Below are positions 1 to 64,000 of a stretch of DNA of 64,000 bases, piece by piece. Numbering within the stretch: position 1 is the first letter of the stretch; each line of letters begins with the position of its first letter. This DNA comes from Eubacteriales bacterium. GTDB lineage: Bacteria > Bacillota > Clostridia > Oscillospirales > CAG-272. Made by a program: the position numbers and the translations under genes. The notes under the pieces were generated by a model. It had not been told where the DNA came from. It made no database searches and was given only the letters and a program-made list of their open reading frames with translations. Where the stretch lies: the NCBI GenBank assembly GCA_045545665.1, contig JAZQBL010000013.1, forward strand, positions 81,504 through 145,503, given 5' to 3'.

Positions 1-601
1 ATACCGAAAAATGTGCCCCCTTCAATTCTTTTATCGCTTGTTTGGTGTCCGCCACTATGATGTTTTGGCTGAAGGCTGCGCCCATTGCCCCTCTTTGCAC
101 CTTCGGGGAATATATATCGGCACAGTCGGGTGAGGCAATTATGAGTCCTATTCCGAATGCATAAGCGCTTCTTATGGCAGTACCCATATTTCCGGGGTCT
201 CTTATGCTGTCGAGTATGACGATACCGCCCTTGATCCCGTTGCATAATGAATTATTATATATATTAACAAGTTTTTCGGAGCTGTCGGTTCGTTTAAATA
301 CGCAGAGGATGCCGTCGGGTGCTTCCTCTCCGCTCATTTTCTTCATAACGTCGGCGCTTGTTTTATAAATCTCTGCATTTTCTCCGACCGTTTTGAATAT
401 ATTACCGCAAAACGCTTCGTTCTTTTCAAGAAAGGTATCCGTTACGAAAATGCTTTCGGCTTTCATATTTGCAAGCGAAGCTTCCTCTGCAAGCTTTTTT
501 CCGCAAACGGTATATTCGCCGTATTCCTCACGGTATTTCTTTTGCAAAAGCTTTGATATACGGACAGCCTTCGGATTGTTTTTGCTCGTTATCTGTTCCA
601 T
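1..601 (-). CDS. TrmH/SpoU-family RNA 2'-O-methyltransferase (C-terminal end runs off the window)
   Basis: Not in the ORF track because it has no stop in the window. The reverse strand from ATG (599-601) reads MEQITSKNNPKAVRISKLLQKK..., then GIVILDSIRDPGNMGTAIRSAYAFG, the SpoU methylase motif. Confidence 0.8.
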   Translation of the reverse strand, partial: MEQITSKNNPKAVRISKLLQKKYREEYGEYTVCGKKLAEEASLANMKAESIFVTDTFLEKNEAFCGNIFKTVGENAEIYKTSADVMKKMSGEEAPDGILCVFKRTDSSEKLVNIYNNSLCNGIKGGIVILDSIRDPGNMGTAIRSAYAFGIGLIIASPDCADIYSPKVQRGAMGAAFSQNIIVADTKQAIKELKGAHFSV

Positions 602-823
602 AACTACCCCTGTGACATTATAGAATAATTAATATAATATCATACGTAAAATATTTTTTCAAGTGCAAACTAAATTTTTACATATTGCACATAAAAATTT
701 TTCTTTTATTTTCCCACCCTTATTTTGTTAAAACGGCAAAAAACTTATTGACAACCGCATAAATGTATGTTAAAATAACATAACTTGTATTTTTTTATAT
801 TAATATTGAGGTTAGTTATATAG

Positions 824-2407
824 ATGATATCAACGAACGACGTTTCCTTGCAATACGGCGGCAGAGTGCTTTTTTCGGGTGCGGATCTCGTATTCACAAA
901 AGGCAACTGCTACGGTATTATCGGCGCAAACGGTGCCGGAAAATCCACATTTTTGAAAATACTTTCCGGGGAGGTTGAGCCGTCAAGCGGCACTGTAACG
1001 GTATCCCCCGGCGAAAGAATATCAATCCTAAAGCAGGACCACTTTGCTTTTGACGAATACACCGTAATAAGAACGGTGCTTATGGGAAACCCCGAGCTTT
1101 GCGAGATCGAAGACGAAAAAGAAGCTCTTTATTCGAAGGAAGAAATGACGGACGAGGACGGCATGCGTCTTTGTGAGCTTGAAACAAGATACGCCGAGCT
1201 TGACGGATATTCCGCCGAAAGCGAAGCGGAGATACTTCTGAACGCTCTCGGTATTCCGAACGACCTTCACTACTCTTTGATGAAGGACTTAAACGGCGAT
1301 CAGAAAGTGAAAATACTGCTTGCACAGGCACTTTTCGGTTCTCCCGACATACTTCTTATGGACGAGCCGACGAACCATCTTGATTTAAAAACGATAGCCT
1401 GGCTTGAAGATTTTCTCGTCGATCTGCACAGCGTCGTCATCGTCGTATCGCACGACCGTCACTTTTTAAACAACGTCTGCACGCACACAGTCGACGTTGA
1501 TTTCGGCAAGATAACGATGACAGTCGGCGGCTACGACTTCTGGTATGAATACACTCAGATACGTCAAAGACAGATGAGAGAACAAAACAAAAAAGCCGAG
1601 CTTAAAGCAGCCGAACTTAAAGAATTTATCGCGCGCTTTTCTGCAAACGCTTCGAAATCGAAGCAGGCAACGAGCAGAAAAAAGCTTCTCGACTCGCTCG
1701 ACTTTGCACAAATGCCCGTATCTTCAAGACGTTTTCCGTACGTTGCCTTCAAGCCCGAAAGAGAAGCGGGAAAGGATATGCTTACCGTTGACGGTATAAC
1801 GGCCGAAGTCGGCGGAAAGACGGTTCTTGACAACGTAAGCTTCACTCTGCGTCCGTGCGAAAAGGTCGCTTTCGTAGGCGATCCCGTTTCCATAACAACG
1901 TTTTTCAAGATAATAAGCGGTGAGCTTACACCGTCATCGGGTACATATAAGTGGGGCGTTACGACGTCACAGTCGTATATGCCGTCGGACAACTCCGAAT
2001 ACTTTGACGGACACACCGAAAACCTGATAGACTGGATAAGAAACTGCAGTGATCTCATTTACGAAGCAGACGTAAGGAGCTGGCTTGGCAGAATGCTCTT
2101 TTCCGGTGACGAAGCACTCAAAAGCGTCGGCGTTCTTTCAGGAGGAGAAAGAGTGCGCTGTATGCTTTGCAAAATGATGCTTTCCGGAGCAAACGTTCTC
2201 ATCCTTGACGAACCGACGAACCACCTTGACCTTGAATCCATTGCGGCGCTTAACGACGGACTTATCCGTTATCCGCAAACCGTTCTGTTTACCTCTCACG
2301 ACCACCAGTTCGTACAAACTATAGCAAACAGAATAATTGATCTTACCCCCGGCAGCTTCTACGACAAAGCAACGACGTACGATGAGTATGCCGCGGAAAT
2401 GCTGTAA
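824..2407 (+). CDS. ABC-F family ATPase (two ABC domains, no membrane domain)
   Basis: 527 aa. Walker A GANGAGKST, Walker B LLMDEPTNHLD and LILDEPTNHLD, signature LSGGERVR, charged linker between the domains, no TM segments. Confidence 0.85.
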   Translation: MISTNDVSLQYGGRVLFSGADLVFTKGNCYGIIGANGAGKSTFLKILSGEVEPSSGTVTVSPGERISILKQDHFAFDEYTVIRTVLMGNPELCEIEDEKEALYSKEEMTDEDGMRLCELETRYAELDGYSAESEAEILLNALGIPNDLHYSLMKDLNGDQKVKILLAQALFGSPDILLMDEPTNHLDLKTIAWLEDFLVDLHSVVIVVSHDRHFLNNVCTHTVDVDFGKITMTVGGYDFWYEYTQIRQRQMREQNKKAELKAAELKEFIARFSANASKSKQATSRKKLLDSLDFAQMPVSSRRFPYVAFKPEREAGKDMLTVDGITAEVGGKTVLDNVSFTLRPCEKVAFVGDPVSITTFFKIISGELTPSSGTYKWGVTTSQSYMPSDNSEYFDGHTENLIDWIRNCSDLIYEADVRSWLGRMLFSGDEALKSVGVLSGGERVRCMLCKMMLSGANVLILDEPTNHLDLESIAALNDGLIRYPQTVLFTSHDHQFVQTIANRIIDLTPGSFYDKATTYDEYAAEML

Positions 2408-2460
2408 AAGAGGTATGTTCTGTTTCTTTTACGACAATTATTTGAAATTTGGAGATAGAA

Positions 2461-3279
2461 ATGTACAGTATAAGCGAATTCATTGACCGCGCTGTATCCC
2501 TCGAAACGACCATAAAGCTGTGCGACGAATTATTTTCGGAAATGAAAAACAGCTTTAGCAGGATCCCGGAGGAGCGCGAACCGAGACTCTCGGATTTTTC
2601 AAGAAAGACGTATTTTTACCGCATAGAGAGCTATAAATTCTCTATATTAGGAATAATCGCCGCTGTTATAATATCGACGGCGCTGTATTTTACAAGCGAT
2701 ATGTACGGCTTCGACCCGCAGATTCCCTGCCTTTTGGTGTTGCTGCTCGGAGCTTCCCTCGGGCTTATCGTTATGGCTTTCCGCAGAAACAAGGAAAAAT
2801 TGATGCAAAAACGTGCAATGACCCTGTACAAAAACGCGCTTGATGATTATTACGCAAAGCACAAGCTTGACACGTTTACGGCTTCAATGAGAAGCGCAAA
2901 TATTCTTTCGAGCTGCGAAAACAAACTGCTTGATCTCAAAAACGAGACTTTTGCGCTGTTGGGCAAAGCTTACGAAAAAGAAGCCGTGCCTATGAGAGCG
3001 AGAAACTTCAAGGTGATGTGCGCCGCACTCGTGCGCTCTTCAAAGGAAACGGAGCATCAAACGGTAAAGGACGTTTTAATGAAGCTTGACGAAAACGATT
3101 ACAAGCTTTCAAAATACGACTCGCTTTGCGAAAACGTAAAGAAAGTTACACAGCAGACGTGCTCGAATATGACCTCGGACGACCGCTATACGGAAATGGA
3201 AGAGGTTATAGACGACATAATTAAAAATTGTTCGGAGCAAAATGAAAAAATAAAATTATTTTTAAATCAAGAAAGGTAG
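2461..3279 (+). CDS. hypothetical membrane protein (two central TM helices)
   Basis: Start moved to the ATG at 2461, preceded by GGAGA (2451-2455). Hydrophobic stretches ILGIIAAVIISTALYF and LLVLLLGASLGLIVMAF. No family recognised. Ends 5 nt before the next gene. Confidence 0.55.
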   Translation: MYSISEFIDRAVSLETTIKLCDELFSEMKNSFSRIPEEREPRLSDFSRKTYFYRIESYKFSILGIIAAVIISTALYFTSDMYGFDPQIPCLLVLLLGASLGLIVMAFRRNKEKLMQKRAMTLYKNALDDYYAKHKLDTFTASMRSANILSSCENKLLDLKNETFALLGKAYEKEAVPMRARNFKVMCAALVRSSKETEHQTVKDVLMKLDENDYKLSKYDSLCENVKKVTQQTCSNMTSDDRYTEMEEVIDDIIKNCSEQNEKIKLFLNQER

Positions 3280-3284
3280 TACTT

Positions 3285-4514
3285 ATGAAAAATTTTTTTT
3301 CCAAAGCAACAGCCCTTTTGATCGTAGCAACACTCATTTTGTGTGCGTTGCCGCTTTCAGCATTCGCAGCAGATGCGAACTGCCCCATCATCTTCCTTCC
3401 CGGTGTAATGGGTAGCCGCCTGTACACGTCCGACAAAGTATTTAACGATTTCACACGCGTTTGGGATCCCTCGATCTTCTTCATCACAAACTTTGCCGAA
3501 CAGCTTAAGACAAAGACACTTTACGCAGCACCTCCCGTAAACGCAAATGACCCCGACGTTAAAAGAGAATACGGTACTTTAGACACTTATAAAAACATCA
3601 TAGACGCTCTTTGCGAAGCATTCCCCGAAAGAGAAGTTTACTTCTTCTCCTACGATTTCAGACAGAGCAACAAGGATTCTGCCGAAAAGCTCAACGCTTT
3701 CATTACAGAATCGGGATTTGACAAGGTCGATCTTATTTCCCACAGTATGGGCGGTCTTGTAGTTGCCAACTACGTTGATATGTTCGGTTTTGACTGTGTC
3801 AACAAGATGGTCTCCTGCGGAACACCTTACATGGGTTCAGCCCAGATGCTCAACATCGCGTTCGGTGAAGATCTTCTTGCTACAAAATACTCCGAAGGAA
3901 TCGAAGGAATACTCCTTCAGATAGCTGACTGCATCGTTTCCGGTCCTTTGGGAGTTGACAGAGAACTCCGCACGTCCCTCCGTGCATGTGCTGAGCTTCT
4001 TCCCTATCAGGCAAGTGTTAAACAAGAGCCGATGATGAAGTACATAGGCAACCAGTCAAGCCTTATCAAGCCGATATTCCTCTATATGCCCACAAGCCTT
4101 AATACGTATAAGACGCTCTGCAACGACCTTTTCGGTGAAGAAATGTACACCGAGGCTTCAGCGGTACAGAACAACCTGTACAAGAACGTATACGGCGATA
4201 TCCTCGCATACGACGGTGCATACTTCGTTGTAGGTGCTGAACAGTCAACGATCAAAACGATATTCTACAGCGGTGAGGGCGACAAGCTTAACGCTGACAG
4301 ACTCAAGCACACATCAGGTGACGACACCGTAACGTTTGAATCTGCAACGATGCTCGGAGCAATGCTTAAGATCGATTCATCACGTTACTGCGTACAGCCG
4401 ACAACACACGGCGGCACGGCAGGCAGTGAAAAGACGGAAGCTTCCGCACTTTGCATTGAATACGTAATAGACGTTCTTGCAGACGGCGTTTCCGACGTTT
4501 CATCCGCAGCATAA
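3285..4514 (+). CDS. secreted alpha/beta-hydrolase, lipase/LCAT-PGAP1-like
   Basis: Signal peptide ending ALPLSAFAADA. N-terminal PIIFLPGVMGSRL and nucleophile elbow SHSMGG, typical of class-2 lipase/LCAT-like esterases. Confidence 0.7.
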   Translation: MKNFFSKATALLIVATLILCALPLSAFAADANCPIIFLPGVMGSRLYTSDKVFNDFTRVWDPSIFFITNFAEQLKTKTLYAAPPVNANDPDVKREYGTLDTYKNIIDALCEAFPEREVYFFSYDFRQSNKDSAEKLNAFITESGFDKVDLISHSMGGLVVANYVDMFGFDCVNKMVSCGTPYMGSAQMLNIAFGEDLLATKYSEGIEGILLQIADCIVSGPLGVDRELRTSLRACAELLPYQASVKQEPMMKYIGNQSSLIKPIFLYMPTSLNTYKTLCNDLFGEEMYTEASAVQNNLYKNVYGDILAYDGAYFVVGAEQSTIKTIFYSGEGDKLNADRLKHTSGDDTVTFESATMLGAMLKIDSSRYCVQPTTHGGTAGSEKTEASALCIEYVIDVLADGVSDVSSAA

Positions 4515-4581
4515 TCAACTTTCGCAAAGCGAAAATATCACGCTGACTTTAGTCAGCATATCACTGAACAGACAAAAAGAA

Positions 4582-4621
4582 GAGAAGACTCGTTAAAACA
4601 TACGAATCTTCTCTTTTTTTG
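4582..4621 (+). terminator. intrinsic terminator after the lipase gene
   Basis: gagaagactcg / cgaatcttctc stem (one mismatch) followed by TTTTTTT. Confidence 0.7.
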
Positions 4622-4765
4622 TTGTTAGTGGGGCACTGCCCGACTGCATTTGTACATACAAATGCGATGCCGGTTCTAACACACTTTGCTTTTATATGTT
4701 AGAATAAAACTTCGCTAACACCATTACACTTTCCTCTGTCGGGGTATTTTCGGTATGATATTACG

Positions 4766-5182
4766 TTATTTTGTAAGTTCCGCAAGTGTTTTCTTCAAAA
4801 GCGTTGATGACGTACCCGTAGTATAAGGAAAGTAAATTATCTCAACGCCGAACGGTTTGAATTTTTCTTCAAGCTCGTTGAAAAGCGGTGAACCTTTCCA
4901 ATCGTCTCCGACGAACATACGGTCGAATTTATGCTCCTGCCAAGCGGCAAATTTATCTCTGTGGGTCTGAGGCACGACACGGTCCACGTATTTTATCGCT
5001 TCCACTATCTGTACTCTTTCCTCGTATGATATTACCGGAGTTTTGTTTTTATACTGCTTTACAAGCTCGTCCGTGCTCACACCGACGATAAGATAGTCGC
5101 ACATTTCCTTTGCCCTTTTTAAAATATTGAGATGTCCTATATGGAATAAGTCAAATACGCCTGTTGTGTAACCGATAACCAT
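4766..5182 (-). CDS. tagD: glycerol-3-phosphate cytidylyltransferase
   Basis: 138 aa. MVIGYTTGVFDLFHIGHLNILKRAK (HxGH cytidylyltransferase motif). Size and sequence are typical of TagD. Confidence 0.9.
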   Translation of the reverse strand: MVIGYTTGVFDLFHIGHLNILKRAKEMCDYLIVGVSTDELVKQYKNKTPVISYEERVQIVEAIKYVDRVVPQTHRDKFAAWQEHKFDRMFVGDDWKGSPLFNELEEKFKPFGVEIIYFPYTTGTSSTLLKKTLAELTK

Positions 5183-5195
5183 ATCAACTATTTCC

Positions 5196-6350
5196 TTACT
5201 TTGTTATTTTTTCTATAATTTCAGCAACTCGTTCGCACGCGCGTCCGTCTTCAAAGTTACCGATGTTTTCAAGAAATTCTTCCGCTTTTGCCGTATATTT
5301 TTCCGCTTCCATATTTAAGATGCACTCTGACAGCTCACTGTTTGTAAGCGCATAAGGAAACGGCAGATCTTTTATATCAAAATAGAACCCTCTTTCCGAG
5401 GAAAGATACTTTTCCATATCCGGTACGTACAATACACACGGCATCTTGCGCACCGCCATATCGAACATACACGAGGAATAGTCTGTTATAAGCATATCGC
5501 AGGAAGCGACAAGCTCTTGCATATCGGGATAAAACGTAGCATCGTATGCACCGTTGCAGGGGGGCGTTACCTCCTTTGCGACGTTCGGATGAAGCCTGTA
5601 CATAAACGCCCATTTTTCGTTTGTCTTTTCTTCAAGGGCATCAAGGATGCCTTGTGCATCTATTCCGTGAAGCTCATCACAGTCGCCGTCACGGAAAGTA
5701 GGTGCGTACAAAACCGTCTTTTTTTCTTCATCGAAGCCAAAAAACGAGGAAACTTTCTTTCTTATCGGCAAATTATCTTTGAAAAATATATCGCTCCTCG
5801 GCGTACCGCTGTCAAGCACCTCGCCGTCGTACCAGAACGAATTTTTGAATATATCACTGCTGAATCTGCAGCCCGAGATTATAAGATCGCACTTTTTGGA
5901 ATCTTCTTTTGAATTCAGAACGTAATCCTCTCCAAGCGCCTCGGCGGCATCGCCCTCTATCTTTTTAAGCCGCAAAGAGCTGTGCCAAGTTTGCAGATAA
6001 AACTGACCTTTTCTTTTATTGAAGTAATGGATCTTTCCCGTTCTTATATTTGAAATGATGATCTTTGCGGTTGAAATTTCCTTAAGATACTGTATCGAAA
6101 AATACGGAACGCATCTTACGCCGTCGGGAAGTCCCTCCGGCTTTTTTTTCTGTGAATCGTACACCCATACGATATCGTATTTGCCGGGATACTTTTCGCA
6201 AAGGTATTCCGCAATATATTTCGGACTGTCGCCAAAGCCTTTAAAAACGCTGTTCCATGCAATTATTTTATTCTTTTTTATCGGGTAAAGGCGATAAAGC
6301 GCCATATAAAATTCGTGACGCAACTGTTTTATTTTCGCAAGCATATTCAT
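5196..6350 (-). CDS. CDP-glycerol glycerophosphotransferase (TagB/TagF family)
   Basis: 384 aa. C-terminal LYAPTFRD ... ITDYSSCMFD motifs of the TagF family. Adjacent to tagD. Confidence 0.85.
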   Translation of the reverse strand: MNMLAKIKQLRHEFYMALYRLYPIKKNKIIAWNSVFKGFGDSPKYIAEYLCEKYPGKYDIVWVYDSQKKKPEGLPDGVRCVPYFSIQYLKEISTAKIIISNIRTGKIHYFNKRKGQFYLQTWHSSLRLKKIEGDAAEALGEDYVLNSKEDSKKCDLIISGCRFSSDIFKNSFWYDGEVLDSGTPRSDIFFKDNLPIRKKVSSFFGFDEEKKTVLYAPTFRDGDCDELHGIDAQGILDALEEKTNEKWAFMYRLHPNVAKEVTPPCNGAYDATFYPDMQELVASCDMLITDYSSCMFDMAVRKMPCVLYVPDMEKYLSSERGFYFDIKDLPFPYALTNSELSECILNMEAEKYTAKAEEFLENIGNFEDGRACERVAEIIEKITK

Positions 6351-7384
6351 CTTTCGTACTTGATAAGATACGCAGCCTTTCTGAAAATTCTTATGAAAAT
6401 ATTGTATTTATGAGTTGAAACAAACGACGAAAGCTTCGGTGATATCATCGTAAGGTCGAAATAATATCTTTCATCGGGTGACAGAGAATCTTTGTACGCT
6501 TTTGTCTTTTTATAATCCGGTATGCGCTGTTTGACGCTTTTTTTCACGTCGTAAAGCTTGCATATCTCCTCTTTTTCAAAATCGGAAAGGCACGTATATA
6601 ATATATTTGCTCCGCTCATAACCAAAAACTTACAGTCAACTGCATATTTGAATTTTTCGTAAAGTCCTTTTTTTACGCAGTCGTCAAAAATTTTGTCAGT
6701 AAGAGGTATACGCTCGTACCTTCTTTTGTCCTTTTTGTTTCTCGTTGTTGAATTGGGGCTTTGATAATAGTAATAAAACGCACCTTTTGTCTTGCTTATT
6801 TTCTTTGCACAGAGTCCCGAAATAAAGTTGAAGTGCGCATCTTCAAAGAAAAGCTTTTCGGGAAAAAACAGCTCGTTTTCCAAAAGGAAAGAGCGTTTGT
6901 ATATTCTCGTCCAGAACATACCGTATTTTTTTAAAAACGCTGTCGTTTTTTCCTCGTTCATTTCGCCGACGTCATCCTGCGTATACTGCAAAAACACTTC
7001 GTCTTGCACACCTTCATCGGTGAAAACACAGTAGTCTCCGCCCGAAAGATCTGCCCCGTTTGCATTTTCATAAAGGGCACGGCACATATCGTTATGTATA
7101 AAATCATCGCTGTCGACAAAGGCGATATATTCGCCCTTCGCCTCTCTTATACCGACGTTTCGCGCGCCGCCCTGACGAAGATTTTCGGGCAGATATATGC
7201 CGCGGAATTTATCCGGATACTTTTCGGTATACTGTCTTATTATTTCAGGGCTGTTGTCCGTTGATCTGTCATCTATTGCAATGATCTCCGTTTCTTGCAG
7301 CGTTTGTGATATGCAGCTGTCGAAGCATCGGTGCAAATACGCCGACGTATTGTGTACCGGGATAACAATACTGACTTTTACCAT
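6347..7384 (-). CDS. family 2 glycosyltransferase
   Basis: N-terminal VSIVIPVHNTSAYLHRCFDS ... EIIAIDDRSTDNS ... FVDSDD (GT2 DxD). 4-nt overlap with the downstream TagF-like gene. Confidence 0.85.
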   Translation of the reverse strand: MVKVSIVIPVHNTSAYLHRCFDSCISQTLQETEIIAIDDRSTDNSPEIIRQYTEKYPDKFRGIYLPENLRQGGARNVGIREAKGEYIAFVDSDDFIHNDMCRALYENANGADLSGGDYCVFTDEGVQDEVFLQYTQDDVGEMNEEKTTAFLKKYGMFWTRIYKRSFLLENELFFPEKLFFEDAHFNFISGLCAKKISKTKGAFYYYYQSPNSTTRNKKDKRRYERIPLTDKIFDDCVKKGLYEKFKYAVDCKFLVMSGANILYTCLSDFEKEEICKLYDVKKSVKQRIPDYKKTKAYKDSLSPDERYYFDLTMISPKLSSFVSTHKYNIFIRIFRKAAYLIKYER

Positions 7385-7550
7385 TTTCCCTCCGAAATGC
7401 AGTTATTAAATTCATTTTATCATATAATCATAAAATAAGCAACAGTATTTTGTAAAATGCCGAAAAATAAAACTCACGTCATTTTGCTTGTTTCGTAAGT
7501 TTTGAAAACGAAAAGCTGTATGAGCGCATAATGTCCGTGATCAAATAATT

Positions 7551-7589
7551 ATAAAAAACGCACGAAATTCATAAAGAACTTTGTGCGTT
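7551..7589 (-). terminator. intrinsic terminator of the small NPHTG gene
   Basis: aacgcac/gtgcgtt stem overlapping the stop codon, followed on the minus strand by TTTTTTAT. Confidence 0.6.
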
Positions 7590-7816
7590 TATTTTATATA
7601 TCTCCTTCGCATTAATATGTACAGTGTAATTATTGCGGAAAGAGCGGCGACGACGAACAGACCGAAAAGTATGTCGCCTGTGTGCGGATTTTGTACGTTT
7701 TCCGATACATTTTCAATACACTCGACAGGAACATTCTCTGTTGCAAGTGCCGTTACGGAAGCAAACAGAGTGAAGAGCAGTGAAAGAACTGTCAAAATTA
7801 ATATTAATTTCTTCAT
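7589..7816 (-). CDS. very small predicted sortase substrate (signal peptide + NPHTG sorting signal)
   Basis: 75 aa. Signal peptide MKKLILILTVLSLLFTLFASVTALA, about 22 aa of mature sequence, NPHTG, hydrophobic helix, RRRYIK tail. GGAGG RBS, own promoter and terminator. Confidence 0.6.
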   Translation of the reverse strand: MKKLILILTVLSLLFTLFASVTALATENVPVECIENVSENVQNPHTGDILFGLFVVAALSAIITLYILMRRRYIK

Positions 7817-7848
7817 ATCTTGTTTTCCTCCTTTTTTCTTCTTGTTTC

Positions 7849-7877
7849 ATTTTAGCACATTTTTTCGTGCTTGTCAA
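7849..7877 (-). promoter_or_regulatory. sigma-A-type promoter for the small NPHTG gene
   Basis: Minus strand TTGACA (7872-7877), 17 nt spacer, TAAAAT (7849-7854). Confidence 0.5.
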
Positions 7878-8029
7878 TATCTTTTTAAAATTTTATCAAA
7901 ATTGGTTAAAAAATATGTAATTTTTACTTTCATCAAAGTTTATTTTACTAAATAATTGATTGATTTTTTGTCAACATAAATAACACAAAGACTGATATAA
8001 TATATTCAACTACATTACGGGAGAAGTTT

Positions 8030-8758
8030 ATGAAAACAGTTCTCATTACAGGTGCGTCGGGCGGAATAGGAAGCTGTGCTGCCGCGCTGTTTGCAAAAAA
8101 CGGTTACAACGTATTTATACAATATAACAAAAATGAAAAAGCGGCGCTTGAGCTTTGCGAAAAAATAAAAAGCGAAGGCGTGGGCGTCTACGTCTGCCGT
8201 GCCGATATAACAAACGAGGAAGACGTACGGCGCATGGTGAGCCTTTGCGAATACAAATTCGGCTCACTTGACGTTCTTATCAACAATGCGGGAATATCCG
8301 AATTTGCCGTTTTGGAAAACATAACGTCCGAAATGTGGGACAGAATGATGAACATCAACGTCAAGGGTATGTTTTTGCTGACACGTGCCGCCCTCCCTCT
8401 TTTACGTGAAAGCCGCGGAAAAATAATAAACGTCTCGTCCATGTGGGGGATTGCGGGTGCTTCCTGCGAGGTGCATTATTCATCTTCGAAAGCCGCCGTT
8501 ATCGGCTTCACGAAGGCGCTCGCGAAAGAAGAAGCGCCGTCGGGAGTAACAGTAAACTGTATTGCTCCCGGTTTTATAGAAACCGATATGAACGCATCCC
8601 TCTCGGAAGATGCCGTAAATGAGATCATAGAAAAAACGCCCCTCGGCAGAGCGGGAACTCCGTACGACGTAGCTTCTGCCATGCTGTTTTTATCCTCAGA
8701 CGGCGCTGACTTTATAACAGGGCAAACGCTGTGCGTTGACGGCGGATTTATACTTTAA
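8030..8758 (+). CDS. short-chain dehydrogenase/reductase, FabG-like
   Basis: TGASGGIGS cofactor motif, NNAG, and YSSSK catalytic motif. 242 aa. Confidence 0.85.
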   Translation: MKTVLITGASGGIGSCAAALFAKNGYNVFIQYNKNEKAALELCEKIKSEGVGVYVCRADITNEEDVRRMVSLCEYKFGSLDVLINNAGISEFAVLENITSEMWDRMMNINVKGMFLLTRAALPLLRESRGKIINVSSMWGIAGASCEVHYSSSKAAVIGFTKALAKEEAPSGVTVNCIAPGFIETDMNASLSEDAVNEIIEKTPLGRAGTPYDVASAMLFLSSDGADFITGQTLCVDGGFIL

Positions 8759-9037
8759 ACAATACTCTCCATTAGCAGACACTTCGTAAAGAAGTTCCTC
8801 CCAATTTCTTTTTATATTAAATATGACACTTTCGGCTTGAAAGTGTCATAGTGGGTTACATACTTTAAAATTATACCTATCTCAAAGATAAATGTAATAA
8901 GTGATATGTCAGACAAGTCTCACAGTTTTATTTTGCCTTACGGCAAAGTGATATTAAAACCTTTGGTTTTAGTTTTATTATATTCGCTCCAAAACTGCCG
9001 AAGGCAATTCACTTGGACGAAGTCCAAATATAACTGA

Positions 9038-9087
9038 GGCGTACTTCCTTACGAAGTGCGCCTCTTTCGGAGATCTTTTTGTTTTTT
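9038..9087 (+). terminator. strong hairpin + T-tract about 300 nt downstream of the SDR gene
   Basis: ggcgtacttc-cttac-gaagtgcgcc (10 bp with one G-U pair), then tctttcggagatctttttgttttttt. Confidence 0.5.
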
Positions 9088-9145
9088 TGTTTCATTTTTT
9101 CTTTTTCGGTGAAAGATATAGTATAAAACGAAAGGGGAAAATACA

Positions 9146-10060
9146 ATGAACATTCGCACAGATATGGCGCACGAGCTGCGCGAGGAATACATGAAGGAAT
9201 ATTCAAAAGATCACGAAGGTGAGCCTGACGGAATAGAATGTGACGTTTACGAATCACACGGTATAAAAACGACCAAAATCCGTGTATTTAATCAAAACGG
9301 CTCGGATATTCTCGGAAAGCCTGTCGGAAATTACTATTCCATGGACGTCGGCAAGCTTTGGCTGGCTGATTTTGATAAATTCAAGCATGCCGCAAACGAG
9401 CTTGTAAAAATAATATCATCTCTTTGCGACGTACACTCCTCAGTGCTTGTGGCAGGGCTTGGGAACAGATATATAACGTCCGACGCCATAGGACCGCTTG
9501 CCGTGAACAATCTTGTCGTATCTCACCACGTAAAGCAATACGAAAGAAAAATATACGATTCGGCAGGACTTGGGGACGTATCGGCTATCATCCCGGGGGT
9601 CCTTGCACAGACGGGAATAGATGCCGAAAAGCAGATAAAAGGAGCAGTTGAGATGCTGAAGCCGTCAAGCGTTATATTAATAGACGCTCTTGCCTGCAGA
9701 AGTCTTTCATCACTTACAACGACCGTTCAGGTAACTGACACGGGGATATCCCCGGGAAGCGGTGTCGGCAACGACAGGGGTGAGCTTTCCGAAAAGACAT
9801 TCGGTGTAAAAACCGTGTGCATCGGAATACCGACCGTAATTGATGCAAGAACGCTCGTGCGTGATGCGCTTGAATGTTGCACCGTTATGAACGATGATAA
9901 AAAGGAGTCGGTAATAAAATGCGCCTATCCCGAAAGCGGCAGTTACGTCTGCCCGAAGGATACCGACGTTGCGGTAGATGAAATGGCACGTCTTGCGGGC
10001 TACGCCGTAAACAAAGCGTTTCACAGAACGCTTTCGTATGAAGAAATGATGTATATGTAG
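9146..10060 (+). CDS. gpr: germination protease (spore endopeptidase)
   Basis: 304 aa. N-terminus MNIRTDMAHELRE..., GLGNRYITSDAIGP and IDALA motifs typical of GPR. Followed by spoIIP, as in Bacillus. Confidence 0.88.
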   Translation: MNIRTDMAHELREEYMKEYSKDHEGEPDGIECDVYESHGIKTTKIRVFNQNGSDILGKPVGNYYSMDVGKLWLADFDKFKHAANELVKIISSLCDVHSSVLVAGLGNRYITSDAIGPLAVNNLVVSHHVKQYERKIYDSAGLGDVSAIIPGVLAQTGIDAEKQIKGAVEMLKPSSVILIDALACRSLSSLTTTVQVTDTGISPGSGVGNDRGELSEKTFGVKTVCIGIPTVIDARTLVRDALECCTVMNDDKKESVIKCAYPESGSYVCPKDTDVAVDEMARLAGYAVNKAFHRTLSYEEMMYM

Positions 10061-10115
10061 TCATAAAAATTCCGTATTTTTCATATAATGTACCGTTAAT
10101 AAAAGGAGAAGGTAT

Positions 10116-11309
10116 ATGAAAAATACGGAATTTGATTTTAGAAATGTGAAAGAAAACACAGAAGAAAACAGAAAAAAGGGCGCAAAACGTCAGGCGGTAT
10201 ACAAAGCTTTCAAAACGTACGGGATATATCCCTTGACACTTTTTTGTCTTTTGTTCGGATTTATCTTCACGGTCGAAGACGGAATAAGTATGGTTATGAA
10301 AAACATCTCCGTAACAACGTCTCAAGACGTGCAAACGTATCCCGCAGAAGAAGATACCGTCGTGCAGGACACACTCGGCGAAAACAAAGACGTGTTTGAA
10401 TCGCCGTACGTAATGGGGCTTGACGACTCCGAACCGCTTGCCTTTACCGAATATTACTACCTTAACCGTGACGTTCTGCCGGATAATATATACGGCTTCA
10501 ACTACAACCTCGTACCCGAGGGACATCTTGGAATAATCCCGATATCGCTTGCAAAGGATCACGACGGTGAGGAGCTATATATAAAAAACGGTTCTTCTTA
10601 CGATATCGACACAGACGATTATAAAAACTTCACTCTTCCCGAATATGAAGAAACGGACGAATATACCGTTTTGATAGTCCACACCCACGGCACGGAAGCA
10701 TACACCCCGGACGGAGTGCTTTCGGACGATCCCGACGACCCTTATTCCACACGGTCATCCGATAACACGGAAAACGTCGTTTCCGTAGGTGCCGTTATGG
10801 ATGAAATATTTGAAAAAAACGGCATAAAGACTCTGCACTGCGATATTGCGCTCGACACTACCGTGGACGATTACAAAAAGGCATACACAGCAAGTAAAAA
10901 AATAATAAAGGATGCCTTGGATGAGCATCCTTCGATAAAATACGTTTTCGACGTCCACCGTGACGGACTTCTGCTTTCAAGCGGAGAAAAGGCAAAGGTA
11001 ATCTGTGAGGTTGACGGAAAGCTCGCCGCACAGGTAATGTGCGTCGTCGGAACGGACAGCCTCGGTGACGATCACGAAAATTGGGAAGAAAACCTTTCCT
11101 TTGCCCTGCTTTTACAAAGAACTCTTGAAGAAAAATACACCGATCTGTGCCGTCCGTCAAACATCAAGAAAAGCACGTACAATCAGCAGTACACGCCGTA
11201 CAGCTTACTGCTTGAAATGGGTACTGACGGAAACACCCTGGAAGAAGCGCAGTACACAGCCGAAATAGTGGCAAAAGAGCTGTGTCTTCTCATAAAGGGA
11301 GATCAATAG
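10116..11309 (+). CDS. spoIIP: stage II sporulation protein P
   Basis: N-terminal TM segment. VLIVHTHGTEAY and FDVHRDG motifs of the SpoIIP amidase family. Synteny with gpr. Confidence 0.82.
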   Translation: MKNTEFDFRNVKENTEENRKKGAKRQAVYKAFKTYGIYPLTLFCLLFGFIFTVEDGISMVMKNISVTTSQDVQTYPAEEDTVVQDTLGENKDVFESPYVMGLDDSEPLAFTEYYYLNRDVLPDNIYGFNYNLVPEGHLGIIPISLAKDHDGEELYIKNGSSYDIDTDDYKNFTLPEYEETDEYTVLIVHTHGTEAYTPDGVLSDDPDDPYSTRSSDNTENVVSVGAVMDEIFEKNGIKTLHCDIALDTTVDDYKKAYTASKKIIKDALDEHPSIKYVFDVHRDGLLLSSGEKAKVICEVDGKLAAQVMCVVGTDSLGDDHENWEENLSFALLLQRTLEEKYTDLCRPSNIKKSTYNQQYTPYSLLLEMGTDGNTLEEAQYTAEIVAKELCLLIKGDQ

Positions 11310-11845
11310 AGTCCTTCGCCCATTAAGAACGAGTATATGAATTTATAAAGATGCTCGGGGTTTTCGGTAAAGTTTTTTTCCATTCGCTTTGCCTGAAAAT
11401 CCGTTTCGGCATTTACAGTCACGGAGATGACACGGTTGCCTCTTCTGAATATCTGAAGTTCAAGGTCAACTGTGTCGTCTTCTCTTGCTTTAAGCGCTGT
11501 TTTAATTTTCGTCTTGCTTTTATCGAAAGCCAAAAACTGCATGGCGTGGCGTATTCCGTTTTCACGAACGTAGCCCGATATATCGCCTTTCAGCGTTCTT
11601 GCGATAAATTCACCCGACGGGGTTATTTCATACATATCCCCTTCTGTATTTTTTACGAAGCCTGCTTTTTTAAGCTCTTCAAATTGGTCGATAAAATCGT
11701 AGTTGCTTACGAAATCGTCCTGCAAAACGATATCGTTTATCTGGGAATATTTAAGCGGAAGATCCACGTAATTCATAAGTGTAAGTATGTAAAGCTTTAC
11801 GTCAGCCGGTTCTTTAAGTTTCAATTTTTCTACCTCGCGGAACAT
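11303..11845 (-). CDS. DUF4364-like putative regulator (start uncertain)
   Basis: VKLYILTLMNYVDLPLKYSQINDIV... resembles the DUF4364/PadR-like fold by recollection. The longest ORF starts at a TTG with no RBS, so the ATG at 11845 was used. Confidence 0.5.
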   Translation of the reverse strand: MFREVEKLKLKEPADVKLYILTLMNYVDLPLKYSQINDIVLQDDFVSNYDFIDQFEELKKAGFVKNTEGDMYEITPSGEFIARTLKGDISGYVRENGIRHAMQFLAFDKSKTKIKTALKAREDDTVDLELQIFRRGNRVISVTVNAETDFQAKRMEKNFTENPEHLYKFIYSFLMGEGLY

Positions 11846-11935
11846 TAAAATAATATACGGTAACAATTTTATCACAAATTTGAGCAAAAATACAATATTT
11901 TGCTGTAAAATTAGTAAATTTTTTTTGAATATCTA

Positions 11936-11963
11936 TTGACATTGTTAAAAAATATGATATAAT
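11936..11963 (+). promoter_or_regulatory. sigma-A-type promoter of the sigma-factor gene
   Basis: TTGACA (11936-11941), 16 nt spacer, TATAAT (11958-11963). The track's ATG at 11962 lies inside the -10 box. Confidence 0.55.
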
Positions 11964-12006
11964 GTATATAAAGATATTGACAAGATGTGAAAGGGGCGGG
12001 AGTAAC

Positions 12007-12564
12007 GTGTGCCGCGAATCTGATGTTACGCTTGCCAAAAACGGCGACAAGGATGCATTTGTAAGACTTCTTGAGGCATATACGCCGCTTATCTCTTCAC
12101 TTTCAAGCCAGTTCTATTCCGATGATACGTCAGCAAACGTCGGTATGGACGACCTTATGCAGGAAGCAAGTATCGCCTTTTACAACGCCGTGCTTTCGTA
12201 TACGGAAGGAAAAAACACCACGTTCGGTCTTTATGCAAAGATCTGCATAAGAAACCGTCTTGTATCGTATATGCGCCGTATGTGCGTCGGCATCGACGTC
12301 AAGACCGAGGATATCGAAAAGCTTATCGACTCGTCCGTTGCACCGCAAGCGGACGGTCCGCTTGAGCTTCTTATATCCGAGGAAGAAGTAAAAACGATGC
12401 AGGAGAATATACGCTCCGTTCTTACAGATTACGAATACAGCGTATTTTCCCTTTTCGTTCAAGGAACGGCAGTATCCGAAATAGCGTCAGAGTTGAATGC
12501 GGGTGAAAAATCCGTGCACAACGCGATTTCAAGAGTCAGAAGCAAGCTTAAAAAAATGTATTGA
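12007..12564 (+). CDS. sigma-70 family RNA polymerase sigma factor (regions 2 and 4)
   Basis: GTG start at 12007 after AAAGGGG. DDLMQEASIAFYNAV (region 2) and AVSEIASELNAGEKSVHNAISRVRSKLKK (region 4 HTH). Confidence 0.8.
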   Translation: MCRESDVTLAKNGDKDAFVRLLEAYTPLISSLSSQFYSDDTSANVGMDDLMQEASIAFYNAVLSYTEGKNTTFGLYAKICIRNRLVSYMRRMCVGIDVKTEDIEKLIDSSVAPQADGPLELLISEEEVKTMQENIRSVLTDYEYSVFSLFVQGTAVSEIASELNAGEKSVHNAISRVRSKLKKMY

Positions 12565-12676
12565 CAATTTATGTCCTGGTAGCTTAAGCAGAGCGTTGAT
12601 TTTCAAAGGTGGCGGTCTGAATCCGTCCGGGGGCAAAAAAAATATTTTTATCCAAATTAAAGCGAGGTAGCAAAAC

Positions 12677-12958
12677 ATGTACGAAGACAAGAAGTTGGTT
12701 TGTAAAGACTGTAACGAAGAATTCATCTTTACAGCAGGTGAGCAGGCTTTCTATGCAGAAAGAGGCTTCCAGAACGAACCCCAGAGATGCAAGAGTTGCC
12801 GTGATGCAAGAAAAAATGCAGGCAAGCCCCCCAGAGAATATCACACGGCTGTTTGCGCTAAGTGCGGCGGAGAAGCAAGAATTCCCTTCCAGCCCAGCAA
12901 CGACAGACCTGTATATTGCAGCGAATGTTTCGCAGCAATGAAGAACGCTGAAGAATAA
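12677..12958 (+). CDS. CxxC-x17-CxxC zinc-ribbon protein
   Basis: Two CxxC...CxxC units (CKDC...CKSC and CAKC...CSEC) with FTAGEQAFYAERGFQNEPQRC, a widely conserved small protein family. Confidence 0.8.
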   Translation: MYEDKKLVCKDCNEEFIFTAGEQAFYAERGFQNEPQRCKSCRDARKNAGKPPREYHTAVCAKCGGEARIPFQPSNDRPVYCSECFAAMKNAEE

Positions 12959-13014
12959 TTCTTTACCGTTCCAAACACCTTTTTCAAAATTTTTAATAAA
13001 GATGTTTACAAAAT

Positions 13015-13054
13015 TCGGCAGAGATATTACATCTCTGCCGATTTGTGTTATAAT
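13015..13054 (+). promoter_or_regulatory. 11-bp-arm palindrome plus extended -10 (TGTTATAAT); copy of the RAYT-locus module
   Basis: tcggcagagat-attac-atctctgccga (13015-13041), then TGTTATAAT (13046-13054). 23 + 11 nt identical to 63068-63108 in reverse orientation. Confidence 0.55.
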
Positions 13055-13134
13055 AGGACAGTAAAGATCAACGACTGCCGAAGGTTACCCTTTGAAAGTC
13101 AACAGATATAATTCAACCAAAGGAGATAGCTTAT

Positions 13135-13662
13135 ATGGGAAAAATTCTCGGTTCCTGGAGCGGAATGAGAAAATATCTTGAAGAAGATATGCTTGCACAG
13201 TCATTGCAAGGCAGAATAAGATACGGCTGTACTTCTTACACAGGAATGGATGGATGCCGTTTTTTTGAAGTATGTATTGATAAAAAGCAGGTAAAGCGTT
13301 TCTCCTGGGAGACCGTAAACACGTATTTTATCGACAACGGATACAAAAAAAATTCCTCTCCGTACGGCATAGGTGAGTATTGGGAAGGATTTCATTCTCT
13401 GCTGAAAAAATACCCCGTAAGCGAACGTACGGAATATACCGACGAAGAATTTTGCAACGCCTTGGAAACATACCGTAACCAAGATATTCAAGAAAGCATA
13501 TTTTCGGGCGATCCTATCGTCAGAATGTTTGCAATTCTTGACAGGAGAACAGGAAAAAGAACCCTGCAAAAATTACGACCTTCTATCGAAAACGGTCCCC
13601 AATGGCTGCGTCAATTTTACTTATTAAGATCAAACGCAGAAACCACCCCAGACAGACTTTGA
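13135..13662 (+). CDS. conserved hypothetical protein (SF0329-like family by recollection)
   Basis: 175 aa. FAILDRRTGKRTL and PQWLRQFYLLR resemble the uncharacterised SF0329 family. GGAG RBS. Confidence 0.65.
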   Translation: MGKILGSWSGMRKYLEEDMLAQSLQGRIRYGCTSYTGMDGCRFFEVCIDKKQVKRFSWETVNTYFIDNGYKKNSSPYGIGEYWEGFHSLLKKYPVSERTEYTDEEFCNALETYRNQDIQESIFSGDPIVRMFAILDRRTGKRTLQKLRPSIENGPQWLRQFYLLRSNAETTPDRL

Positions 13663-13719
13663 CTATCTGTTGGGGGTGTGATTTTTATTACAAAAAACTA
13701 CTTTTTATATCTCGTTTTC

Positions 13720-14184
13720 TCAACCCGTTACAACGGTAAAATAGTTTTCCAAAAGCTCCGACGGCATATTGTAAAGCACAGTGCCCTCATTTGTATCGTC
13801 ACGTATGCACAGATAAAGAGTATCTTCTTCAAGATAGTATTTATCTTTAAAATATCGAATCCCCGCCTTTGCCTTTATGGGATCAAGCTGTGTTCCGTCA
13901 CATTCGGGCGGCAGATATTCCCAAAGCGTATGCGCCGCCGTGGGTATCCAAGCGGAATTTGACGTATGCGCCTGCAAGCACTTATACACATCGCCTTCAT
14001 ACACTGCCGTACTGCCTGTTGCGTATTGTTTATTTTCTTCCCAAGCAGGAAGAGATGAGCTTATTCGGTTAAGCTCATTTGATGTCAAAACCTCGGAAAG
14101 CATCTGATTTTCAGAAGTACAGAGCTTTTCAAGCACCTTCATTTTTTCGTTATACGCATACACCGCGCGCTTAAGTCTTTGCAT
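13720..14184 (-). CDS. CBM5/12 (chitin-binding type 3)-motif protein, phage tail-fibre accessory-like
   Basis: AWEENKQYATGSTAVYEGDVYKCLQAHTSNSAWIPTAAHTLW matches the ChtBD3 pattern (YKCLQxHTSxxxWxP...LW). Its ATG overlaps the stop of the upstream gene. Confidence 0.7.
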   Translation of the reverse strand: MQRLKRAVYAYNEKMKVLEKLCTSENQMLSEVLTSNELNRISSSLPAWEENKQYATGSTAVYEGDVYKCLQAHTSNSAWIPTAAHTLWEYLPPECDGTQLDPIKAKAGIRYFKDKYYLEEDTLYLCIRDDTNEGTVLYNMPSELLENYFTVVTG

Positions 14185-15557
14185 TATGCCTCACCCCCTT
14201 CTGCCAGGAGTGTGAGCTGTGTTTTAAGCTCTTCTATATCGCTTTTCAGCGAATCTATGACGAGAATCGTGTCGGCATTGTAAGATACCTCAAACGGTAC
14301 ACGGCGGACGTTTATGTTCACTTTTGGAGCATCAAAGATTATTTCTATCGGCGATACTTTATCAATGAACGGTTCTGCATATTCGTAATAAACGGTTATA
14401 TCGGTACCGTTTTCGATCTCTCGTTCGATAAGCGAACAGAACTGTGCTTTTGCATTTTCATCATCAAGTTTTTCATTCCCGTATGCAAAATACATCGTTC
14501 CGTCGTCATAGTAACAGCCGTTTTCACATTCGCCAATGGAGTCACAACGTACGAAATGCGTGCACAGCGCGTTCGTTCCCTTTTTGCCGCGGGGATACAT
14601 TTCAGATGTATCCGTGAAAAAATTTGTATTTTTGTCCGATACGTTTACAGGTGTCACATCATAAGCAAGAGAGGCGCAATTTCCGCTCACCTCGTCAACA
14701 AGAAACAGTTTACCGTCGATCTTTTTGAATTTCGCAACACCTACTCTGTGAATTATTTCACCCTTTAAAATGTCGTACTCGTCCCTTGTTTTATCATCAA
14801 GAGAATATAAATCCACTTCTTTTTCAAGCGTTATATATTTTGAACCGACAAAGAGCCTCGTCGGCTCCTGTTTTGAAAAAGACGAAGGGCTGTCGGGAGA
14901 TTTTCCCAAAGGCGGGATCGTTTCCTGCGTTCCTCCAAACAAACTGAAAGTGAGAAACTTTGAACCGACAAGAACATTTTTAAGAAGCGACGAAGTCGTC
15001 GATCCGTCGTTTTTTACGTTTACTCTGTAGACGTTGGCATAATTTACGGAATGCTCGTAAAGCTCTTTTGCAAGCTCCTGACGCTCAAGCTCGGCTTCTT
15101 TTCGTTTTTCTTCCGCAGCCGCTCTTTCTTTTTCTTTTTCGCTTACAGATAATACACTGTCCGAAAGCGCAGACTGTTCGTTTTTCAGTTCATCATAGCA
15201 AGAAACGAGCTGTAAATATACGTCCTCTACAGGTTCTGCCGGCGTACCGTTCGGTGTCAGAATACTGCTTCGGCACGGTATTTTTGCAGGGGCGGTCGTG
15301 CGTACTGCAGGTGCGTATACGCCGAGATATACAGCAGGCGGCGATATTATTTCACGCGGGATAAGCACCGTATTGTTGTTCGGCAAAATAACGTCAACGT
15401 AATTTTTTCCGTTTGTAAATCTTACCGTTTTCGTTACTCCGTCCCACTCTCCGTCAAATGTGAAATGCACGGAATAATCCGAATTGTCGCATATAACGGG
15501 ATCCGCTTCGTTCATTTGTGTAAGTGTTTTGTTTTCGATTTTAAAATCAAATTGCAT
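14184..15557 (-). CDS. phage tail-fibre/structural-like protein (hypothetical)
   Basis: Start set at MQFDFKIENK (ATG 15555-15557) behind GGAAAGGAA. N-terminal DNSDYSVHFTFDGEWDGVTKTVRF block recalls prophage tail proteins. Central EKEKERAAAEEKRKEAELERQE coiled coil. Confidence 0.55.
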   Translation of the reverse strand: MQFDFKIENKTLTQMNEADPVICDNSDYSVHFTFDGEWDGVTKTVRFTNGKNYVDVILPNNNTVLIPREIISPPAVYLGVYAPAVRTTAPAKIPCRSSILTPNGTPAEPVEDVYLQLVSCYDELKNEQSALSDSVLSVSEKEKERAAAEEKRKEAELERQELAKELYEHSVNYANVYRVNVKNDGSTTSSLLKNVLVGSKFLTFSLFGGTQETIPPLGKSPDSPSSFSKQEPTRLFVGSKYITLEKEVDLYSLDDKTRDEYDILKGEIIHRVGVAKFKKIDGKLFLVDEVSGNCASLAYDVTPVNVSDKNTNFFTDTSEMYPRGKKGTNALCTHFVRCDSIGECENGCYYDDGTMYFAYGNEKLDDENAKAQFCSLIEREIENGTDITVYYEYAEPFIDKVSPIEIIFDAPKVNINVRRVPFEVSYNADTILVIDSLKSDIEELKTQLTLLAEGGEA

Positions 15558-15621
15558 TTGTTCCTTTCCATCGGCAAGTGCCGATTTTTTCGGGCGGAAA
15601 GCGAACATATGTTCTTTTTTG

Positions 15622-15650
15622 ATTATACCACAAAACTCTTTTTTTGTCAA
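15622..15650 (-). promoter_or_regulatory. consensus sigma-A promoter of the tail-fibre-like cassette
   Basis: Minus strand TTGACA (15645-15650), 17 nt spacer, TGGTATAAT (15622-15630): perfect -35 and -10 plus extended TG. Confidence 0.65.
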
Positions 15651-15681
15651 TAGAAATCTCAAAAACGCCCGCTTGCCGAGT

Positions 15682-16578
15682 TTAATTGCTCGGCAGCAGC
15701 TCTTCATACGCTTTTATTATTTTTCCGCGTGTTTCGCTTTTGCACCGTACGAGCGGCAGGCGCAATTCGTCCGAACACACCCCGATATGCGCCAAAAGCG
15801 TTTTGATCCCGATTGGGTTTGTTTCGCCGTTCAGCGCACTTATCAGCGGATAAATCTTTTCAAATTCCGCCTTTGCTCCGTCCGTGTCGCCTAAAACAAA
15901 TTTATCGCAGATCTTTTGCATCTCGCACGGCAAAGCGTTCGAAACAACGCTGACACACCCCTTAGCTCCCAAAGAAAGAAACGGCAGTATAAGATTATCG
16001 TTTCCGCAGTATATATCACATCCCGAAAGGCTTGTAAGCTTTTCGGTTACGTCATTTATATCGGTGGATGCTTCTTTAAGCGCACTTATATTTTCATGCG
16101 CGAAAAGAAGCTCTGCCGTTTTGCACGAGATATTAACGCCCGTGCGTGACGGTACGTTGTACATCATCAAAGGTATGTCAAGTGCCTCTGCTACGGAAAG
16201 ATAATGGCGTATAAGTCCTTCCTGCGGAGGTTTATTGTAATACGGCGTTACGGTAAGTATACCGTTTACGCCTATTCTTTGCGCTGACAGTGCGGAGTTT
16301 ACAGCCCCCATTGTATCGGCACCTCCGCAGCCTGCTATAACAAACGTCCTGCCGTCGGCGCATCTTACGGCAAAATCAAGTATTTTTTCTCTTTCCAAAG
16401 GTGTTACAGCAGGGCTTTCGCCCGTCGTGCCGAGTATAACTATTCCGTCTGCCCCTGCTTTTATCTGTCTGTTTATAAGCGCTTTGAAAGACGGATAATC
16501 CACCTGTGTATTTGTAAAAGGTGTAACGAGTGCGCTTATCACACCTTGCGGAAATCTCTTTTTATCTGTATAGTTCAT
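15682..16578 (-). CDS. dapA: 4-hydroxy-tetrahydrodipicolinate synthase
   Basis: 298 aa. ALVTPF, GTTGESPA and YNVPSRTG motifs of DapA. Confidence 0.9.
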   Translation of the reverse strand: MNYTDKKRFPQGVISALVTPFTNTQVDYPSFKALINRQIKAGADGIVILGTTGESPAVTPLEREKILDFAVRCADGRTFVIAGCGGADTMGAVNSALSAQRIGVNGILTVTPYYNKPPQEGLIRHYLSVAEALDIPLMMYNVPSRTGVNISCKTAELLFAHENISALKEASTDINDVTEKLTSLSGCDIYCGNDNLILPFLSLGAKGCVSVVSNALPCEMQKICDKFVLGDTDGAKAEFEKIYPLISALNGETNPIGIKTLLAHIGVCSDELRLPLVRCKSETRGKIIKAYEELLPSN

Positions 16579-16700
16579 TTTGCACCCCGTAATAAATAAC
16601 AGTTGAAATTTTCACATAATATCAATATAATATGAAAATCCCTTATATATTTTATTCGGGATACTTTTAATTGCCAATCTTAATTTTCGAAGGGGAGCAA

Positions 16701-17768
16701 ATGAATAACGACGGACTTTCAACAAAGGATTATTTTTACCATCTGCCCGAGGAGCTTATAGCGCAGTCGCCGGCAGAAAAAAGAGATGCCTCTCGCCTTA
16801 TGTGCGTTGACAGAAAAACAGGAGAGATATCGCACCGCATATTTCACGATATAAAAGAGTTTCTCGTCCCCGGAGACGTACTTGTAATAAACAATTCAAA
16901 GGTAATTCCCGCAAGGATACTCGGTGAAAAAAAGAAAAAAGAAGGCAGCGTATCTGACGGTGCAAAAGTCGAGCTTCTTTTGCTCAGGGCACGCGGTAAC
17001 GACGTATGGGAATGTATCGTTCATCCCGGCAAGCGTTTGAAGGTCGGTGCTGAAATGACCTTTTCGGGAATACTTGAAGCCACGATCGAGGAAGTGCTTG
17101 ATAACGGCAACAGAACGGTAAGCTTTAAATACGACAAAGAAAAATACGGAAATATATTTGCCGTTTTGGACAAGGTCGGAAATATGCCCACGCCGCCGTA
17201 CATAACGAAAAAGCTTGAAGACAAGAGCAGATACCAGACGGTCTACGCCGACAAAAACGGCTCGGCTGCTGCCCCCACAGCAGGACTTCATTTCACGAAG
17301 GAGCTGCTTTCAGAAATCGAAGAAATGGGTGTCAAAGTCGTGCCCGTAATGCTTCACGTCGGACTCGGCACGTTCCGTCCTGTAAAGGTCGACAACATAA
17401 AAGAGCATAAAATGCACTCGGAATACTTTGAAATTTCCGAGGAAAGCGCAAACATAATAAACACGGCAAAAAAGAACGGATCGAGAATAATTTCCGTAGG
17501 TACGACGTCGACCCGTGTGCTTGAAAGCGCATCGGATGACGACGGCACTCTTCACGCAATGAGCAGGGACACGGATATATTTATTTATCCCGGGTACAAA
17601 TTCAAGGTCGTGGACGGACTTATAACGAATTTTCACCTGCCCGAAAGCACCCTGCTTATGCTCGTATCGGCATTTTCATCAAGAGATATAATGCTTAACG
17701 CATACGACGTTGCTGTAAATGAAAAATACCGCTTCTTCTCCTTCGGAGATGCGATGTTTATATGTTAA
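16701..17768 (+). CDS. queA: S-adenosylmethionine:tRNA ribosyltransferase-isomerase
   Basis: ATG at 16701 after [43 protein letters not shown]. Confidence 0.92.
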
Positions 17769-17827
17769 AAATCCAACACGTAATGCACACAATAACAGTG
17801 TTTATGTGAAAATCACAACATAATATG

Positions 17828-17856
17828 TTGACAGATCGGGCATAATATGATATACT
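17828..17856 (+). promoter_or_regulatory. promoter of the dinJ-yafQ pair
   Basis: TTGACA (17828-17833), 17 nt spacer, TATACT (17851-17856). Confidence 0.5.
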
Positions 17857-17878
17857 GTTATCGAAAGGAGTTGATATT

Positions 17879-18160
17879 ATGTCTAAAGTATCTACGAACA
17901 TCAGCCTTGATGCCGAAACCAAAACAAAAGCGCAGGCGTTGCTTGCCGATCTTGGAATGGATCTTTCTACCGCTGTAAACATTTTTCTTCGTCAAATGCT
18001 TTATGAAGGCGGAATTCCGTTTTCCATTACCAGAGAAGTTCCCAACAAAATTACTCTTGAAGCGATGAAAGAGTCGCAGGAAATGTTCCGTTCTCCCGAG
18101 AAGTACAAGAAGTATGACAACGTAGACAGTATGATGGAGGACATTTTAGGTGAGGTATGA
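17879..18160 (+). CDS. dinJ: type II antitoxin, RelB/DinJ family
   Basis: 93 aa. NISLDAETKTKAQALLADLGMDLSTAVNIFLRQ (ribbon-helix-helix DinJ signature). Overlaps the toxin gene by 11 nt. Confidence 0.85.
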   Translation: MSKVSTNISLDAETKTKAQALLADLGMDLSTAVNIFLRQMLYEGGIPFSITREVPNKITLEAMKESQEMFRSPEKYKKYDNVDSMMEDILGEV

Positions 18161-18425
18161 GATCATCCCTTCCAATCAATTCAAGAAGGACTTAAAATTA
18201 GCGCAAAAACGCGGATATGATCTTGATAAAATAAAAAAGGTTATTACTGCTCTTGCAAACGGCGAAACACTTGAAGCAAAATATCGTGATCATTTGCTTA
18301 CCGGTGATTACGGTGGGTATCGAGAATGTCATATTCAACCGGATTGGTTGTTAGTATATCAAATAAACGGAGATCAATTGATATTGTTCTTGGCTCGAAC
18401 GGGCACACACAGTGATTTGTTTTGA
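18150..18425 (+). CDS. yafQ: type II toxin, YafQ/RelE family mRNA interferase
   Basis: 91 aa. FKKDLKLAQKRGYDL...LLTGDYGGYRECHIQPDWLLVYQ...LARTGTHSDLF, a typical YafQ. Confidence 0.85.
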   Translation: MRYEIIPSNQFKKDLKLAQKRGYDLDKIKKVITALANGETLEAKYRDHLLTGDYGGYRECHIQPDWLLVYQINGDQLILFLARTGTHSDLF

Positions 18426-18534
18426 GGTTTGCCGATTGGTTTGTGCAATCTTACCAATCGGTAAAATCTTATATAACATCACCATCATGGATTCGATGTT
18501 GATCTTATAGAAGAATTACGGAATTTAAATAATG

Positions 18535-18574
18535 AAAGATATGAAGATTTTGATTTTCATATCTTTTTATTTTG
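18535..18574 (+). terminator. intrinsic terminator between yafQ and mazF
   Basis: Perfect 11-bp stem aaagatatgaa/ttcatatcttt with a 10-nt loop, followed by a T-rich tract. Confidence 0.6.
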
Positions 18575-18653
18575 CTTTCTTTCGGTTTTATGTTTAAAAT
18601 CGGAATTTTTAAGAAAAAATAATAGCAGAACATAATCAAAAGGAGAGAGCAAA

Positions 18654-19028
18654 GTGATCATAAAAAGAGGAGATATCTTCTATGCGGATCTGTCACCCGT
18701 GATCGGAAGTGAACAAGGAGGGCTTCGCCCCGTTTTAATAGTACAAAACGACGTCGGAAATAAATTTTCACCAACCGTTATTGCCGCCGCAATAACGAGC
18801 AGAGTATCTAAAACGAAACTGCCGACACACATCGGAATATACGCTGACAGCTACGGGCTTGCAAAAGATTCCGTCGTACTGCTTGAGCAGATACGCACCC
18901 TTGACAAGCAACGTCTTAAAGAAAAGATGGGGCATCTGGACGAGGACGTGATGGAGCAAGTGAACGAAGCGATATCCGTAAGCTTCGGACTTTCGGAAAG
19001 CAACCTGAACAACACTGCGATCTCTTAA
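18654..19028 (+). CDS. mazF: MazF/PemK (EndoA-type) endoribonuclease toxin
   Basis: GTG start after [56 protein letters not shown] is nearly collinear with B. subtilis EndoA (NdoA). Confidence 0.9.
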
Positions 19029-19039
19029 GGTGCAAAAAA

Positions 19040-20443
19040 ATGATAAATTCAACGTCCATTGATGAAAAAATACGTTTTTTTGATGACGCTTTAAGAATAT
19101 CCGAAAGCTTTGATACCGTACGCAGAGATATAATAGCGTGCAACGTGCGATGCAGTTTTTATTTCGTTGACGGTCTTACCAAAGACGAGGTAATGTTGCG
19201 GATAATGGATCTTTTCATGAAGCTGAAACAGTTTGATACAGCTTCCCTTTCATCCCTTAAAGATTTTTACGACACCTATATACCGTACGTGGAAGTTGAA
19301 AGCGCACAAAGTGAACAGCACGTAATCACGGGCGTTCTTTCGGGGATGACGGCGATGGTCGCCGACGGTATACCCGGCGTTATCCTTATAGACTGCAGAA
19401 CGTATCCCGTACGGGGAATAGAAGAACCCGAAAACGACAAAGTGCTGAGAGGCGCGCGCGTCGGTTTTGTCGAAACACTCGTTTTTAACGCCGCACTCAT
19501 TCGCCGCCACATAAGAGATCCGAAACTCACGATGAAGATAAAGACCGTCGGCACCTCTTCAAAAACAGATATAGTGCTTTGTTATCTTGACGGAAAGGCA
19601 GACAAAAAACTGCTTGAAAATATAGAAAAAAAGCTTGATGAAATAAACGTACCGGCTCTTTCATTATCAAGTGAATCGCTCGCGGAATGTCTTATAAAAA
19701 CGCGCTGGTACAATCCTTTTCCGAAAATACGGTACACAGAACGCCCCGATGCGGCATCGGCAAGTATTATGGAGGGAAGCATTATCGTTTTATGCGACAA
19801 TTCTCCGTCAGCCATGATCCTGCCGACGTGCATATTTGATTTTTTGCAGGAAACGGACGATTACTATTTTCCTCCCTTAACAGGCACGTATCTTCGCTTC
19901 GTGCGGTGTTCGGTGTTCTTTTTAACGGTATTTTTGTCCCCTCTTTGGTATCTTCTGATAACGCACGACGAATATATTCCTCAATGGCTTGACTTTATCC
20001 GAATCGAAGAGCTATCGGGACTTCCCGTAATAGTACAGCTCTTTTTGCTTGAATTTGCCGTTGACGGCTTGAAGCTTGCCGCGCTTAACACTCCGTCAGT
20101 TCTTGCGGGAAGCTTTTCTATAATAGGCGGGCTTATACTCGGCGACTTTGCCGTCAAGGTCGGCTGGTTCGTCCCCGAAACGATACTTTACACAGCCTTC
20201 GTCAGCATCGCAAATTTTGCACAGCCGAGCTACGAGCTTGGATATGCATTCAAATTTATGCGCCTTATCCTGCTTTTGCTGACGGCTTTGTTTGAAATTT
20301 GGGGATTTATCGCAGGCGTCATTCTGACGATCGTTCTTATATGCACGAACAAAACGGTACAAGGGCAAAGAAACTATCTTTATCCGCTCGTACCGTTTAA
20401 CAAAAAAGCTCTCACAAGGCTTTTAATAAGAAAGAAATTATGA
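19040..20443 (+). CDS. GerA-family spore germination protein, SpoVAF-like
   Basis: 467 aa. YPVRGIEEPENDKVLRGARVGFVETL...LIRRHIRDP...YTERPDAASASIMEGSIIVLCDNSPSAMILP plus C-terminal TM helices. Starts 11 nt after the mazF stop. Confidence 0.8.
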   Translation: MINSTSIDEKIRFFDDALRISESFDTVRRDIIACNVRCSFYFVDGLTKDEVMLRIMDLFMKLKQFDTASLSSLKDFYDTYIPYVEVESAQSEQHVITGVLSGMTAMVADGIPGVILIDCRTYPVRGIEEPENDKVLRGARVGFVETLVFNAALIRRHIRDPKLTMKIKTVGTSSKTDIVLCYLDGKADKKLLENIEKKLDEINVPALSLSSESLAECLIKTRWYNPFPKIRYTERPDAASASIMEGSIIVLCDNSPSAMILPTCIFDFLQETDDYYFPPLTGTYLRFVRCSVFFLTVFLSPLWYLLITHDEYIPQWLDFIRIEELSGLPVIVQLFLLEFAVDGLKLAALNTPSVLAGSFSIIGGLILGDFAVKVGWFVPETILYTAFVSIANFAQPSYELGYAFKFMRLILLLLTALFEIWGFIAGVILTIVLICTNKTVQGQRNYLYPLVPFNKKALTRLLIRKKL

Positions 20444-20483
20444 CCCGCACAGCTGTAATGATCACAGTTTTCATTTTTTTGTT

Positions 20484-20523
20484 AAAAAAACTTTTCCGAG
20501 CTTTCGTTCGGAAAAGTTTTTTA
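20484..20523. terminator. bidirectional terminator between the convergent spoVAF-like and ABC genes
   Basis: cttttccga / tcggaaaag stem flanked by an A-run and a T-run. Confidence 0.75.
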
Positions 20524-20525
20524 TT

Positions 20526-22409
20526 TCACTGTTTATTGCCGCCGTTATACAAAGTATAGTACGTTCCTTGCTGTGCTATGAGGTCGTCGTGTGTTCCTCT
20601 TTCGATTATTCTGCCCTTTTCAAGCACCATTATAACGTCGGAATTTTTAACGGTTGAAAGTCTGTGAGCTATTACGAAAACCGTTCTTCCCTTCATAAGA
20701 CTGTCCATACCTGCCGCGACTATCGCTTCGGTTCTCGTGTCGATGCTCGACGTTGCCTCGTCAAGTATCAGCACGGGAGGATCGGCAACTGCCGCACGTG
20801 CTATTGCAATAAGCTGTCTTTGTCCCTGTGAAAGGCTTGCGCCGTCTGCCGTGAGCATCGTATTATATCCATCAGGCAAATGGCTTATAAAGTAATCTGC
20901 ATTTACAAGCTTTGCGGCAGCCACTACTTCCTCGTCCGTTGCATCGAGTCTTCCGTAACGGATATTATCCGCAACAGTACCTGTGAAAAGGTGTGTATCC
21001 TGAAGCACGACACCGAGTGAACGGCGCAGGTCCGCTTTCTTTATCTTATTGATATTTATTCCGTCGTAGCGTATCTTACCGTCCTGGATATCGTAAAATC
21101 TGTTTATAAGATTCGTTATCGTCGTTTTACCCGCACCCGTTGCACCGACAAAAGCCACCTTCTGTCCCGGACGTGCATAAAGCTTGATATCGTGAAGAAC
21201 GATCTTATCATCTGTATAACCGAAGTCGACGCCGTCGAACACGACGTCACCTGCTAAAGGTGTGTACGTAACGCTTCCGTCGGCTTTATGCGGATGGCGC
21301 CAAGCCCATTTGCCTGTACGCTCCTTTGTTTCAACGATCTTGCCGTTTTCTTCCTTACAGTTGACAAGAGTTACGTATCCGTCATCCTGTTCTGCCGGTT
21401 CATCAAGGAGTGCAAATATTCTTTCAGCACCCGCAACTGCCATAATTATCGAGTTTATCTGCTGTGATATCTGCGATATCGGCATATTGAACGTTCTTGT
21501 AAACTGCAAAAACGGAACGAGCGAAGCGACGGCAAATCCGCCGACGCCCTTTATCGCCATAACGCCGCCGATGATAGCCACAAGCACGTAGTTCAAATAA
21601 CCGAGGTTGCCCATTATCGGCATTACGATATTTGCAAAGCCGTTTGCGTTTTTCGTCGTCATATAGAGCTCGTCGTTGAGCTTTTCAAACACTTCCGTCG
21701 CCTCGTCTTCGTAATTAAAGACCTTGACGACCTTCTGTCCGTCCGTCATTTCCTCTATATAGCCGTTGACTGCACCGAGGTTTTTCTGCGTTGCACGGAA
21801 GAATTTTGCACTTTTTCCGCCGAGGACTCTCGTTATTATAACGGCAAAGAAGACGACGGTGAGAGCAAGAGCTGTCAGAAGCGGTGAAAGGATGAGCATT
21901 GATATCACCGAGGATATGATAGTTGCAGTCGATGATATAAGGTTCGGTATACTCTGGCTTATGAGCTGGCGGAGAGTATCCGTATCGTTTGTATAAACGC
22001 TCATAATATCGCCGTGGGAGTTTTTATCGAAATATTTTATAGGGAGCTTCTGCATATGTTCAAACAAGTCGTCACGGATCTTTTTAAGTGTACCCTGGCA
22101 AACCGTTACCATCATTCTGTTTGAGCCGAAGACCGACAAAACGCCGATGCCGTACGCCCCTGCGACCTTTGCAAGCTCCTTTAAAAGGTCGTTGAATGTG
22201 GGAGTCGTTTCGGGTGTTTTCATCATAGGCTCGATGAAGTCGGCAATAAGTGTTTTAAAGAACATCGTTCCGTACGCTGTCGTTACGGCACTTGCGATAA
22301 GGCATATGAACACGAGCAAGCACAGCACGGGATAATCGGATATAACGAAGCGCAGCACACGCATCACCGTGGGAATGGGATTTCGTTTTTTCATTTTCAT
22401 ATTATTCAT
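20526..22409 (-). CDS. ABC exporter, fused permease/ATPase subunit
   Basis: 627 aa. N-terminal 6-TM domain. GATGAGKTT, LSQGQRQL, LILDEATSSID. Confidence 0.85.
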   Translation of the reverse strand: MNNMKMKKRNPIPTVMRVLRFVISDYPVLCLLVFICLIASAVTTAYGTMFFKTLIADFIEPMMKTPETTPTFNDLLKELAKVAGAYGIGVLSVFGSNRMMVTVCQGTLKKIRDDLFEHMQKLPIKYFDKNSHGDIMSVYTNDTDTLRQLISQSIPNLISSTATIISSVISMLILSPLLTALALTVVFFAVIITRVLGGKSAKFFRATQKNLGAVNGYIEEMTDGQKVVKVFNYEDEATEVFEKLNDELYMTTKNANGFANIVMPIMGNLGYLNYVLVAIIGGVMAIKGVGGFAVASLVPFLQFTRTFNMPISQISQQINSIIMAVAGAERIFALLDEPAEQDDGYVTLVNCKEENGKIVETKERTGKWAWRHPHKADGSVTYTPLAGDVVFDGVDFGYTDDKIVLHDIKLYARPGQKVAFVGATGAGKTTITNLINRFYDIQDGKIRYDGININKIKKADLRRSLGVVLQDTHLFTGTVADNIRYGRLDATDEEVVAAAKLVNADYFISHLPDGYNTMLTADGASLSQGQRQLIAIARAAVADPPVLILDEATSSIDTRTEAIVAAGMDSLMKGRTVFVIAHRLSTVKNSDVIMVLEKGRIIERGTHDDLIAQQGTYYTLYNGGNKQ

Positions 22410-24144
22410 CGAAATCAGCTCCCTTCATCTGTGATTCGTATACTTCACGGTAGATATCGTTGGTTTCAAGAAGCTCGTCGTGTTTGCCGACGGCATTTAC
22501 CTTTCCTTCGTCAAGCACGATTATCATATCGGCATCGCACACGGAGGATATACGCTGAGCGATGATTATTTTCGTAACCTCGGGGATATATTCGGCAAAC
22601 GCTTTCCTTATTTTTGCATCCGTCGACGTATCGACAGCACTTGTCGAGTCGTCAAGTATGAGCACCTTCGGGGACTTAAGAAGCGCACGCGCGATACACA
22701 GACGCTGTTTCTGACCGCCAGATACGTTTGTGCCGCCTCGGTCGATGACGGTATCGTATCCGTCGGGGAAGGACATAATAAAGTCGTGTGCCTGTGCCGA
22801 CTTACACGCCGCTATCATCTGTTCGTCGGTTGCGTCCTTGTTGCCCCAGCGGAGGTTATCCTTTATCGTACCGGAGAAAAGGACGTTTTTCTGAAGGACC
22901 ATGGAAACGGCATCACGCAAAGCCTTTATGCTGTAATCCCTTACGTCGACTCCGCCGACCTTGATACATCCACCGGTTACGTCGTAGAGTCTTGGAATGA
23001 GCTGAACGAGTGTCGTTTTACCGCTTCCCGTACCGCCGATAACGCCGACGACAGCACCTGAGGGAATGGTGAGGTCTATATGCTCAAGGTTAAGATTTTC
23101 TTCATTCTTGGAATAGGAGAAGCAAACGTCGTCGAATACTATTTCGCCGTTTTTGACTTCCGTTACGGGTTCTTCGGGGTCCTTTATATCTATTTCTTCG
23201 TCAAGCACCTGCATGATACGCTCAGCAGATGACTTTGACATCGTCATCATAACGAACACCATAGATATCATCATAAGGTTCATAAGTACGTTTATGGTGT
23301 AAGAAAGGAAGCTCGTAAGATCGCCCGTTGACATTTCGGTACCGTTTGAATTTACGATTATGTGAGCACCGAACCAGCATATGAGTATCATACACACGTT
23401 CATTGTAAAGTTCATAACGGGGCCGTTCATAATGACGACCTTTTCGGCATTTACGAATCCCTTGTATATGAAATCGGATGCTTTGTGGAATTTTTTCGTT
23501 TCGTATTCTTCTCTTACGTACGATTTTACGACACGCACGCCCGTCAGGTTTTCCTGCACGCTTTCGTTGAGCTTGTCGTATTTTTCAAATACGAATTTGA
23601 ATCTGGGGAATGCTTTGGTTGCGACTATCGCAAGTATGCTGCCCAAAAAGAGTATTGCGAAAATATACATTATCGACAGCTTTCTGTTGATACGGAACGC
23701 CATGATGAGCGCCATTATAAGCATAAGAGGCGCGCGCACGCATATACGTATCATCATCTGAAAGGACATCTGCACGTTCGTGACGTCCGTCGTCATTCTC
23801 GTTACAAGTCCCGACGTTGCAAATTTATCCGTGTTTGCAAACGAAAAGCTCTGTATTTTTTTGAAAATGCCGAATCTGAGATTTTTTGCAAAACCTGCGG
23901 AGGCTTTCGACGCCGTCATAGCACCCGATGCACCGAAGGCAAGCGAGAGCATCGCCATAAGTATCATCAGAAGTCCCGTTGTAACTATGTGGTTGATATC
24001 GCCTTTTTCAACGCCGTCGTCAATGATCGATGCCATAAGATACGGTATCATTATTTCAAGTGCGACTTCGCCCATAATGAGCAAGGGCGTCAAGAGCGTG
24101 ATCTTTTTAAATTCCCCGATGTATCGGGCAAGCTTTTTTATCAT
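22402..24144 (-). CDS. ABC exporter, fused permease/ATPase subunit (partner of the previous gene)
   Basis: 580 aa. GGTGSGKTT, VSGGQKQRL, LILDDSTSAVD. Overlaps both the downstream gene and the upstream marR. Confidence 0.85.
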   Translation of the reverse strand: MIKKLARYIGEFKKITLLTPLLIMGEVALEIMIPYLMASIIDDGVEKGDINHIVTTGLLMILMAMLSLAFGASGAMTASKASAGFAKNLRFGIFKKIQSFSFANTDKFATSGLVTRMTTDVTNVQMSFQMMIRICVRAPLMLIMALIMAFRINRKLSIMYIFAILFLGSILAIVATKAFPRFKFVFEKYDKLNESVQENLTGVRVVKSYVREEYETKKFHKASDFIYKGFVNAEKVVIMNGPVMNFTMNVCMILICWFGAHIIVNSNGTEMSTGDLTSFLSYTINVLMNLMMISMVFVMMTMSKSSAERIMQVLDEEIDIKDPEEPVTEVKNGEIVFDDVCFSYSKNEENLNLEHIDLTIPSGAVVGVIGGTGSGKTTLVQLIPRLYDVTGGCIKVGGVDVRDYSIKALRDAVSMVLQKNVLFSGTIKDNLRWGNKDATDEQMIAACKSAQAHDFIMSFPDGYDTVIDRGGTNVSGGQKQRLCIARALLKSPKVLILDDSTSAVDTSTDAKIRKAFAEYIPEVTKIIIAQRISSVCDADMIIVLDEGKVNAVGKHDELLETNDIYREVYESQMKGADFDE

Positions 24145-24599
24145 ATCGTCTTTTCTTTCCTTTCATTTTTTTCAAGTAACGTAAGACGGTCTTCAAGAGT
24201 GTCAAGAAGCAAAAAAAGTTCTTTTTTCTGTTCTGCCGTTATCGCACGGCAAAGCTCGTTTTCAACTTCGTTTATCGTATCCCGCATACGCAAGTCTGCC
24301 TCACGGCCTGCAGAGGTGAGGCGGATACGCTTGAGGCGCGCGTCCTTTTCATCGGAGCATCTCGTTATCAAACCGTTTTTTTCCATGAGCTGCAATATTG
24401 TCGTAACGGAAGAACGGCGGATGCCGAATTCACGCTCTATATCCTTTTGATACACCGGTTCATCCTCTCTGTGTACCAAAAAACAAATTATCATCGACTG
24501 CATATGAGTTACGCCGTATTCCGATATCCTGTTGTCGATATATCTGCGCAAATGATTTGACACGTTGCCAAGGCGCTTGCCTATATGCTCTGTGTGCAA
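24141..24599 (-). CDS. MarR family transcriptional regulator
   Basis: 152 aa winged-helix protein (IRRSSVTTILQLMEKNGLITR...DARLKRIRLT). First gene of the exporter operon. Confidence 0.85.
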   Translation of the reverse strand: MHTEHIGKRLGNVSNHLRRYIDNRISEYGVTHMQSMIICFLVHREDEPVYQKDIEREFGIRRSSVTTILQLMEKNGLITRCSDEKDARLKRIRLTSAGREADLRMRDTINEVENELCRAITAEQKKELFLLLDTLEDRLTLLEKNERKEKTI

Positions 24600-24796
24600 A
24601 AATATCCCTCTTTCTTTTGTTAGTTTTCTAATTATTCTATATTAATTGTTTTTTCGTTTCAATATATTATTATAGTAATTTTTGTGAACAAAGAAAAGTT
24701 TTATTAAATATTTTGTGTATACAAAAACATCCCGTCTTGACTTTTTTCGTCATTTGATATATCATATAACCGTGGTTTAAAAAAGGAGTATCAAAC

Positions 24797-25876
24797 ATGG
24801 CTAAAAAAACAAAAAAGACCCCTTGGGGACTTATAAAAGCATACCTTAACAGAGTATTTATAGACGGGCTTTCGGGAATGGCGCTCGGGCTCTTTGCGAC
24901 GCTCATCGTCGGCACGATATTAAAACAGCTCGGTGAATATATCCCGGGGGACATCGGCATCATACTTGAAAAAACGGGTGCTGTTGCACAGATAGCAACA
25001 GGTGCCGGCATCGGCTGCGGTGTTGCAACGAAGCTTTCTTCGAAGCCTCTGGTCGTTTTTTCAGCCGCCGTGTGCGGACTTGTCGGTGCGTTTGCCTCAA
25101 AGCTCCCGTATATGAGCGGTGTGTCGCTTTCAGGTCCCGGCGATCCTCTCAATGCGTTTATTGCCGCATACGTTTGCGTTGAGATAGGCGCGCTTATAGC
25201 GGGAAAAACGAAAATAGATATAATCCTTACCCCTGTCGTATCCGTATTTTGCGGAAGCTTCATCGGATTTGTGACCGGCGATGAAATAGCAGAATTCAAC
25301 GCATTTTTGGGAGGTCTTGTTGAGTACGGCGTCGAAGCACGTCCGATACTTGCAGGCATCATCGTTTCCGTGCTTATGGGAATGTTTCTGACGCTTCCGA
25401 TAAGCTCGGCAGCAATAGGTGTCATCCTCGGTCTTTCGGGAATTGCCGCAGGTGCGGCAACGGTCGGATGCTGTGCCAACATGATAGGCTTTGCCGTTAT
25501 AAGCTACCGAGAAAACAAAATGGGCGGACTTCTTGCCCAGGGACTCGGCACAAGTATGCTCCAGATGCCGAATATACTAAAAAGGCCCCTCATATGGCTG
25601 CCTGCGATAATCACAAGCGCCATACTCGGACCTTTGTCAACTGTCGTATTTAAAATGACGAACACTCCCGCCGGCTCGGGAATGGGTACGGCAGGTCTTG
25701 TAGGACCTCTGCTTTCGTTTGCCGATATGACCTCAAACGGAGAATCCACAGTATCCGTGCTCATAAAAATAGCTTTGATGTACTTTATCCTTCCCGCCGT
25801 TTTAAGCCTTGCAATATCCGAAGGAATGAGAAAAGCAGGCTTTATAAAGCAGGGAGATATGAAGCTCGACTTGTGA
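24797..25876 (+). CDS. PTS EIIC_2-like integral membrane protein
   Basis: 359 aa polytopic protein. GTILKQLG and GDPLNAFIAAYVCVEIGALIAGKTKIDIILTP resemble the PTS_EIIC_2 family by recollection. Confidence 0.6.
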   Translation: MAKKTKKTPWGLIKAYLNRVFIDGLSGMALGLFATLIVGTILKQLGEYIPGDIGIILEKTGAVAQIATGAGIGCGVATKLSSKPLVVFSAAVCGLVGAFASKLPYMSGVSLSGPGDPLNAFIAAYVCVEIGALIAGKTKIDIILTPVVSVFCGSFIGFVTGDEIAEFNAFLGGLVEYGVEARPILAGIIVSVLMGMFLTLPISSAAIGVILGLSGIAAGAATVGCCANMIGFAVISYRENKMGGLLAQGLGTSMLQMPNILKRPLIWLPAIITSAILGPLSTVVFKMTNTPAGSGMGTAGLVGPLLSFADMTSNGESTVSVLIKIALMYFILPAVLSLAISEGMRKAGFIKQGDMKLDL

Positions 25877-26788
25877 TCAATGCGCTAATTTCAAGTGAAT
25901 ACGTGCCGTATCGGCTATCACGTTAAGATCGTACGTTTTGTTTTGCCAGCCGCCGAAGGTAAGTGTAACTTCCTTCGGCATGCCCTTTTCAAGCGTTACG
26001 GTCTTATTTGACGTTTTGGCAAACTCACCGTCTTCGTTTTGCGGCACTGCCTCTATCTTAAGCGTTATATCTTCTTGAGAGGTAACGGTAACGGTTATGG
26101 AATTCACATCGTTTTCGGGTGTTGCGTCGCTGCCCGTTTCAATGCTTTTTATATCAAGGGAAAGCGTCCCTTCGTCTTCAAACACACGTTTAAGCTCGAC
26201 GTTCGTTCCCGAATACGTACCGTAAAGCGTGTTCCTCGGGTAGTACATCCAAAGCTCGTTTAAAAGCTGTACAAGCTCCTCGCTGTAGGAAAGCACGTCA
26301 CCCTCCGTGTAATGCCCTTCGACTGTACATATTTCCTTTTTTTCGGGTGATATACGGTATATTTTACCTTCCGTTTCTATCCAGAACGTGCCTTCGGGTG
26401 CTTTGCAAATCTCGGACGGCATAAAGCTGAACGCCTCGTCTGTGATCTTTTCGCTTTTTTCATTTGTCGGTGTAAGTGAAAAAAGCATATTTTTAAACGT
26501 ACCGCCGTATTTCCCCTTTATTTCTTTTTTTCTTACCGAAAGAGGATCTCCCGCACAGCTCAGAAGAAGAAAGGACGCTTCTTCCGCTTCATCATCTTCG
26601 TTTGACGAAGTGTCCGTATCCGTATTTTCAGCAGTGGTATCTGCCTCTCTGCTTACAAGCTCATCCTCTTTATAGTATATATTTTCTTCCGATTCGTTCG
26701 TGTTTTGTTCCGTATTGCCGTTTCCGCAGGAGGAAAGTGACACGGCAATTGCCAGAAGAAACAAAAAAATTCTTACGTATTTTTTCAT
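25877..26788 (-). CDS. hypothetical lipoprotein with acidic N-terminal linker
   Basis: Lipobox LSSCGNG after the signal peptide. Asp/Glu/Thr-rich region. No family recognised. Confidence 0.6.
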   Translation of the reverse strand: MKKYVRIFLFLLAIAVSLSSCGNGNTEQNTNESEENIYYKEDELVSREADTTAENTDTDTSSNEDDEAEEASFLLLSCAGDPLSVRKKEIKGKYGGTFKNMLFSLTPTNEKSEKITDEAFSFMPSEICKAPEGTFWIETEGKIYRISPEKKEICTVEGHYTEGDVLSYSEELVQLLNELWMYYPRNTLYGTYSGTNVELKRVFEDEGTLSLDIKSIETGSDATPENDVNSITVTVTSQEDITLKIEAVPQNEDGEFAKTSNKTVTLEKGMPKEVTLTFGGWQNKTYDLNVIADTARIHLKLAH

Positions 26789-26896
26789 AAAAGCTCCATT
26801 TGTATTTTGTATTATATAATATACATTATTGATCCCGTTTTGTCAAGTCGCATATACACCGCTTAAAATCGGTAATTTTTGTTAAATAAATGTTAA

Positions 26897-28965
<2,069 letters not shown>

Positions 28966-29056
28966 TAAACCGTAAAGGCAGCTAACCGCATAACTGAATA
29001 AAAAAACGGGTGTTGTCCGCAAAGCGAACGGCACCCGTTTCAATCAAATATAAAGA

Positions 29057-29812
29057 TTATTCTGTCAGTTCCGCATTCGTTTCTTTCAGTGCGGAAAGAT
29101 ATTCGCAAGGGTCAACGGCCGTACCGTCTTTTCTCACTTCAAAATGCAAGTGCGGTGCGTCGGAAAGCTCAACGAGCGTCGTTTCACCGACACAGCCGAG
29201 AGCACGGCCCGCATCGACCTTGACGCCCTCTTTTATGCCTTCGGCAAGCTGTTCGTTAAGGTTCTGATAGTATGAAACGAGTCCGTCACCGTGGTCTACC
29301 TTCACGGTCATTCCCATCATAGGGTCGTTATATATCTTTGATACTGTGCCGTCGGTAAAGCTGTATACGGGCATACCGGGTTCGGCGTATATATCGACAC
29401 CTGTATGAACTCTGTAATCGTTCATCGTTGCCGAATACACGGGCAGATCTTTCGAGAAGCTTTTCACAACGCTTCCGTCAGTCGGCATAACGAATATTTT
29501 GGGAGTTGAAACGGGTTCGTCCTCTGTCGGGATATCCTCGTTTGCAGGTTCATCCGTAATAACAAGCGTTTCGGGCGCTTTCGTTTCATCGGGGATAATA
29601 ACGGGGGGCTTTACCGTTTCCTGCGGTCTTGTCTGTACGCTTTGCTGTGTAGTTACAGGCGTGTCCGTATCAACGGGCGGTTTGTTTCTGTCCTTGCGCT
29701 TGTTTATTGCCGTTATTACGGATATCACCATAATAATGACAAGCATTGCCGCAAGCACCGTGTACAGGATCCTTGCCTGCTTTTCAGAATTTCTTTTTTC
29801 CATATGCAACAT
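29057..29812 (-). CDS. membrane-anchored M23 (LytM) peptidase
   Basis: N-terminal TM helix, Pro/Thr-rich linker. HTGVDIYAEPG and HLHFEV metal-binding motifs. Confidence 0.85.
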   Translation of the reverse strand: MLHMEKRNSEKQARILYTVLAAMLVIIMVISVITAINKRKDRNKPPVDTDTPVTTQQSVQTRPQETVKPPVIIPDETKAPETLVITDEPANEDIPTEDEPVSTPKIFVMPTDGSVVKSFSKDLPVYSATMNDYRVHTGVDIYAEPGMPVYSFTDGTVSKIYNDPMMGMTVKVDHGDGLVSYYQNLNEQLAEGIKEGVKVDAGRALGCVGETTLVELSDAPHLHFEVRKDGTAVDPCEYLSALKETNAELTE

Positions 29813-29920
29813 CTCCGTTTTTTTGATTTACCCGTACGGGTTGTATGAAATATTTTCACCATATAACGAGGTTTTATACACCCAAATACCAAATAACAAT
29901 AAAAGAAAGGATGTTTTAAA

Positions 29921-31756
29921 ATGAGTGAAGATGTAAAAAAAGGCGGTATATCCGTCGATATCGAACATATTTTCCCTATAATCAAAAAATGGCTCTATTC
30001 CGAGAAAGAAATATTTCTCCGTGAGATAGTATCAAACGCAACGGATGCCGTAACAAAGCTGAAAAGACTTTCTTCCCTCGGTGAAGCCGATTTCGGAGGC
30101 GAAGAATATAAAATAACCGTAACTCTCGACAAGGGTGAAGGAACGCTCACCGTTTCCGACAACGGTATCGGTATGACGAAGGACGAGCTTGAAAGATATC
30201 TCTGCCGCATCGCTCTGTCGGGTGCTGTTGAATTTATACAAAAGTATGAAAACTCCGAAAAGGATTCTTCAAGCGAGGGTATCATCGGTCATTTCGGGCT
30301 CGGATTTTATTCATCCTTTATGGTAAGTGACACGGTAACGGTTCAGACAAGATCGTATACCGGCTCTCCTGCTGTAAAATGGGTATGCACAAGCGACGGT
30401 GACTACGAAATATTCGACGGCGACCGTGAAGAACACGGAACGGACGTAATAATGAAAATAACCTCCGAGGAAGCGGAATATTTAAACGAAGGCAAAATAA
30501 GAGAAATACTTTCAAAGTACTGCTCGTTTATGCCCGTACCGATATATTTCGTCGTCGAGGGTGAAGAAAAAGAAGAAAACGAGCCTGTAAACGACCCCCA
30601 CCCCCTCTGGCAGAGATCCGCTTCGGAATGTACGGAAGAAGAATATAAGCAGTTCTACACAAAGGTGTTCAACGATTACAAAGAACCGCTTTTCCACATT
30701 CACATAAATGCCGATTATCCGCTTAATTTCAAGGGAATACTGTATTTTCCCAAGCTCAACCACGAATACGACTCTCTCGAAGGTCAGGTAAAGCTTTATT
30801 ACAATCAGGTATTCGTTGCGGATAATATAAAGGAAGTAATTCCCGAATATATGCTTATGCTCAAGGGCGTGCTTGACTGCCCCGAGCTTCCCTTGAACGT
30901 CTCAAGAAGCTATTTGCAAAACAGCGGTTACGTTTCAAAAATATCGGCTCACATCGTAAAGAAGGTTGCCGACAAGCTTAATTCGATGTTCAACACCGAA
31001 AGAGAGAGCTATGAAAAGCTCTGGGACGATCTCAAGACGTTCGTCGAATACAGCTCAATAAGAGATAAAAAGTTCCACGACAGGGTTAAAAAGTGCGTTA
31101 TTTTCAAGTCCGCAACGGAGGAAGGAAAGTACTACACGCTTGAAGAATATCTCAGCGAGGCAAAAGAAAAGCACGAAAACACCGTTTATTACGCAACGGA
31201 CGTAACGACGCAGGCACAGTATATTTCAATGTTCTCAAACGAGGGAATAAATATAATCCTCCTCGACCGTATACTTGACACGCAGTACATCCACACAGTT
31301 GAAACAGACAACACGGACGTAAAATTCGTAAGAATAGATGCGGACGTAGCCGCAGCTCTCAAAGGCGAGGGCGAGGCTGTGGAAAACGAGAGCATCACAG
31401 CCGTTTTCCGTAAGATAAGCGGCAAAGATGATCTTAAGGTCACCTACGAGTGCCTCAAAGACGAAAAGACTCCCGCGCTCATCAATATAAACGAGCAGTC
31501 ACGCCGTTTTGAAGATATGATGAGAATGTACAAAATGGACGGTATGCCCGATATGCCGTCAGATATGACGCTCATTGTAAACACGAACAGCTCGCTTATA
31601 GACAAGCTTGCGAAAGTCATAACGGAGGACGAAGAAAAAGCCGAAAAGCTTGCAAAGCAGATATATACTCTTTCCCTTATTGCACAGCGTCAGCTTACCG
31701 CAGAAGAGCTTAAACAGTTCCTCGACGAAAGCTTCGATATGCTTCTCAATATATAA
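29921..31756 (+). CDS. htpG: molecular chaperone HtpG (Hsp90)
   Basis: 611 aa. LYSEKEIFLREIVSNATDA, GIGMT and GHFGLGFYS motifs. Confidence 0.95.
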   Translation: MSEDVKKGGISVDIEHIFPIIKKWLYSEKEIFLREIVSNATDAVTKLKRLSSLGEADFGGEEYKITVTLDKGEGTLTVSDNGIGMTKDELERYLCRIALSGAVEFIQKYENSEKDSSSEGIIGHFGLGFYSSFMVSDTVTVQTRSYTGSPAVKWVCTSDGDYEIFDGDREEHGTDVIMKITSEEAEYLNEGKIREILSKYCSFMPVPIYFVVEGEEKEENEPVNDPHPLWQRSASECTEEEYKQFYTKVFNDYKEPLFHIHINADYPLNFKGILYFPKLNHEYDSLEGQVKLYYNQVFVADNIKEVIPEYMLMLKGVLDCPELPLNVSRSYLQNSGYVSKISAHIVKKVADKLNSMFNTERESYEKLWDDLKTFVEYSSIRDKKFHDRVKKCVIFKSATEEGKYYTLEEYLSEAKEKHENTVYYATDVTTQAQYISMFSNEGINIILLDRILDTQYIHTVETDNTDVKFVRIDADVAAALKGEGEAVENESITAVFRKISGKDDLKVTYECLKDEKTPALININEQSRRFEDMMRMYKMDGMPDMPSDMTLIVNTNSSLIDKLAKVITEDEEKAEKLAKQIYTLSLIAQRQLTAEELKQFLDESFDMLLNI

Positions 31757-31767
31757 AATAAAAATTC

Positions 31768-31796
31768 AAAAACCCCTTCCTCGGAAGGGGTTTTTA
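31768..31796 (+). terminator. htpG intrinsic terminator
   Basis: aaaaccccttcctcggaaggggttttt. Confidence 0.85.
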
Positions 31797-31989
31797 CCTT
31801 ATATTCGGAAGGAGCATGCCCCTGTCCTGCCTAAAAACTCGTTATTTTATCGGCAGTGTTTTGCAAACTCAGGCAGTATCGGCTTTCGATGCCGAGTACG
31901 TATCGCTACGAAACAGATGCCGATAGAACCATGATCGTAATTCTTTATTCTTGTGTTTTTTCGGAAATTATTTTTCCGTATTCACTTTT

Positions 31990-33138
31990 TTATTTGTGTT
32001 CTGCTTTTGAAAATTTTTCATAAGCCAACTGCATAAGTGTGCGTTCCGTTTTGATATCGGCTTCGTAGGGATAGTTTTTTGCACATTTTTCAAATTGAGC
32101 CTTTATTTTCTCTGCTTTTTCTTCATCTTCATTACAAAGCAGTGCGTATGCGTACTCCGTTCTCATAACGGTCGGGTACGTTTTCATAGATTTCATAAAG
32201 TTTTTCTCCTCTTTTGTCAGAAAAGCATCAACTGCATCTTTTCTGTTTTCGGAAATAAGCTCTATATACAATCTGTCGCATATCATAAGATTTTTATGAA
32301 GACCTACTATACCGCTTTCCATTTCCAAAAGGCGCTTCATAAGGGCATCCGCTTCTTCAAAGCGGTGCTGCTCCGTATAGCGGTTTGAAGCAAAAACAGC
32401 GATGGGGGCTATCATTACATTTTTCATCTGCTCGTCTGTGGGAACTGTGAAAAACTCATCGGGCATATCCTTCAGGGCAACGCCGTCCGATGAAAGTGAG
32501 CTCATCATAAGCTGCAGCCAAAATCCGCGCAGGGCGTCTTTATCACGTCCAAGACTTAAAGCGTTATATCCGTCGTTTGGCACAAGCGTTCCTTTAAGCG
32601 GTATACCGTTTGCAAGCGCAAAGCCTATACCGATCACCGTTAAATACAGAAAAAACGGCGACAAAAACTCAATATGCGGCATAAAAAGATAGAGGCAAAG
32701 CGACACGGCGGAAAGTATAAGGTTTAAAAAAGCTCCGCCGTAATTGTATATAAAAACGGGTATTTTACCGTCTTTCATTTCAGGCGGTGTCATAAGGCAC
32801 TGTCCGCCCATACCTGCTACATTTTGACGGCAAAATCTTATTTTTCCGTTCGTTTTCAGAATAACGAAGCCGAAAACATTGAACGATTTGAATTTATATC
32901 CCGACAAAAGACCGAAAACGAGGTGTCCTGCTTCGTGTACTATCAACTGCACAGTCAAGGCAAGATACATAACGGCTAAAAGCAGTATGAATTTTATAAA
33001 CGAATCTTTTGCCGAAAGTCCTTCCGTTTCGGAAGCCATAAGCTCACCGCACACGGCAAAAGCTATGATATAGATGAAACCGAGCAAAATATCAGCAATT
33101 TTACCCTTCTTTTTTTGTTTTTCTTTTTTCATTTCCAA
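31990..33138 (-). CDS. site-2 protease-like (M50) membrane metalloprotease with helical C-terminal domain
   Basis: HEAGHLVFG (HExxH) in a TM helix and NGIPLKGTLVPNDG (NxxPxxxxDG). 382 aa. Confidence 0.7.
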   Translation of the reverse strand: MEMKKEKQKKKGKIADILLGFIYIIAFAVCGELMASETEGLSAKDSFIKFILLLAVMYLALTVQLIVHEAGHLVFGLLSGYKFKSFNVFGFVILKTNGKIRFCRQNVAGMGGQCLMTPPEMKDGKIPVFIYNYGGAFLNLILSAVSLCLYLFMPHIEFLSPFFLYLTVIGIGFALANGIPLKGTLVPNDGYNALSLGRDKDALRGFWLQLMMSSLSSDGVALKDMPDEFFTVPTDEQMKNVMIAPIAVFASNRYTEQHRFEEADALMKRLLEMESGIVGLHKNLMICDRLYIELISENRKDAVDAFLTKEEKNFMKSMKTYPTVMRTEYAYALLCNEDEEKAEKIKAQFEKCAKNYPYEADIKTERTLMQLAYEKFSKAEHK

Positions 33139-33251
33139 TTACTCCAAAAATCATATTTATTGTATTATATATTTTTTGTATTAATATGTCAAGATTTTAA
33201 CTTGTTTTTTTGTTTTATCCGTGATATAATCATTACAGTAAATGTCAAGGA

Positions 33252-34322
33252 GTGAATATTTTGAAAAAAATTATTGCATTTTTACTTATGACGTCTTTTC
33301 TGTTTACGTGCGGATGTTCAAGCGATCCATCCGACACCTCACAAAACACGAAAAAAGAAAGCGAAACACTTTCTGCCGAAACTTCATCGGAAACGGTAAT
33401 TGAAACCGAAACGGAAAAAGGAGATGATAACGTGCCAAGAGAAAACCCCGTACTTTATCAGATAGCGCCCGACAAAAATATGCTTCTCAACTGTTACGTA
33501 ATAAAAACGGCAACAGGCAAGCTTATAGTCATAGACGGAGGCGGTGCGGGCTCTGATATCAACAGCGGCTATTTGTACGAAAAGCTTCAGGAAATAAGCG
33601 GTGAGAAAGAACCCGTTATAGAAGCGTGGTTTTTATCCCATATGCACGACGACCACGTAAGAGAATTTACCCTCATCGGCACAAACAAGCGCAAAAAGAT
33701 GACGGTAAACAACGTCTATTTCAATTTCCCTTCAAGAGAATTTATGAATACGTCGGAGGGCGGAAAATACGCTTTTCTTTATGACGAGCTTGAACAGTCG
33801 TACGACAGATTTATGGGCAAGGGTGAATTTGCAAAGACAAACGCCAAAACCGCCTTTGAAGGGGACGTAATCGACATCGACGGTATAAAATTTGAAATCC
33901 TTATGACAGTTACCGACGAAGAAAAAGAAACGAACATCAACGACACCTCGATGATATTCAGAGTAACGATTGAAGGACAGACGATCCTGTTTTTGGGTGA
34001 TGCGTACCTTTTCCAGAGTCAAAGACTTATTGACAAGTACGGCGATGACCTCAAGAGCGATATGGTGCAAATGGCGCACCACGGACAGAACGGCGTGTCA
34101 AAAGAAGCATACGAAAAGATCGCACCTACACTTTGTTTGTGGCCTATCCCGATCTGGGTATATCAGAATGCACAGGGTGTTTACCAGACGACCGAGGTTC
34201 GCAACTGGATGGCGGCTATGGGTGTTAAATACCACCTTGTTGCAGGGGTAGATCTTACGCAGTCGCTCACCTTCCCCGTTGATTTTTCCACCCTCGAAGA
34301 ATTTGATATAGAACCGAAATAA
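33252..34322 (+). CDS. MBL-fold metallo-hydrolase lipoprotein
   Basis: Lipobox FTCGCSS. SHMHDDHV (HxHxDH) and a later AHHGQNG motif. The start (GTG 33252 or TTG 33261) is uncertain. Confidence 0.72.
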   Translation: MNILKKIIAFLLMTSFLFTCGCSSDPSDTSQNTKKESETLSAETSSETVIETETEKGDDNVPRENPVLYQIAPDKNMLLNCYVIKTATGKLIVIDGGGAGSDINSGYLYEKLQEISGEKEPVIEAWFLSHMHDDHVREFTLIGTNKRKKMTVNNVYFNFPSREFMNTSEGGKYAFLYDELEQSYDRFMGKGEFAKTNAKTAFEGDVIDIDGIKFEILMTVTDEEKETNINDTSMIFRVTIEGQTILFLGDAYLFQSQRLIDKYGDDLKSDMVQMAHHGQNGVSKEAYEKIAPTLCLWPIPIWVYQNAQGVYQTTEVRNWMAAMGVKYHLVAGVDLTQSLTFPVDFSTLEEFDIEPK

Positions 34323-34391
34323 TTTAAAAAAATCACGTTGATCAATATAGTGAACCACATAATCAGTTTGGAGAATTGAGTGTATTAAGCA

Positions 34392-34727
34392 ATGAAGCAT
34401 AAAATTTTCAGTTGTCTGTTAGGTATCATAATTGTGGTTTCTATGATATTTGCTGTATATTATGGAAAAGCCTTCGCTGTATATCATGAATACGGGTACA
34501 GCAACAATACCACAGAAACAGTGTATTTTTGTTTTACTGTTATTTCGGGGATGACATCCATTATGACTATTGCTGCATTGGTTTTGCACATAAAAGCAAA
34601 AGAAGGAGCATGGGTCGATGCGGTATATATATTTGCCGCAATTTTATGCATTCCTGTTATTCTGTGTACGATGGTTTGGCTTTTACATTGGGTCGGCTTT
34701 GATTTTCTGCCGCCGCCACAAAGCTAA
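34392..34727 (+). CDS. small hypothetical membrane protein (3 TM), AT-rich gene
   Basis: 111 aa with three hydrophobic helices. No family recognised. Looks AT-richer than its neighbours by eye. Confidence 0.45.
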   Translation: MKHKIFSCLLGIIIVVSMIFAVYYGKAFAVYHEYGYSNNTTETVYFCFTVISGMTSIMTIAALVLHIKAKEGAWVDAVYIFAAILCIPVILCTMVWLLHWVGFDFLPPPQS

Positions 34728-34903
34728 CGAAACGGTTTCGTATTTGGGATGATGGTTCGGAGATGCCACTTTAACAAATAGCAGTAGTAAGGAGAATTCT
34801 CTTTAGTAAAATTTCGCATTTTGATATTAGCAACCGGTCGAATGATGATACCAAGATGATACCGACGTCTTCTGTGGGATACGATCTTGAAGTTAATATA
34901 AAG

Positions 34904-34934
34904 AAAAATCCGAGTCAGATGACTCGGATTTTTG
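34904..34934. terminator. thrS terminator (bidirectional hairpin)
   Basis: atccgagtc-agat-gactcggat flanked by A- and T-runs, 7 nt after the thrS stop. Confidence 0.8.
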
Positions 34935-34940
34935 ATTTAT

Positions 34941-36875
34941 TTATTTTATAACTTTCTTTACGTTTTCTTCCACTGCTCTTGTGAGGAATTCTTCGACCGT
35001 CATCGTACCGATATCACCTGCCGCTCTTTCACGGACTGCAACGGAGCCTGACTGCATTTCCTTTTCACCTATAACGAGCATATAGGGTATCTTTTCGAGC
35101 TGTGCGGCTCTTATCTTATATCCTATCTTTTCGTTACGCGTATCGCACTTTACGCGGATGCCCGATGCGGCAAGCGTTTTTCTTACTTTTTCTGCGTATT
35201 CTGCCTGATCGTCGCCTATCGGGAGTATTCTTACCTGCTCGGGTGACAGCCACAGCGGAAGTGCGCCTGCATACTTTTCAAGCAAATAAGCGATCGTTCT
35301 TTCGTAGCAGCCGAGTGACGTTCTGTGAATGATGTAAGGATACTGCTGCTGACCGTTTGAATCCGTATACGTCATATTGAACTGACGTGCAAGCATAAGG
35401 TCGACCTGGATAGTTACGACCGTATCCTCTTTGCCGTGTACGTTCTTCATCTGAACGTCGAGCTTCGGTCCGTAGAATGCCGCTTCACCGACAGCCTCGG
35501 TAAATTCGAGTCCGATATTGTTAAGGATATTTCTCATAAGGTTTTCGGACATATCCCATTCCTCGGGAGTGCCGATATATTTTTCACGGTCGTTGGGGTC
35601 CCACTTGGAAAGGCGGTACGAAAGGTCGCCTATAAGTCCTACGTCCGTCATAACCTCTTTGAGAAGCTTTACGCAGTTTTTAAATTCTTCTTCAAGCTGG
35701 TCGGGGCGGAGTACGAGGTGTCCTTCGGAGATCGTGAACTGACGTACACGGATAAGCCCGTGCATTTCGCCCGAATCCTCGTTACGGAAAAGCGTCGACG
35801 TTTCGGCGTATCTTATGGGGAGATCCTTATACGAGTGCTTTTCCGCAAGGTATACCTGGTACTGGAAGGGGCACGTCATAGGACGGAGTGCAAGCACCTC
35901 GCCTTCAGCTTCGGGATCACCCAAAACGAACATACCGTCACGGTAATGGTCCCAGTGTCCCGATATCTTATAAAGGTCGGATTTAGCCATAAGAGGAGTT
36001 TTCGTCATAACGTAGCCGTATTCGTATTCCTCTTTATCCTGAACGTAGCGGTTGAGTATCTGGAAGAGCTTCGTTCCCTTCGGCATAAGGCAGGGAAGAC
36101 CCTGACCTATGTATTCGCTTGTCGTGAAGTAACCGAGTTCTCTGCCTATCTTGTTATGGTCGCGCTTCTTTGCTTCTTCGACTGCCGTAAGATAGTCGTT
36201 AAGCTCCTGCTTTGAGGGGAACGCAACGCCGTTTATACGCTGAAGCATCTTTTTGTTTCTGTCGTTGTCGTGATATGCACCCGTACACTGTATAAGCTTT
36301 ACAGCCTTTACAGCACCCGTCGAAAAGAGGTGAGGACCTGTACACATATCGACGAATTCGCCCTGACGGTAGAAGGAAAGAACGGCGTCATCGGGCAAAG
36401 AATTGATCTTTTCAACCTTATACGGCTGATCCTTCATAAGCTCAAGCGCATCTGCACGTGAAAGAACGGAGCGTTCGATCTTGAGATTTTCTTTGATGAT
36501 CTTATTCATCTCGCCCTCTATCTGCTTGAGTATATCGGGTGTGAAGGATGTTTCACAGTCGATATCGTAGAAAAATCCGTTTTCCGTGGACGGACCTTTA
36601 TCAAGCTTCGCATCGGGGTAAAGGCGGAGGACTGCCTGTGCCAGAATGTGCGATGCCGTGTGGCGGAATATAAGCTTTCCTTCTTTATCGGCAAACGTGA
36701 GAAGCTGTATTTCACAGTCTTCCTCGATAGGCTGTGTAAGCTCTGCGGGTGTGCCGTTGCAAAGTGCGGCAAACACCGTTTTGTCGATAAGCTCCGATGC
36801 TTTTGCCGCATCGTAGATCGTTACCGGAACGTCCGAGGAGAACGTTTTTCCGTTTGAAAATTTTACGTTTATCAT
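34941..36875 (-). CDS. thrS: threonine--tRNA ligase
   Basis: 644 aa. TGS N-terminal domain, HTASHILAQA editing motif, class II core (FRNEDSGEMHGLIRVRQF), anticodon-binding C-terminus. Confidence 0.97.
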   Translation of the reverse strand: MINVKFSNGKTFSSDVPVTIYDAAKASELIDKTVFAALCNGTPAELTQPIEEDCEIQLLTFADKEGKLIFRHTASHILAQAVLRLYPDAKLDKGPSTENGFFYDIDCETSFTPDILKQIEGEMNKIIKENLKIERSVLSRADALELMKDQPYKVEKINSLPDDAVLSFYRQGEFVDMCTGPHLFSTGAVKAVKLIQCTGAYHDNDRNKKMLQRINGVAFPSKQELNDYLTAVEEAKKRDHNKIGRELGYFTTSEYIGQGLPCLMPKGTKLFQILNRYVQDKEEYEYGYVMTKTPLMAKSDLYKISGHWDHYRDGMFVLGDPEAEGEVLALRPMTCPFQYQVYLAEKHSYKDLPIRYAETSTLFRNEDSGEMHGLIRVRQFTISEGHLVLRPDQLEEEFKNCVKLLKEVMTDVGLIGDLSYRLSKWDPNDREKYIGTPEEWDMSENLMRNILNNIGLEFTEAVGEAAFYGPKLDVQMKNVHGKEDTVVTIQVDLMLARQFNMTYTDSNGQQQYPYIIHRTSLGCYERTIAYLLEKYAGALPLWLSPEQVRILPIGDDQAEYAEKVRKTLAASGIRVKCDTRNEKIGYKIRAAQLEKIPYMLVIGEKEMQSGSVAVRERAAGDIGTMTVEEFLTRAVEENVKKVIK

Positions 36876-36887
36876 TTTTTATCTCCT

Positions 36888-37448
36888 TTAATTATTCTTT
36901 TCTTTATATATGTTATAAGTATCGGTAAATACGGAATTTAAAAATTCATCCTCCGTATATTCCCTTAAATAATAACCGTCGCTTGTGGTAAGATACACCT
37001 TTATCGTTTCGCTGTTTCTCGGTATATCGTACTGAAATTTATTGCTTATCTTTGAAAAAGTATCAAATTCGCCGTACGCAGCTTCGATGCATTTTCCGTT
37101 GAGCTCGGTATCTGCTTTGAGTTTGCGCTTTTTGGCATCTGACGAAAACGATACTATCTCGTCTTTCTCCGCATCAAATGAGTAAAAATAAGCAATTCCA
37201 TCCGTTTTTTCGTAGTCGGCTTCTTCAACCGTTACGATATATATTTCAAAAGGCACTTTTCCGTCTTCGAGCGTTTCTGCGCTTTCGTAATATTCGTAAT
37301 AAGAAAATATGCGTTCTGCTTTTTTTTGTGTATACACCTGTTCCGGCGGTGCGGGGAGGGGCTTTACGAACTGTACGTACAAAAGTCCGCCCGTTAAAAT
37401 GAGCACTGCCAGAATACATATCAAAAGTGGCTTTATTGCCGATTTCAT
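36888..37448 (-). CDS. hypothetical membrane-anchored protein (first gene of the thrS T-box operon)
   Basis: 186 aa with a single N-terminal TM helix. GGAGA RBS. Stops 12 nt before the thrS ATG, which has its own AAGGAG. Confidence 0.6.
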   Translation of the reverse strand: MKSAIKPLLICILAVLILTGGLLYVQFVKPLPAPPEQVYTQKKAERIFSYYEYYESAETLEDGKVPFEIYIVTVEEADYEKTDGIAYFYSFDAEKDEIVSFSSDAKKRKLKADTELNGKCIEAAYGEFDTFSKISNKFQYDIPRNSETIKVYLTTSDGYYLREYTEDEFLNSVFTDTYNIYKEKNN

Positions 37449-37474
37449 ATTATCTCCGTTTCCGCCTTACGGCT

Positions 37475-37685
37475 AAAAAAACAAAACGCCCCGAGGAAAA
37501 ATCCCTCGGGGCGGTAATTCCGCGGTTCCACCCGAATTTGTAGCTCTTTACCGTATAACGGCGGTGCCGTGCCGTCATTTCCTACGGCATTAAAGTAAAG
37601 CGGTGTCCCTTTTGTTTTACCCCAAGCGCTCCTCTCAGCTGCAGAGCTTCTCTGTACATGGAATATAACGGGCTTCTTTACCGAA
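37475..37685 (-). promoter_or_regulatory. T-box leader, probable Thr (ACC) specifier
   Basis: Minus strand has an AGAGA box and AAUUCGGGUGGAACCGCGG (T-box, 37520-37537). Terminator ccccgagg/cctcgggg + U-run (37475-37513). Candidate specifier gacACCgcuu at 37602-37604. Confidence 0.85.
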
Positions 37686-37690
37686 AAAGA

Positions 37691-38116
37691 TCATTTTCTT
37701 TTGTTGAGATTATACTGTGATCGGGGATTTACTATTTCTCTCCAATCAAGATCGCCTCTTTCAAGGGCGCATATAAGCACCTCTGCCGTTGCGATATTCG
37801 TTGCAACGGGAACGTTGTGTATGTCACAAAGTCTGATAAGATCAAACGATTCTTCTGTATTTGCTTCGGGCTTCGTATCTCTGAAATAAAGCAAGACGTC
37901 TATTTCATTATACGCTATACGGGAAGCTATCTGCTGTTCGCCGCCGTGCTCACCGGAAAGCAGTCTTTCTATCTGTAAGCCCGTGGCATCTGCGATATAT
38001 TTGCCCGTGATACCCGTGGCGCAAAGATTATGTTTACTTAAAATTCCGCAGTATGCAATGCAGAACTGCGCCATAAGTTCTTTTTTTCTGTCGTGTGCGA
38101 TAATTGCTATTTCCAT
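37691..38116 (-). CDS. mgsA: methylglyoxal synthase
   Basis: 141 aa. MEIAIIAHDRKKELM...ATGITG...GEHGGEQQI is collinear with B. subtilis MgsA. Confidence 0.92.
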   Translation of the reverse strand: MEIAIIAHDRKKELMAQFCIAYCGILSKHNLCATGITGKYIADATGLQIERLLSGEHGGEQQIASRIAYNEIDVLLYFRDTKPEANTEESFDLIRLCDIHNVPVATNIATAEVLICALERGDLDWREIVNPRSQYNLNKRK

Positions 38117-38156
38117 TGGGATCCCTGCCTTTCTTCTTTTTAGGCAAACTGACTGA

Positions 38157-38954
38157 TCATACTGTCAAAACCTTTTTTCTCTTTATCTTTTTAACTCCCT
38201 TAAGTATGGGTACGTATCTTTCCCCTGTTTTTTCGGACACTATTCGCTGAGCGATATTTTTGAAAGCTCTGTGCGATACAAATCCGTCGTTTGAAGCAAG
38301 TATTCCGCGTTCTTGCGCGTATACGAGCTTGACGTCGTAAGGAACGACACCCAAAAGAGAAACTTTTGCCGAATCTATTATATCTATCATTCCTGCGCGT
38401 TTACCGTCAACAACTGCCGAATAGTCGAAATTATTCACAATAAGACGCGGTGAGACGTTTGCATCCTCGCACATACGTGCGCTTTTCTGTGCCCCTCTCA
38501 GAGATGCGGGGGTGTGTGATGCTATTACCATTGCCTCGTCTGATGCTTTGAGCGCACATTCAAGTGCGAACGTGTCAGCACCCGCTGTGTCCAGAATGAC
38601 GTAGTCAAGTCCTTCGTCTTTTGCGAGCTGTCTTAATTTTTGTGCAAATTCATCCGACGTAAAGGAATCGGAAAACTCATACGGCGCACCGAGGAAAAAC
38701 AAATTCTCCGAACGCTTATCCGTTATTTTTGCATCGTTATACTGCCGTCTGCCCGAAAGCACGTCGCATATATCGAACAATACGGAATTTTCATATCCCA
38801 TAATGAGATCGAGAGAGCGTACGTCAAAGTCAAGATCGCACAAAAGCACACGGCATCCGTACAGCGAAAGCTGATATGCCACGTTTGCGGCAACCGTTGA
38901 CTTTCCGACTCCGCCTTTTAATGACGTTGAAAGAATTATTTTTGGTTTGTTCAT
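38157..38954 (-). CDS. MinD/ParA-family P-loop ATPase
   Basis: Deviant Walker A KGGVGKST. Start set at MNKPK (38954) after GGGTGA. No minC or minE next to it. Confidence 0.78.
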   Translation of the reverse strand: MNKPKIILSTSLKGGVGKSTVAANVAYQLSLYGCRVLLCDLDFDVRSLDLIMGYENSVLFDICDVLSGRRQYNDAKITDKRSENLFFLGAPYEFSDSFTSDEFAQKLRQLAKDEGLDYVILDTAGADTFALECALKASDEAMVIASHTPASLRGAQKSARMCEDANVSPRLIVNNFDYSAVVDGKRAGMIDIIDSAKVSLLGVVPYDVKLVYAQERGILASNDGFVSHRAFKNIAQRIVSEKTGERYVPILKGVKKIKRKKVLTV

Positions 38955-39028
38955 ATGATCACCCGTCTTTACGTACACTCATTTTACCACATACAGACTC
39001 GTTTTGTCAATAACAATTTTTCAAAACA

Positions 39029-39346
39029 CTAAAAATCACGGTTTACGGTAAGTGCTATGAGAAGGTCCGTACTGTCGTCCGACGCCGACTTGTTGTTTAT
39101 CACCTTTCCGCATTTGTCACACTTGTGCGTTATGACAAAGCCCTTTTTGGCATCGGGTTTTGCGGAAACGGGACGCATAACGCCTTTACAGTCAGATGCT
39201 CTGTCGCCGGGGTTTACGTCAAGGTGCAGCGAACATAAGCACTTCGGGCAGTGATTTCTCGACGTATAGCCGAGTGGCGGCACTTCGCTTTTGCAGTTTA
39301 CGCACACAAAGCCCGAATCGTTTTTGGAAAATCGTTTAGTTTGCAT
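39029..39346 (-). CDS. RNHCP domain zinc-ribbon protein
   Basis: 105 aa. Literal RNHCPKC motif plus CVNC and CDKC cysteine pairs. Confidence 0.75.
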   Translation of the reverse strand: MQTKRFSKNDSGFVCVNCKSEVPPLGYTSRNHCPKCLCSLHLDVNPGDRASDCKGVMRPVSAKPDAKKGFVITHKCDKCGKVINNKSASDDSTDLLIALTVNRDF

Positions 39347-39547
39347 AAATCAAACCCTTTTGAATTAAAATAATGTTACCTTGTTTTATTTCTATCAAAT
39401 ATGATCTTTAATAATTTACCGAAAATATTGACATTCACCGAGCAGTCGCCTTATTCTACGCCGATAATACTGACGGTTTTGGGAATATTTTGCGCCGTTT
39501 TCATTCTCGTTATAACGCTTTCACTTATCGGAAAGCTCAGAAAATGA

Positions 39548-40663
39548 TCAAAGCAATGCTTCATCCATAAGCGGAAGAGCCTTGAACGCCGCAACGTCGA
39601 ACGAAGAGACGTTTTTGACGTCTGTCTTTGAAAACAGTTCTTTTTTCTTGATATCAATGATATCGGCATCAAGCTCGGAAAAGAAATTTTTGTTTATTTC
39701 TTTTTCATAGCCCTTGTCATCAAGGGCGTATTTTTTTATTATGTGTATTCCGTAAGCACTTTCAACAGTGCGTACTTCGCCTTCCTTCATCTCAAACGAA
39801 GCGTTAAGGAAGTTTTCTTCGTACGCCGAATCCTTCGTAAGGAAATAGCCGTCGGTGTAATACGTCATACCCTCGTCTTCGTTGTACTTTTCGATAAGCT
39901 CTTCGAAATCGTCACCTGCCAAGGCTTTATCGTATACTTCCTTCGCAAGTGCCTTTTTTTCTTCCTTTTCTTTGTCGGTGAGTTTTTCCGTTTTATAATA
40001 ACCGGTCGACGTGTCAACGACACGTTCGCCCTCGTCGTCAAGTACGTATTTGTCAACCGTGTTTACAAGCACGTGCTTTACTCTTACGTAATTTTCTTTA
40101 TAATATTCTTCTCTTTCGTCCTGTGTCACCTTGTGCGTGCCGTTTTCGCCGAAAAGATAGTCTTCAACCATTGATTTTTTTATTTCAAGCTCATATATTT
40201 CCGAAAGAGCTTTTACATTCAGCTTGTATTTCGCAAGCTCCGTATTGAGTGCCGAGCGGGAGCCTATCTCATCTATGTCACCGTCGATAAACGAATCGAC
40301 CGATTCTTTTATCTGCTCTTCTGCTCCTTCTATACTGCCCAAAGAATTTTCGTTGTATATATTAAGATACGCAACAAGCTCCGTTATGTACTGCTCTGCC
40401 TGTGCTTTCGTAAGGTCGTAAAGCGTTTTGTCTTCGACGTCCGTGTCCCAGAAATCTTCCGTATACGTTTCAGCACTTACGCTTCCGTAGCCGATGAACG
40501 TATTTAAAAATTTCGTTTTGTAGTACGCCATCCAGTATGAATACTGCTTCTGCGTTACGCCGACGTCGTTACAAAAAACGACGTTTTCCGCCTTTTCTTC
40601 TCCGCACGAGCAAAGCCCTGACAAAAGAGCTATAACAATAAATACCGAAAAAAGTTTTTTCAT
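39548..40663 (-). CDS. PrsA/SurA-like lipoprotein (parvulin-type PPIase-like C-terminal region)
   Basis: Lipobox LSGLCSCG. C-terminal region with VKHVLV...ESAYGIHIIKK resembling the PpiC fold. Paralogue of the next gene. Confidence 0.65.
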   Translation of the reverse strand: MKKLFSVFIVIALLSGLCSCGEEKAENVVFCNDVGVTQKQYSYWMAYYKTKFLNTFIGYGSVSAETYTEDFWDTDVEDKTLYDLTKAQAEQYITELVAYLNIYNENSLGSIEGAEEQIKESVDSFIDGDIDEIGSRSALNTELAKYKLNVKALSEIYELEIKKSMVEDYLFGENGTHKVTQDEREEYYKENYVRVKHVLVNTVDKYVLDDEGERVVDTSTGYYKTEKLTDKEKEEKKALAKEVYDKALAGDDFEELIEKYNEDEGMTYYTDGYFLTKDSAYEENFLNASFEMKEGEVRTVESAYGIHIIKKYALDDKGYEKEINKNFFSELDADIIDIKKKELFSKTDVKNVSSFDVAAFKALPLMDEALL

Positions 40664-40678
40664 ATATTTCTCCGTTTA

Positions 40679-41809
40679 TCAGAACAGGTAAGTCCAGGAT
40701 TCGCTGTATATTACTTCATCTATGGGATATTTGCTTATGACCTTATCGTTTACGGAGATCTTGTCAAAATAGCTCATAAGCTTATTTTTGAGTTTTTCTT
40801 CTTCGACAAGCTCGTCGAAATTCGTAAAATCGTCTTCGTTTTCAGTGTGGTCGTAGCCGTTTTCATCAAGCTCGATACGGTTTATAAGATGCAGACCGTA
40901 ATCCGATTTTATAAGTCTGTATTCGCCTATTTCCATATCCTTGACAGCATCGAGAATATCGGGAAAATAATTGTCCTTTGACGTCGTGAGCTTGTTGAAA
41001 TAGTGTCCGTAGGGGTATTTTTCAAACGAAAGCTCCTCGGTATTTTTTATCAAAAGGTCGTCAAAGTCCTCTCCGTTTTCGGCACGCTGTAAAAGCGACT
41101 GCGCGAGTGAGAATTTTTCGTCCCATCTTTCGTCGCTTATTTCTTCGGTAACGGCGTATCCGTCCTTATCGAACTTTATTTTTCCGTTTTCGTCACGGAC
41201 GAAATCGACGTCCATTATGTATATCTGCTTATAACGGCAGTAGTTTTCGTTGTAATATGCGTTTCTGTCCTCGGCATTTACAACTTCCTTTCCGCTTTCA
41301 CCGTACAGATAATCCTGCACAGCCTCTGCTTTTGCGTTTGAAAGGAATATTTCGTACATATCGTCAACGGAAAGCCCCAGCTCCTTCATAAGCTCGTCTT
41401 TTTCAAATTCTTCCTCCCCGCCGATACCCAGAAGCAAACCGTCTATCATCGACTGAGCCTCTGTTTTTTTCGCATCCGTCAGGGTAAGGCGGTACTCGTC
41501 AAACAAATATTCGGCAACGAGCTTCGTCTTTATAGCCGTCAACGTTACGTCCTGGAGATAATCGGCAACGGTGACACCGTTTGACGATGAATTCCAGAAT
41601 TCCTCCGTATCGTCCTCCCCGAAGGTATATATCCAATACGGTCGGTAGCAGGACATATAGTAAGCAAATATCTCCTCTTCCATAGTGACGGAGCCTATCT
41701 GCAAGGCGTAATCTCCGACCATCTTTTTTATTTTAGCGCACGATACGCAGGAAAAAAGCATAACGGCGGCAAGTGCGGTACAAACAGCTTTTATAATATA
41801 TTTCTTCAT
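40679..41809 (-). CDS. PrsA/SurA-like lipoprotein, tandem paralogue
   Basis: Lipobox LFSCVSCA. Same architecture as the previous gene (YKQIYIM...SDYGLHLINR). Confidence 0.65.
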   Translation of the reverse strand: MKKYIIKAVCTALAAVMLFSCVSCAKIKKMVGDYALQIGSVTMEEEIFAYYMSCYRPYWIYTFGEDDTEEFWNSSSNGVTVADYLQDVTLTAIKTKLVAEYLFDEYRLTLTDAKKTEAQSMIDGLLLGIGGEEEFEKDELMKELGLSVDDMYEIFLSNAKAEAVQDYLYGESGKEVVNAEDRNAYYNENYCRYKQIYIMDVDFVRDENGKIKFDKDGYAVTEEISDERWDEKFSLAQSLLQRAENGEDFDDLLIKNTEELSFEKYPYGHYFNKLTTSKDNYFPDILDAVKDMEIGEYRLIKSDYGLHLINRIELDENGYDHTENEDDFTNFDELVEEEKLKNKLMSYFDKISVNDKVISKYPIDEVIYSESWTYLF

Positions 41810-41996
41810 TTTCGAAGCCTCCGGATCTGATTATAACTTTTTTTATTATATCACACCAAAACCGTTATTTCTATATATAGGTGATAATTTTTTTTGAACT
41901 GTTTAAATATGCAAAAACAACGAAAAAGGCGTATTGACAAACATTTTTTCCTGTGATATACTTGAAGTATAATATTTGTAAATGAGGTACAGATCT

Positions 41997-43850
41997 ATGA
42001 TAAAACCGCAGTTTTCGTTTTTATATGACGGCAAGCCTTACGACCCAGAGGTAAACAAGGATATAAAAACAACGCTTGAAGTAAAAAAATACGACGAATT
42101 TGACGCTGTTGAATGGACCGTCTGGTACGAAAACGTATCCGACAAAAACAGTGGCACGCTTTCCGAAATAAAGGATATCGACGCCGTGCTCACGTTGCCC
42201 GAATACGTTCACGAATTTATGGGCAACAGATACACGGAGGAAGCGCCGAAGGTCATCTGGACGCAGGGACTCGTTGAAGGTGAAGCGTATTCGTACGACG
42301 ATGCACGTTCTGCCGAGGAATTTTCATATCATACGAAATATTTCTTCAACAAGGGCGTTACTTACAGCTTTGAAAACGGTGAGGGCAGATGCTCTGACGA
42401 GGTTATGCCGTTTTTCGAGGTTGCTTGCAAAGACGCAGGTTACATCGTTGCACTCGGTTGGACGGGAAGCTGGATAGCAACGCTTTCAAAGGAAGATGAA
42501 GGCATCCGCTTCAAGGCAGGTCTTCACTATGCGGAATATTATCTCAAGCCCGGCGAAAAGGTAAGAGGTGCGTCCGTTCTCGTTATGCAGTATTCCGAAA
42601 AGGACGATCAGTACAACAAATTCCGTGATCTTATGTGGCAGCAGTACACGCCCAAATGTCTTACGAAGGAAAACCCCGGTCTTCTTGCAAACCTTTTCTG
42701 GGGAAGCCTTCCCAGCGACGAGATGATAAACCGCATAAAGCGTTTCCGCGAAAACGGCGTTGAGTTTGATCAGTACTGGATAGATGCGGCTTGGAACGGC
42801 AAAAAGGCAAAGAGTGACTGCAACTTTGACAGCATCTGGGCTGACGAAGTCGGTGACTGGGAAGTAAAGCTTGATGCTCACCCCGATAAATTTCTTGACG
42901 TCGTTGCCGAAGCGAAAAAGAGCAACGCGGGCTTTATGCTTTGGTTTGACACGGAAAAGGTGGCGAAAGTCGCACCGATAGCATCCGAGCATCCCGAATA
43001 TTTCATAGACGCGGGCGAAAGCTATCTGCTTGCAAACTTCGCAAAGAAAGAAGTAAGAGATTATTATTACAACATACTCAGAGAGCACATAAAAACACTT
43101 GATATCCGTTGCTACAGACAGGACTTCAACTGCACACCCGATATTTTCTGGAAAGCGGCTGACGAAGAAGGCAGACGCGGTATTACGGAAATATACCACA
43201 TTCTCGGTATGTACGAGCTGTGGGATAAGCTCATTGCAGAATTCCCCCACCTTATAATCGACAACTGTGCATCGGGCGGAAGAAGAATAGATATAGAAAC
43301 CCTGAAGCGTTCGCTTATGCTTTACAAAACGGACTATCAGTGCATATTCAACCCCAACCCCGACGTAACGAACGTACACAACACAAACGCATCCCGTCTT
43401 TTCCCCGTTACGGGCTGTTCAACGAAAAAGAAAATGGATACGTATGCGGCAAGAAGCACGTATTCGGCAACGTGGGGCATAGGCTCGTATGCAACTATCT
43501 TCCACTCTATGACGGATGAAGAAATGAAATGGCTTTCGGGTGTCGTTAAAGAATTCAGATCAATCCGCAGATTCTTCCCCTGCCATTTCCACAACTTCGG
43601 CTCTGACAGCCTCGACCTTACCTCGTGGGTGATCTGGCAGTACCACGACGTTGAAACAAACGAAGGAATGATTATGGCATTCAGACGTGAAAAATCTCCC
43701 TGCTGTACGGCAAAAATATCCCTTAAAGAGCTTGACGGCGAATACACCTTCACAAGCCTTGACACGGGCGCATCATTTGTCGGCGGCGCAGATCTTACGA
43801 TAGAACTTCCCGAACAGTATTCCTCAACTATCATTACGTACAAGAAATAA
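41997..43850 (+). CDS. glycoside hydrolase family 36-like (alpha-galactosidase-type)
   Basis: YWIDAAW, CYRQDFN and IDNCASGGRRID motifs resemble the GH36 catalytic core. Start at the second ATG (41997). Confidence 0.7.
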   Translation: MIKPQFSFLYDGKPYDPEVNKDIKTTLEVKKYDEFDAVEWTVWYENVSDKNSGTLSEIKDIDAVLTLPEYVHEFMGNRYTEEAPKVIWTQGLVEGEAYSYDDARSAEEFSYHTKYFFNKGVTYSFENGEGRCSDEVMPFFEVACKDAGYIVALGWTGSWIATLSKEDEGIRFKAGLHYAEYYLKPGEKVRGASVLVMQYSEKDDQYNKFRDLMWQQYTPKCLTKENPGLLANLFWGSLPSDEMINRIKRFRENGVEFDQYWIDAAWNGKKAKSDCNFDSIWADEVGDWEVKLDAHPDKFLDVVAEAKKSNAGFMLWFDTEKVAKVAPIASEHPEYFIDAGESYLLANFAKKEVRDYYYNILREHIKTLDIRCYRQDFNCTPDIFWKAADEEGRRGITEIYHILGMYELWDKLIAEFPHLIIDNCASGGRRIDIETLKRSLMLYKTDYQCIFNPNPDVTNVHNTNASRLFPVTGCSTKKKMDTYAARSTYSATWGIGSYATIFHSMTDEEMKWLSGVVKEFRSIRRFFPCHFHNFGSDSLDLTSWVIWQYHDVETNEGMIMAFRREKSPCCTAKISLKELDGEYTFTSLDTGASFVGGADLTIELPEQYSSTIITYKK

Positions 43851-43860
43851 TCAAATAATA

Positions 43861-43895
43861 AAGTGGCAGGCTCAATTCTTTGAGCCTGCCACTTT
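43861..43895. terminator. hairpin between the convergent GH36 and XRE genes
   Basis: aagtggcaggctca-attctt-tgagcctgccactt (14-bp stem). Confidence 0.65.
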
Positions 43896-43946
43896 GCTAT
43901 TCGCTAAATTGGAATTTGTCGATTCACTTCTACCTGGCAATAATCG

Positions 43947-44456
43947 TTATTTTTTCTTCCATATTAGGTAAATACCTACAATCGCTCCAATAAAAGCAAC
44001 TGGAGATAACCTTACAAAAAACCACTCAAATGCATGAAGAAGAACTCCGACAACGGCTATTTCAGGGTCACTGTAGTCCCACGCTAAATATGGGCTACCA
44101 AAAATAATTAAGAGCATCCAAACCGCTATTATGGCAACTGCTAATAGGCTAAAGAACACTGTTAACTTTTTTCGCTTTGCGTTTCTACTCAGAGCAAGTT
44201 GCAAATTGATGATTTCCAATTTTTCAGAAATCACCTTTAAGTCATTTACTTCTGTCTGTTCAACAATTTCTCCAAGCAAAACACTTACAGGTGTGTCGAG
44301 TGCTTCTGATAAAGAAATCAACATATCAGAGTCTGGTACCGACAAGCCTTGCTCCCATTTTGAAATTGTTTGGCGAACCACATTTAACTTGACAGCAAGT
44401 TCTTCTTGGGATAATCCTTTTGATTTTCGGACTGCCCTTATGTTTTCACTCAACAT
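43947..44456 (-). CDS. XRE-family HTH regulator with C-terminal TM helices (AT-rich gene)
   Basis: NIRAVRKSKGLSQEELAVKLNVVRQTISKWEQG HTH, followed by three hydrophobic helices. Start at MLSENIR after AAGGAGG. Confidence 0.8.
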   Translation of the reverse strand: MLSENIRAVRKSKGLSQEELAVKLNVVRQTISKWEQGLSVPDSDMLISLSEALDTPVSVLLGEIVEQTEVNDLKVISEKLEIINLQLALSRNAKRKKLTVFFSLLAVAIIAVWMLLIIFGSPYLAWDYSDPEIAVVGVLLHAFEWFFVRLSPVAFIGAIVGIYLIWKKK

Positions 44457-44642
44457 GAGGAATACCTCCTTTCTTTTAGTAGTCACCTGTATTATATCAA
44501 AGTGTACCCGTTGCTACAAGCAACGGGTATTAACATTTAGGTTTGCAACTGAAATTAACAGACCATCAAATTCTTATTTATCGTTCTATTTATAGCCGGT
44601 TTAGCCTTTGTATTACAAAGACACGGGGCAAAGCCTGTATTT

Positions 44643-45141
44643 CTATTCTTCTGAGTATAGTTCATCATAGTACCAACGTATAGGATTTTCATATATGTAC
44701 TTCACGATCTCCTCATAGTCCTCTCGACCTCTGATAATATGATCGTGAAAGCCTCGTTGCCATACGTTTTCACCGTATTCTTTATTGCAAAATCTTTTAA
44801 ATGTCGATACAAAATGTGACACAAATGAGGTCTGTTTTGTAGGGGTCGACGTCCTCGGCGACCCGTCATCGCGAACGAATAACAAAAAATGTATATGGTT
44901 CGGCATAATAACGTATTGATCTACGGTTATATTTTAATAAAATTCATTCATTTGTTTTATATGTTTATCCGCAACGATTCCGTGCGGTAATAATTCCATG
45001 TTTTTCTACAATACGGGATAAGATCTGCCGCCTGCCTTCCGTACACAGCGTTATAAAATACGCTCCCGTTGTGTTATAATCAAAATTTTTTAACCTTGTA
45101 GGCTTCCTTTTCGGTAATTCTTTTTCTTTATCCACATTCAT
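44643..45141 (-). pseudogene. RAYT-type (REP-associated, IS200-like HUH/Y1) transposase, disrupted
   Basis: N-terminal part reads MNVDKEKELPKRKPTRLKNFDYNTTGAYFITLCT... The C-terminal part, in another frame, reads ...PHGIVADKHIKQMNEFY*NITVDQYVIMPNHIHFLL...VWQRGFHDHIIRGREDY...YIYENPIRW. Lesions: one frameshift (about 44965-45000) and an in-frame TAA at 44934-44936. Confidence 0.8.
44838..44864 (+). repeat. TGTAG + GC-rich hairpin (REP-like unit) inside the RAYT coding sequence
   Basis: tgtag-gggtcg-acgtcctcgg-cgaccc. Related units at 54196-54221 (opposite orientation) and 62176-62202. Confidence 0.6.
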
Positions 45142-45151
45142 CACCCGTTCT

Positions 45152-45192
45152 ATTGTATCAAAAATCGGCAGAGAAAACAAGTTCTCTGCCGA
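45152..45192 (-). promoter_or_regulatory. RAYT promoter: 11-bp-arm palindrome + extended -10
   Basis: tcggcagagaa-aacaag-ttctctgccga (45165-45192). On the minus strand it is followed by ttttTGATACAAT (45152-45160). Confidence 0.55.
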
Positions 45193-45253
45193 AATTTTAT
45201 GCCCCTGCCATTTCTTCTGTCGAGAATGCAGAAAGAATGAGCGGATTTTTTAT

Positions 45254-46126
45254 TTATTGCGTATTGTTGTTGGAAAATACGTCTGCCACTTCGCTTATCG
45301 TAATGTAGGCGTGGTGGTCGATATCGTGGACAAGCTCCTTCATTCTTACGACCTGGTAACGGTTGACGATAAAATATATCATCGTCTTATCTCTGTTTGA
45401 ATAACCGCCCTTTGCATTGAGGTACGTAACGCCGCTGCCGAAGGTTTCCGTCAGCTTTTCACAGACCTCTTTCGGTTTTTCGGTAATGATAATGGCGCAT
45501 TTTGCCCTGTCTATACCGTCAACGATAAAGTCAACGGCTTTAAGTGCCGCCGTATACGCAACGATCGAATAAAGCGGCAGCACCCAGCTTTTGAGTATAA
45601 TCCCGCAAGCTATGTAAAGCACCACGTTATATATCATAACGAACGTGCCGACCGTTATACCGAGTCTTTTTGCAAAGATTACCGCCATAACTTCAACACC
45701 GTCCATAGCGCCGCCGTAGCGTATTGCAAGACCGCTTCCGATACCCGATATCACACCGCCGAACAAGGCGCACAATAGCAGATCCTCGCCCGCAAACGGA
45801 GATGCAACGCTTACGTCAACGGGTAAAACGTCCGTGATGATCCACGATGAAATTGAGTAGATGAACACGGTATATATAGCGTACACCGTAAATTGCCATC
45901 CCTGTCTTTTAAGTCCGAACAAAAACAGAGGAATATTAAGCAGGATCAAAAATACGGAAAGTGTCAGATATTCGGGTGTCAGACGGTCCAAAAGCATAGA
46001 CGTACCTGAAATTCCGCTGTCGTACAAGTTTACCGGCATCAGAAATACCGTTATACCGAAGGCATTTACTATACCTGCAACTGTCAGCATCAAAATATTC
46101 GTAAGCTTCAACTTTCTTTCTCTCAC
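45254..46126 (-). CDS. YitT family membrane protein (DUF2179 C-terminal domain)
   Basis: 290 aa with 5-6 TM helices. C-terminal domain AIIITEKPKEVCEKL...GVTYLNAKGGYS is typical of YitT. Confidence 0.78.
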   Translation of the reverse strand: MRERKLKLTNILMLTVAGIVNAFGITVFLMPVNLYDSGISGTSMLLDRLTPEYLTLSVFLILLNIPLFLFGLKRQGWQFTVYAIYTVFIYSISSWIITDVLPVDVSVASPFAGEDLLLCALFGGVISGIGSGLAIRYGGAMDGVEVMAVIFAKRLGITVGTFVMIYNVVLYIACGIILKSWVLPLYSIVAYTAALKAVDFIVDGIDRAKCAIIITEKPKEVCEKLTETFGSGVTYLNAKGGYSNRDKTMIYFIVNRYQVVRMKELVHDIDHHAYITISEVADVFSNNNTQ

Positions 46127-46150
46127 TCCTGATCCTCCGTAAATATTTTA

Positions 46151-47587
46151 TTAAACGTATTCAAGCTCCGTAAAATCCTTTATGCAAAGTATTGCATCGG
46201 GATGTTTTATTCCGCTTATGGCTACGACCTTCATACCTGCGTTGAGTGCGGCGTTTATTCCCGCTATAGAATCCTCAAACACGACACATTCGGAAGGATC
46301 AAAGCCGCAAAGCTTAGCCACCAGCAAAAACAGGTCGGGCGCAGGCTTTTTGGCAAGCGGTAAAGAACCGTCGCATATGACCTTGAAATACTTATCAAGC
46401 GAAAGATCCTTTGCTATTTTCGGCGCAAATATGCTTGATGAGCCGACACCGCACGGCACGCATCTGTCGTTTGCATAATTTAAGAAAGGTACGATACCGC
46501 CGACGATATCGTCTTCTGAAAGATCTTTCGTTATTTCAACGTACGTGTTTTCTTTCGTATCACCGACGTTTTTTCTGTCATCGTCGGTGAGTGTCATTTC
46601 CGACTTTTCGGCAATATAGTTTACGATATAGTCACGGCCCGTGCTTTTCAAGGGCAGATATTCTTCATCGCCTATATGAACGCCGTACGGCTCGCCGCCT
46701 TTATTCCAAGCTATAAGATGGTATTTTTCCGTATCTACAACGACGCCGTCAAAGTCAAAAATACAGCACTTGAAGTCATGAAGAATACCGTTTTTATCCT
46801 TTATGCGGACACGTTTTTTATAGCTTTCTTCAACAAGACGTGCAATCTCAAGGTTTGCCGAAGCGACAACGCCCTCGTCGCCGAAGGAATATTCCTCCCC
46901 CTCGAGGTTCGTTATGACAGCCCCCGCCTCTTTACATATGATAACGCCGGGAGCTATATCCCAAAGGTTTCTCGTTATAACGACCGTACAGTCCGTTTTG
47001 CCCATTGCGGCATATGCAAAATCAAAGCAAGCCGCGCCGAACATTCTTATTTTAGCTATTTTGGGGTACAAAAAGCCCATTGAATCGTGCTGCCTTTTTG
47101 CAACGGCATCATCCATATGAGAATAGTCGCCCATGCTTGCTATGACGTTGTTCAACGTAACCGTTGAGTTTACGTGTATTTTTTCACCGTTTCTGTACGC
47201 TCCGCAGTCCTTTTCGGCATAAAACAGCTCGTTAGTATGCGGCAGATAGATCACACCCAGAACAGGCTCTTTATCAACGAACAAAGCACATTGGACACCG
47301 TGCAGACACACGTTTCTTGCCATATTGCACGTGCCGTCTATAGGGTCTATCACCCAGACTCTGCCCGCAAGTTCCTGAGTCGATGACGTTTCCTCTCCGT
47401 GTATTCTGTCGCCTTCGTATTTTTTAAGTATTTCCTCCGAAAGATACTTTTCGATGCTTATGTCGATGTTCGTCACAAGATCGAACTGCGATTTCTGCAT
47501 CACCGTTTCAGCACCGTTCGATGCGTATTTTTCATACGCCGAGCGTATCTTTTCGGTTATAAATTCAAGTTCGCCCGTGTATTTCAT
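46151..47587 (-). CDS. fusion protein: inositol-monophosphatase-family domain + HAD-IA (beta-phosphoglucomutase-like) phosphatase domain
   Basis: N-terminal half has WVIDPIDGTCNM (IMPase motif). C-terminal half has CIFDFDGVVVDTE and FEDSIAGINAALNAGM (HAD motifs I and IV). The ATG at 47585-47587 lies 1 nt after the trpB stop. Confidence 0.78.
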   Translation of the reverse strand: MKYTGELEFITEKIRSAYEKYASNGAETVMQKSQFDLVTNIDISIEKYLSEEILKKYEGDRIHGEETSSTQELAGRVWVIDPIDGTCNMARNVCLHGVQCALFVDKEPVLGVIYLPHTNELFYAEKDCGAYRNGEKIHVNSTVTLNNVIASMGDYSHMDDAVAKRQHDSMGFLYPKIAKIRMFGAACFDFAYAAMGKTDCTVVITRNLWDIAPGVIICKEAGAVITNLEGEEYSFGDEGVVASANLEIARLVEESYKKRVRIKDKNGILHDFKCCIFDFDGVVVDTEKYHLIAWNKGGEPYGVHIGDEEYLPLKSTGRDYIVNYIAEKSEMTLTDDDRKNVGDTKENTYVEITKDLSEDDIVGGIVPFLNYANDRCVPCGVGSSSIFAPKIAKDLSLDKYFKVICDGSLPLAKKPAPDLFLLVAKLCGFDPSECVVFEDSIAGINAALNAGMKVVAISGIKHPDAILCIKDFTELEYV

Positions 47588-47588
47588 A

Positions 47589-48833
47589 TCAAAGCTCAAA
47601 TCCTTCGCCGTAGCCGTAATGCTCCGCAACGTAATCTACGTCCTTGTCACCTCTGCCCGAGAGCGTTGCAAGAATAGATCCGCCCGTCGTTGCGTGTTCC
47701 TTTGCATATCTCATTGCAAAAGCAACTGCGTGCGAGCTTTCAAGTGCGGGTATGATACCCTCGTAGCGTGACAGTGCAAAGAACGCCTTTACAGCTTCTT
47801 CGTCATCGACTGTGACGTAGTTTACACGTCCGCAGTCGTGCAGATATGCGTGTTCGGGGCCTACGGAAGGATAGTCAAGTCCGCTTGCTATCGAGTAAAC
47901 GGGAGCAGGCTCGCCGTTTTCATCCTTGAGCATAATGCTTTCAAATCCGTGCATGATACCGGGTTCGCCGTACGTCATTGATGCCGCGTGGTCTCCGAGG
48001 TTGTGTCCCTTACCCAAAGGCTCGATACCGTATATATCGACGGGATCAGCCAAAAATCCCGTAAACGTACCTATTGAGTTTGATCCGCCGCCGACGCACG
48101 CCGCAACGGCATCGGGCATAATACCCGTCATTTCAAGGAACTGCTCTCTTGCTTCGTATCCGATAACTGACTGGAAGTCACGTACCATCAAGGGGAACGG
48201 GTGCGGACCTAAAACAGAACCTATGCAGTAGATCGCGTCCTTGTATTCTCTCATATATGCGTCAAACGCCGCATCGACAGCTTCTTTAAGTGTTTTAAGA
48301 CCGTGTGTTACGGGAACGACTCTTGCACCGAGCATCTTCATTCTCGTTACGTTGGGCGCCTGCTTTGCAATATCGACCTCACCCATATAGATATCACATT
48401 CGAGTCCGAAATATGCCGCCGCAGTTGCCAAAGCAACACCGTGCTGACCTGCGCCTGTTTCGGCGATAAGCTTCTTTTTGCCCATATATTTAGCAAGAAG
48501 TCCTTCACCCATGCAGTGGTTGAGCTTATGTGCGCCCGTGTGGTTGAGGTCTTCGCGCTTAAGATATATCTGGCAGTTACCTATCTTATTGGAAAGTCTT
48601 TCGCAGTGGTAAACGGGTGTAGGTCTGCCCTGGAATTCCTTACGTATGCGGCGAAGCTCGTTTATGAACTTTGCGCTGTGGCAGATAGCCTGATAAGCGT
48701 CGCCTATTTCTTTAAATGCCGGCTCAAGCTCGGCGGGAAGATAAGCACCGCCGTATCTTCCGAATCTGCCGTCGGGTGTGGGAAATTCCTTCGAATACGT
48801 TACAAAATCTTTATAAGTTTTCTTGTTATCCAT
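47589..48833 (-). CDS. trpB: tryptophan synthase beta chain (stand-alone TrpB)
   Basis: 414 aa. [24 protein letters not shown] (PLP lysine), [16 protein letters not shown] and SGRGDKD are collinear with TrpB. No trpA in the window. Confidence 0.88.
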
Positions 48834-48933
48834 GATATTTTACTCCTGTTTTATTTAAATATTACGTTTTCAATATTTTTTAATGTAACTGCACACGCCA
48901 TCGTTTTGAAAAAATAAACATATATCCTCCCAA

Positions 48934-49197
48934 ACAAAAAAATTCCTGTCCGAAATAGGACAAGAATGACTTCCTGCGGTACCACCTAAATTAACGAAAA
49001 AATTCGTTCCCTCTGCCGTACACCGTTATGTACGCACCCTTTTAACGGTAGGTTACCGTCAGCCATTACTCACGTTAGTTTTCCTGCTGCCCTCATAAGC
49101 CCATTCGTCAACCGTTTCGCTGCGGCATTTCACCACACTGCCGCTCTCTGAAAGCTACGCTGACTGACTACTATTCTTAATCAAAGGTTTCAACTAT
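48934..49197 (-). promoter_or_regulatory. T-box leader, probable Trp (UGG) specifier
   Basis: Minus strand has an AGAGA box, a distal-loop GUGUGGUGAAA, cgaaUGGgcuu (UGG at 49101-49103) and AAUUUAGGUGGUACCGCAGG (48973-48992). Terminator cuuguccu/ggacagga + U7. Confidence 0.85.
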
Positions 49198-49204
49198 TAT
49201 TGAC

Positions 49205-49233
49205 ATTATACACCCGGGATGCGGTTTTGTCAA
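49205..49233 (-). promoter_or_regulatory. consensus promoter of the Trp T-box operon
   Basis: Minus strand TTGACA (49228-49233), 17 nt spacer, TATAAT (49205-49210). Confidence 0.65.
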
Positions 49234-49251
49234 TACTTTTAAAAAATAATC

Positions 49252-49280
49252 TTGACTTACTTCCTCCTCGGATGTATAAT
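49252..49280 (+). promoter_or_regulatory. rarA promoter (divergent from the T-box promoter)
   Basis: TTGACT (49252-49257), 17 nt spacer, TATAAT (49275-49280). Confidence 0.6.
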
Positions 49281-49314
49281 GAAATTAAATAATAAAGAAG
49301 AACGGTAGAAAATT

Positions 49315-50580
49315 ATGATGGTACGTCCTTTAGCTGACAGAATGCGCCCGGAGGATTTTGACGACATAGTCGGTCAGGAGCATCTGTTCGGCGAAAACGG
49401 TTCGCTTCGCAATATGATACGGTCGGGATACATAACCAATATGATATTTTACGGCCCTCCCGGAACGGGCAAAACGACGAGCGCGAACATAATAGCAAAA
49501 AAATCAAATATGACGATGTATAAGCTCAACGCAACGACAGCATCACTTGCAGACGTCAAGGAAATCGCAGAGCAAACGTCATCGGCACTCGGCGAAGGCG
49601 GAATACTTCTGTACCTCGACGAGATACAGTATTTCAACAAAAAACAGCAGCAGTCGCTGCTTGAATATATCGAAGACGGCAGAATAACTCTCATCGCATC
49701 GACTGCGGAGAATCCTTTCTTCTCGGTATACAGCGCCGTTATTTCACGAAGTGCGGTGTTTGAATTCAAGCCCGTAAAGCCGAAGGAATGTGTAAAAAGG
49801 CTCAGAAAAGCTCTTGACGTGCTAAACGGAGATATAGGATGTGACGTTACCTGTACGGACGGTGTGCTTGAGTATATAGCATCCGTTTGCGGAGGTGACG
49901 TAAGGCGTTCTATCGGAATGCTTGAGTACGTAAGATACGCCGCAGACGGCGAGATAACGAAAGAGCTTACCGATAAATTCATTCCCGACACAATGAGAGG
50001 TCAGGGAGCTTTCGCAAAAGACGGCGACGGACACTACGACCTGCTTTCGGCTTTTCAGAAGTCGATAAGAGGATCCGATCCCGACGCATCTGTTTTTTAT
50101 CTTGCAAAGCTGCTCGGAGCAGGTGAGCTTTTAAGCGTCGTGCGCCGTCTTTCGGTGATAGCATCGGAGGATATAGGTGCGGCGTATCCGCAGGCAGCGT
50201 CAATAACGTACGCCTGCTGTCAGCAGGCACTGTCGCTCGGGTTGCCCGAGGCACGCATACCGCTTGCAAACTGCGTTATAATGCTTGCAACGTCACCGAA
50301 ATCCGTAACGGCACTTGAAGCGTACGATACGGCAGCGGCAGATATCGCAAACGGACTCGGCAAAAACATCCCGTCCCATCTTCTCGACAGCCATTATGCA
50401 GGGGCGGAAGTGCTCGGACACGGACAAGGGTACAAATATCCGCACGCATATGAAAACGACTATATCCCCCAGCAGTACCTGCCCGACGATATCAAAAACA
50501 AAACGTATTACACGTACGGAACGAACAAAACGGAGCAAGCCGCAAAAGCGTATTGGGATAAGATCAAAGAGAAAAAATAG
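49315..50580 (+). CDS. rarA: replication-associated recombination protein A (AAA+ ATPase)
   Basis: PLADRMRPEDFDDIVGQEHL, GPPGTGKTT, LYLDEIQYFNKKQQ, C-terminal MgsA/RarA helical domain. Confidence 0.9.
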   Translation: MMVRPLADRMRPEDFDDIVGQEHLFGENGSLRNMIRSGYITNMIFYGPPGTGKTTSANIIAKKSNMTMYKLNATTASLADVKEIAEQTSSALGEGGILLYLDEIQYFNKKQQQSLLEYIEDGRITLIASTAENPFFSVYSAVISRSAVFEFKPVKPKECVKRLRKALDVLNGDIGCDVTCTDGVLEYIASVCGGDVRRSIGMLEYVRYAADGEITKELTDKFIPDTMRGQGAFAKDGDGHYDLLSAFQKSIRGSDPDASVFYLAKLLGAGELLSVVRRLSVIASEDIGAAYPQAASITYACCQQALSLGLPEARIPLANCVIMLATSPKSVTALEAYDTAAADIANGLGKNIPSHLLDSHYAGAEVLGHGQGYKYPHAYENDYIPQQYLPDDIKNKTYYTYGTNKTEQAAKAYWDKIKEKK

Positions 50581-50716
50581 CCCTTCTCTGCAGTTGTAAT
50601 GAATTTAAAACCGATCGGTGCATATTATCACGCACCGCACACAGGGCTTGCCCCGCCGAAACGAACACCACAGAATGCACATCATCGAAAAAACAAATCT
50701 GAATAACTTAAAACTA

Positions 50717-50750
50717 CCCCTGCAGATCAGAGATCTGCAGGGGTGGTTTT
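50717..50750. terminator. bidirectional terminator (rarA / small lipoprotein gene)
   Basis: Perfect 12-bp stem cccctgcagatc-aga-gatctgcagggg followed by tggtttt. Confidence 0.8.
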
Positions 50751-50754
50751 GAGT

Positions 50755-51039
50755 TTATCGCATTTCCTTGTCGAAAAAGTGACGTGCGTCGCTTATTGCA
50801 TCGGTGATTATTTCGGGAAGGCCGCCGCCTTCTCCGTCGTTTACCGTATCGCTTTCCTTCGTCGTTTCTTTTTCGGTAACTCTGTCGGTGACCTTCTCCG
50901 TCGCTTTGTCGGTAACTCTGTCGGTTACGGGTGTTGTTGCCGGTGCTTTCGTTGTCGTACTGTCTTTTTCGTCTTTTCCGCAGGCGCAGACCGAAAGCGA
51001 CACTGCGGCAGCGAGAAATATCAAATAAAGTTTTTTCAT
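50755..51039 (-). CDS. small lipoprotein with TD/TE-rich repeats
   Basis: 94 aa. Lipobox LSVCACG. Repeated VTDRVTDKATEKVTDRVTEKE encoded by a repeated tcggtaactctgtcggt DNA unit. Confidence 0.6.
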   Translation of the reverse strand: MKKLYLIFLAAAVSLSVCACGKDEKDSTTTKAPATTPVTDRVTDKATEKVTDRVTEKETTKESDTVNDGEGGGLPEIITDAISDARHFFDKEMR

Positions 51040-51321
51040 TTTTAAATTGATTTCCTTTCCGAAGCGCAGTGTCTTTTTACTGCGCCGAAGATAGTTTTGC
51101 CGAAAAAAGTCATCATATGCGTTTTTTTCATTGGAAAATCGAGGTTATTTCGCTTTGCAAAAAAATTTACAAAATAAATTTACGATAACTATTGACAAAA
51201 CGCCACCTGTTGGATTATAATAAATCCGCTTGCCCTATATGGGTAAATAATTGATTATGTCGGTGCTGTAATCGGGGCATCTGTATATAATTATTCCGCT
51301 TATTACAAAGGAGGTTCCAAA

Positions 51322-51456
51322 ATGCTCAGAACATATCAGCCTAAAAAACGCCAAAGAAAAAAGGAACACGGTTTCAGAAAAAGAATGAGAACCGCTAACG
51401 GCAGAAAAGTCCTCAAGCGCCGCCGCGCTAAGGGCAGAGCAAGACTTACTTATTGA
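51322..51456 (+). CDS. rpmH: 50S ribosomal protein L34
   Basis: Not in the ORF track (44 aa). [54 protein letters not shown]. Confidence 0.95.
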
Positions 51457-51510
51457 TTCTTGCTTGAAAAGTTGCATTTCGGGGCTGTTGGCATCCTGTC
51501 AATAGCCCTC

Positions 51511-51546
51511 CCCTCGTTCTTCAGAACGGGGGAATACTTTTTTTAT
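51511..51546 (+). terminator. hairpin + T-run between rpmH and rnpA (terminator/attenuator)
   Basis: ccctcgttc-ttca-gaacggggg (one G-U pair), then aatacttttttt. Confidence 0.5.
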
Positions 51547-51576
51547 AAAAATTTGTACCGAGGCAGGTCTTGGTAA

Positions 51577-51948
51577 ATGAAGCTGTACGCCATCAAAGAA
51601 AACCATTTGTTTTCAAAAGTATATGCGAAAGGCAAAAAAGCCGTAACGCATACCGTTTGTGTTTATACACTGCCCGATTATCACGCAGCACGCTTACAGC
51701 GGGCGCATCCATTAAAATTGAGGATCAACCGTGTCGGTTTTACCGTCACGAAGAAGCTCGGATCGGCACCTTCTCGCAACAGGGCGAAAAGGGTAATGCG
51801 TGAAGCCTATTACAAGGCTCAAAAATTATATAACATCAAAACGGGAAAGCTTATCGTTATCGCCGCAAGACAGGCTGCAACGGAAGCAAAGACAGACGAG
51901 GTGTTCAAAGATCTCATCTGTGCGTTTGAAAAGACGGGACTTATATAA
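51577..51948 (+). CDS. rnpA: ribonuclease P protein component
   Basis: 123 aa. Basic protein with RVGFTVTKKLGSAPSRNRAKRVMRE (RNR motif). Follows rpmH. Confidence 0.9.
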   Translation: MKLYAIKENHLFSKVYAKGKKAVTHTVCVYTLPDYHAARLQRAHPLKLRINRVGFTVTKKLGSAPSRNRAKRVMREAYYKAQKLYNIKTGKLIVIAARQAATEAKTDEVFKDLICAFEKTGLI

Positions 51949-52197
51949 ATGAAATACGTTTGTATGTTCATAATAAAGCTGTACCGTCGCTTTATTTCAC
52001 CATTGAAGCCGCAATGCTGTCGGTTCACACCCTCATGCTCGCAATACGCGTATGAGGCTTTTTCCAAACGAGGTTTTTTCGTGGGTCTATGCTTAAGTGT
52101 TTGGCGGATACTGCGTTGTAATCCCTTTTGCAAAGGCGGTTACGATCCCGTACCCGAAAAAGGCAAAGCCCCAACAGCAAAGAAAAATGAGGAGTAA
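51949..52197 (+). CDS. yidD: membrane protein insertion efficiency factor YidD
   Basis: [29 protein letters not shown]...[17 protein letters not shown]. Confidence 0.9.
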
Positions 52198-52205
52198 GGC
52201 ATTAA

Positions 52206-53426
52206 ATGTTCGATTGGGTTGCCGAAATACTTAAATATGTAATGATATTTTGCGATAAAATATCGTTCCATAACTATGCGCTTGCACTTTTTCTGTTTGC
52301 CCTGATAGTAAAGATAATTCTTTTCCCGTTCGGTATAAAGCAGCAGAAAAACCAGGCAAAATCCGCACAGCTCCGTCCCAAGGAATTGGCGATACGTAAA
52401 AAATACAAGGGCCGTACGGATCAGCAAACACAGCAAAAAATGACAATGGAGATACAGGAAATGTATCAAAAGGAAGGCTACAGCCAGTTCGGCGGTTGCC
52501 TGCCCTTGCTCATACAGCTTCCCGTACTTTATTCACTTTATGCCATTATCCAGAATCCTCTTTATTACGTCTGCCGTTTTTCAACAGCTCAGATAGAGAC
52601 GATAACGGAAGCGTATAACCGTGCTACAGGCTATATAAGCGGAGTCGTAAACTCAACTTATACCGCTGCCATCAACGTATTGAGCTACGTAAACAAAAAC
52701 GGCGCACAGCCGATAATCGACCACCTTCCCAAGGACGGTATCGTTCCCGAAGGTGCTGTCAGTGCAAGCGGTGCTGCCATAACGGATTGGAGCACTTTCT
52801 GTGCGGATATCGCCGAAAGACTTTCCTCTCCCGACCTTCCCAACTTCAACCTGTTCGGAATATTCGACCTCGGTAAAGCACCGAACGTCGCATCGGGTAT
52901 ATATCTTCTCGTTCCCGTCGTCGTATTTTTGGCGATGTTCGTAACAATGAAGATACAGAAGAAGTTTACCTATCAGCCTATGGCGGCAGAAGGTACGCCG
53001 AACGTATCCATGAAGATGATGGATATAATGATGCCCGCACTTTCGGCATTTTTGAGCTACAGCTTGCCTACGGCACTTGCTCTTTACTGGGTATATCAGA
53101 ACGTACTCGGTCTTGCACAGCAGATCATACTTGCGAAGATTATCCCCATTCCGAAGCTTTCCGATGAAGAAATAAGACAGATGCAGAAGGAAGCCGAAAA
53201 AGAAGCGGCGGCAGCACGTAAAGCTCAGATAGCTGAGAAGAAAACAAATCCGAAACGCTCGTTGCATCACATAGACGACGATGAGGAAGACATCCCCAGA
53301 CGTAAAGGCGATGACAGTATGGAGGACGACTCCGTATTCATCAAGAATAAAGAGAAAGAAAAAAACAAAAAGATAAGCAAAGCAGAGCTTAAAGACGATA
53401 AAAAAGATTCTGACAGCGAGGAATAA
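52206..53426 (+). CDS. yidC: membrane protein insertase YidC (SpoIIIJ-like) with long Lys/Glu-rich tail
   Basis: ALFLFALIVKIILFPF, GCLPLLIQLPV and ALALYWVYQN motifs. Position after yidD. Confidence 0.9.
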   Translation: MFDWVAEILKYVMIFCDKISFHNYALALFLFALIVKIILFPFGIKQQKNQAKSAQLRPKELAIRKKYKGRTDQQTQQKMTMEIQEMYQKEGYSQFGGCLPLLIQLPVLYSLYAIIQNPLYYVCRFSTAQIETITEAYNRATGYISGVVNSTYTAAINVLSYVNKNGAQPIIDHLPKDGIVPEGAVSASGAAITDWSTFCADIAERLSSPDLPNFNLFGIFDLGKAPNVASGIYLLVPVVVFLAMFVTMKIQKKFTYQPMAAEGTPNVSMKMMDIMMPALSAFLSYSLPTALALYWVYQNVLGLAQQIILAKIIPIPKLSDEEIRQMQKEAEKEAAAARKAQIAEKKTNPKRSLHHIDDDEEDIPRRKGDDSMEDDSVFIKNKEKEKNKKISKAELKDDKKDSDSEE

Positions 53427-53456
53427 TTTTTAGTCCATATATATTGGAGAAATTTA

Positions 53457-54104
53457 ATGAAAAAGGAACTTATTGCAGTCGGAAAAACGACGGAAGCGGC
53501 TGTTGCGGACGCATGTTCGCAGCTCGGCGTTGAATTGTCCGACGTTACCTACGAGGTCTTAGAAGAAGCGAAGAAGGGCTTTCTCGGTATGGGTGCAACA
53601 CCTGCAAAGGTCAAAGTCATCTACGCTGTATCCCCCGTTAAGACAGCGGCGGAATTCATAAAGACACTCATTGAAAATATGAACCTCACCGCCGAAGTAA
53701 AGGTAGAGGAAAACGAAGACGGTGCTTTGATAAGCATAAGCGGCGACGATGCCGGCGTGCTCATCGGTCACCACGGCGACACGCTTGATTCTTTGCAGTA
53801 CCTCACGAATCTCGCCGCAAACAAAAAAGACGGCGCAGATGATGAACGTGTATACGCAAGGATCACGGTCGATATAGAAAATTACCGTGCAAAGCGTGAA
53901 GAAACGCTCCGCACACTTGCAAGAAGAACAGCCGACAGAGTAAGAAGAACGAGAAGAAACGTAACTCTTGAGCCTATGTCCGCTCAGGAAAGACGTATCA
54001 TCCATTCCGAAATACAGGATATTGAAGGTATAACCACCTTCTCCGTCGGTCAGGAATCTAACCGCAAGGTCGTCGTTGCCATCGACAAAAAAGCACAGGC
54101 ATAA
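53457..54104 (+). CDS. jag: Jag/KhpB RNA-binding protein (KH + R3H)
   Basis: 215 aa. GHHGDTLDSLQYL (KH) and LEPMSAQERRIIHSE (R3H). Follows yidC. Confidence 0.85.
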   Translation: MKKELIAVGKTTEAAVADACSQLGVELSDVTYEVLEEAKKGFLGMGATPAKVKVIYAVSPVKTAAEFIKTLIENMNLTAEVKVEENEDGALISISGDDAGVLIGHHGDTLDSLQYLTNLAANKKDGADDERVYARITVDIENYRAKREETLRTLARRTADRVRRTRRNVTLEPMSAQERRIIHSEIQDIEGITTFSVGQESNRKVVVAIDKKAQA

Positions 54105-54117
54105 CTTATAAAAAACG

Positions 54118-54154
54118 ATCTCCCGCAAGCCAAACGGTCTGCGGGAGATTTTCA
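54118..54154 (+). terminator. jag terminator
   Basis: atctcccgc ... gcgggagat stem followed by TTTTC. Confidence 0.75.
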
Positions 54155-54195
54155 ATTTATTAAAATTTCAACTATATCGCCCATACGTTGATATA

Positions 54196-54221
54196 GGTCG
54201 CCGAGGGCGCCGACCACTACA
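54196..54221 (-). repeat. REP-like unit (TGTAG + hairpin, read on the minus strand)
   Basis: The plus strand reads ggtcg-ccgagggcgc-cgacc-actaca. Its reverse complement reads tgtagt-ggtcg...cgacc. Confidence 0.5.
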
Positions 54222-54266
54222 TCTCCATTGTTCATCTGAGGGAGAATGCGTGAATCCGCCCTACAT

Positions 54267-54926
54267 TTATACGGGCTGTTGGGACGGTGCTTGTTTTATG
54301 TATTTTTCACAGAGAGAAGAAAGCGGGCAGACTTCACACGCAGGTGAGCGGGAAGAGCATACTTCCCTTCCGAAAAGCACGAGTCTATGGCAAAAATCGG
54401 ACTGCTCTTCGGACTCTACAAGCTCACGAAGTATCCTTTCCGTTTTTTCCGGTGACGATTTTTCGGGACAAAGTCCGAGTCTTGCGCTTATTCTGATACA
54501 GTGTGTATCGGCAACTATTGCAGGCTTATCGTATATATCCCCCAGAATGAGATTGGCAATTTTCCTGCCGACGCCGGGAAGTGTCAGAAGCTCCTCCATC
54601 GTATCGGGCACTTTTGCGCCGTATTCGTTTATTATCCTTTGCGCCATTCCTTTAAGGCTTTGCGCCTTCGTTTTGTAAAGTCCGCAGGAAAATATGAGTT
54701 TTTCAATTTCGGAAAGCTCGGCGTTTGCCATTGCGTACACGTCGGGTATATATTCAAACAGCTTTACGCAGACCTCGTTTACACGAGCATCCGTACACTG
54801 TGCGGACAGTCTGCCCATTACGAGCAGCCGCCAGGGATCTTCATTATACTCCAGCGCACACAATGCCACCGGGTATTTTTCTTTTAATTTTTCCACGCAC
54901 AGCGCGGCTTTTTTCTTTTTATCCAT
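54267..54926 (-). CDS. nth: endonuclease III
   Basis: HhH-GPD LPGVGRKIANLIL, catalytic DTH, and a C-terminal 4Fe-4S cluster Cx6Cx2Cx5C (CSSRSPACEVCPLSSLC). Start at the ATG at 54926 after GGAGA. Confidence 0.9.
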   Translation of the reverse strand: MDKKKKAALCVEKLKEKYPVALCALEYNEDPWRLLVMGRLSAQCTDARVNEVCVKLFEYIPDVYAMANAELSEIEKLIFSCGLYKTKAQSLKGMAQRIINEYGAKVPDTMEELLTLPGVGRKIANLILGDIYDKPAIVADTHCIRISARLGLCPEKSSPEKTERILRELVESEEQSDFCHRLVLFGREVCSSRSPACEVCPLSSLCEKYIKQAPSQQPV

Positions 54927-54960
54927 ATTTTTCTCCATTACGGCATTGTGAAATTCAAGA

Positions 54961-56436
54961 TCACGTCTCAATTTCAAACCAGAAAACAGAGCCTTTTCCT
55001 TCACTGCTTAAAACGCCGTATGTACCGCCGTGAAGCTCAATTACGCCCTTGACTATCGAAAGACCGAGTCCTGTGCCGATGCTTGCGCGTTTATGCGCTT
55101 TATTTTCCTTATAGTATCTGTCCCAGATATTTTTGAAATTTTCTTCCGATATTCCGCATCCCGTATCTTCGACCTCAATACGGACCGTGTTTTCACCCCT
55201 GATCTGTCTTACCGTTACACGTTTATCGTCGCCCGTATAATTTATGGCGTTGTTTATGAGATTGTACACCGCCTGTGATATTTTAAGCTCGTCAGCGTTT
55301 ACCGTTACGTTTTCGCCGTGCTCGAACACTATTTCGTATCCCTCTGCGGCTTTCATTTTCGAATATCTCGATACTATTTCAACTATCGATTCCGTGATAT
55401 CAAATTCCTCTTTATTCAAGGAATCCATTCCCGATTCTATTTTTGACAGCGAGAGTATATCGTTTACGAGTCTGCGGAGATGCTCCGCCTCGTCTATTAT
55501 GACCTGCACGTTTTCGGGTGTATTTTCTCCCGGTATATCGCGCATTACCTCACCGTATCCCATTATCATCGTAAGAGGTGTACGCAGGTCGTGGGAGACG
55601 TTTGCAATAAGCTCACGTCTTAAGCCGTCAACCTTTGAAAGCTCCCCTGCGGCATAGTTCAGCGTATCGGAAAGCTCCTCTGTCTCCTTGAAGCCCTCGC
55701 CGTTGAAGTCTGCCCCGTAATTACCGTCGGCAAGCTTTTTTGCGGATTCGTTTATCCTTACTATAGGTGTTGACAGCTTTCTTGAAATATAAAGTCCGCC
55801 ACAGACTGCTATTATTATGAAAATAATGCTCATCACCGTAAGCTGATTCGTTATTGTTTTTACCGTGGAATCAACGGGTTCAAGCTCTGCGCTCACCATT
55901 ATGTAAGCTTTTCTGCCGTCAAGCATATACGTTGATATGCTGTATATAAAGCTTTGTATCTTCTCTTCCGTGACCGCGTTGTCGTTTTTATCGGGACGTC
56001 CGAAAAACGGCGGCGGATCCGTGTCGTGTATTTTTATCTTCTCGGTATGCCGTCCGAAATATTCTCCGCCCTCTTCTTCCGTTTTATATACGTAATAGCG
56101 TACCGTATCGTCATTTTTGAGTATACTGCCGTAGGATACGGTCTGTATATAATTCAGCACGCCGTTACCTTCAAAAAGCACCTTTATATCGACCGATCTT
56201 TCATCTGCCTGTGCATCGACCGTATCGGTTATATTTTCGGAATTTATATTTTCTTTTACCGTTTGCGCTGCTTTTATTATTTCTTTGTGGACTGCCGTTT
56301 CATAGAAGAAGTCAAGCAAAACCACCTGAAATATCCAGACAGTCAGCAAAAGCATTGCGGCAAACACCATAGTGTATACGGTTATTTTTGTTCTTATCTT
56401 GCCTTGTTTTTTCGGTTTGGAGCTTTCTGTGACCAT
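54961..56436 (-). CDS. sensor histidine kinase (2 TM, HAMP, HisKA, HATPase_c)
   Basis: H-box ANVSHDLRTPLT, N-box NLINNAINYT, G-boxes DTGCGI and GTGLGLSI. Confidence 0.87.
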   Translation of the reverse strand: MVTESSKPKKQGKIRTKITVYTMVFAAMLLLTVWIFQVVLLDFFYETAVHKEIIKAAQTVKENINSENITDTVDAQADERSVDIKVLFEGNGVLNYIQTVSYGSILKNDDTVRYYVYKTEEEGGEYFGRHTEKIKIHDTDPPPFFGRPDKNDNAVTEEKIQSFIYSISTYMLDGRKAYIMVSAELEPVDSTVKTITNQLTVMSIIFIIIAVCGGLYISRKLSTPIVRINESAKKLADGNYGADFNGEGFKETEELSDTLNYAAGELSKVDGLRRELIANVSHDLRTPLTMIMGYGEVMRDIPGENTPENVQVIIDEAEHLRRLVNDILSLSKIESGMDSLNKEEFDITESIVEIVSRYSKMKAAEGYEIVFEHGENVTVNADELKISQAVYNLINNAINYTGDDKRVTVRQIRGENTVRIEVEDTGCGISEENFKNIWDRYYKENKAHKRASIGTGLGLSIVKGVIELHGGTYGVLSSEGKGSVFWFEIET

Positions 56437-56438
56437 CG

Positions 56439-57113
56439 TCAGCCCTCGAACCTGTAGCCGACACCGCGCAGGGTGACTATGAAACGTGCGTAATCGCCAA
56501 GGCTTTTACGCAAAAGCTTTATGTGAGTGTCGAGCGTTCGGTCGTCGCCGTAAAAATCGTACCCCCACACCTCTGTTATAAGCTTTTCACGTGTTAAGGC
56601 AATGCCTCTGTTTCTCACAAGATAGAACAAAAGGTCGTATTCTTTCGGTGTCATTTCCACCTTTTTTCCGTCAACGCATACGAGTCTTGCGGTAAAATCC
56701 ACCGTAAGTCCTTCAAGGGTAACTATATCTTTGCTGACAGAGTCGTCGCTTTTCTTCGTTCTTCCGATAACGGCGGCGACACGCATCATAAGCTCCTTCG
56801 GTGAAAAGGGCTTTACGACGTAATCGTCCGCTCCCACTTCAAAGCCGTGTATTCTGTCGTACTCCTCACCCCGTGCCGAAAGCATTATAACGGGTGTGTT
56901 TTTTCTTTTTCTTATTTCTTTTGATGCTGAAAATCCGTCAAGAAACGGCATCATTATATCCATTATTATGAGGTCGTAGTTGTTTTTCTTACATTTTTCG
57001 ACAGCCTGCATACCGTCGGACGCCTCATCCGTTTCGTATCCTTCGAATTCGGCGTATTTTTTTATAAGCTCACGGATCTTGTCCTCGTCGTCAACAATAA
57101 GCAATTTATACAT
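56439..57113 (-). CDS. OmpR-family response regulator
   Basis: MYKLLIVDDEDKIRE...DLIIMDIMMP receiver domain and a C-terminal winged helix (TLRGVGYRF). Start at 57113 after AAAGGGG. Confidence 0.9.
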   Translation of the reverse strand: MYKLLIVDDEDKIRELIKKYAEFEGYETDEASDGMQAVEKCKKNNYDLIIMDIMMPFLDGFSASKEIRKRKNTPVIMLSARGEEYDRIHGFEVGADDYVVKPFSPKELMMRVAAVIGRTKKSDDSVSKDIVTLEGLTVDFTARLVCVDGKKVEMTPKEYDLLFYLVRNRGIALTREKLITEVWGYDFYGDDRTLDTHIKLLRKSLGDYARFIVTLRGVGYRFEG

Positions 57114-57184
57114 AAAGCACCCCTTTTCCATACGTGATCATTTTAACTCTTGATTGTGATAATTTAATGACGGCAAACTGAATA

Positions 57185-58201
57185 TCATTCCGTTTTTTTC
57201 GGCTTGTAGCCGGAAAGCGGATTTTGTTTCGTTGCCCTTTCCACGTCCTCGTTTACGACGTGTGTGTATATCTGTGTCGTATTGAGCTGTTCGTGGCCGA
57301 GTATCTCCTGTAAAACTCTTACGTCAACTCCGCCTTCTCTGTACATAAGCGTTGCCGCCGTGTGGCGCAGCTTATGCGTTGACAGATTTTTGTATTCGTA
57401 TCCCGCATCGGCAAGATACTTTTCGACACGCTTCTGTACGGCGTTGTTTGATATCCTTTTTTGTCTTGTTGACAAAAACAGCGGATGCTTACCCCGTTCG
57501 ACACACGTGACGTTGCATCTTTCCTCAAGATACTCGACGATAGCCTCCTTGCAGGCGGGGTTTATGTAAACTATACGTTCTTTTCTTCCCTTACCGAGCA
57601 CGTTTATACGTGTCATTTCGCCGTCGAAATCCTCAAGATTTATCATAACAAGCTCCGAAAGCCGCATACCCGTATTCAAAAACAAAAGTATCATTGCGTA
57701 ATCACGCCGTCTTGTGCATGACTTTACGTCGGCGGCTATGACGTCAAGCAGATGTGCGCTTTCTTCAAGAGTTAAAAATTTCGGGGATGACATTCGGATA
57801 AACGCCCCTTCGATATCCTTTACGGGATTGTTCTTGCATATATGCACGGCAACGGTCGCATACTTGTAAAGTCCTTTCAAAGCCGACATTTTTCTCGCAA
57901 GGCTTCGCGCCGATATACCTCTTTCCTGACGCATATACATCTGATAGTCGTAGACCTCCGTCACCTGAACGTTTTCAAGAAATTCACCGTTTACACAGTT
58001 AAGCTGTATATTTTCGAACTCTTCACCGAAGACGGGAAGACCTTGTCTGTTTGCTATGATAAATTTAAAAAATATACGCAGATCGCATATGTATTCATCG
58101 ACCGTCTTCTGCGTTCTGTTCTGGCTTGTCAGCTTGTACGCTCTGAAATCACGCAAAACAGGGGACATAACGGCATCTGCGATAATTCTGTCACTTGCCA
58201 A
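57185..58201 (-). CDS. tyrosine recombinase, XerC/XerD-like (start uncertain)
   Basis: LNTGMRLSEL, GKGRKER and HKLRHTAATLMY...LGHEQLNTTQIYTHV (R-H-R-Y catalytic set). A TTG at 58201 follows AAGAGGTG. An ATG at 58168 is the alternative start. Confidence 0.8.
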   Translation of the reverse strand: MASDRIIADAVMSPVLRDFRAYKLTSQNRTQKTVDEYICDLRIFFKFIIANRQGLPVFGEEFENIQLNCVNGEFLENVQVTEVYDYQMYMRQERGISARSLARKMSALKGLYKYATVAVHICKNNPVKDIEGAFIRMSSPKFLTLEESAHLLDVIAADVKSCTRRRDYAMILLFLNTGMRLSELVMINLEDFDGEMTRINVLGKGRKERIVYINPACKEAIVEYLEERCNVTCVERGKHPLFLSTRQKRISNNAVQKRVEKYLADAGYEYKNLSTHKLRHTAATLMYREGGVDVRVLQEILGHEQLNTTQIYTHVVNEDVERATKQNPLSGYKPKKTE

Positions 58202-58406
58202 AAAAACACCTCTTTTCGAAATTATTATACAAAATTTCAAAAGCATTGTAGTGTACAAAATGTAATTTGTTTTTTAAAATTGCTGACAGTGTAATAATTG
58301 TTAATAAACAATCCCAATAAAATTAACTGATATTTTCAGAAGCTGTGTTATAATTAATTGTTAAACAGTCGTATTCCGTCTGTATTCAAAACATTTTCAG
58401 GAGGAA

Positions 58407-59495
58407 ATGATGAAAAAAAACAAAGAAAATCTGCTTCTGCGTGCTCTCATCATCGTATTTATTTCACTTACAGCAGTTCTTGCAATACTTTTGGGAGTGG
58501 TTTTTGCAATAAAACCCGGAAACCCGATAAAAACTGTAATAGAATACGTGCAAAACGGTTTTGAATTAGACCCTGAGGCAACGACTCTTTCTGTTGATAC
58601 AACAGTCTATACGGATGAATCCTCCTCTCCGACGGAGGAAACGGAAGCAAACAACACGCCGTCATCCAAAGAAAACAGTGATACATCCGCCCCTGCCGAA
58701 GATACCGAAAAAGATACGACACAAAACGGTATAACAGACTCGGATGCTCCGACAGAGGATACGGAAACGGAAAACGAGTCTGCAAAGGACACAGAAAAGC
58801 TCCCGGAGGATACCGAAATCATCCCCGTTACGACTGCGCCGTTTGATGAAAATCCCGATGAGATAACCTCCGCCGTCACGACCGAGCCAAGCATTCCGAC
58901 AGATCCCGACGACCGTGTAAACGATCCCGATTATTTCAAGGATGCACTTTTTATAGGGGATTCCCGCACGGTAGGATTTTACAGCTACGGAAACATCGAA
59001 GGTGCGACGTATTTTGCAAGAACGTCAATGAACGTGGCAAACTGCTTCAAAGAATCACCTGCAGAAACGGGAACGGGCAACTATGATCTGACACAGCTTT
59101 TGCAAAAATACACATACGGAAAAATATACATATTGCTCGGTATAAACGAAATAGGCTATTCGACGTCCTGGATAGAATCAAGATATCTGCAGGTAATAAC
59201 ACGCATACAGGAGCTTCAGCCGAATGCAATAATCATAATACAGTCAAATATGCACGTTACGGAAGCGAAGTCCTCCGTCCCCGACACACCCTTTAAAAAT
59301 GAAAAGATAGACGAGGTAAACGCCCGCCTTGTCGCATTCGCCGACAATGAAAAAATATTTTATCTCGACACTACCACGCCCTTTGACGATGCCACGGGAA
59401 ATCTAGACACCGCATATTCAAGAGACGGCGTACATTTTAACGCAAACGGCTACAAGGTCTGGCGCAACTACGTTTTACAGTACGGAAAAAGGTAA
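58407..59495 (+). CDS. membrane-anchored SGNH/GDSL-family hydrolase with acidic linker
   Basis: N-terminal TM helix, Glu/Asp/Thr-rich linker. LFIGDSRTVGF (block I Ser), GINE, and DGVHFN (block V). Confidence 0.75.
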   Translation: MMKKNKENLLLRALIIVFISLTAVLAILLGVVFAIKPGNPIKTVIEYVQNGFELDPEATTLSVDTTVYTDESSSPTEETEANNTPSSKENSDTSAPAEDTEKDTTQNGITDSDAPTEDTETENESAKDTEKLPEDTEIIPVTTAPFDENPDEITSAVTTEPSIPTDPDDRVNDPDYFKDALFIGDSRTVGFYSYGNIEGATYFARTSMNVANCFKESPAETGTGNYDLTQLLQKYTYGKIYILLGINEIGYSTSWIESRYLQVITRIQELQPNAIIIIQSNMHVTEAKSSVPDTPFKNEKIDEVNARLVAFADNEKIFYLDTTTPFDDATGNLDTAYSRDGVHFNANGYKVWRNYVLQYGKR

Positions 59496-59497
59496 AT

Positions 59498-60763
59498 ATG
59501 GAATATAAGGTAGGAATATATACGCTCGGCTGCCGTGTGAATCAGTACGAATCATCTGCACTTGCAAAGCTTTTTTCGGATAACGGATTTTGCATAGCAC
59601 CTTTTACGAAGCCGTGCGATGCGTACGTTATCAACACCTGCACAGTTACGGCGGAAAGCGACAGAAAGTCGCTTAAAGCCGTACGGAGAGCCGCATCATC
59701 GGGTGCCCTCGTGGCTGTGTGCGGCTGTTCTTCCCAGCTTGATGCAAATCGGTATTTAAAAGCCGGTGCTTCATTTGTTTGCGGAACGAGAAACAAGCTT
59801 GAAATTTTTAACTACATAAAAAACAACGTCGGGAAAATTGCAGAAAAGGCAGTAAGCACGCCCGAACCATCCTCCCTGCCTTACGAAAAGATGCACGGCA
59901 TATCGACAGAAAGAACGAGGGCATACGTCAAAATACAGGACGGATGTGACGGTGCTTGCACGTACTGTGCGATAAAAAACGCACGCGGAAAGTCCGTTTC
60001 ACGTGACAGAGATGACATACTGAGTGAAGTGAGGGAGCTTTCCTCAAGCGGTTTTTGCGAGGTCGTTCTCACGGGAATTGAAACGTCGTCGTACACAGAT
60101 CTGCCCTCTCTTGTAAAGGAAGTTGCCGAAATACCCGACATAAAGAGGATACGCCTCGGCTCGCTCGACCCGTCGTTTTTAAGGAAAGACACGGCAGAAG
60201 AGCTATTGTCGTGCGAAAAGCTCTGCTGTCATTTTCACTTGTCCGTTCAAAGCGGTAACGACAGAATACTTGCGCTTATGAAACGCAGATACAATTCTTC
60301 GATACTTCGCAGAAATATCGAAAATATACTGTCTTTAAACGGTGATTTTCGTTTCAGCTGTGACATAATAGCGGGCTTTCCGACGGAAGGTGATGAAGAG
60401 CTTGAAGACACTGCAAGCCTTTTAAGAGATTATCCGTTTGTTCACGCGCACATTTTCCCGTATTCGGAAAGAGCGGGCACGCCTGCTTGTGTAATGCAGG
60501 GTTCTCTCGATATACCGACGAGAAAAGCGCACGCGGAATATCTTGATAAAATAAGCAAAGAAAAGGCACACGGTCTTATATCGCGTGATGCGGAAGAAAA
60601 AAAGGCGCTTTCCGTTCTTTTTGAAACGTATAAAAACGGTGTACTTTGCGGTCACGCCCTCGATTTTACGGAGGTTTATATGCTCGGCAAAGAAAGCCTG
60701 AAAGGAAAGATCGCATCCGTCAATGCAGACCGTGTTGAAGACGGAAAACTGTTTGTGAGATAA
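59498..60763 (+). CDS. mtaB: MiaB-like radical-SAM tRNA methylthiotransferase (MtaB-type)
   Basis: N-terminal TLGCRVNQYES...NTCTVT...CGC cysteines, radical SAM CDGACTYC, no long N-terminal extension. Confidence 0.82.
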   Translation: MEYKVGIYTLGCRVNQYESSALAKLFSDNGFCIAPFTKPCDAYVINTCTVTAESDRKSLKAVRRAASSGALVAVCGCSSQLDANRYLKAGASFVCGTRNKLEIFNYIKNNVGKIAEKAVSTPEPSSLPYEKMHGISTERTRAYVKIQDGCDGACTYCAIKNARGKSVSRDRDDILSEVRELSSSGFCEVVLTGIETSSYTDLPSLVKEVAEIPDIKRIRLGSLDPSFLRKDTAEELLSCEKLCCHFHLSVQSGNDRILALMKRRYNSSILRRNIENILSLNGDFRFSCDIIAGFPTEGDEELEDTASLLRDYPFVHAHIFPYSERAGTPACVMQGSLDIPTRKAHAEYLDKISKEKAHGLISRDAEEKKALSVLFETYKNGVLCGHALDFTEVYMLGKESLKGKIASVNADRVEDGKLFVR

Positions 60764-60766
60764 GCT

Positions 60767-62119
60767 ATGGCATTTTTTACTAAAGAAAGATCTTTTTATA
60801 AGACGTTTATATCTCTTTGGGGCGTTCTTGTTTTAAACAACGTCATCGTCCTCGGAGTAAACCTTGCCGACAACATTATGCTCGGCGCATACAGCGAGCC
60901 TGCCTTATCGGGGGCAGCCGCATGTAATCAGCTTCAATTTATATTTCAGCAGGTGATATTCGGTCTCGGTAACACCGCCGTGCTTTTAGGCAGTCAGTAC
61001 TGGGGAGAAAAAAAGCTGAAGCCTATAAAAAATATAGCCGCATCGGCTCTTATTTGCGGTGTGCTGTTTTCGCTTGTACTGTTTATATTGACGTCCGCTT
61101 TTCCGTATCAGACGGTCGGAATATTCACGAAATCAGAGGTCATAAAGCAGCAGGGTGTCGAATATCTTTCCGTAATAAAGTACACGTATCCCGTATTTGC
61201 CGTAACGAACATACTGCTTGCCTGCCTGCGCTCGGTTGAAAGCGTGAAGATAGGCTTCCGTGTTTCCGTTATGACTCTTATCGTCAACATCTCGCTCAAC
61301 TACGTGCTCATTTTCGGAAAGCTCGGGTTTGAGCCTATGGGTGCAAAAGGTGCGGCAACAGCGACGCTCATTTCAAGAATTGCCGAGCTTTTGTTCGTCG
61401 TCATCCACATAATGTTCATAGAAAAGAACCTGAGGCTGTCCTTTGGCGATATGGTAAAGACAGACCTGTCGTTGTTTAAAAAATATGCGCTGTCGTCCGT
61501 GCCGTTCGTGCTTACCGACGGACTTTTCGGCGTTTCCACCGCTTTACAGACCGTTATTCTCGGTCATATGTCAGATGCGGCAATAGCGGCAAATTCCGTA
61601 TCAACAACGCTTTACCAGGTGTTGAAGGTTGCGGCGATAGGCTCGTCCGCCGCCTCCGCCGTCATAATCGGCAAAAGCATCGGACAAGGCAAAAGCCTTG
61701 ATAAGATAAAGGAATATTCAAGGTCACTGCAGGTCATATACGTCGGTGTCGGACTTGCCACGTCCGTTTTGCTTTTCTTACTCCGCACACCGATAATAAG
61801 CCTTTACAATATTTCAAGCGAGGCTGTAAGCCTTGCCGACGGATTTTTACTCGTTCTGTGCGTAACGTGCATCGGTACGGCATATCAGATGCCGACGAAC
61901 ACGGGTATCGTGCGCGGCGGCGGAGATTCGAAATTCGTATTGAAGCTCGATATCGTCGCCATCTGGTGCATAGTTTTACCTCTTTCGTTCTGTGCGGCAT
62001 TCCGCTGGCACTGGCATCCCATCGCCGTAATTGCGTGCCTTAACGCCGACCAGGTGTTCAAGTGCCTGCCCGTTTTCATCAAAGCAAACAGCTATAATTG
62101 GGTAAAAAAGCTTACTTGA
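60767..62119 (+). CDS. MATE family efflux transporter
   Basis: 450 aa with 12 predicted TM helices. Typical MATE N-terminus (LWGVLVLNNVIVLGVNLADNIMLG). Confidence 0.85.
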   Translation: MAFFTKERSFYKTFISLWGVLVLNNVIVLGVNLADNIMLGAYSEPALSGAAACNQLQFIFQQVIFGLGNTAVLLGSQYWGEKKLKPIKNIAASALICGVLFSLVLFILTSAFPYQTVGIFTKSEVIKQQGVEYLSVIKYTYPVFAVTNILLACLRSVESVKIGFRVSVMTLIVNISLNYVLIFGKLGFEPMGAKGAATATLISRIAELLFVVIHIMFIEKNLRLSFGDMVKTDLSLFKKYALSSVPFVLTDGLFGVSTALQTVILGHMSDAAIAANSVSTTLYQVLKVAAIGSSAASAVIIGKSIGQGKSLDKIKEYSRSLQVIYVGVGLATSVLLFLLRTPIISLYNISSEAVSLADGFLLVLCVTCIGTAYQMPTNTGIVRGGGDSKFVLKLDIVAIWCIVLPLSFCAAFRWHWHPIAVIACLNADQVFKCLPVFIKANSYNWVKKLT

Positions 62120-62175
62120 CAAGATAAAAAAGCAAGAATAAAGCGGACTTCTCATAAGGAAGTTTAATTTCTCCT

Positions 62176-62202
62176 TGTAGGGACAGGCGTCCTCGACTGT
62201 CC
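62176..62202 (+). repeat. REP-like unit (TGTAG + hairpin with a compensated stem)
   Basis: tgtag-ggacag-gcgtcctcga-ctgtcc. Same loop core and flanking TGTAG as 44838-44864, but a different, fully complementary stem. Confidence 0.55.
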
Positions 62203-62239
62203 GTTAAGATATATTTGCGCCGCAGAATACAAAGAGTAT

Positions 62240-62268
62240 CCCGGACAGATTTTCAAGGTCTGTCCGGG
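62240..62268. terminator. hairpin between the convergent MATE gene and the 62.3-kb gene
   Basis: Perfect 10-bp stem cccggacaga / tctgtccggg with a 9-nt loop. Weak T-tracts on both sides. Confidence 0.5.
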
Positions 62269-62300
62269 TTCTCATATCATTAAAAAGCCAAAACACGATA

Positions 62301-62909
62301 TCATTGGTTTGTGTTGATAATATTTGCAATCTCTGATATCAAATGTTCTTTTGAGGTCAACACGCCCTTAACTGCAAATTTCTTTTTGTTAATTATTACA
62401 ATAGTGCAATTCGTCTGAAATTTTAATACAATTCTTTTGGTTTTGTTTCTGCAAACGGCTCGAAATTTTCCATAAAACTTTCCACCGCCTATAAAAATGT
62501 ACCCCGTTACTTCTTTCTTTGTATAACGGGTTAACTGATCGAAAAATTCAGCATAACTACCAAGGAATATATCATGTAATACAGAACAATATACGCTATT
62601 TTTGCAGTAGGTCAAATAGAGAAATTCAATCTTTAAAATAGAGAAATCTGTGATATATGATTGTAACAAAAAGCAAAGGATTGCAATTGGTATAGCAACC
62701 CATAATTCACGTTCAAAGCACATGGGAATCCAACATAACAACAAAATCAAATACTGGAATATAATAAATATTTTGCGTCCAAACTTTGATGTAAGACCTT
62801 GTCCTTTGCGCCACGCTTCTTCACGTTCTTTTTTGCCCCAAATTATCTTGTCAGAAAAAAAGCGATTTGTTCTATTATAGTATTCGATATAAAAATCTTT
62901 TCTTTGCAT
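62301..62909 (-). CDS. hypothetical membrane protein, AT-rich orphan gene
   Basis: 202 aa. AGGAGGA RBS. Two TM helices (IFIIFQYLILLLCWIPMCF and WVAIPIAILCFLLQSYI). No family recognised. Sits directly downstream of the gene-less RAYT-element derivative. Confidence 0.5.
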   Translation of the reverse strand: MQRKDFYIEYYNRTNRFFSDKIIWGKKEREEAWRKGQGLTSKFGRKIFIIFQYLILLLCWIPMCFERELWVAIPIAILCFLLQSYITDFSILKIEFLYLTYCKNSVYCSVLHDIFLGSYAEFFDQLTRYTKKEVTGYIFIGGGKFYGKFRAVCRNKTKRIVLKFQTNCTIVIINKKKFAVKGVLTSKEHLISEIANIINTNQ

Positions 62910-62968
62910 TTTGCAACTATCCTCCTACTGTGTGATGTCTACACTTGGAATTTAATCGCGCAAGTTTC

Positions 62969-63149
62969 GCCTTTGTATTACAAAGGCATAGAGCAAAGCC
63001 CATGCCCCTAAAGCTGTACGAACGCTTCAATAGGCTCCCTCCGGGAGGGAGGCTTTTCGTTAGCCTCATTATAACACAAATCGGCAGAGAAAACAAGTTC
63101 TCTGCCGAAGCTTTCGTGCTACTAATTCTCCGCTAAGAATGCAGAGAAA
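62969..63149 (-). mobile_element. gene-less (MITE-like) derivative of the RAYT element
   Basis: Left block 62969-63000 matches 44604-44635 at 28 of 32 positions. 63078-63109 is identical to 45162-45193 (32 nt). An AGAATGCAGA block lies at both right ends. There is no transposase ORF between the ends. Confidence 0.55.
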
Positions 63150-63207
63150 AAAGGAAAAACTTTTATTCTTGCTTTTTGTTTCAACGCAGCCGTACGGTTG
63201 CGTTTTT

Positions 63208-64000
63208 TTATACTTTTACTATTCCGAATGCTTCCAGAACGGAGAAGATGAGTATGAAAACGATGCAAACGGGTGCTATATATTTTATAACTACCGTAAA
63301 GAGCTTGCGTGCTTTGAATGCTCCGCCGATCTCCGCTTCCTCGATTATTGCCTTAGGCTTGATGACGTAACCGATGAATATACACGTTGCAAGTGCAACT
63401 ATCGGCATAAGAACACTGTTGCTTGCAAAATCAAATAACGTGAGGAAATCCATTCCGATAAGCTTTATTCCGCTCCATATACCGTTACCGAGCGAGGACG
63501 GAACGCCGAACACGATGCATATGCCCAAAACGATGAAGCAAGCCGTTTTTCTCTTTATACCGAATTTATCGGTGAATATCGAAACAACCGTTTCCATAAG
63601 AGAAATCGAGGACGTAAGTGCGGCAAAAAGTACGAGCAGGAAGAAGGCAACGCCGATCATCTCGCCGCCCTTCATTGAGTCAAACACCTTCGGGAGCGTT
63701 ACGAACATAAGTCCGCGACCTTTGTTAAGCGCCTCGGCACTGCCGCCCGAAAAAGCAAATACACCGGGAACTATCATAAGTCCCGCAAGAAATGCTATGC
63801 CTGTGTCAAATATCTCTATCTGTCTTACGGATGATTCGATATTGACGTCCTTTTTCATATACGAGCCGTACGTTATCATAATGCCCATTGCAAGTGACAT
63901 CGAATAGAACAGCTGTCCCATTGCGGCAAGCACCGTGATTATTGAAAACTGTGAAAAGTCGGGCTTTATGTAGTAGATAACGCCTTCCCAAGCGCCGTCC
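63208..64000 (-). CDS. sodium-dependent transporter, NSS (SNF) family; N-terminal part outside the window
   Basis: The frame stays open to the window edge upstream of the track's Met (DGAWEGVIYYIKPDFSQFSIITVLAAMGQLFYSMSLAMGIMITYGSY, an NSS signature). Confidence 0.85.
   Translation of the reverse strand, partial: DGAWEGVIYYIKPDFSQFSIITVLAAMGQLFYSMSLAMGIMITYGSYMKKDVNIESSVRQIEIFDTGIAFLAGLMIVPGVFAFSGGSAEALNKGRGLMFVTLPKVFDSMKGGEMIGVAFFLLVLFAALTSSISLMETVVSIFTDKFGIKRKTACFIVLGICIVFGVPSSLGNGIWSGIKLIGMDFLTLFDFASNSVLMPIVALATCIFIGYVIKPKAIIEEAEIGGAFKARKLFTVVIKYIAPVCIVFILIFSVLEAFGIVKV

Follow-up and report, generated by a model that had tools for sequence, protein, structure and literature searches.

At the left end of IS200 a perfect hairpin forms a bidirectional Rho-independent terminator (nt 12-34), and the transcript of the Y1 transposase gene tnpA starts within a few nucleotides of it, near nt 40 (PMC4513863). 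Terminators are also over-represented just upstream of insertion sequences, most strongly of IS200/IS605 (PMC13548323). In REP, BIME and REPIN-RAYT systems, a Y1 gene of the RAYT type goes with GTAG palindromes in direct and inverted orientation, and mosaic intergenic repeats lie near terminators (PMC3333891, PMC3116915, PMC5581495); E. coli TnpA-REP needs the GTAG and a mismatch in the stem, and a perfected palindrome is not bound (PMC3333891). A general catalogue of putative mobile promoters (Matus-Garcia et al. 2012, PMC3488235) lists highly similar upstream regions of 50-100 nt that precede non-homologous genes in the same genome and in different ones. How does the present locus compare with these systems? 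In the window, i.e. the whole 64-kb stretch of DNA analysed here, a palindrome joined to an extended -10 box occurs three times. Sequence comparison makes this module the conserved head of a cassette family in uncultured gut Clostridia, which is widespread and apparently undescribed; our full-text literature searches found no prior description of the element, which is absence of evidence only.

The three exact copies read TCGGCAGAGA-loop-TCTCTGCCGA followed by TTTnTGnTAyAAT, and lie 18-32 kb apart at 13015-13054 (+), 45192-45152 (-) and 63108-63068 (-). This repeat had been described in an earlier note, all of whose positions and sequences proved right, including the genes named downstream (Table 1) and the exact match over 23 nt of the 13-kb copy to the 63-kb copy. 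Sites 2 and 3 have 47 nt in common at 89% identity. The exact 10-nt arm is found at only six places in the window, which are the arms of the three copies. The observed count of arm matches with at most one mismatch was reached by 0 of 100 shuffles of the window, and by our own calculation about 3.5e-7 chance matches are expected in 64 kb for a palindrome of 20 specified nucleotides. The stem has 11 bp, six of them G-C pairs; the folding energy of each hairpin lies between -20 and -22 kcal/mol, with z from -5.8 to -7.0, and a terminator scan flagged both strands at sites 1 and 2. The note had also pointed to a compensatory flip of the innermost pair. The flip is true of the window copies, but it carries little weight because this position is, family-wide, the first and variable one of the loop, where any of the four bases can stand opposite a fixed T.

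Table 1. Features at the three sites of the 64-kb window.
Feature	Position	Strand	Remarks
Site 1, upstream zinc-ribbon gene, 93 aa	12677-12958	+	Pfam zf_Tbcl
Site 1, palindrome copy 1, TCGGCAGAGAT-ATTAC-ATCTCTGCCGA	13015-13041	+	11-bp stem, 5-nt loop; RNA fold -21.7 kcal/mol, z -7.0; then TTTG and TGTTATAAT to 13054
Site 1, T-tract and extended -10, TTTGTGTTATAAT	13042-13054	+	promoter match 10/12 with TG; -10 TATAAT; -35-like ATTACA in loop (13026-13031), 17 nt upstream of -10
Site 1, cargo gene, SF0329 family, 175 aa	13135-13662	+	Pfam PF25753, 1.7e-38
Site 1, T3-like cassette 3' terminator, CCCAGACAGA-loop-TCTGTTGGGG then T-run	13647-13675	+	type recurs after cargo genes at many loci
Site 2, upstream YitT-family gene	45254-46126	-	co-directional
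Site 2, H1-like 5' hairpin, TTCTTTCTGCATTCTCGACAGAAGAA	45212-45237	-	
Site 2, palindrome copy 2, TCGGCAGAGAA-CTTGTT-TTCTCTGCCGA	45165-45192	-	then TTTT and TGATACAAT to 45152
Site 2, T-tract and extended -10, TTTTTGATACAAT	45152-45164	-	-10 TACAAT; loop TTGTTT 17 nt upstream
Site 2, broken RAYT / IS200-like Y1 transposase gene	44643-45138	-	in leader slot; 80% nt identity to L061
Site 2, box3, conserved 3' leader module, …GGCTTTGCCCCGTGTCTTTGTAATACAAAGGCTAAAC	44599-44635	-	
Site 2, HTH (XRE-type) gene	43947-44486	-	predicted to be co-transcribed behind RAYT slot; HTH assigned by sequence motif
Site 3, loop GGAAAAA and other host stem half, CTTTTATTCTTGCTTTTT	63153-63177	.	adjoins SNF transporter gene
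Site 3, H1 hairpin at cassette 5' end, TTTTTTCTCTGCATTCTTAGCGGAGAA	63126-63152	-	
Site 3, palindrome copy 3	63081-63108	-	identical to copy 2; then TTTG and TGTTATAAT to 63068
Site 3, T-tract and extended -10, TTTGTGTTATAAT	63068-63080	-	-10 TATAAT
Site 3, structured leader	62910-63067	-	boxA hairpin 63035-63051, box3 62964-63000; minimal version
Site 3, cargo gene, 202-aa membrane-type orphan	62301-62909	-	no Pfam match
Site 3, cassette 3' terminator T3, CCCGGACAGA-loop-TCTGTCCGGG	62240-62268	-	
Site 3, 3' end motifs	62146-62202	-	inverted GTAG-type REP (62177-62202) and inverse of alternative 5' end (…CTTCCTTATGAGAAG)
Site 3, host bidirectional terminator stem half, AAAAAAGCAAGAATAAA	62126-62142	.	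adjoins MATE gene stop
Site 3, whole cassette, 1010 bp	62143-63152	-	absent from L168 empty site

What is the module for? The earlier note had left the choice between an operator for a dimeric regulator, a DNA or RNA hairpin, and a terminator-promoter cassette. The comparative data favour the last of these and do not support the operator. With a probability of about 0.72, we take the palindrome and TGnTATAAT to be a combined transcription stop and start signal that heads small gene cassettes, at least one of which lies inside a split terminator hairpin. The best reading of the module is a bidirectional intrinsic terminator that overlaps a sigma-A promoter, because of the conservation pattern across the family and because rare arm variants keep the pairing of the sense strand. 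As RNA made from upstream, it would fold into an 11-bp hairpin with an A-tract on one side and UUUGUGUU on the other, and would stop transcription coming from the neighbouring gene. All three window palindromes do follow a co-directional gene, the stops of the zinc-ribbon, YitT and SNF genes lying 57, 62 and 100 nt upstream. The note had remarked that the 13-kb copy lies where a terminator of the zinc-ribbon gene is expected; this is supported, and at site 1 it would be the zinc-ribbon transcript that ends. As DNA, the loop would provide the -35 element (TTGTTT) and the right arm the 17-nt spacer, while the T-tract would run into the extended -10 TRTGnTATAAT. The palindrome does overlap the -35 position, as had been proposed, and also the spacer. 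Sigma-A RNA polymerase would then start about 7 nt downstream irrespective of the sequence upstream, and palindrome and -10 box would make up one compact, insulated promoter. Other promoters in the window have the form TTGACA-17-TRTGnTATAAT. The putative mobile promoters form a catalogue that comes without a mechanism; here, by contrast, promoter and terminator form one fused piece, and both the cassette frame and the insertion site are defined.

The module was found in at least 111 clostridial loci from at least about 94 species-level Clostridia/Oscillospiraceae gut MAGs among the genome matches listed; most of the comparison data come from such MAGs, in which repeats are prone to misassembly. 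When a metagenome scan was anchored on TATAAT and the leader, not on the palindrome, the palindrome was present in 28 of 29 distinct sequences. Among 121 distinct copies, the -10 is TATAAT in 109 and is preceded by TG in 107, the arm is separated from the -10 hexamer by 7 nt in 115, and TTGTTT stands in the loop exactly 17 nt upstream, at the -35 position, in 101. The loop varies in length (6, 7, 8, 9 or 12 nt), yet its indels fall on the 5' side only and TTGTTT keeps a constant distance from TATAAT. Free variation is confined to the first two loop bases, which have neither a terminator nor a promoter role. Two loci, L023 and L077, count against the terminator-promoter reading: an inverted loop deprives them of the -35, and the -10 is still present. 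Directly 3' of the stem comes TTTGTGTT or TTTTTGAT, a tract interrupted by G, and family-wide A-tracts of the CACAAAAATT type stand 5' of it. TTGTTT matches the -35 consensus at 3 of 6 positions; though conserved, it is weak. A -35 of this kind can be made up for by an extended -10; still, the weak -35 and the G-interrupted U-tract count against the terminator-promoter reading. A fuzzy search for degenerate copies in about 750 kb of loci, allowing at most two mismatches per arm, returned unrelated hairpins only. Four matches in viral contigs all came from a single related phage region, in which the loop has 4 nt and no -10 is present, and were set aside as unrelated. So were matches outside Clostridia (Sphingobium, Acidobacteriota, Ktedonobacteraceae, Thermomicrobiales and Nitrospinales), which are without every other feature, and whose number is in line with the roughly three that we estimate by chance.

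The arms also bear on the operator. Their pairing is kept in 98.8% of cells; two pairs show double changes (L144, L158), two wobble variants pair on the sense strand only, and about 4 of 28 unbiased distinct copies vary in the arms while still pairing. Could a dimeric regulator cover the -35 and spacer by binding two half-sites of 10 bp, and repress the cassettes as a regulon? The dyad symmetry over the promoter is perfect, both arms are very highly conserved in many species, and the same site stands before unrelated genes, all as an operator would have it. It is nevertheless very unlikely. The spacing of the half-sites follows the loop and is not fixed, and a centre-to-centre distance of about 18 bp would put them on different faces of the helix. 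The arm variants, being compensatory or G·U on the sense strand only, are what one expects of a folded strand rather than of a protein that reads the bases of the duplex. Conservation is somewhat lower in the left arm than in the right, copies without a promoter are retained as plain terminators (L178, L103), and no regulator gene is consistently linked. In L178, a metagenome contig of 1.7x coverage, palindrome and T-tract are kept after the zinc-ribbon gene, while the -10, the downstream gene and part of T3 are gone. It should be noticed that a terminator alone would not need arms as strictly conserved as these, and this counts against the terminator-promoter reading.

Behind the module the cassettes follow a common order. 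From 5' to 3' there are the H1 hairpin, the palindrome with its promoter, a structured leader ending in box3 and one small accessory gene, then a conserved terminator and inverted end motifs. A cassette is 0.7-1.5 kb long with conserved 5' and 3' ends. H1 occurs in two variants with compensatory stem differences, and is sometimes replaced by an alternative 5' end, at times with a GTAG-type REP. The accessory genes are small and very diverse (GNAT, HAD, DUF-type, immunity-like), and most cassettes encode no mobility gene. In 45 of 45 copies box3 lies 120-650 nt downstream of the palindrome on the same strand, an ORF on that strand follows most box3 units within about 16-80 nt, and the module is oriented towards box3 and the gene in every case seen. 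Only one unit is present per 8-kb locus, each with its own promoter. The SF0329 gene of site 1 is found in five contigs and missing from one, and a homologue stands behind a full unit at L070; HTH cargo analogous to that of site 2 is present at L041 and L091. At site 1, a tRNA suggested at 12573-12635 (Rfam 30 bits, cut-off 29) was dropped, as ARAGORN did not confirm it.

A leader of this kind raises another possibility, namely that module and leader form a structured non-coding RNA or a riboswitch-like cis-regulatory leader with the palindrome as one helix. Numerous conserved hairpins lie between TATAAT and box3, many unrelated genes have this stretch in front of them, and the compensatory variants of H1 point the same way. 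However, this is the least probable of the readings considered. Rfam gave no match at the gathering threshold and only noise at E up to 10. The leader is dispensable, with none between promoter and cargo gene at site 1; a RAYT gene, a DUF559 nuclease gene or a REP doublet can take its place; and it tolerates nested inserts of at least 100 nt, as in L092, whose leader exceeds that of site 3 by a palindromic sequence of about 100 nt nested within it. The palindrome itself lies upstream of the predicted start and so outside that RNA. We also asked whether the leader, from ATAAT to box3, is an IS608-like miniature element in its own right, for which distances of 19 nt and 10 nt from the hairpin feet were suggestive. 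This was rejected because TATAAT exists without the leader, at site 1 and in DUF559 and RAYT units.

Small modular intergenic repeats that supply nearby genes with promoters, terminators or processing sites are familiar from Correia elements (CREE) in Neisseria and BOX elements in pneumococcus, and BOX has conserved end modules and variable internal ones, like boxA … box3 here. Correia and BOX elements are not known to carry genes or to lie in terminator loops. Correia elements have true terminal inverted repeats and target-site duplications, which would set them apart from the cassettes. Judged as MITE-type elements, the cassettes have a subterminal inverted repeat of 11-14 nt (TTCTTAGCGGAGAA / TTCTCCGCTAAGAA), and their outermost bases are not inverted repeats.

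Then where do the cassettes land? The clearest case is site 3. At L168, whose MATE protein is 97% identical, an intact AAAAAGCAAGAATAAAAG-GGAAAAA-CTTTTATTCTTGCTTTTT stands where the window has the 1010-bp cassette. By this comparison the site-3 cassette was inserted at the apex of a host terminator hairpin, and it is missing in a closely related strain; it is the one clean filled/empty pair found. A 3-4-nt duplication (AAAG) may be present at site 3. The same cassette recurs elsewhere: positions 62211-63147 of the window match L092 at 97.5% over 832 nt and then at 89% over a further 103 nt, the cargo gene being about 99% identical amid unrelated flanks, and the 3' end motifs are found in L119 and L133 too. 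For the family at large, 53 units were testable, of which 29 are bracketed by an inverted partner of at least 11 nt; in a direct-repeat control this was so for 6 of the 53. Most bracketing pairs have the form A-tract and stem … stem and T-tract, and these locus-specific flanks recur in other genomes, which suggests that other cassettes may also have entered terminator hairpins. No fixed target motif was seen at the cassette junctions. Sites 1 and 2 are without a recognisable split-hairpin bracket, which counts against this part of the reading. The only match at site 1 was a low-complexity one of 11 nt about 1.9 kb off, taken as chance; no inverted partner was found at site 2, which ends in an ordinary bidirectional terminator.

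Integron cassettes likewise bring small diverse accessory genes, each bounded by a folded recombination structure, and differ in presence between close strains. However, the cassettes described here lack attC core sites and arrays, have a promoter and terminator each, and at site 3 enter at the hairpin apex rather than the stem base; no integrase was seen. IS1397/ISKpn1 and IS621, which go into REPs, and group IIC introns, which go in after terminators, also use intergenic stem-loops as safe sites (PMC1525189, PMC8643678). They encode DDE/DEDD transposases or a reverse transcriptase, whereas most cassettes encode no such enzyme, and at site 3 it is the host terminator itself that is split.

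Is the palindrome, then, primarily a signal for recombination or transposition, a single-stranded DNA hairpin for a RAYT/IS200-like Y1 transposase or another recombinase, in the manner of the hairpin at the left end of IS200/IS608? It would in that case act as terminator and promoter only secondarily, and the two explanations are compatible. At least 13 loci, and the window too, have a RAYT gene immediately after the module. As with IS200/IS605, a Y1 HUH transposase is encoded, though by the RAYT-carrying units only; these measure about 690 bp with hairpins at both ends, close to the 707 bp of IS200 (PMC4513863). Gene-less units with the same ends resemble miniature derivatives, and the arm sequence is near invariant over about 94 species. 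At L010 the palindrome lies inside the inverted repeat of the 3' end, and the gene-less or promoter-less copies of L010, L103 and L178 all diverge exactly 8 nt past the hairpin foot. An HUH enzyme would also suit insertion at a single-stranded hairpin apex. All the same, we consider it unlikely that recombination is the primary role. The palindrome is perfect, is preceded by AAATT and has neither GTAG nor a stem mismatch, and this is the kind of hairpin that TnpA-REP does not bind; true GTAG palindromes are found elsewhere in the units. The box3 hairpins at the 3' side differ from palindrome and H1 in sequence and form, unlike the two ends of IS200/IS605. REP types vary between RAYT alleles while the palindrome is constant. 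A RAYT gene at L163 has neither palindrome nor box3, so a strict linkage of RAYT and palindrome fails. The RAYT of P0079 has the same neighbour genes in all four contigs shown of the 23 carrying it, which suggests single-copy vertical inheritance. A second role of the palindrome in recombination, next to that of a terminator-promoter, may exist.

Further differences from the known Y1 systems concern the setting. The head would drive unrelated accessory genes and gene-less units as well; the enzyme is RAYT-like and apparently single-copy; and the unit lies within a larger cassette, which splits a host hairpin at site 3. With REP/BIME/REPIN-RAYT systems the units have in common the RAYT-type Y1 gene, GTAG palindromes in both orientations around and between them, and a mosaic of intergenic repeats close to terminators. 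Unlike in those systems, the palindrome is tied to a promoter with fixed polarity to a downstream gene, the units carry cargo, and REPs occur in frame inside the RAYT coding sequence. The window copy of site 2 lacks the first in-frame REP and has a broken reading frame; its counterpart in L179, which contains a run of N, is called as a 188-aa gene, and the intact protein of L061 matches Y1_Tnp (PF01797) at 26.4 bits (cut-off 23). At some loci RAYT genes sit inside the same cassette frame as the palindrome, and the suggestion that the module was spread by the RAYT element is plausible, if unproven.

Tentatively, and with the odds somewhat against it, we propose that these are a hitherto undescribed class of mobile accessory-gene cassettes, which would enter the apices of terminator hairpins, so that the halves of the host terminator flank the insert, with an expression kit of their own (terminator, promoter, leader and second terminator) and be moved in trans by a RAYT-like HUH transposase or a DUF559 nuclease. 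Copies with RAYT or DUF559 in the leader slot would be the 'autonomous' ones. If this is true, they would correspond in function to integron cassettes, but with promoters of their own, and would be the first case of a RAYT-type system that carries genes. They would reveal a way in which uncultured gut Clostridia shuffle and express small accessory genes without a recombinase in the cassette: every gene would come with an insulated promoter and a terminator of its own, and would land in a terminator hairpin, where no disruption of neighbours is required. It would also give a testable job to RAYT-type transposases, whose role outside Proteobacteria is obscure. For practical use, the module of about 40 nt is a sharp sequence tag for finding cassettes in metagenomes and predicts a start and a stop for each copy, and Clostridia could be engineered with the compact terminator-promoter of about 45 nt as an insulated part for expression. 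Two DUF559 units of 97% identity were found in one MAG (L032 and L048).

The earlier note had claimed three palindromes, each followed by an extended -10 box, and a stretch of 23 identical nt in sites 1 and 3. All sites read exactly as it stated, the identity was confirmed, and the genes that it had named are correct. Sites 2 and 3 are moreover similar over 47 nt, and each is preceded by a hairpin, H1 (TTCTCTGCATTCTTAGCGGAGAA type). Each of the three copies found in 64 kb lies 57-100 nt past the stop of a same-strand gene. The exact 10-nt arm does not occur in the window outside the three palindromes, and the number of near matches to it was reached by no shuffle. When folded, each copy forms a hairpin with 11 bp and -20 to -22 kcal/mol, far below shuffled controls. 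In a simple terminator scan the site 3 hairpin was flagged on the minus strand, and those of sites 1 and 2 on both strands. A promoter scan returned ATTACA-17-TATAAT with TG at site 1.

Coordinates of the module copies and related features (window positions unless another locus is named)
Feature	Position	Strand	Sequence or remark
Site 1 palindrome	13015-13041	+	TCGGCAGAGAT-ATTAC-ATCTCTGCCGA, then TTTG + TGTTATAAT ending 13054
Site 2 palindrome	45192-45165	-	TCGGCAGAGAA-CTTGTT-TTCTCTGCCGA, then TTTT-TGATACAAT
Site 3 palindrome	63108-63081	-	TCGGCAGAGAA-CTTGTT-TTCTCTGCCGA, then TTTG-TGTTATAAT
Upstream gene, site 1	12677-12958	+	zinc-ribbon
Upstream gene, site 2	45254-46126	-	YitT-family
Upstream gene, site 3	ends 63208	-	SNF-type transporter
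box3, site 2	44599-44635		…GGCTTTGC.C…TTTGTAATACAAAGGC.AAAC
box3, site 3	62964-63000		same block
T3	13647-13675 and 62240-62268		
Leader, site 3	63020-63067		compared with L092 3360-3466
Host terminator halves, site 3	62126-62142 and 63160-63177		filled site
Cassette, site 3	62143-63152		1010 bp
Block shared with L092	62211-63147		
MATE/SNF spacer, L169	4153-4304		
RAYT gene with in-frame REPs, window	44643-45138	-	
Same, L061			
Same, L164	1501-2016		
Same, L163	1501-2085		
Same, L179	3404-3970		
Second hairpin near site 3	63183-63204		AACGCAGCCGTACGGTTGCGTT + T7
T-box leader	48953-49193	-	Rfam RF00230, 129 bits
Inverted repeat, 34-nt arms	50695-50765		core CCCCTGCAGATC…GATCTGCAGGGG
GTAG-type REP-like sequence	54196-54221	-	GTAGTGGTCGGCGCCCTCGGCGACC
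Rejected tRNA candidate	12573-12635	+	Rfam 30 bits, cut-off 29

How widespread is the module? A scan for the bare palindrome, with one genome per species, gave at least 116 loci. At least 111 loci lie in gut MAGs, at least about 94 in number, of uncultured Clostridia, Oscillospiraceae or 'Eubacteriales', whose hosts include ruminants and humans. Five matches in other phyla among those listed are without any other module feature, a number that agrees with an estimate of about three chance matches. It should be noticed that the comparison sequences are mostly MAG or metagenome contigs, where repeats assemble poorly. When a metagenome scan was anchored on TATAAT and the leader start, leaving the palindrome unconstrained, the palindrome was present in 28 of 29 distinct sequences. 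A T-tract and a -10-like hexamer stand on one side only in 96 of 119 palindrome copies. Among 121 distinct copies, the loop is 8 nt long in 111, the -10 hexamer begins 7 nt from the right arm end in 115, reads TATAAT in 109 and is preceded by TG in 107, and a TTGTTT located in the hairpin loop is exactly 17 nt upstream of the -10 in 101. Variation is free only at the two loop bases 5' of this TTGTTT. Loops are between 6 and 12 nt long, and the distance from TTGTTT to TATAAT is kept because these changes are confined to the 5' side. Other promoters in the window have TTGACA-17-TRTGnTATAAT, thus the -10 of the module is typical for the organism. In L023 and L077 the loop is inverted (AAACAAGT) and followed by a normal -10; the palindrome appears flipped there, taking away the -35. 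A phage link was rejected: four related viral contigs (L159-L162) have TCGGCAGAGA-AAAG-TCTCTGCCGA, with a 4-nt loop and without the flanking features, probably an unrelated terminator.

Is the palindrome a protein site or a folded strand? In the unbiased copies its arms pair in 98.8% of cells. Arm conservation is very high and the sample of variants is small, and these few variants still pair: A-T becomes G-C in L158, two pairs are altered on both sides in L144, which also has one U·G, and G·U occurs in L126 and L157. In the two wobble variants, pairing holds only for the strand reading towards the promoter. This sense-strand pairing, together with the variable half-site spacing, favours a folded strand and argues against the dimeric operator suggested in the earlier note. 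Slow arm change is what would be expected for a stem where any single mutation is harmful; an extra sequence-specific reader of the arms, besides folding, is possible.

What does the promoter lead into? Four continuations recur after TATAAT: (a) a leader beginning CTAACGAAAAGCCTCCCTCC… with nested palindromic blocks inside; (b) GGGTGATGAAAATGGATAA…, the start of a Y1/RAYT-type transposase gene (Pfam Y1_Tnp); (c) a DUF559 nuclease gene; and (d) two GTAG-type REPs forming a doublet. Whichever of these is present, the unit usually closes with box3, a conserved 3' leader block, where the locus is long enough to show it. All 45 copies of box3 lie 120-650 nt downstream of a same-strand palindrome and none stands alone. 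In most units a ribosome-binding site and a small ORF follow about 16-80 nt past box3. This cargo is diverse, including SF0329, DMP19-like, GNAT, DUF7660, DUF4304, DUF3795, HAD, P-loop kinase-like and DUF5104 genes and many orphans, and after it comes a conserved terminator, T3 (CCCCGACAGA-loop-TCTGTCGGGG and a T-rich tail). The leader matched no Rfam family. In other genomes its hairpin GCCTCCCTCC/GGAGGGAGCC is host to several alternative palindromic blocks of about 100-250 nt, nested inside it, some of them showing as spurious small ORFs; the window leader is the minimal, insert-free version. The DUF559 gene (Vsr-like endonuclease fold) occupies the RAYT slot between promoter and box3 in L032, L035, L048, L077, L085, L094, L057 and L111, and the copies in L032 and L048, different contigs of one MAG, are 97% identical.

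The unit is a cassette. The site 3 unit and L092 are 97.5% identical over 832 nt and 89% over another 103 nt, with about 99% identity in the cargo gene. On both sides the flanks are unrelated, and the L092 leader is longer by a nested insert of about 100 nt. Other genome pairs, as well as L032 and L048, have common blocks of 550-850 nt that start 30-45 nt upstream of the palindrome. In many loci the 14 nt just upstream of H1 reappear as reverse complement 600-1500 nt downstream. By a stricter test, 29 of the 53 units open to testing are bracketed by an inverted partner of at least 11 nt; the direct-repeat control gave 6 of 53. Most of these inverted flanks are locus-specific and form A-tract and stem … stem and T-tract, which by its sequence is a split intrinsic terminator. 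At site 3 the two halves of such a hairpin flank the cassette. In L168, from a strain with a 97% identical MATE protein, MATE and SNF genes converge on an 82-nt spacer with the intact hairpin AAAAAGCAAGAATAAAAG-GGAAAAA-CTTTTATTCTTGCTTTTT; this is the only clean empty site found. The window has these stem halves and this loop as well, parted by the cassette, which lies between left stem and loop and demonstrably splits the predicted host terminator hairpin. The junction is ambiguous by 1-4 nt, and a short target duplication (AAAG) is possible there. A third state is seen in L169, from a more distant strain (MATE protein 89% identical), where the spacer has only 3' cassette motifs, namely T3, an inverted REP and the alternative end, without palindrome or gene. 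At the cassette ends there is a subterminal inverted repeat, TTCTTAGCGGAGAA with TTCTCCGCTAAGAA, or else the alternative pair of …CTTCTCATAAGGATGTTTACAAATT with its inverse; oppositely oriented GTAG REPs often accompany them. A second terminator-like hairpin directly past the SNF gene stop faces plus-strand transcripts and is conserved in L168.

Sites 1 and 2 are non-canonical. Site 1 comprises a degenerate form of the alternative 5' end (AATAAAGATGTTTACAAAAT), the module, 80 nt of leader that lacks box3 and the leader hairpin boxA, the SF0329 gene and a T3-like terminator, a layout common to five contigs with the identical zinc-ribbon protein. One low-coverage contig, L178, keeps the palindrome and TTTGTGTT while the whole stretch from ATAAT up to and including the 5' part of T3 is missing; the hairpin thus persists without the promoter, as the predicted terminator of the upstream gene. 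A similar gene-less frame is found in L103 (H1, palindrome, TTTGTATT, 16 nt, then T3). At site 2 the unit carries RAYT, with an HTH gene behind it. Its RAYT is broken, the first of two in-frame REPs being lost and the frame interrupted. L179 agrees in the flanks and differs in the central segment, and its gene was called full length (188 aa), on a contig with a run of N. RAYT genes of this clade contain two GTAG-type REPs in frame and in opposite orientation (e.g. GTAGGGGTCGACGTCCTCGGCGACCC … GGGTCGCCGAGGACGTCGACCCCTAC). The REP type varies among alleles, L163 has a tandem duplication of the first REP segment, and the window copy lost its first REP exactly after GTAG.

How might the cassette work? 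The architecture, conservation pattern, polarity, cassette frame, split-hairpin flanks and the one filled/empty pair are established at the level of sequence. Transcription arriving from either side would be stopped by the hairpin with its A- and T-tracts. Sigma-A RNA polymerase would use the loop TTGTTT as upstream element and the right arm as spacer, then TRTGnTATAAT, and start about 7 nt downstream. With a terminator hairpin and its own promoter, cassette expression would be independent of the landing place. Then what moves the cassettes? The RAYT-like gene product is the obvious candidate, as in some units the gene fills the leader slot, gene-less units resemble miniature derivatives of the RAYT unit, and cassette ends are decorated with REPs; a single-strand-specific HUH enzyme would also suit insertion at a hairpin apex. 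However, the palindrome is un-REP-like, with a perfect stem and without GTAG, whereas TnpA-REP of E. coli depends on GTAG together with a mismatch in the stem (PMC3333891). The unit's two ends also differ from each other, L163 has a RAYT gene without palindrome, and one RAYT type, P0079, has the same neighbouring genes in each of four contigs listed among its 23 carriers. An alternative is that cargo is swapped by homologous exchange between the conserved frame modules.

Each ingredient of the cassette has precedent. The left end of IS200 has a bidirectional terminator at nt 12-34 that shields it from incoming transcription, with the start of the tnpA transcript near nt 40 (PMC4513863); the module would have the same arrangement of insulating terminator and then start. 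Insertion sequences, those of IS200/IS605 above all, have an excess of terminator-like sequences immediately upstream (PMC13548323). REP/RAYT mosaics are a precedent for one ingredient, mobile promoters for the promoter (PMC3488235), and hairpin-targeted insertion is known for IS1397 or IS621 (PMC1525189) and group IIC introns (PMC8643678), while the cargo is integron-like. A full-text literature search did not find this combination described: what appears to be a fixed terminator-promoter-leader kit with a single accessory gene and its own terminator, inside split host terminators, spread over at least about 94 species of uncultured gut Clostridia.

Some other features of the window may be mentioned. 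The borderline tRNA match in the spacer before the zinc-ribbon gene was unconfirmed by ARAGORN, and a T-box leader is found on the minus strand. The core of the inverted repeat with 34-nt arms resembles the cassette T3, and the GTAG-type REP-like sequence is 88% complementary to the REP inside the RAYT pseudogene.

Follow-up and report, generated by a model that had tools for sequence, protein, structure and literature searches.

The closest described counterpart of the locus analyzed here is the REP-associated tyrosine transposase (RAYT) of E. coli, RayT or TnpA_REP (gene yafM; structure 4ER8); the proteins of both are of the Y1/HUH type and of comparable size, and they have the HUH motif and a single catalytic Tyr (PMC3333891, PMC3479197). 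The E. coli REPtron provides further parallels, including GTAG-tagged imperfect palindromes with a stem mismatch, which in our system are the putative targets, a gene flanked by inverted REPs, as in our relatives L004, L015 and L038, and what appears to be a single gene copy in most genomes. A stem mismatch of this sort is obligatory for E. coli TnpA_REP (PMC3333891). RAYTs of Group 1 are widely distributed, Clostridia included (Bertels, Gallie and Rainey 2017, PMC5581495). How RAYTs recognize REPs, how RAYTs and REPs stay matched over the long term and how a RAYT benefits the cell are open questions, and they have been studied almost solely in Proteobacteria.

The window, by which we mean the whole 64-kb stretch of clostridial DNA that was analyzed, contains what we judge, with a probability of roughly 0.85, to be a decayed RAYT-type gene whose intact relatives hold two in-frame REPs, putative cis sites of their own product. 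The pseudogene as such is ordinary; the main feature of the locus is that REPs are embedded in RAYT coding sequence. In E. coli K-12 (L205), all REPs around rayT (4638-5135) lie beyond the coding sequence, at 4459, 5201 and 5302, whereas the Clostridia genes carry two further REPs in frame inside the gene. The RAYT/REP reviews and primary papers that were searched yielded no account of REPs lying inside a RAYT gene, and a text search of the literature with REP 16-17-mers returned nothing. A large clade of Clostridia that carries its own REP type twice in each RAYT frame would be a natural set of matched enzyme-hairpin pairs, and it offers a directly testable hypothesis, that of a cis-acting or autoregulatory hairpin within a gene.

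Identity of the disrupted gene and its two lesions

The first-pass annotation had read the minus-strand ORFs 44965-45180 and 44643-44906 as the two halves of a single RAYT-type gene. The repaired translation bears out the first part of this proposal, in that the two ORFs are halves of one Y1/HUH gene and contain the motifs GAYFITLCT, MPNHIHFLL, VWQRGFHDHIIRGREDY and YIYENPIRW where they had been placed. In the HMM search that had been suggested as a check, the repaired protein matches PF01797 (Y1_Tnp) at 30.5 bits, above the gathering score of 23, while the C-terminal half alone reaches 19.8 bits, below that score. More than 4,300 homologues of the repaired protein are found in the database, the top one at E = 1e-100. 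Matches of this strength greatly exceed what chance would give. The assignment to the RAYTs holds as a nearest affiliation. Among the NCBIfam models, NF047646 (REP_Tyr_transpos) fits best, but its score of 72.5 bits stays a little below the curated threshold of 80, and five intact relatives score 71.2, 72.6, 73.8, 71.2 and 80.8 bits, only one of them above 80. Since NF047646 clearly outscores all other models and yet the scores fall mostly below its equivalog cut-off, the clade is a divergent one, and in this it differs from E. coli RayT.

Structural comparisons point in the same direction. The sole PDB match obtained by sequence search is E. coli TnpA_REP (4ER8), at only about 21% identity, and JGI labels one member of the gene's cluster RayT. 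We used an AF2 model of the intact relative P0002 (pLDDT 74) rather than of the pseudogene. All 28 of its PDB matches at E <= 1e-3 are IS200/IS605 TnpA or TnpA_REP proteins, and the top TM-score, 0.53, is against 4ER8. The H-I-H of the HUH motif and the Tyr of KYIYENP are invariant across the family, and this Tyr corresponds to Y115 of E. coli TnpA_REP. The window gene belongs to the Y1/HUH superfamily and is nearest to the RAYTs.

The Y1_Tnp fold is common to RAYTs and to the TnpA-only insertion sequences of the IS200/IS605 family, and the unit could in principle be a decayed autonomous IS200-like element instead of a domesticated RAYT. Two other features recall such elements, namely a terminator-like 5' hairpin upstream of the gene, and the fact that the unit, with its conserved 5' and 3' non-coding blocks, adjoins different genes in different genomes. 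Beuzon and colleagues are said to have described, in 1999, a hairpin at the IS200 left end that also acts as a terminator. We nevertheless consider an IS200-like origin quite unlikely. The NCBIfam IS200 model scores the repaired protein at 19 bits, far below the RAYT model, the PDB sequence search yields TnpA_REP alone, and no tnpB-like ORF adjoins the gene. Unlike IS200, the whole unit lacks near-identical repeats and is typically present once per genome scanned (80 loci from about 77 genomes, mostly incomplete MAGs, with a few divergent or tandem paralogues); what is dispersed is a 26-nt GTAG hairpin, not the gene unit. Within the 64-kb window we found no second full copy of the unit, only a weak second relic at 31874-31963.

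Intact relatives encode proteins of 171-173 aa that are up to 93% identical to the window gene. Among them, L003 lies at the orthologous locus, is intact and has the same HTH gene downstream as in the window. Compared with these relatives, the window gene has two independent lesions, so that the earlier conclusion that it is decayed stands. The first lesion, defined by DNA alignment with L003, L001 and L002, accounts for the two halves being in different frames, and it is an exact 23-nt deletion and not a small frameshift. Intact relatives read GTA-GGGGTCGACGTCCTCGGCGACCC-GAAAAAC across this site, and in the protein alignment GVDVLGDP is absent from the window copy. The frame is shifted because the deletion takes out a 22-nt hairpin plus one G. 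By sequence comparison, the deleted 23 nt correspond to the hairpin of a GTAG-tagged REP, which we refer to as arm 1. The second lesion is the TAA that the first-pass annotation had noted in the C-terminal frame. It lies inside the segment KQMNEFY-stop-NITVDQYVIMPNHIH and is a GAA>TAA change, the relatives having GAA (Glu) or AAA (Lys) in FY(E/K)NITV.

Each of these lesions on its own blocks a full-length product. Both the HUH motif and the Tyr lie downstream of the lesions and thus are not expressed as parts of a full-length protein. The window copy is, unlike E. coli RayT, an ordinary pseudogene that is probably non-functional in its source genome. The arm 1 hairpin was probably lost through replication slippage across the palindrome, with a 1-nt G microhomology. 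Aberrant RAYT cleavage at a CC/TAC-type site is a possible but less likely origin of the deletion; our preference for slippage, which is unproven, is based on the finding that only one deletion boundary (CCCC/TAC, bottom strand) resembles the E. coli CC/TAC cleavage site while the other does not.

It is very unlikely that assembly or sequencing errors produced the deletion and the stop in a gene that is intact in the organism. Palindromes can be troublesome for some sequencing chemistries, and the exact 87-aa C-terminal product is on record from a single contig only. However, one lesion is a clean loss of 23 nt and the other a substitution (G>T or A>T), two independent changes of different kinds that both lie outside homopolymers, and the copy shows further small departures from the family consensus in its start codon (ATG>GTG) and its -10 box (TATAAT>TACAAT).

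The gene is part of a unit of about 636 nt on the minus strand (approximately 44565-45200) that consists of a 5' hairpin, a -10 box and a Shine-Dalgarno sequence, the 171-codon gene and a 3' non-coding block (Table 1).

Table 1. Features of the unit and of REPs in the window, in window coordinates
Feature	Position	Strand	Basis or context
N-terminal coding part (MNVDKEKELPKRKPTRLKNFDYNTTGAYFITLCTEGRRQILSRIV)	45007-45141	-	Translation and alignment to intact homologues; tblastn 45135-45007
Start codon homologous to that of relatives, GTG at 45135; in-frame ATG at 45141		-	
Arm 1 remnant GTAG (45006-45009) with deletion junction (45005-45007)	45005-45009	-	DNA and protein alignment
Middle coding part (KNMELLPHGIVADKHIKQMNEFY), its frame no longer that of the N-terminal part	44937-45005	-	Alignment, tblastn
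Nonsense codon TAA	44934-44936	-	Alignment to relatives
C-terminal coding part; HUH codons 44889-44897, Tyr codon TAC 44697-44699, stop codon TAG 44643-44645	44643-44933	-	
Intragenic REP arm 2, intact, GTAGGGGTCGACGTCCTCGGCGACCC	44839-44864	+	Unique exact match in window
5' hairpin TCGGCAGAGAA-CTTGTT-TTCTCTGCCGA, A/T tracts on both sides	45165-45192	-	11-pair stem
Extended -10-like box TGATACAAT (relatives TGTTATAAT, TGnTATAAT)	45152-45160	-	Upstream alignment
Conserved 3' non-coding block GGCTTTGCCC-N5-CTTTGTAATACAAAGGC-TAAACCGGCTATAAA...GAACGATAAATAAGAATTTGA	44565-44642	-	Recurs after stop codons
Weak hairpin TTCTTTCTG-CATTCTCGA-CAGAAGAAA, loop like REP core (GCGTCCTCGAC), without GTAG	45211-45241	-	
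Extragenic REP of another stem type, GTAGGGACAGGCGTCCTCGACTGTCC	62177-62202	+	Between convergent genes

REP arms within the coding sequence

In 69 related Clostridia genes, two in-frame REP arms in inverted orientation flank the HUH motif at a spacing of 183-273 nt. Each REP is 26 nt long; behind its GTAG tag comes an imperfect hairpin made up of a variable stem of 6 bp, a mismatch between two purines and the core CG-TCCY-CG. The first reading of the window had overlooked all of its REPs, that is, arm 2 within the gene, the deleted arm 1 and the extragenic copy (Table 1). The GTAG of arm 2 reads on the plus strand, and the arm thus runs opposite to the gene. Its translation, GSPRTSTP(T), forms the loop directly after the HUH strand and corresponds to a 9-residue insertion relative to 4ER8. 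The arm occupies the same position in the 69 related genes, and as ssDNA it folds into the proposed structure at -9.9 kcal/mol. In the AF2 model of P0002, the arm peptides fall in the surface loops 44-52 and 97-107, the latter being that of arm 2.

Several observations suggest that the hairpins are kept at the DNA level and not for the peptide that they encode. Third codon positions are more conserved in arm codons (0.84) than elsewhere in the genes (0.53) at equal amino-acid conservation (p = 1e-8). Over 52 distinct arms, GTAG is invariant and the columns flanking the stem are non-complementary in 50. In the same set, 5 of the 8 pairs changed on both sides (73 cells), which was reached in 0 of 500 shuffles; the arms entering this count had been pre-filtered for at least 7/8 pairs, and the figure of 99% paired positions is inflated for that reason. 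Members of only 36-50% identity have wholly different hairpins at the same two sites, and at least about 15 stem or hairpin types were observed. For annotation, this means that the REP-encoded peptides (VGxDVLxxP, GSPRTSTPT) would reflect a constraint on the DNA instead of a protein motif.

The two arms of a gene have identical stems in 53 of the 69 genes, and stem types differ from genome to genome. As 26-nt inverted repeats, the arms might pair with one another in one long-range stem, in RNA or DNA, or they might bound an invertible or excisable segment holding the HUH motif. We regard this as so improbable that we reject it. Where the two arms of a gene differ, 60 of 64 local hairpin pairs are kept, as against 10 of 32 arm-to-arm pairs, and an inverted or excised segment was seen in none of about 86 genes.

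A second explanation is that the arms are neutral passengers, REPs that inserted in frame in two tolerant loops and persist only through refreshment by recombination or gene conversion with the genomic REP pool, with no function in cis. We see this as a genuine possibility, if not a probable one. The arms lie in loops of lower model confidence, and they are dynamic, with in-frame tandem duplications in L006, L028 and L038, a nested insertion in L078, loss of arm 1 in L073 and loss of both arms in L074, the frames of the last two remaining open. In-frame, translated palindromic repeats are also known from other genes, the Rickettsia RPEs and the Xanthomonas recB REPs, in proteins that stay functional (PMC3733652). 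Those repeats, however, affect unrelated host genes, whereas here the host gene encodes the enzyme that would act on the repeat. Unlike them, the arms have insertion sites that are fixed over the whole family, and their hairpin type varies by genome and tends to match nearby extragenic REPs. Even where the hairpins have been replaced altogether, both arms are retained at the same two positions over a range of protein identity from 93% to 36%; arms that now differ from their partner and from neighboring REPs still keep their own hairpin by double changes (e.g., L003); and the inverted pair always brackets the HUH motif, which is unexpected from random insertion.

We favor the reading in which the intragenic hairpins most likely serve the gene's own product as sites in cis. 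Homology with E. coli TnpA_REP predicts that the intact protein binds GTAG-tagged single-stranded REP hairpins and that it cuts and rejoins ssDNA, maintaining or spreading the dispersed REP family. Hairpins in cis could allow the product to bind or regulate its own gene, with the non-template strand or the lagging-strand template as the single-stranded substrate, and they could keep the hairpins of the gene matched to genomic REPs. As a counterpoint, repeated conversion by genomic REPs could maintain the hairpins in place of selection for a function in cis.

A stronger version of this proposal, which we put forward tentatively and with considerable doubt, is that the two hairpins are at once the enzyme's own recognition sites and the code for two of its surface loops, such that RAYT and REP are physically coupled. 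If this were true, a swap of hairpin type, as seen between genomes, would alter the cis site and the protein together. Such a self-referential arrangement could provide autoregulation and drive the co-evolution of RAYT and REP specificity, and the intragenic pair might even serve as the master copy for the REPs of the genome. The intragenic hairpins are hot spots of frameshifts and in-frame expansion and are thus likely sites of pseudogenization.

REPs outside the gene

On sequence grounds, we regard the 26-mers as true GTAG-class REPs. Those related to the arms are dispersed, mostly extragenic repeats, and the exact 26-mer is present in at least 120 metagenome stretches. Among the matches listed, 99 of 120 copies lie outside RAYT genes (80 metagenome loci), 71 of these 99 also lie outside long open frames, and 20 copies are at contig ends. 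The metagenome loci contain REP doublets and clusters 41-240 nt apart, which resemble REPINs. REPINs, though, are by definition extragenic doublets flanking RAYT genes, whereas the doublet described here is translated within the RAYT coding sequence.

The 64-kb window contains one extragenic REP, 17 kb from the gene, in the gap between a MatE gene (60767-62119, plus strand) and the convergent ORF 62301-62909 (minus strand). In L003 an identical 26-mer precedes the orthologous gene, and further copies are scattered through metagenomes. The nearby extragenic REPs of the window, L003, L001 and L146 have the ACAG stem type, as opposed to the GTCG type of the gene. This difference in type and the single extragenic copy in the window count against our main reading. 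Flanking REPs were found in the relatives L004, L015, L025, L029, L035, L038 and L051. Of 30 cases compared, 17 had flanking REPs that match the arms of the adjoining gene, where 10.6 were expected, a significant but moderate excess in a count that is biased by an ACAG-specific metagenome scan.

Modules flanking the gene

The first-pass annotation had proposed that the element is bounded by GCCTTTGTATTACAAAG...GCAAAGCC (44604-44635) on one side and, on the other, by a palindrome with 11-bp arms, together with AGAATGCAGA (45223-45232). All of these features lie at the coordinates given. The terminal palindromes are real and conserved, and they mark the limits of the ~636-nt block that is found beside different genes in other genomes. 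They are not REPs; one end is a terminator-like hairpin with a -10 box and the other a conserved 3' non-coding block, within which 44604-44635 lies. For the E. coli system, nothing equivalent to the conserved 5' hairpin/promoter module or to the 3' block has been described.

The 3' block follows the stop codon in about 17 loci whose downstream genes differ. We rejected it as a structured RNA or DNA element, since the consensus folds weakly (-4.2 kcal/mol), double changes occur at a single pair and the single-sequence fold is not significant. An Rfam search of 43800-46200 at E <= 1 gave nothing relevant, nor did a search of the whole window at gathering scores, which returned only a T-box and a borderline tRNA.

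The weak hairpin upstream of the unit sits where L003, L004, L015, L021 and L038 have an upstream REP. It is uncertain whether it is a decayed REP. The alignment with L003, in which an 11-nt gap covers GTAG and the 5' stem, favors this assignment, whereas the non-significant fold and the similar sequences in L026 and L027 favor a distinct element.

The -10-like box may be part of a promoter whose -35 position would fall within the loop of the 5' hairpin (TTGTTT). A scan for consensus sigma-70 promoters did not flag TTGTTT-17-TACAAT, and its promoter role is for that reason an inference from the extended -10 box that is kept in relatives. The 5' hairpin itself opens the conserved 5' module and is terminator-like on both strands. 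All 11 pairs of the annotated palindrome were found in it, and as ssDNA it folds at -11.7 kcal/mol (z = -7). It is present in at least 22 related loci, including genes of only 47-50% identity, and its stem shows compensatory changes in L008, L021, L023 and L028.

Identity of the gene and its lesions

The two minus-strand ORFs are present in the window together with every peptide quoted for them in the first-pass annotation, and the proposal that they are halves of one Y1/HUH gene is supported by a score of 30.5 bits for the conceptually joined protein against Pfam Y1_Tnp (gathering score 23). Its proposed kinship with REP-associated tyrosine transposases (RAYTs) also holds. The top NCBIfam model for the joined protein is REP_Tyr_transpos (NF047646), at 72.5 bits, which falls below that model's curated cut-off of 80 bits, and the NCBIfam IS200 model gives only 19 bits. 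More than 4,300 homologues came out of a search through a collection of 5.8 billion proteins. The nearest are intact, 171-173 residues long and at most 93% identical in alignment; one cluster member carries the JGI name "REP element-mobilizing transposase RayT". When an intact relative, P0002, was used for a PDB sequence search, the sole match was 4ER8, E. coli TnpA_REP. The same structure gives the top TM-score for the AlphaFold model of P0002 (pLDDT 74), all of whose structure matches at E <= 1e-3 are Y1 transposases. The flagged object is a RAYT-family pseudogene, in itself ordinary.

Lesions were read from a DNA alignment of the window with three intact loci from other genomes or metagenomes, L001, L002 and L003. 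We call L003 orthologous because the same HTH_3 gene lies downstream; L001 and L002 are in a different context. The alignment bears out the claimed decay and reveals two lesions, a 23-nt deletion and a nonsense TAA where the relatives have GAA or AAA. At the deletion site the relatives read ATT GTA GGG GTC GAC GTC CTC GGC GAC CCG AAA AAC and the window reads ATT GTA G AA AAA C. Since these lesions are independent and of differing kinds, a sequencing artefact is unlikely. Lesser deviations from the family consensus are GTG at the start-codon position that the relatives share and a -10 box of TACAAT in place of TATAAT. The deletion endpoints share a 1-nt G microhomology, consistent with slippage across a palindrome as the deletion route. 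A resemblance to the site cleaved in E. coli, CC|TAC, is seen at one boundary alone.

Features of the window discussed in this part
Feature	Position	Strand	Remarks
ORF, possibly HtpG-like	29921-31756		presumed HtpG-like, named from its sequence only
RAYT-like N-terminal relic	31874-31963	-	RKNTRIKNYDHGSIGICFVAIRTRHRKPIL...
ORF	31990-33138		
HTH_3/XRE-type gene	43947-44486	-	
Perfect palindrome	44505-44529		11-bp arms, TACCCGTTGCT-TGT-AGCAACGGGTA
Conserved unit	about 44565-45200		
3' motif	44604-44635		
C-terminal half of gene	44643-44906	-	
Surviving arm 2	44839-44864	+	reads GTAGGGGTCGACGTCCTCGGCGACCC
Nonsense TAA	44934-44936		
N-terminal half of gene	44965-45180	-	
Deletion junction	45005-45007		
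5' palindrome	45165-45192		11 pairs
Weak hairpin	45211-45241		contains AGAATGCAGA
T-box leader	48953-49193	-	Rfam RF00230, 129 bits
Composite repeat	62107-62290		
Extragenic REP	62177-62202		sole copy in window; convergent intergenic gap; ACAG type
Terminator-like hairpin	about 62254-62282		CCCCGACAGA-N-TCTGTCGGGG

REP hairpins inside the coding sequence

The deleted stretch, GGGGTCGACGTCCTCGGCGACCC, with GTA before it, is the reverse complement of arm 2, which survives inside the gene; intact genes therefore hold a 26-nt inverted repeat within the coding sequence. Each arm of this repeat is a hairpin with GTAG before it, matching the architecture of GTAG-class REPs. A scan of one genome per species left us with 80 loci. 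Every one is from a Clostridia MAG, with labels such as Oscillospiraceae, Acutalibacteraceae, Lachnospiraceae or Eubacteriales, and many come from animal guts. Both arms are present in the same register in 69 genes, arm 1 after the ILSRIV codons and arm 2 after the HUH strand. The two arms share one 6-bp stem in 53 of the 69 genes, but stems vary between genomes (types include GGGTCG, GGGGCG, GGACAG, GGACCG, GGGACG, GGGCCG, GGCGCG, GGGCGG, GGACGG, GGTGCG and GGGATG). In the 16 genes with unlike arms, local hairpin pairs were retained at 60/64 positions, compared with 10/32 for arm-to-arm pairs, indicating that the conserved structure is each local hairpin and not a long-range stem between the arms.

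Among 52 distinct arms, two-sided changes were observed in 5 of 8 pairs (73 cells), a covariation matched by 0 of 500 shuffles. Shifting the 3' partners by 1-3 columns lowered the paired cells to 21-49% from 99%, a figure that, unlike the covariation, is inflated by the pre-filtering of arms at at least 7/8 pairs. In 50 of the 52 arms the two bases next to the inner CG pairs do not complement each other; binding and cleavage by E. coli TnpA_REP require a stem mismatch as well as GTAG (PMC3333891). Conservation at third codon positions is 0.84 in arm codons and 0.53 elsewhere (p = 1e-8), while amino-acid conservation is alike (0.69 and 0.68, respectively), indicating that the constraint is on the DNA and not on the peptide. 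These data are direct evidence that the hairpins within the gene are kept up as DNA.

Both sites also hold hairpins in relatives and paralogues that are just 36-50% identical, but the hairpins themselves are very different, for example GTAGGGGCGATTCACGAATCGCCC, GTAGGGCGGGGGCTTGCTCCCGCC and GTAGGGGAGGGATCTCCCCTCCC. Paralogues in this range of identity to P0002 also lie side by side in L055 (1903-2412 and 3001-3504), L081 (2486-2956 and 3001-3483) and L082 (3-464 and 3001-3498), each with its own intragenic hairpin pair of differing type. In the AlphaFold model of P0002, the arm 1 peptide forms the loop joining strands 2 and 3 (44-52). The arm 2 peptide forms the loop from the HUH strand to the following helix (97-107), where alignment with 4ER8 has a gap of 9 residues.

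The arms are unstable. In-frame tandem copies are found in L006 (3127/3184), L028 (3127/3160) and L038 (around 3304-3470), and also in L155 and L146, with periods of, for example, 33 or 57 nt and a lengthened encoded loop. A second hairpin is nested in arm 1 of L078, an additional G shifts the frame in L063, and arm 2 of L030 is broken and accompanied by a stop codon. In L073, which has no arm 1, and L074, which has neither arm, the reading frames are nevertheless open. The deletion in the window is a further instance of this instability, here out of frame, and is explained by the embedded-REP architecture of the family.

This family has a variant of the REPtron architecture in which the family's own REPs are embedded in frame to either side of the HUH motif, whereas E. 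coli K-12 has REPs around rayT solely outside the coding sequence. REPs and REPINs have been reported as flanking RAYT genes (Nunvar 2010, Bertels 2011/2017, Ton-Hoang 2012, Messing 2012, Di Nocera 2013, Quentin 2018), and the same literature reports in-frame palindromic repeats in genes other than RAYT. We found no prior description of REPs within a RAYT gene in the open-access literature searched, although an earlier one is possible, and these REP sequences had no match in the text of open-access papers.

Dispersed REPs and a possible role for the embedded copies

Many of the RAYT genes are flanked by related REP copies in inverted orientation, as in L004, where REPs at 2910 (+) and 3755 (-) enclose arms at 3133 (+) and 3301 (-). 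An exact-match metagenome scan with the ACAG-type 26-mer found at least 120 stretches. In the 80 metagenome loci analysed from these, 99 of 120 REP instances are outside RAYT genes, a RAYT is encoded in only 12 loci, 20 copies are no more than 60 nt from the end of a contig, as is usual for dispersed repeats, and doublets and triplets occur at spacings of 41-240 nt. The 26-mers are true REPs. In 17 of 30 cases a flanking REP has the same stem as an arm of the gene next to it (10.6 ± 2.3 expected). Like the extragenic copy in the window, the REPs adjoining the closest relatives (L003, L001 and L146) are of the ACAG type, whereas the window gene itself has GTCG-type arms.

Homology with E. coli TnpA_REP (PMC3333891) predicts that the intact protein binds single-stranded hairpins tagged with GTAG, and that it cleaves and religates single-stranded DNA. 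For the intragenic hairpins we favor a role in cis, in which the RAYT product would bind its own gene, resulting in autoregulation or in the gene and its REP family being kept matched. The main rival is that the hairpins are tolerated passengers, refreshed through conversion from genomic REPs.

The extragenic REP in the window is embedded in a composite repeat, which may be a MITE-like element, with 5' flank CTTCTCATAAGGAAGTTTAATTTCTCCTT and 3' flank G..AAGATATATTTGCGCCGCAGAA..CAAAGAG..CCCGGACAGATTTTCAAGGTCTGTCCGGG ending in a terminator-like hairpin. Many metagenome loci (L087, L096, L152, L169, L176, L184, L191, L192, L201 and L203) have this REP between nearly identical flanks. Upstream of the RAYT genes in L003, L015, L021 and L143, too, the REP is preceded by the 5' flank TTCTCATAAGGAWGTTT. 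A recurrent terminator-like hairpin, CCCCGACAGA-N-TCTGTCGGGG, stands in the window at about 62254-62282, after many unrelated genes in RAYT-bearing genomes, and downstream of RAYT in L012, L024, L040, L066, L071 and L080; it may be another dispersed repeat family. Mixed BIME-like clusters of several different GTAG/CTAC-tagged hairpin families, no more than a few hundred nt apart (e.g., GGGAGGATAATATCCTCCCCTAC, GGACGACCATTGGTCGCCCCTAC and GGGAGGAGCAAGCCCCTCCCCTAC) are seen in L153, L189, L199, L200, L095, L104 and L148.

Boundaries of the unit and neighboring features

The interval first proposed for the element is near that of the conserved unit. Of its proposed ends, the 5' palindrome is real (z = -7, with a terminator-like flag on both strands); neither end is a REP, and no evidence here shows either end of the unit to be a transposition end. 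The palindrome opens a 5' module, AAATTTCGGCAGAG..TTGTTT..CTCTGCCGATTTGTGTTATAATG..GGGTGATG, that is conserved with compensatory stem changes in at least 22 loci, including genes just 47-50% identical. We read this module as a probable insulating terminator joined to an extended -10 promoter with a Shine-Dalgarno sequence, a reading that we infer, since a promoter scan raised no flag on the module. The 3' motif is part of a non-coding block of ~78 nt found behind the stop codon at about 17 loci that differ in their downstream genes, and in which covariation and fold tests gave little covariation and no significant fold.

The weak hairpin upstream, whose fold is not significant, may be a REP relic; L003, L004, L015, L021 and L038 have an upstream REP there, and L026 and L027 have similar sequence. 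The perfect palindrome is located in the gap separating the RAYT unit from the HTH_3/XRE-type gene downstream, with a TATAAT-like box immediately downstream of it, and may be an operator for that regulator.

A second, far more decayed RAYT-like relic is weakly supported in the gap between the presumed HtpG-like ORF and the next ORF (tblastn, 50% identity over 30 residues, E = 1e-4). The T-box leader is unconnected to the RAYT finding.

Follow-up and report, generated by a model that had tools for sequence, protein, structure and literature searches.

We found that the three GTAG-hairpin units of the window, by which we mean the whole 64-kb stretch of DNA analyzed here, are very probably GTAG-type REPs. 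They belong to a family of Oscillospirales-type Clostridia that is cognate to a subclass 2.4/group 4 RAYT, and this RAYT carries REP copies in frame within its own gene. The element is 26 to 27 nt long. Y-GTAG leads into a 6-bp stem whose sequence is free; an R.R mismatch and CG/CG come next, a YCCT tetraloop closes the hairpin, and a G stands 3' of it.

Three GTAG-hairpin units in the window

The first unit, at 44838-44864 on the plus strand (TGTAG-GGGTCG-acgtcctcgg-CGACCC), lies in frame in a RAYT pseudogene, after the HuH motif (site B), with its GTAG opposite the gene strand. The second, at 62176-62202 on the plus strand (TGTAG-GGACAG-gcgtcctcga-CTGTCC; stem type GGACAG/CTGTCC), is extragenic and lies 57 nt past the stop of a MATE-like ORF (60767..62119, plus strand). 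The third, at 54196-54221 on the minus strand (TGTAGT-GGTCG-gcgccctcgg-CGACC), is degenerate, with a 5-bp stem, and is likewise extragenic, 46 nt past the stop of an endonuclease-III-like ORF (54267..55004, minus strand). Both extragenic units have the same orientation as the ORF they follow and are surrounded by convergent ORFs. The first-pass annotation had described three units with a shared layout, and its coordinates and letters all agree with ours.

We used a degenerate pattern, GTAGNGNNNGRCGYCCTCGRCNNNC, in which GTAG, the loop core, and two stem pairs are fixed and four further stem pairs are free to be complementary or not. In the window, this pattern matched only these three sites, even with two mismatches allowed. 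It gave 0 matches in 100 dinucleotide-preserving shuffles, so the chance expectation is 0. A covariance model trained on 113 family members, including the three window units, was run unfiltered on the window and returned exactly the same units at 37 to 49 bits (46 bits at 44.8 kb, 48.6 bits at 62 kb, and 37.3 bits at 54 kb), while the next best site scored 11 bits.

Folded as single-stranded DNA, all three units adopted one shape: a 6-bp stem (5 bp at 54 kb), a 1x1 R.R mismatch, CG/CG, and a YCCT tetraloop, with energies of -8.7 to -9.9 kcal/mol and z scores of -3.2 to -4.4. GTAG and stem are contiguous at 44.8 and 62 kb and 1 nt apart at 54 kb, within the 0 to 2 nt 5' of the hairpin at which GT[AG]G stands in REPs. 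The hairpin body is 22 nt long (6 bp, then the 1x1 mismatch, and 2 bp closing a 4-nt loop), where REP bodies measure 20 to 40 nt, and has a stem-irregularity-stem architecture. The published REP descriptor has a basal stem of 7 to 20 fully paired nucleotides, followed by a loop of 2 to 5 nt or by a second stem after a bulge of 1 to 3 nt (PMC6006769). The basal stem here is one short of the 7-bp RNAMotif rule. The 54-kb unit has lost its basal pair, and its G...G loop ends have no counterpart in the 110 other units among the matches listed.

Conservation of TGTAG and the loop core, as first described, was indeed seen in the three units, but the leading T turned out to be only a pyrimidine preference (T in 60 and C in 44 of the 110 units listed). 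Conservation extends to the G that follows the 3' stem, which is present in 96 of the 110 Bacillota units among the matches listed. A loop-deleted fourth copy proposed at 4626-4645 did not hold up: it has TTAG rather than GTAG, its fold has a z score of -1.56, and the covariance model found no match there at E ≤ 10. A search of Rfam gave no family at the units or in the adjacent conserved non-coding blocks.

A dispersed family with covarying stems

Species-representative genomes were scanned with the degenerate pattern, four stem pairs being left free, and at least 120 stretches were obtained. Matches were sorted by record title into Bacillota and other phyla and then counted. Among the matches listed, 110 units came from Bacillota; all four free stem pairs were complementary in 103 of these and three of the four in the other 7, and there were 17 stem types. 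These units came from both MAGs and isolates, most of them Oscillospiraceae and Acutalibacteraceae, with Ruminococcus, Gemmiger, Monoglobus, and Faecousia also represented; the isolates include Gemmiger formicilis ATCC 27749 and Ruminococcus flavefaciens ATCC 19208. The matches listed from other, mostly high-GC, phyla numbered 29, and 22 of them paired at 0 to 2 of the four positions, as chance predicts; the other 7 (L015, L043, L065, and L113 included) paired at 3 to 4.

In an alignment of 113 units, 99.3% of stem cells were paired, compared to 30 to 54% when partner columns were slid. Cells changed on both sides numbered 133, against 33 ± 4 in shuffles, and three stem pairs had changed on both sides. 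The covariation score of the same units was 0.42, with 0.09 in shuffles. The earlier proposal was that stems covary while GTAG and the loop stay fixed. The first part stands across the 113 units. The second does not follow from these data, since GTAG and the loop were set by the search pattern and their constancy among the listed units is no evidence. Farther out among the RAYT lineages, not just the loop but the entire REP is different.

The original case for covariation was the different but still complementary stem of the 62-kb copy. Covariation is a property of the family as a whole, but the 62-kb and 44.8-kb stems represent two established REP types, each embedded in its own RAYT lineage. 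The GGACAG/gcgtcctcga type was found embedded in the RAYT genes of loci L128, L132, and L037, as well as just upstream of the intact RAYT ortholog at locus L208, and a unit identical to the 62-kb one accounted for 11 of the 110 Bacillota units among the matches listed. Because the GGACAG type is embedded in other RAYT lineages, the contrast between the 44.8-kb and 62-kb stems is a difference of type and not a local compensatory event. Compensatory pairs were seen elsewhere: site B of the window has GGGTCG/CGACCC where L208 has GGGTTG/CAACCC, and the 62-kb unit has GGACAG/CTGTCC where its homologous copy in locus L041 has GGACCG/CGGTCC.

Inverted REP pairs with spacers of 25 to 113 nt were present in about 10 related loci. 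The window has 2 extragenic units in its 64 kb, and loci totaling approximately 145 kb, mostly not picked for REPs, have 4, one of which (L208) adjoins a RAYT gene. REPs often exceed 100 copies per genome; the densities here suggest tens, not hundreds. The 12-mers made of loop plus stem were absent from the relevant literature.

The window RAYT is a pseudogene

The 44.8-kb unit had been placed within a RAYT ORF. We confirmed that it lies in the reading frame of a Y1 transposase, where it encodes GSPRTSTPT. The RAYT (TnpA_REP) pseudogene occupies 44643..45141 on the minus strand and is of the subclass 2.4 type by its NF047646 match, its similarity to 4ER8, and its motifs. The HuH residues (H-I-H, in NHIH) are encoded at 44897-44889 and the catalytic Tyr of YIYENP at 44699-44697, both on the minus strand; the WQ motif is found in VWQRGFHDH. 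Subclass 2.4 is characterized by NH[IFV]H, WQ, and Y...NP, the last of these as YIxNNP (PMC6006769). The window motifs fit this description except at one position, an E instead of an N before NP in YIYENP.

NF047646 (REP_Tyr_transpos) was the sole NCBIfam match for the window fragment and its intact orthologs. The orthologs scored 62.7, 69.8, and 80.8 bits and the fragment 52 bits, against a cut-off of 80; for PF01797, the intact orthologs scored 21.7 to 25.4 bits, with a cut-off of 23. A sequence search of the PDB gave a single match, E. coli TnpA_REP (4ER8), with an E value of 1.1e-8. Of the residues with which 4ER8 contacts GTAG, W94, Q95, H101, and R104 align with identical residues, while E100 is replaced by Asp. 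When an AlphaFold model of an intact homolog (modest in confidence, pLDDT 66) was compared by Foldseek, the best match was again 4ER8_A (E value of 2.4e-7, TM score of 0.55 to 0.57), which ranked above the IS200, IS608, and ISDra2 transposases. From these matches and motifs, we assign the gene to subclass 2.4 (Bertels group 4) of the RAYTs, now in the form of a pseudogene.

We read the lesions against the intact L208 copy, which is approximately 95% identical in nucleotides. An alignment of the two places a deletion junction at 45005..45009 on the minus strand, GTAG/A (reading GTAG/AAAAAC). The 23 nt missing from the window gene make up the whole site A unit, its 22-nt hairpin and a single G beside it (in L208, GGGCCGACGTCCTCGGCGGCCC), and their absence shifts the frame. 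Site A is present in all intact homologs, and the window gene lost it by a hairpin-precise deletion. In addition, an in-frame TAA stop at 44934..44936 (minus strand) replaces the GAA (Glu) of the intact L208 ortholog. The loss of site A with its frameshift, together with the TAA stop, makes the window RAYT a pseudogene.

We considered whether a RAYT had made the 23-nt deletion and rejected this. The ends of the deletion (after GTA/GTAG and after CCC/CCCG) are unlike the CT/CA cleavage sites of TnpA_REP (PMC8266576), and it is a single case. An equally likely or likelier cause is slippage across the hairpin.

REPs are embedded in frame on both sides of the HuH motif

We examined the best 120 of 5463 homologous proteins found at E ≤ 0.001. 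Both peptides, VG.D.L..P and G..RTS.PT, were present in 120 of these 120 closest homolog clusters. The first peptide, VGVDVLGDP, is GTAGGGGTCGACGTCCTCGGCGACCC read forward and is positioned after beta1 (site A); the second, GSPRTSTPT, is the GTAGGGGTCGACGTCCTCGGCGACCC unit as its reverse complement and is positioned after the HuH strand (site B). At site A, between beta1 and alphaA, the GTAG is on the coding strand. At site B, between the HuH strand and the next helix, it is on the other strand. At the DNA level, the intact homologs contain two identical 26-nt units, inverted and 142 nt apart. Peptide variants are correlated within a protein, VGGDVLDAP occurring with GASRTSPPT and VGDDVLGVP with GTPRTSSPT, and the two variable residues of the forward peptide are encoded by reverse-complement codon pairs, as the hairpin requires. 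In the model of the intact homolog, the embedded peptides form low-confidence loops between core elements.

The arrangement extends to 80 metagenomic relatives of 30 to 67% identity, in which two embedded GTAG hairpins were found in 48, one in 22, and none in 10. Plus-oriented hairpins lie near nt 126 and minus-oriented ones near nt 297, the only exceptions being two double-foot units (L205 and L207). The sites are fixed in spite of lineage-specific REPs, for example, GGGCGAAC-tgt, GGGCGGAT-atc, GGAACGGT-cttg, and GGGACGGG-cttg. A RAYT gene is often flanked by the REP type that it carries, as in L139, L145, L177, L181, and L202. No REPs flanked the RAYT within 5 to 10 kb in the window, L001, L004, or L006, so there is no REPtron arrangement at these loci. 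Among aligned codons for the same amino acid, synonymous identity was 86% within the units, compared to 47% outside them.

We also considered long-range pairing between the embedded units as the selected feature and rejected it. In L208, L032, L134, and L139, the arms differ in stem, and each is self-complementary, which indicates selection on each hairpin and not on a duplex between the arms.

One possible, though tentative, reading is that the embedded inverted doublet is no tolerated passenger but a selected, REPIN-like part that encloses the HuH segment. It could act as the heritable master copy for the renewal of extragenic REPs and also as a cis site with which the enzyme would sense, regulate, or disable its own gene. 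Several observations fit such selection without proving it. Sites and orientation remain constant while the REP sequence is replaced across lineages, synonymous positions are constrained as described above, a compensatory stem change separates copies that are about 95% identical, and the two arms evolve in concert. The window gene, moreover, was killed by the loss of exactly one embedded hairpin. Judging from the aligned sequences, the passive insertion envisaged in the literature would be hard to square with fixed sites and synonymous constraint.

Extragenic units and alternative explanations

Most of the family lies outside RAYT genes. This holds for 106 of 113 units (the matches listed plus the window), and RAYT-internal matches make up approximately 6% of the Bacillota matches listed, so that extragenic copies are about an order of magnitude more common across the collection. 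An open frame of at least 150 codons spans 38% of the units but 88% of random positions. The two extragenic window units, approximately 50 nt past a stop codon, in sense orientation, and between convergent ORFs, are placed as has been reported for REPs (PMC3733652).

The same placement could be expected of host RNA elements, that is, hairpins that stabilize 3' untranslated regions, parts of terminators, or protein-binding sites, kept locus by locus independently of any transposase, with the copies in RAYT genes being coincidental. We regard this explanation as improbable, although more than the position of the window units speaks for it. In E. coli, REPs are known to influence the stability of mRNA (PMC3733652). 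The 62-kb unit sits in 123 nt of non-coding DNA (62148-62270) that also holds a CTCATAAGGAAGTTT motif, a conserved spacer, and a terminator-like hairpin. This block is 84% identical to a block in L041, with compensatory changes in both the REP and the neighboring terminator-like hairpin, which implies long retention at the site; the genes next to the L041 block are different from those in the window. Against an origin as host RNA elements, no U-tract terminator was called at either extragenic site. The strand-asymmetric GTAG and the fixed embedding in an enzyme family that reads GTAG tie the units to RAYT, and gene-embedded and flanking REP types match across many lineages. An RNA role and a RAYT link are compatible with each other.

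We looked for sites with and without the element. At the orthologous site downstream of jag, the contigs of the closest Jag homologs (94 to 84% identity) had unrelated downstream intergenic DNA and gave no clean presence/absence polymorphism. A possible empty REP site, suggestive only, lies upstream of the RAYT gene, where CTCATAAGGATGTTT abuts the promoter-hairpin in L001 and a REP lies in between in L208 and L041; its boundaries are blurred by divergence.

Alternatively, the RAYT-like gene and its flanking palindromes (upstream TCGGCAGAGA..TCTCTGCCGA; downstream GCCTTTGTAATACAAAGGC) could be an IS200/IS605-like insertion sequence, in which the GTAG hairpins are unrelated passengers. Both palindromes do recur without a gene at 63114-62964, one recurs at 13017-13055, and they also flank the RAYT genes of L001, L208, L131, and L135. 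However, the RAYT genes of L004 and L006 have no upstream palindrome, and that of L006 follows the preceding ORF by 1 nt. With an extended -10 box (TGTGTTATAAT) at its end, the upstream element looks like a promoter module. The protein has the motifs of a class 2 RAYT (Y...NP and WQ) and not the Y...Q motif of IS200 (PMC6006769), and the gene is single in every contig seen. We therefore consider an insertion sequence highly improbable.

Finally, the first-pass annotation had raised the alternative that the extragenic units are tiny gene remnants, that is, debris of the RAYT segments encoding VGVDVLGDP or GSPRTSTPT, and we give this next to no credence: the units do translate to related peptides, the window RAYT is itself decaying, and embedded and extragenic units form one sequence family, but with the 26-nt unit masked, RAYT-like flanks (E ≤ 0.01) were found for just 7 of 113 units, all 7 in recognizable RAYT genes, and for neither extragenic window unit, while the flanks of units of the same stem type are unrelated to one another and extragenic units outnumber RAYT-embedded ones by about 15:1 in an unbiased sample of the matches listed.

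A model for the family and its significance

We thus favor a GTAG-type REP family with a cognate RAYT. By analogy with the TnpA_REP enzymes of E. coli, S. maltophilia, and Marinomonas, the RAYT would bind the folded hairpin on one DNA strand and would read the GTAG together with unpaired or irregular bases, here the mismatch and the loop. The lower stem would be contacted non-specifically, which would leave it free to covary. The enzyme would then cleave and rejoin single-stranded DNA nearby, and in this way copies may spread or be maintained. The copies would settle approximately 50 nt downstream of stop codons and may double as 3' RNA hairpins. As the local enzyme gene is dead, the two extragenic units of the window are probably relics. 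One of them, at 54 kb, is degenerate, and the stem type of the other, at 62 kb, matches a different RAYT lineage.

To our knowledge, REP-RAYT systems have been studied almost exclusively in Proteobacteria. The units described here make up a well-defined GTAG-REP family, with a group 4/subclass 2.4 RAYT, that extends over Clostridia abundant in gut and rumen (Oscillospiraceae, Acutalibacteraceae, Ruminococcus, and Gemmiger). The likely recognition logic is legible from the sequences: GTAG, mismatch, and loop are constant (GTAG and loop having been preset by the search pattern), and the lower stem covaries freely. The family also accounts for two recurrent oddities of annotation in these genomes, the peptides VGxDVLxxP and GxxRTSxPT in "transposase" genes and the spurious small ORFs over intergenic hairpins. 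Since the internal REPs are paired, inverted, and constrained at the nucleotide level, the reason for which this subclass keeps them can be tested directly.

Comparison with known systems

The closest precedent is subclass 2.4 of Quentin, Siguier, Chandler, and Fichant (2018), which is unique in having REPs inserted within tnpA_REP without disruption of the frame, in regions modeled as peripheral (PMC6006769). The insertion regions given there are beta1:alphaA and beta3:alphaC (PMC6006769). For group 4 RAYTs, Bertels et al. (2017) reported low copy number and moderately repeated flanking sequences, with about 14 occurrences of flanking 16-mers (PMC5581495). Our family shares with subclass 2.4/group 4 the motifs NH[IFV]H (here NHIH), WQ, and Y...NP, GT[AG]G REPs with a G-C-rich stem base, in-frame REPs in the gene, and a low gene copy number with cognate sequences that are probably moderately repeated. 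In contrast to the subclass 2.4 account, the family described here and 48 of the 80 relatives have a pair of units, inverted and usually identical, whose fixed sites flank the HuH motif, and the gene in the window has become a pseudogene. Oscillospirales Clostridia are the hosts, whereas the emphasis in PMC6006769 is on Cyanobacteria and Bacteroidetes, and Clostridia are given for group 1 only by Bertels et al. (PMC5581495).

The E. coli REPs and their TnpA_REP (RayT, YafM; 4ER8; group 2, subclass 2.2) likewise combine a 5' GTAG with an imperfect palindrome that has an internal irregularity. The HuH/Tyr single-stranded DNA enzyme fold is shared, as the Foldseek match indicates (E value of 2.4e-7), and the REPs are again extragenic and downstream of genes. 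The E. coli REPs are longer (~35 nt), occur in hundreds of copies, and form BIMEs. They flank the RAYT gene, with none inside it, and that gene is without the segment of about 10 residues at site B, where the alignment has a gap. As shown by Corneloup et al. (2021), recognition by TnpA_REP enzymes is strand specific and involves loop or irregular bases as well as GTAG (PMC8266576); the enzymes of E. coli, S. maltophilia, and Marinomonas bind and cleave REP single-stranded DNA strand-specifically (PMC8266576). Between the E. coli system and ours, activity has been demonstrated for that of E. coli.

The GTAG REPs surveyed by Di Nocera et al. (2013) also occur as singletons and as HH/TT dimers, preferentially at sites downstream of ORFs and between convergent genes, with occasional in-frame intragenic copies (PMC3733652). 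Their intragenic copies are mostly in DNA replication and repair genes and not in the RAYT itself, and the text of that survey makes no mention of Firmicutes or Clostridia (PMC3733652). With the REPIN-RAYT systems of Bertels and Rainey (groups 2 and 3), our family has in common the inverted REP pairs of related loci, an embedded pair that is also an inverted doublet, and a single-copy, vertically kept RAYT. It differs in that the extragenic units of the window are singletons and in that the spacer of the embedded doublet is 142 nt and encodes the HuH motif. The texts cited above appear not to describe the host clade, the fixed pair of inverted sites around HuH, the arms' concerted evolution, or the nucleotide-level constraint on embedded units. 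In-frame REPs as such have already been described for subclass 2.4, and the present case is a further example of them.

Conservation of the block surrounding the 62-kb REP

The 62-kb REP lies in a 123-nt noncoding block (62148-62270) that is 84% identical to a block in L041, a locus in another genome (7335-7212). The genes around this block are not the same in the two genomes. Between the two copies, compensatory changes were found both in the REP stem and in a terminator-like hairpin, CCCGGACAGA/TCTGTCCGGG, which occupies window positions 62240-62268. The motif CTCATAAGGAWGTTT is also found 5' of REPs in L208, a locus with an intact RAYT, and at position 6382 of L041.

Dispersed modules flanking RAYT and unrelated genes

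A "promoter-hairpin" module, in which an extended -10 box (TTTGTGTTATAAT) comes immediately after TTTCGGCAGAGA-N7-TCTCTGCCGA, is dispersed in the window and in other loci. Its window copies lie 5' of the RAYT pseudogene (45198-45152, minus strand) and 5' of two unrelated genes (63114-63068, minus strand, and 13017-13055, plus strand). The module also precedes RAYT in the loci L001, L208, L131, L056, and L137 and is present in L041; it is absent 5' of RAYT in L004 and L006.

Another palindromic module, GGCTTTGC..GCCTTTGTAATACAAAGGCnAAAC, is likewise dispersed and gave no match in an Rfam search. It occurs on the minus strand directly past the RAYT stop codon (44635-44599) and within the 5' leader of the open reading frame at 62909..62301 (63000-62964). 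It is also found 3' of RAYT in L001, L131, L135, and L208. The two modules are connected by a stretch of GC-rich hairpins, 70 to 190 nt in total, at window positions 63114-62952 and L041 positions 6444-6731, and in both places the joined unit precedes unrelated genes. A hairpin-rich element of about 200 nt was also identified 3' of RAYT, and its core, GGGAGCTGTCGCAGAGCGACTGAGGGA, is similar to part of the L041 leader. Comparing two assemblies of one species, this element is a tandem duplicate in L005 (10630-11030) and single in L004.

Rfam also returned a T-box leader (48953-49193, minus strand, 129 bits) and a weak tRNA match slightly over the gathering score (12573-12635, plus strand, 30 bits), neither of which is related to the REP/RAYT finding. 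A single-copy, subthreshold match to a CRISPR direct-repeat model (63205-63240, minus strand, 25.8 bits versus a gathering score of 50, E value of 0.012) is probably due to chance.

REP distribution and duplication

Among the matches listed, perfectly paired REPs of the same family were found in contigs binned outside Bacillota, namely, L113 (Kiritimatiellaeota metagenome-assembled genome [MAG]), which has an inverted REP pair, L065 (Opitutales MAG), L043 (Bacteroides MAG), and L015. These could reflect horizontal transfer or misbinned contigs. In L042, three REPs stand in tandem with a period of 63 nt (4419-4570, minus strand), and the L120 REPs (1377-1402, minus strand; 1516-1541 and 6247-6272, plus strand) share identical longer flanks at two places. 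Both arrangements may be larger composite repeats with REPs inside. Since the segment encoded by the embedded site A REP is duplicated or expanded in frame in some RAYT homologs (P0018, P0087, P0098, and P0017), e.g., VGGDVPDAPKNVELLPHENVGGDVLDAP, the embedded unit undergoes local duplication.

Follow-up and report, generated by a model that had tools for sequence, protein, structure and literature searches.

Classical RAYTs (REP-associated tyrosine transposases), as described for the REPtron/REPIN systems, are single-copy, vertically inherited genes that move only gene-less REPINs of about 100 bp (Nunvar 2010; Bertels & Rainey 2011; Ton-Hoang 2012; PMC3116915, PMC5581495, PMC6006769). Mobile insertion cassettes (MICs) and MITEs are derived from DDE insertion sequences and make target duplications (PMC3913671, PMC4337579). 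REPtrons/REPINs and MICs are the closest known concepts to the elements that we describe here. Our literature searches returned papers on RAYTs/REPINs and on MICs, none of which describes the present architecture; the family is widespread in gut Clostridia and apparently undescribed.

The window, by which we mean the whole analyzed stretch of 64,000 nucleotides (64 kb), contains a locus with a RAYT-like gene at 44.6-45.2 kb. The sequence-only reading took positions 62969-63149 for a gene-less, MITE-like copy of this locus, about 180 bp long, with two shared blocks as its ends. The similarity between the two loci is confirmed. The left block, 62969-63000, matches 44604-44635 at 28 of 32 positions, and the match runs to 37 nt from 62964; the other block, 63078-63109, is identical to 45162-45193 (32/32), and the similarity extends to 47 nt at 89%. 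In both loci AGAATGCAGA lies downstream of the latter block, and the palindrome CTCCCTCC-G-GGAGGGAG, followed by TTTT, is present at 63033-63053 as had been noticed. Neither block match arose in 100 dinucleotide-preserving shuffles of the 64-kb window, and the two loci belong to one repeat family, as proposed; a third, more diverged copy at about 12996-13675 (plus strand) had been overlooked. However, the repeated unit extends beyond the two blocks, by about 820 bp on the left and about 40 bp on the right. The inserted unit is thus neither gene-less nor 180 bp long, but is about 1.0 kb in size and contains an open reading frame (ORF) at 62301-62909. The blocks are internal modules, namely a putative promoter/terminator hairpin and a leader hairpin, and AGAATGCAGA is part of the true right terminal repeat, beyond the shared blocks. 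We consider that the region is probably the promoter-proximal part (about 180 bp) of a non-autonomous single-gene mobile cassette of about 1.0 kb, which has RAYT-like siblings and for which the loop of a palindrome is the target.

The unit occupies about 62144-63152. To its left, host DNA forms the left arm of the target palindrome (AAAAAGCAAGAATAAAG, 62127-62143), which is uninterrupted in the empty sites described below. The left terminal inverted repeat (62144-62176, beginning with CGGACTTCTCATAAGGAAGTTT; junction within about 3 nt) is of variant b and matches the type-b end consensus, AAGGGCTGG-TTCTCATAAGGATGTTT, which relatives such as L028, L047 and L109 carry in inverted orientation at each end (loci fetched for comparison are given L numbers). 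It is followed by a GTAG-type REP hairpin (GTAGGGACAGGCGTCCTCGACTGTCC, 62177-62202, plus strand), which is of the same type as REPs adjoining the ends in L028, L115, L047 and L101; this type is also encoded in frame within RAYT genes of the family. Inverted GTAG REPs lie inside both ends in L028, L115 and L047, the window copy has one at a single end, and L034 and L089 have none. Next is a predicted terminator module for the cargo gene (62203-62267, minus strand), with a hairpin at 62241-62267 and then a minus-strand T-rich tail; this module, CCCCGACAGA..TCTGTCGGGG with TTTGTTTTCTGCG, recurs in conserved form at many loci whose cargo genes are unrelated. The cargo ORF itself (62301-62909, minus strand), taken from the ORF list, encodes a protein of 202 aa for which the Pfam scan returned no family. 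Its DNA is 97.5% identical to that of the cargo of L048, which stands in a different genomic context, and the whole cargo stretch is missing from the empty sites.

Upstream of the cargo ATG lies a 5' untranslated stretch (62910-62963, minus strand) in which a ribosome-binding site, AGGAGG, can be read, and then the left block, a conserved leader module (62964-63000, minus strand) with the hairpin GCCTTTGTA-T-TACAAAGGC at 62969-62987. The stem of this hairpin shows compensatory changes (GCC..GGC to GCA..TGC). According to the alignment with L048, the next 66 bp (63001-63066, minus strand) look like a collapsed filler with a single G+C-rich hairpin, that at 63033-63053. The putative cassette promoter (63067-63080, minus strand) includes a perfect extended -10 box, TGTTATAAT, at 63068-63076, whose ATTATA is conserved at a fixed position. 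The main hairpin (63081-63108, identical to 45165-45192) has an 11-bp stem and the loop AACAAG and is terminator-like on the minus strand; its loop gives a weak -35 (TTGTTT, 3/6) 17 nt upstream of the -10. Finally, the right terminal inverted repeat (63109-63152, ATTCTCCGCTAAGAATGCAGAGAAAA, which includes AGAATGCAGA; junction within about 3 nt) is of variant a. It is at this repeat that the homology between the near-identical elements L034 and L089, from different species, stops, and the inverted counterpart of the variant-a repeat, GGCGTGCAAAATTAGCGGAGAAAT, is found at the left ends of type-a elements. The remaining loop (GAAAAA) and the right arm of the target palindrome (63153-63177) are host DNA, collinear with the empty sites in L123, L124 and L127.

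These empty sites, the finding of which the sequence-only reading had suggested as a check, were reached via proteins near-identical to the neighbouring MATE transporter, on contigs of the window species. In L123, L124 and L127, the MATE and SNF genes are about 80 bp apart and an intact 18-bp palindrome, AAAAAGCAAGAATAAAAG-TAAAAA-CTTTTATTCTTGCTTTTT, lies between them. Identity to the window flanks is 98% left and 97% right of the insertion in L123 and L124, and 90% and 88% in L127. In the window, about 1.0 kb of DNA splits the loop of this terminator-like palindrome between the convergent genes, and a 16-nt inverted repeat is left just outside the unit (62127-62142 and 63162-63177). Target features at the junctions, which had also been proposed for inspection, consist of palindrome arms flanking the unit, and no clear target duplication is seen at the window empty/filled site, where junction A-runs leave 1-4 bp (AAG/AAAG) possible. 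Past mobility of the whole unit, and not only of short REPs, had been supposed from the two loci alone; it is borne out by the empty site in near-identical strains, by units 94-98% identical in different species with unrelated flanks, and by RAYT-bearing and RAYT-less copies that are flanked alike. In a metagenome scan, the exact palindrome of the empty site, with up to 30 nt allowed between its arms, was not encountered, and no identical protein was on record for the MATE transporter, the cargo or the melibiase. As a separate observation, the same MATE/SNF intergenic site in a genome of about 77% identity (L128, 4152-4305) holds only a family piece of about 150 bp, made up of the terminator module, a GTAG REP and a type-b end in the orientation opposite to the window; this piece is either a separate insertion or a remnant.

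Insertion at the centres of palindromes is a property of the family. Two related kinds of imperfect inverted repeat, type a (...ATTTCTCCGCTAAGAATGCAGAGAGAA) and type b (...AAACATCCTTATGAGAA-CCAGCCTAA), form the ends. In 27 of 40 testable relatives, 11-21 nt of the 40 nt past the right end recur exactly, in inverted orientation, 700-1650 nt to the left, whereas the direct-repeat control never exceeded 10 nt. The junctions have an A-tract and a stem on one side and a stem and a T-tract on the other, with 0-8 loop-like nt separating them from the terminal repeats; no direct repeats were found at 18 inspected junction pairs. The RAYT-bearing elements L087 (about 1.25 kb) and L088 (about 1.65 kb) have the same type-a ends and the same palindromic flanks.

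Further copies in other genomes, also suggested as a check, are numerous. A scan for the main hairpin stem with the loop left free, using one genome per species, found the exact stem at at least 116 loci, nearly all of them in uncultured Clostridia/Oscillospiraceae bins of many species from the ruminant and human gut. Most of these relatives are metagenome bins, in which mis-assembly at repeats is possible. Among the matches listed, the loop AACAAG is kept in 95 of 116 loci, 95 of 116 have an ATTATA core at a constant spacing from the hairpin, and several bins have 3-4 family copies each. Read on the window minus strand, TTTGTGTTATAATG always comes next after the hairpin. On the minus strand of both window loci, the hairpin plus its T-rich tail is scored as an intrinsic terminator, and in 21 loci a ribosome-binding site and the ATG of a RAYT-like gene follow within about 25 nt of the -10. 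Since the hairpin and the -10 are conserved, the hairpin scores as a terminator and a RAYT start follows, what had been called the right end may be a combined insulator and promoter: the hairpin could stop incoming transcription, and the hairpin together with TGTTATAAT would drive the cargo gene. A scan with consensus promoters did not list this putative promoter. The loop of the main hairpin is inverted relative to its flanks in 4 of the 116 listed loci (L010, L040, L046 and L100); such an inversion would abolish the -35-like TTGTTT and may have arisen by template switching at the palindrome.

The family modules are apparently assembly-breaking repeats. Among independent metagenome contigs of the window species, L117 and L120 break off within the main hairpin or immediately ahead of it, and L121 and L122 begin a short way upstream of the XRE cargo gene.

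A co-oriented ORF nearly always starts 20-85 nt past the left block. These ORFs are diverse; the cargo families among ten proteins scanned include NUDIX, HD, GNAT, nucleotidyltransferase, Cass2, DMP19 and HTH. The second conserved module, the terminator hairpin CCCCGACAGA...TCTGTCGGGG with its T-rich tail, stands behind the cargo ORF, and GTAG REPs are often next to it. In pairwise comparisons, homology extends from the terminator module over the cargo, left block, filler and hairpin to the end repeat and no further. For example, L034 from a sheep colon bin and L089 from a human gut bin are 98% identical over 902 bp, and L028 and L115 are 94% identical over 832 bp, with unrelated flanks on both sides in each pair. 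Thus, whole units have spread across species. L087 and L078 have cargo that is 99% identical but promoter ends that are only 85% identical, with a RAYT gene in one genome and a short filler in the other. The divergence of the promoter ends points to modular recombination rather than simple internal deletion, and the occurrence of the same cargo behind either a RAYT gene or a short filler suggests that the conserved blocks also serve as recombination joints. A plasmid search gave no match, and a phage search gave only partial matches, to unannotated faecal contigs.

The space between the main hairpin and the left block is a slot of variable content. The left block is present in 52 of the fetched loci, at discrete spacings from the hairpin of about 110, 185-226, 400 and 600 nt. 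Among 104 classifiable loci, the slot holds a covarying G+C-rich multi-hairpin segment in 59, a RAYT-like gene in 21, a DUF559 gene in 6, a GTAG REPIN in 4 and other sequence in 14. A DUF559 gene (Vsr-like endonuclease fold) is apparently in the slot of L013, L016, L040, L042, L055, L059, L067 and L114, the assignment being by Pfam for L016 only and by matching 5' sequence or ORF similarity for the others. In its full form, the multi-hairpin segment consists of five hairpins in about 190 nt; compensatory changes affect 14 of its 43 predicted pairs, and concerted evolution is seen among three of its hairpins. The cassette of L048 is 97.5% identical to that of the window over 832 bp but has a full filler of 212 nt, and the alignment of the two fillers shows a gap of about 100 nt between two GGAGGGAG-type hairpins. 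The window filler therefore appears to be a structured segment that has collapsed rather than what is left of a transposase gene. Furthermore, its hairpin sequence is closer to the L052/L035 subtype than to L048, so that recombination between filler subtypes is also likely.

These results bear on the explanation that the stretch is a stand-alone, gene-less, MITE-like copy of the RAYT element, about 180 bp long, derived by internal deletion and bounded by the two blocks. The blocks are indeed shared in the same order and orientation, and the short spacing of about 110 nt recurs in 7 loci. However, the empty sites show an insertion of about 1.0 kb and not 180 bp, near-identical copies are homologous through the cargo to terminal repeats far outside the blocks, and the DNA between the blocks matches the conserved non-coding filler, the roughly 190-nt segment found in most members, rather than RAYT remnants. 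We therefore regard this explanation as very improbable. Membership in the family of the 44.6-45.2 kb element and mobility of the whole unit survive from it; what it says of size and genes, of the role of the blocks and of how the sequence between them arose does not.

The strand on which the filler would act is indicated inconsistently by wobble-versus-mismatch counts, the H3 stem favouring the plus strand and the left-block stem the minus strand. With Rfam 15 (4227 models), neither the region at 62969-63149 nor ten full-filler loci gave a match at the gathering score; matches below threshold to ncr952 (19 bits), the trpB motif (20 bits) and SNORA28 (28 bits) are far under the cutoffs and were dismissed as chance. 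Elsewhere in the window, and unrelated to the cassette, Rfam matches at the gathering level were a T-box leader at 48953-49193 (minus strand, 129 bits) and a borderline tRNA-like match at 12573-12635 (plus strand, 30 bits against a cutoff of 29). Another possible explanation is that the conserved parts form a generic immobile regulatory module (a terminator/promoter with a leader, a regulon operator or a riboswitch-like element) that is kept by selection. The hairpin and the -10 box do resemble expression signals, the covariation of the filler is like that of a structured leader RNA, and the downstream genes are always co-oriented. Nevertheless, strains whose flanks are 97-98% identical differ by the presence of the whole unit, which is 94-98% identical across species between unrelated flanks and has terminal inverted repeats and palindromic flanks; its cargo functions are mutually unrelated and it matches no Rfam family, and we give this explanation very little credence. 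A riboswitch-like leader was rejected as the main explanation, given that the cargo genes have no function in common and that the unit is either there in its entirety or missing.

On one unannotated faecal contig (L129, MT836311.1, positions 290-440), the filler hairpins follow a gene in a circularly permuted order (H3'-H4-H5-linker-H1-H2-H3), enclosed by another terminator-like palindrome (AAAAAGGCTGT...ACAGCCTTCTTTTTT). This permuted copy suggests that the hairpin set may be a small mobile or structured element itself.

The sibling locus (44560-45243, minus strand) has the main hairpin at 45165-45192, a type-a repeat at about 45209-45237, a RAYT-like pseudogene at 44643-45140 and a left block at 44604-44635 with a conserved extension to 44560. 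The product of 44643-45140 (minus strand) matches Pfam PF01797 (Y1_Tnp) with 26.2 bits against a cutoff of 23, and its best NCBIfam match is NF047646 (RAYT) with 72.6 bits, under the cutoff of 80; the RAYT-like proteins of the family score 52-73 bits on this model. The gene is disrupted by a frameshift and an in-frame TAA, so that an enzyme mobilising the cassette would have to be encoded at another place in the genome. Intact RAYT-like ORFs, 169-190 aa long and retaining the HUH motif together with a conserved C-terminal region, are present in nine relatives. RAYT-bearing and RAYT-less copies occur together in several genomes, and at least two loci of the bin E41__bin104 (L022 and L112) have a RAYT 5' end. 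No inverted partner of the right flank of the sibling locus, which would mark the left boundary of the 44.6-kb locus, was found. The third member (12996-13675, plus strand; nhmmer E=2e-10) has a type-b-like end, a variant hairpin at 13016-13042 (TCGGCAGAGAT-ATTACA-TCTCTGCCGA), TGTTATAAT and the conserved terminator, with neither left block nor filler; its cargo ORF (13135-13662, 175 aa) is homologous to the cargo of L074.

Two REP arms are encoded in frame inside RAYT genes of the family, one on each side of the HUH motif. Such arms are found at 44839-44864 in the window, at 3404-3970 in L118 and in the RAYT ORFs of L009, L030, L084, L087, L088, L094 and L103; examples of the encoded peptides are SVGANCVRPQ ... 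GRPQVAPT and VGTGVLDGP ... GPSRTPVPT. Different RAYT alleles have different matched arm pairs at the same two positions, and the arm sequences also occur free as GTAG REPs and REPINs beside cassette ends. In the L118 and L119 strains, whose flanks are 97-98% identical, the promoter hairpin is kept downstream of the YitT gene. Compared with the window sibling locus, the L118 strain has another RAYT allele and other cargo (a membrane protein versus an XRE-type gene); the similarity stops at window position 45041 and returns at 44726-44562.

Read on the minus strand, the cassette consists of a terminal repeat, the 11-bp hairpin with the putative -35 and -10, a short leader, the cargo gene, the predicted terminator, the GTAG REP and the other terminal repeat, with the leader made up of the collapsed filler and the left-block hairpin. 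Autonomous-looking relatives have the same ends, putative promoter and leader modules and a RAYT-like Y1 (HUH) gene in the filler slot, and the 44.6-45.2 kb locus is a decayed example of these. In the mechanism that we propose, the cassette would move as single-stranded DNA by means of a RAYT-like enzyme supplied in trans, for which the paired terminal repeats would be the substrate and single-stranded hairpin loops the target. What suggests such transposition is that targets are not evidently duplicated, that they are hairpins, that the ends have fold-back symmetry and that the largest members contain the RAYT gene; we consider it nearly an even chance. It has to be weighed against the fact that terminal inverted repeats of about 27-40 bp are typical of DDE elements and not of IS200/IS605-type Y1 elements. 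The main rival is accordingly that the cassette is moved in trans by an unseen DDE transposase recognising the 27-40-bp terminal inverted repeats, with the RAYT-like gene a mere passenger like DUF559. This explanation accounts for the clear, if imperfect, terminal inverted repeats and for a slot that accepts unrelated genes or non-coding DNA, and cassettes that have cargo and IS-type ends but no transposase are already known (MICs; PMC3913671, PMC4337579). It is unlikely in our view, as no consistent target duplication was found at the 18 junction pairs or at the window empty/filled sites, no DDE gene was noticed in a non-systematic look at the fetched loci, and duplication-free insertion into hairpin loops suits single-strand HUH chemistry better.

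Several features relate the cassettes, for which we prefer RAYT-like HUH mobilisation, to the RAYT/REPIN systems. The family has a Y1 HUH protein whose best family match is RAYT, with scores below the NF047646 cutoff; GTAG-headed REP hairpins and REP doublets lie beside some of the cassettes; the cassettes are extragenic and adjoin terminators; and their symmetric inverted ends could, like REPINs, fold back in single-stranded DNA. Unlike REPINs, however, the unit is 0.8-1.7 kb long, has its own predicted promoter, a cargo gene and a predicted terminator, and its ends are not simply GTAG REPs. In contrast to classical RAYTs, at least one genome (E41__bin104) has more than one RAYT-start locus, near-identical units occur in different species and REP arms lie in frame inside the RAYT gene. 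RAYT alleles differ between strains with 98% identical flanks, and whole units of 0.8-1.7 kb are polymorphic and common to different species, which does not agree with single-copy, vertical inheritance.

Like MICs (MIC231 of Bacillus cereus and the qnrD MICs; PMC3913671, PMC4337579), the cassettes are non-autonomous, bounded by inverted repeats and carry passenger gene(s) without a transposase, and, as in MICs and MITEs, their ends are common to larger enzyme-encoding siblings. The window unit has the structure of a MIC, with terminal repeats, cargo and ends shared with the RAYT-bearing L087 and L088. In contrast to both MICs and MITEs, there is no evident duplication, the associated enzyme is a Y1 HUH protein and the target is a palindrome loop; the absence of direct repeats at the 18 junction pairs and at the window site does not fit the DDE origin of MICs. 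MITEs are non-coding and shorter than about 600 bp and make a duplication, whereas the window unit, although it has terminal inverted repeats, is about 1.0 kb long with an ORF of 202 aa and no clear duplication.

The cassettes are also similar to IS200/IS605 elements and PATEs in the Y1 transposase of about 150-190 aa, the small size of the element, the absence of target duplication and the hairpins near the ends. IS200 has a terminator-like hairpin and a promoter at the transposase-proximal end, and the cassette family has a terminator-like hairpin and a putative promoter there. However, IS200/IS605 elements lack inverted-repeat ends and insert 3' to a fixed tetra- or pentanucleotide, whereas the cassette ends are inverted repeats, no fixed short target motif is seen, the targets are varied hairpin loops flanked by varied palindrome arms, and the cassettes normally include a cargo gene. 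IS1397/ISKpn1 and group IIC introns prefer insertion in or beside extragenic palindromes or terminator stem-loops, and use a DDE transposase (3-4-bp duplications) or a reverse transcriptase and a ribozyme. The cassettes share the preference for palindromes and terminators, but neither a DDE transposase nor a reverse transcriptase/ribozyme was noticed in the fetched loci.

As for integron cassettes, the family resembles them in its single small promoter-proximal ORFs and in very similar cargo (GNAT, NUDIX, nucleotidyltransferase, Cass2 and HTH), and a reliance on folded single-stranded hairpins, as in integron cassettes, is plausible. The differences are that no arrays are seen, that insertions are dispersed and single, that no attC-type site was recognised and that each cassette has its own predicted promoter and terminator. 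An integron-type array was ruled out, since there is one hairpin module per 8-kb locus.

RAYT is the textbook domesticated single-copy transposase that moves only tiny REPINs. If our interpretation is true, a RAYT-like family with its own promoter, cargo and terminator, polymorphic between strains and common to species of the sheep and the human gut, would blur this picture. To our knowledge, classical integrons are rare or absent in the gut Clostridia group, and the cassettes would be a new route for single-gene cassette traffic in these bacteria. Targeting of terminator loops would be a testable safe-harbour strategy. Recognising the modules also improves annotation, as they break metagenome assemblies and embed REP-coded peptides in ORFs. 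More tentatively, the gut-Clostridia branch of RAYT-like Y1 HUH proteins may be the non-domesticated engine of an active, horizontally spreading transposon family, which would insert promoter-equipped single-gene cassettes with integron-like cargo into terminator-hairpin loops via single-stranded DNA without target duplication, and whose non-autonomous copies would have swapped the transposase for the five-hairpin module of about 190 nt, possibly a functional RNA or single-stranded-DNA element.
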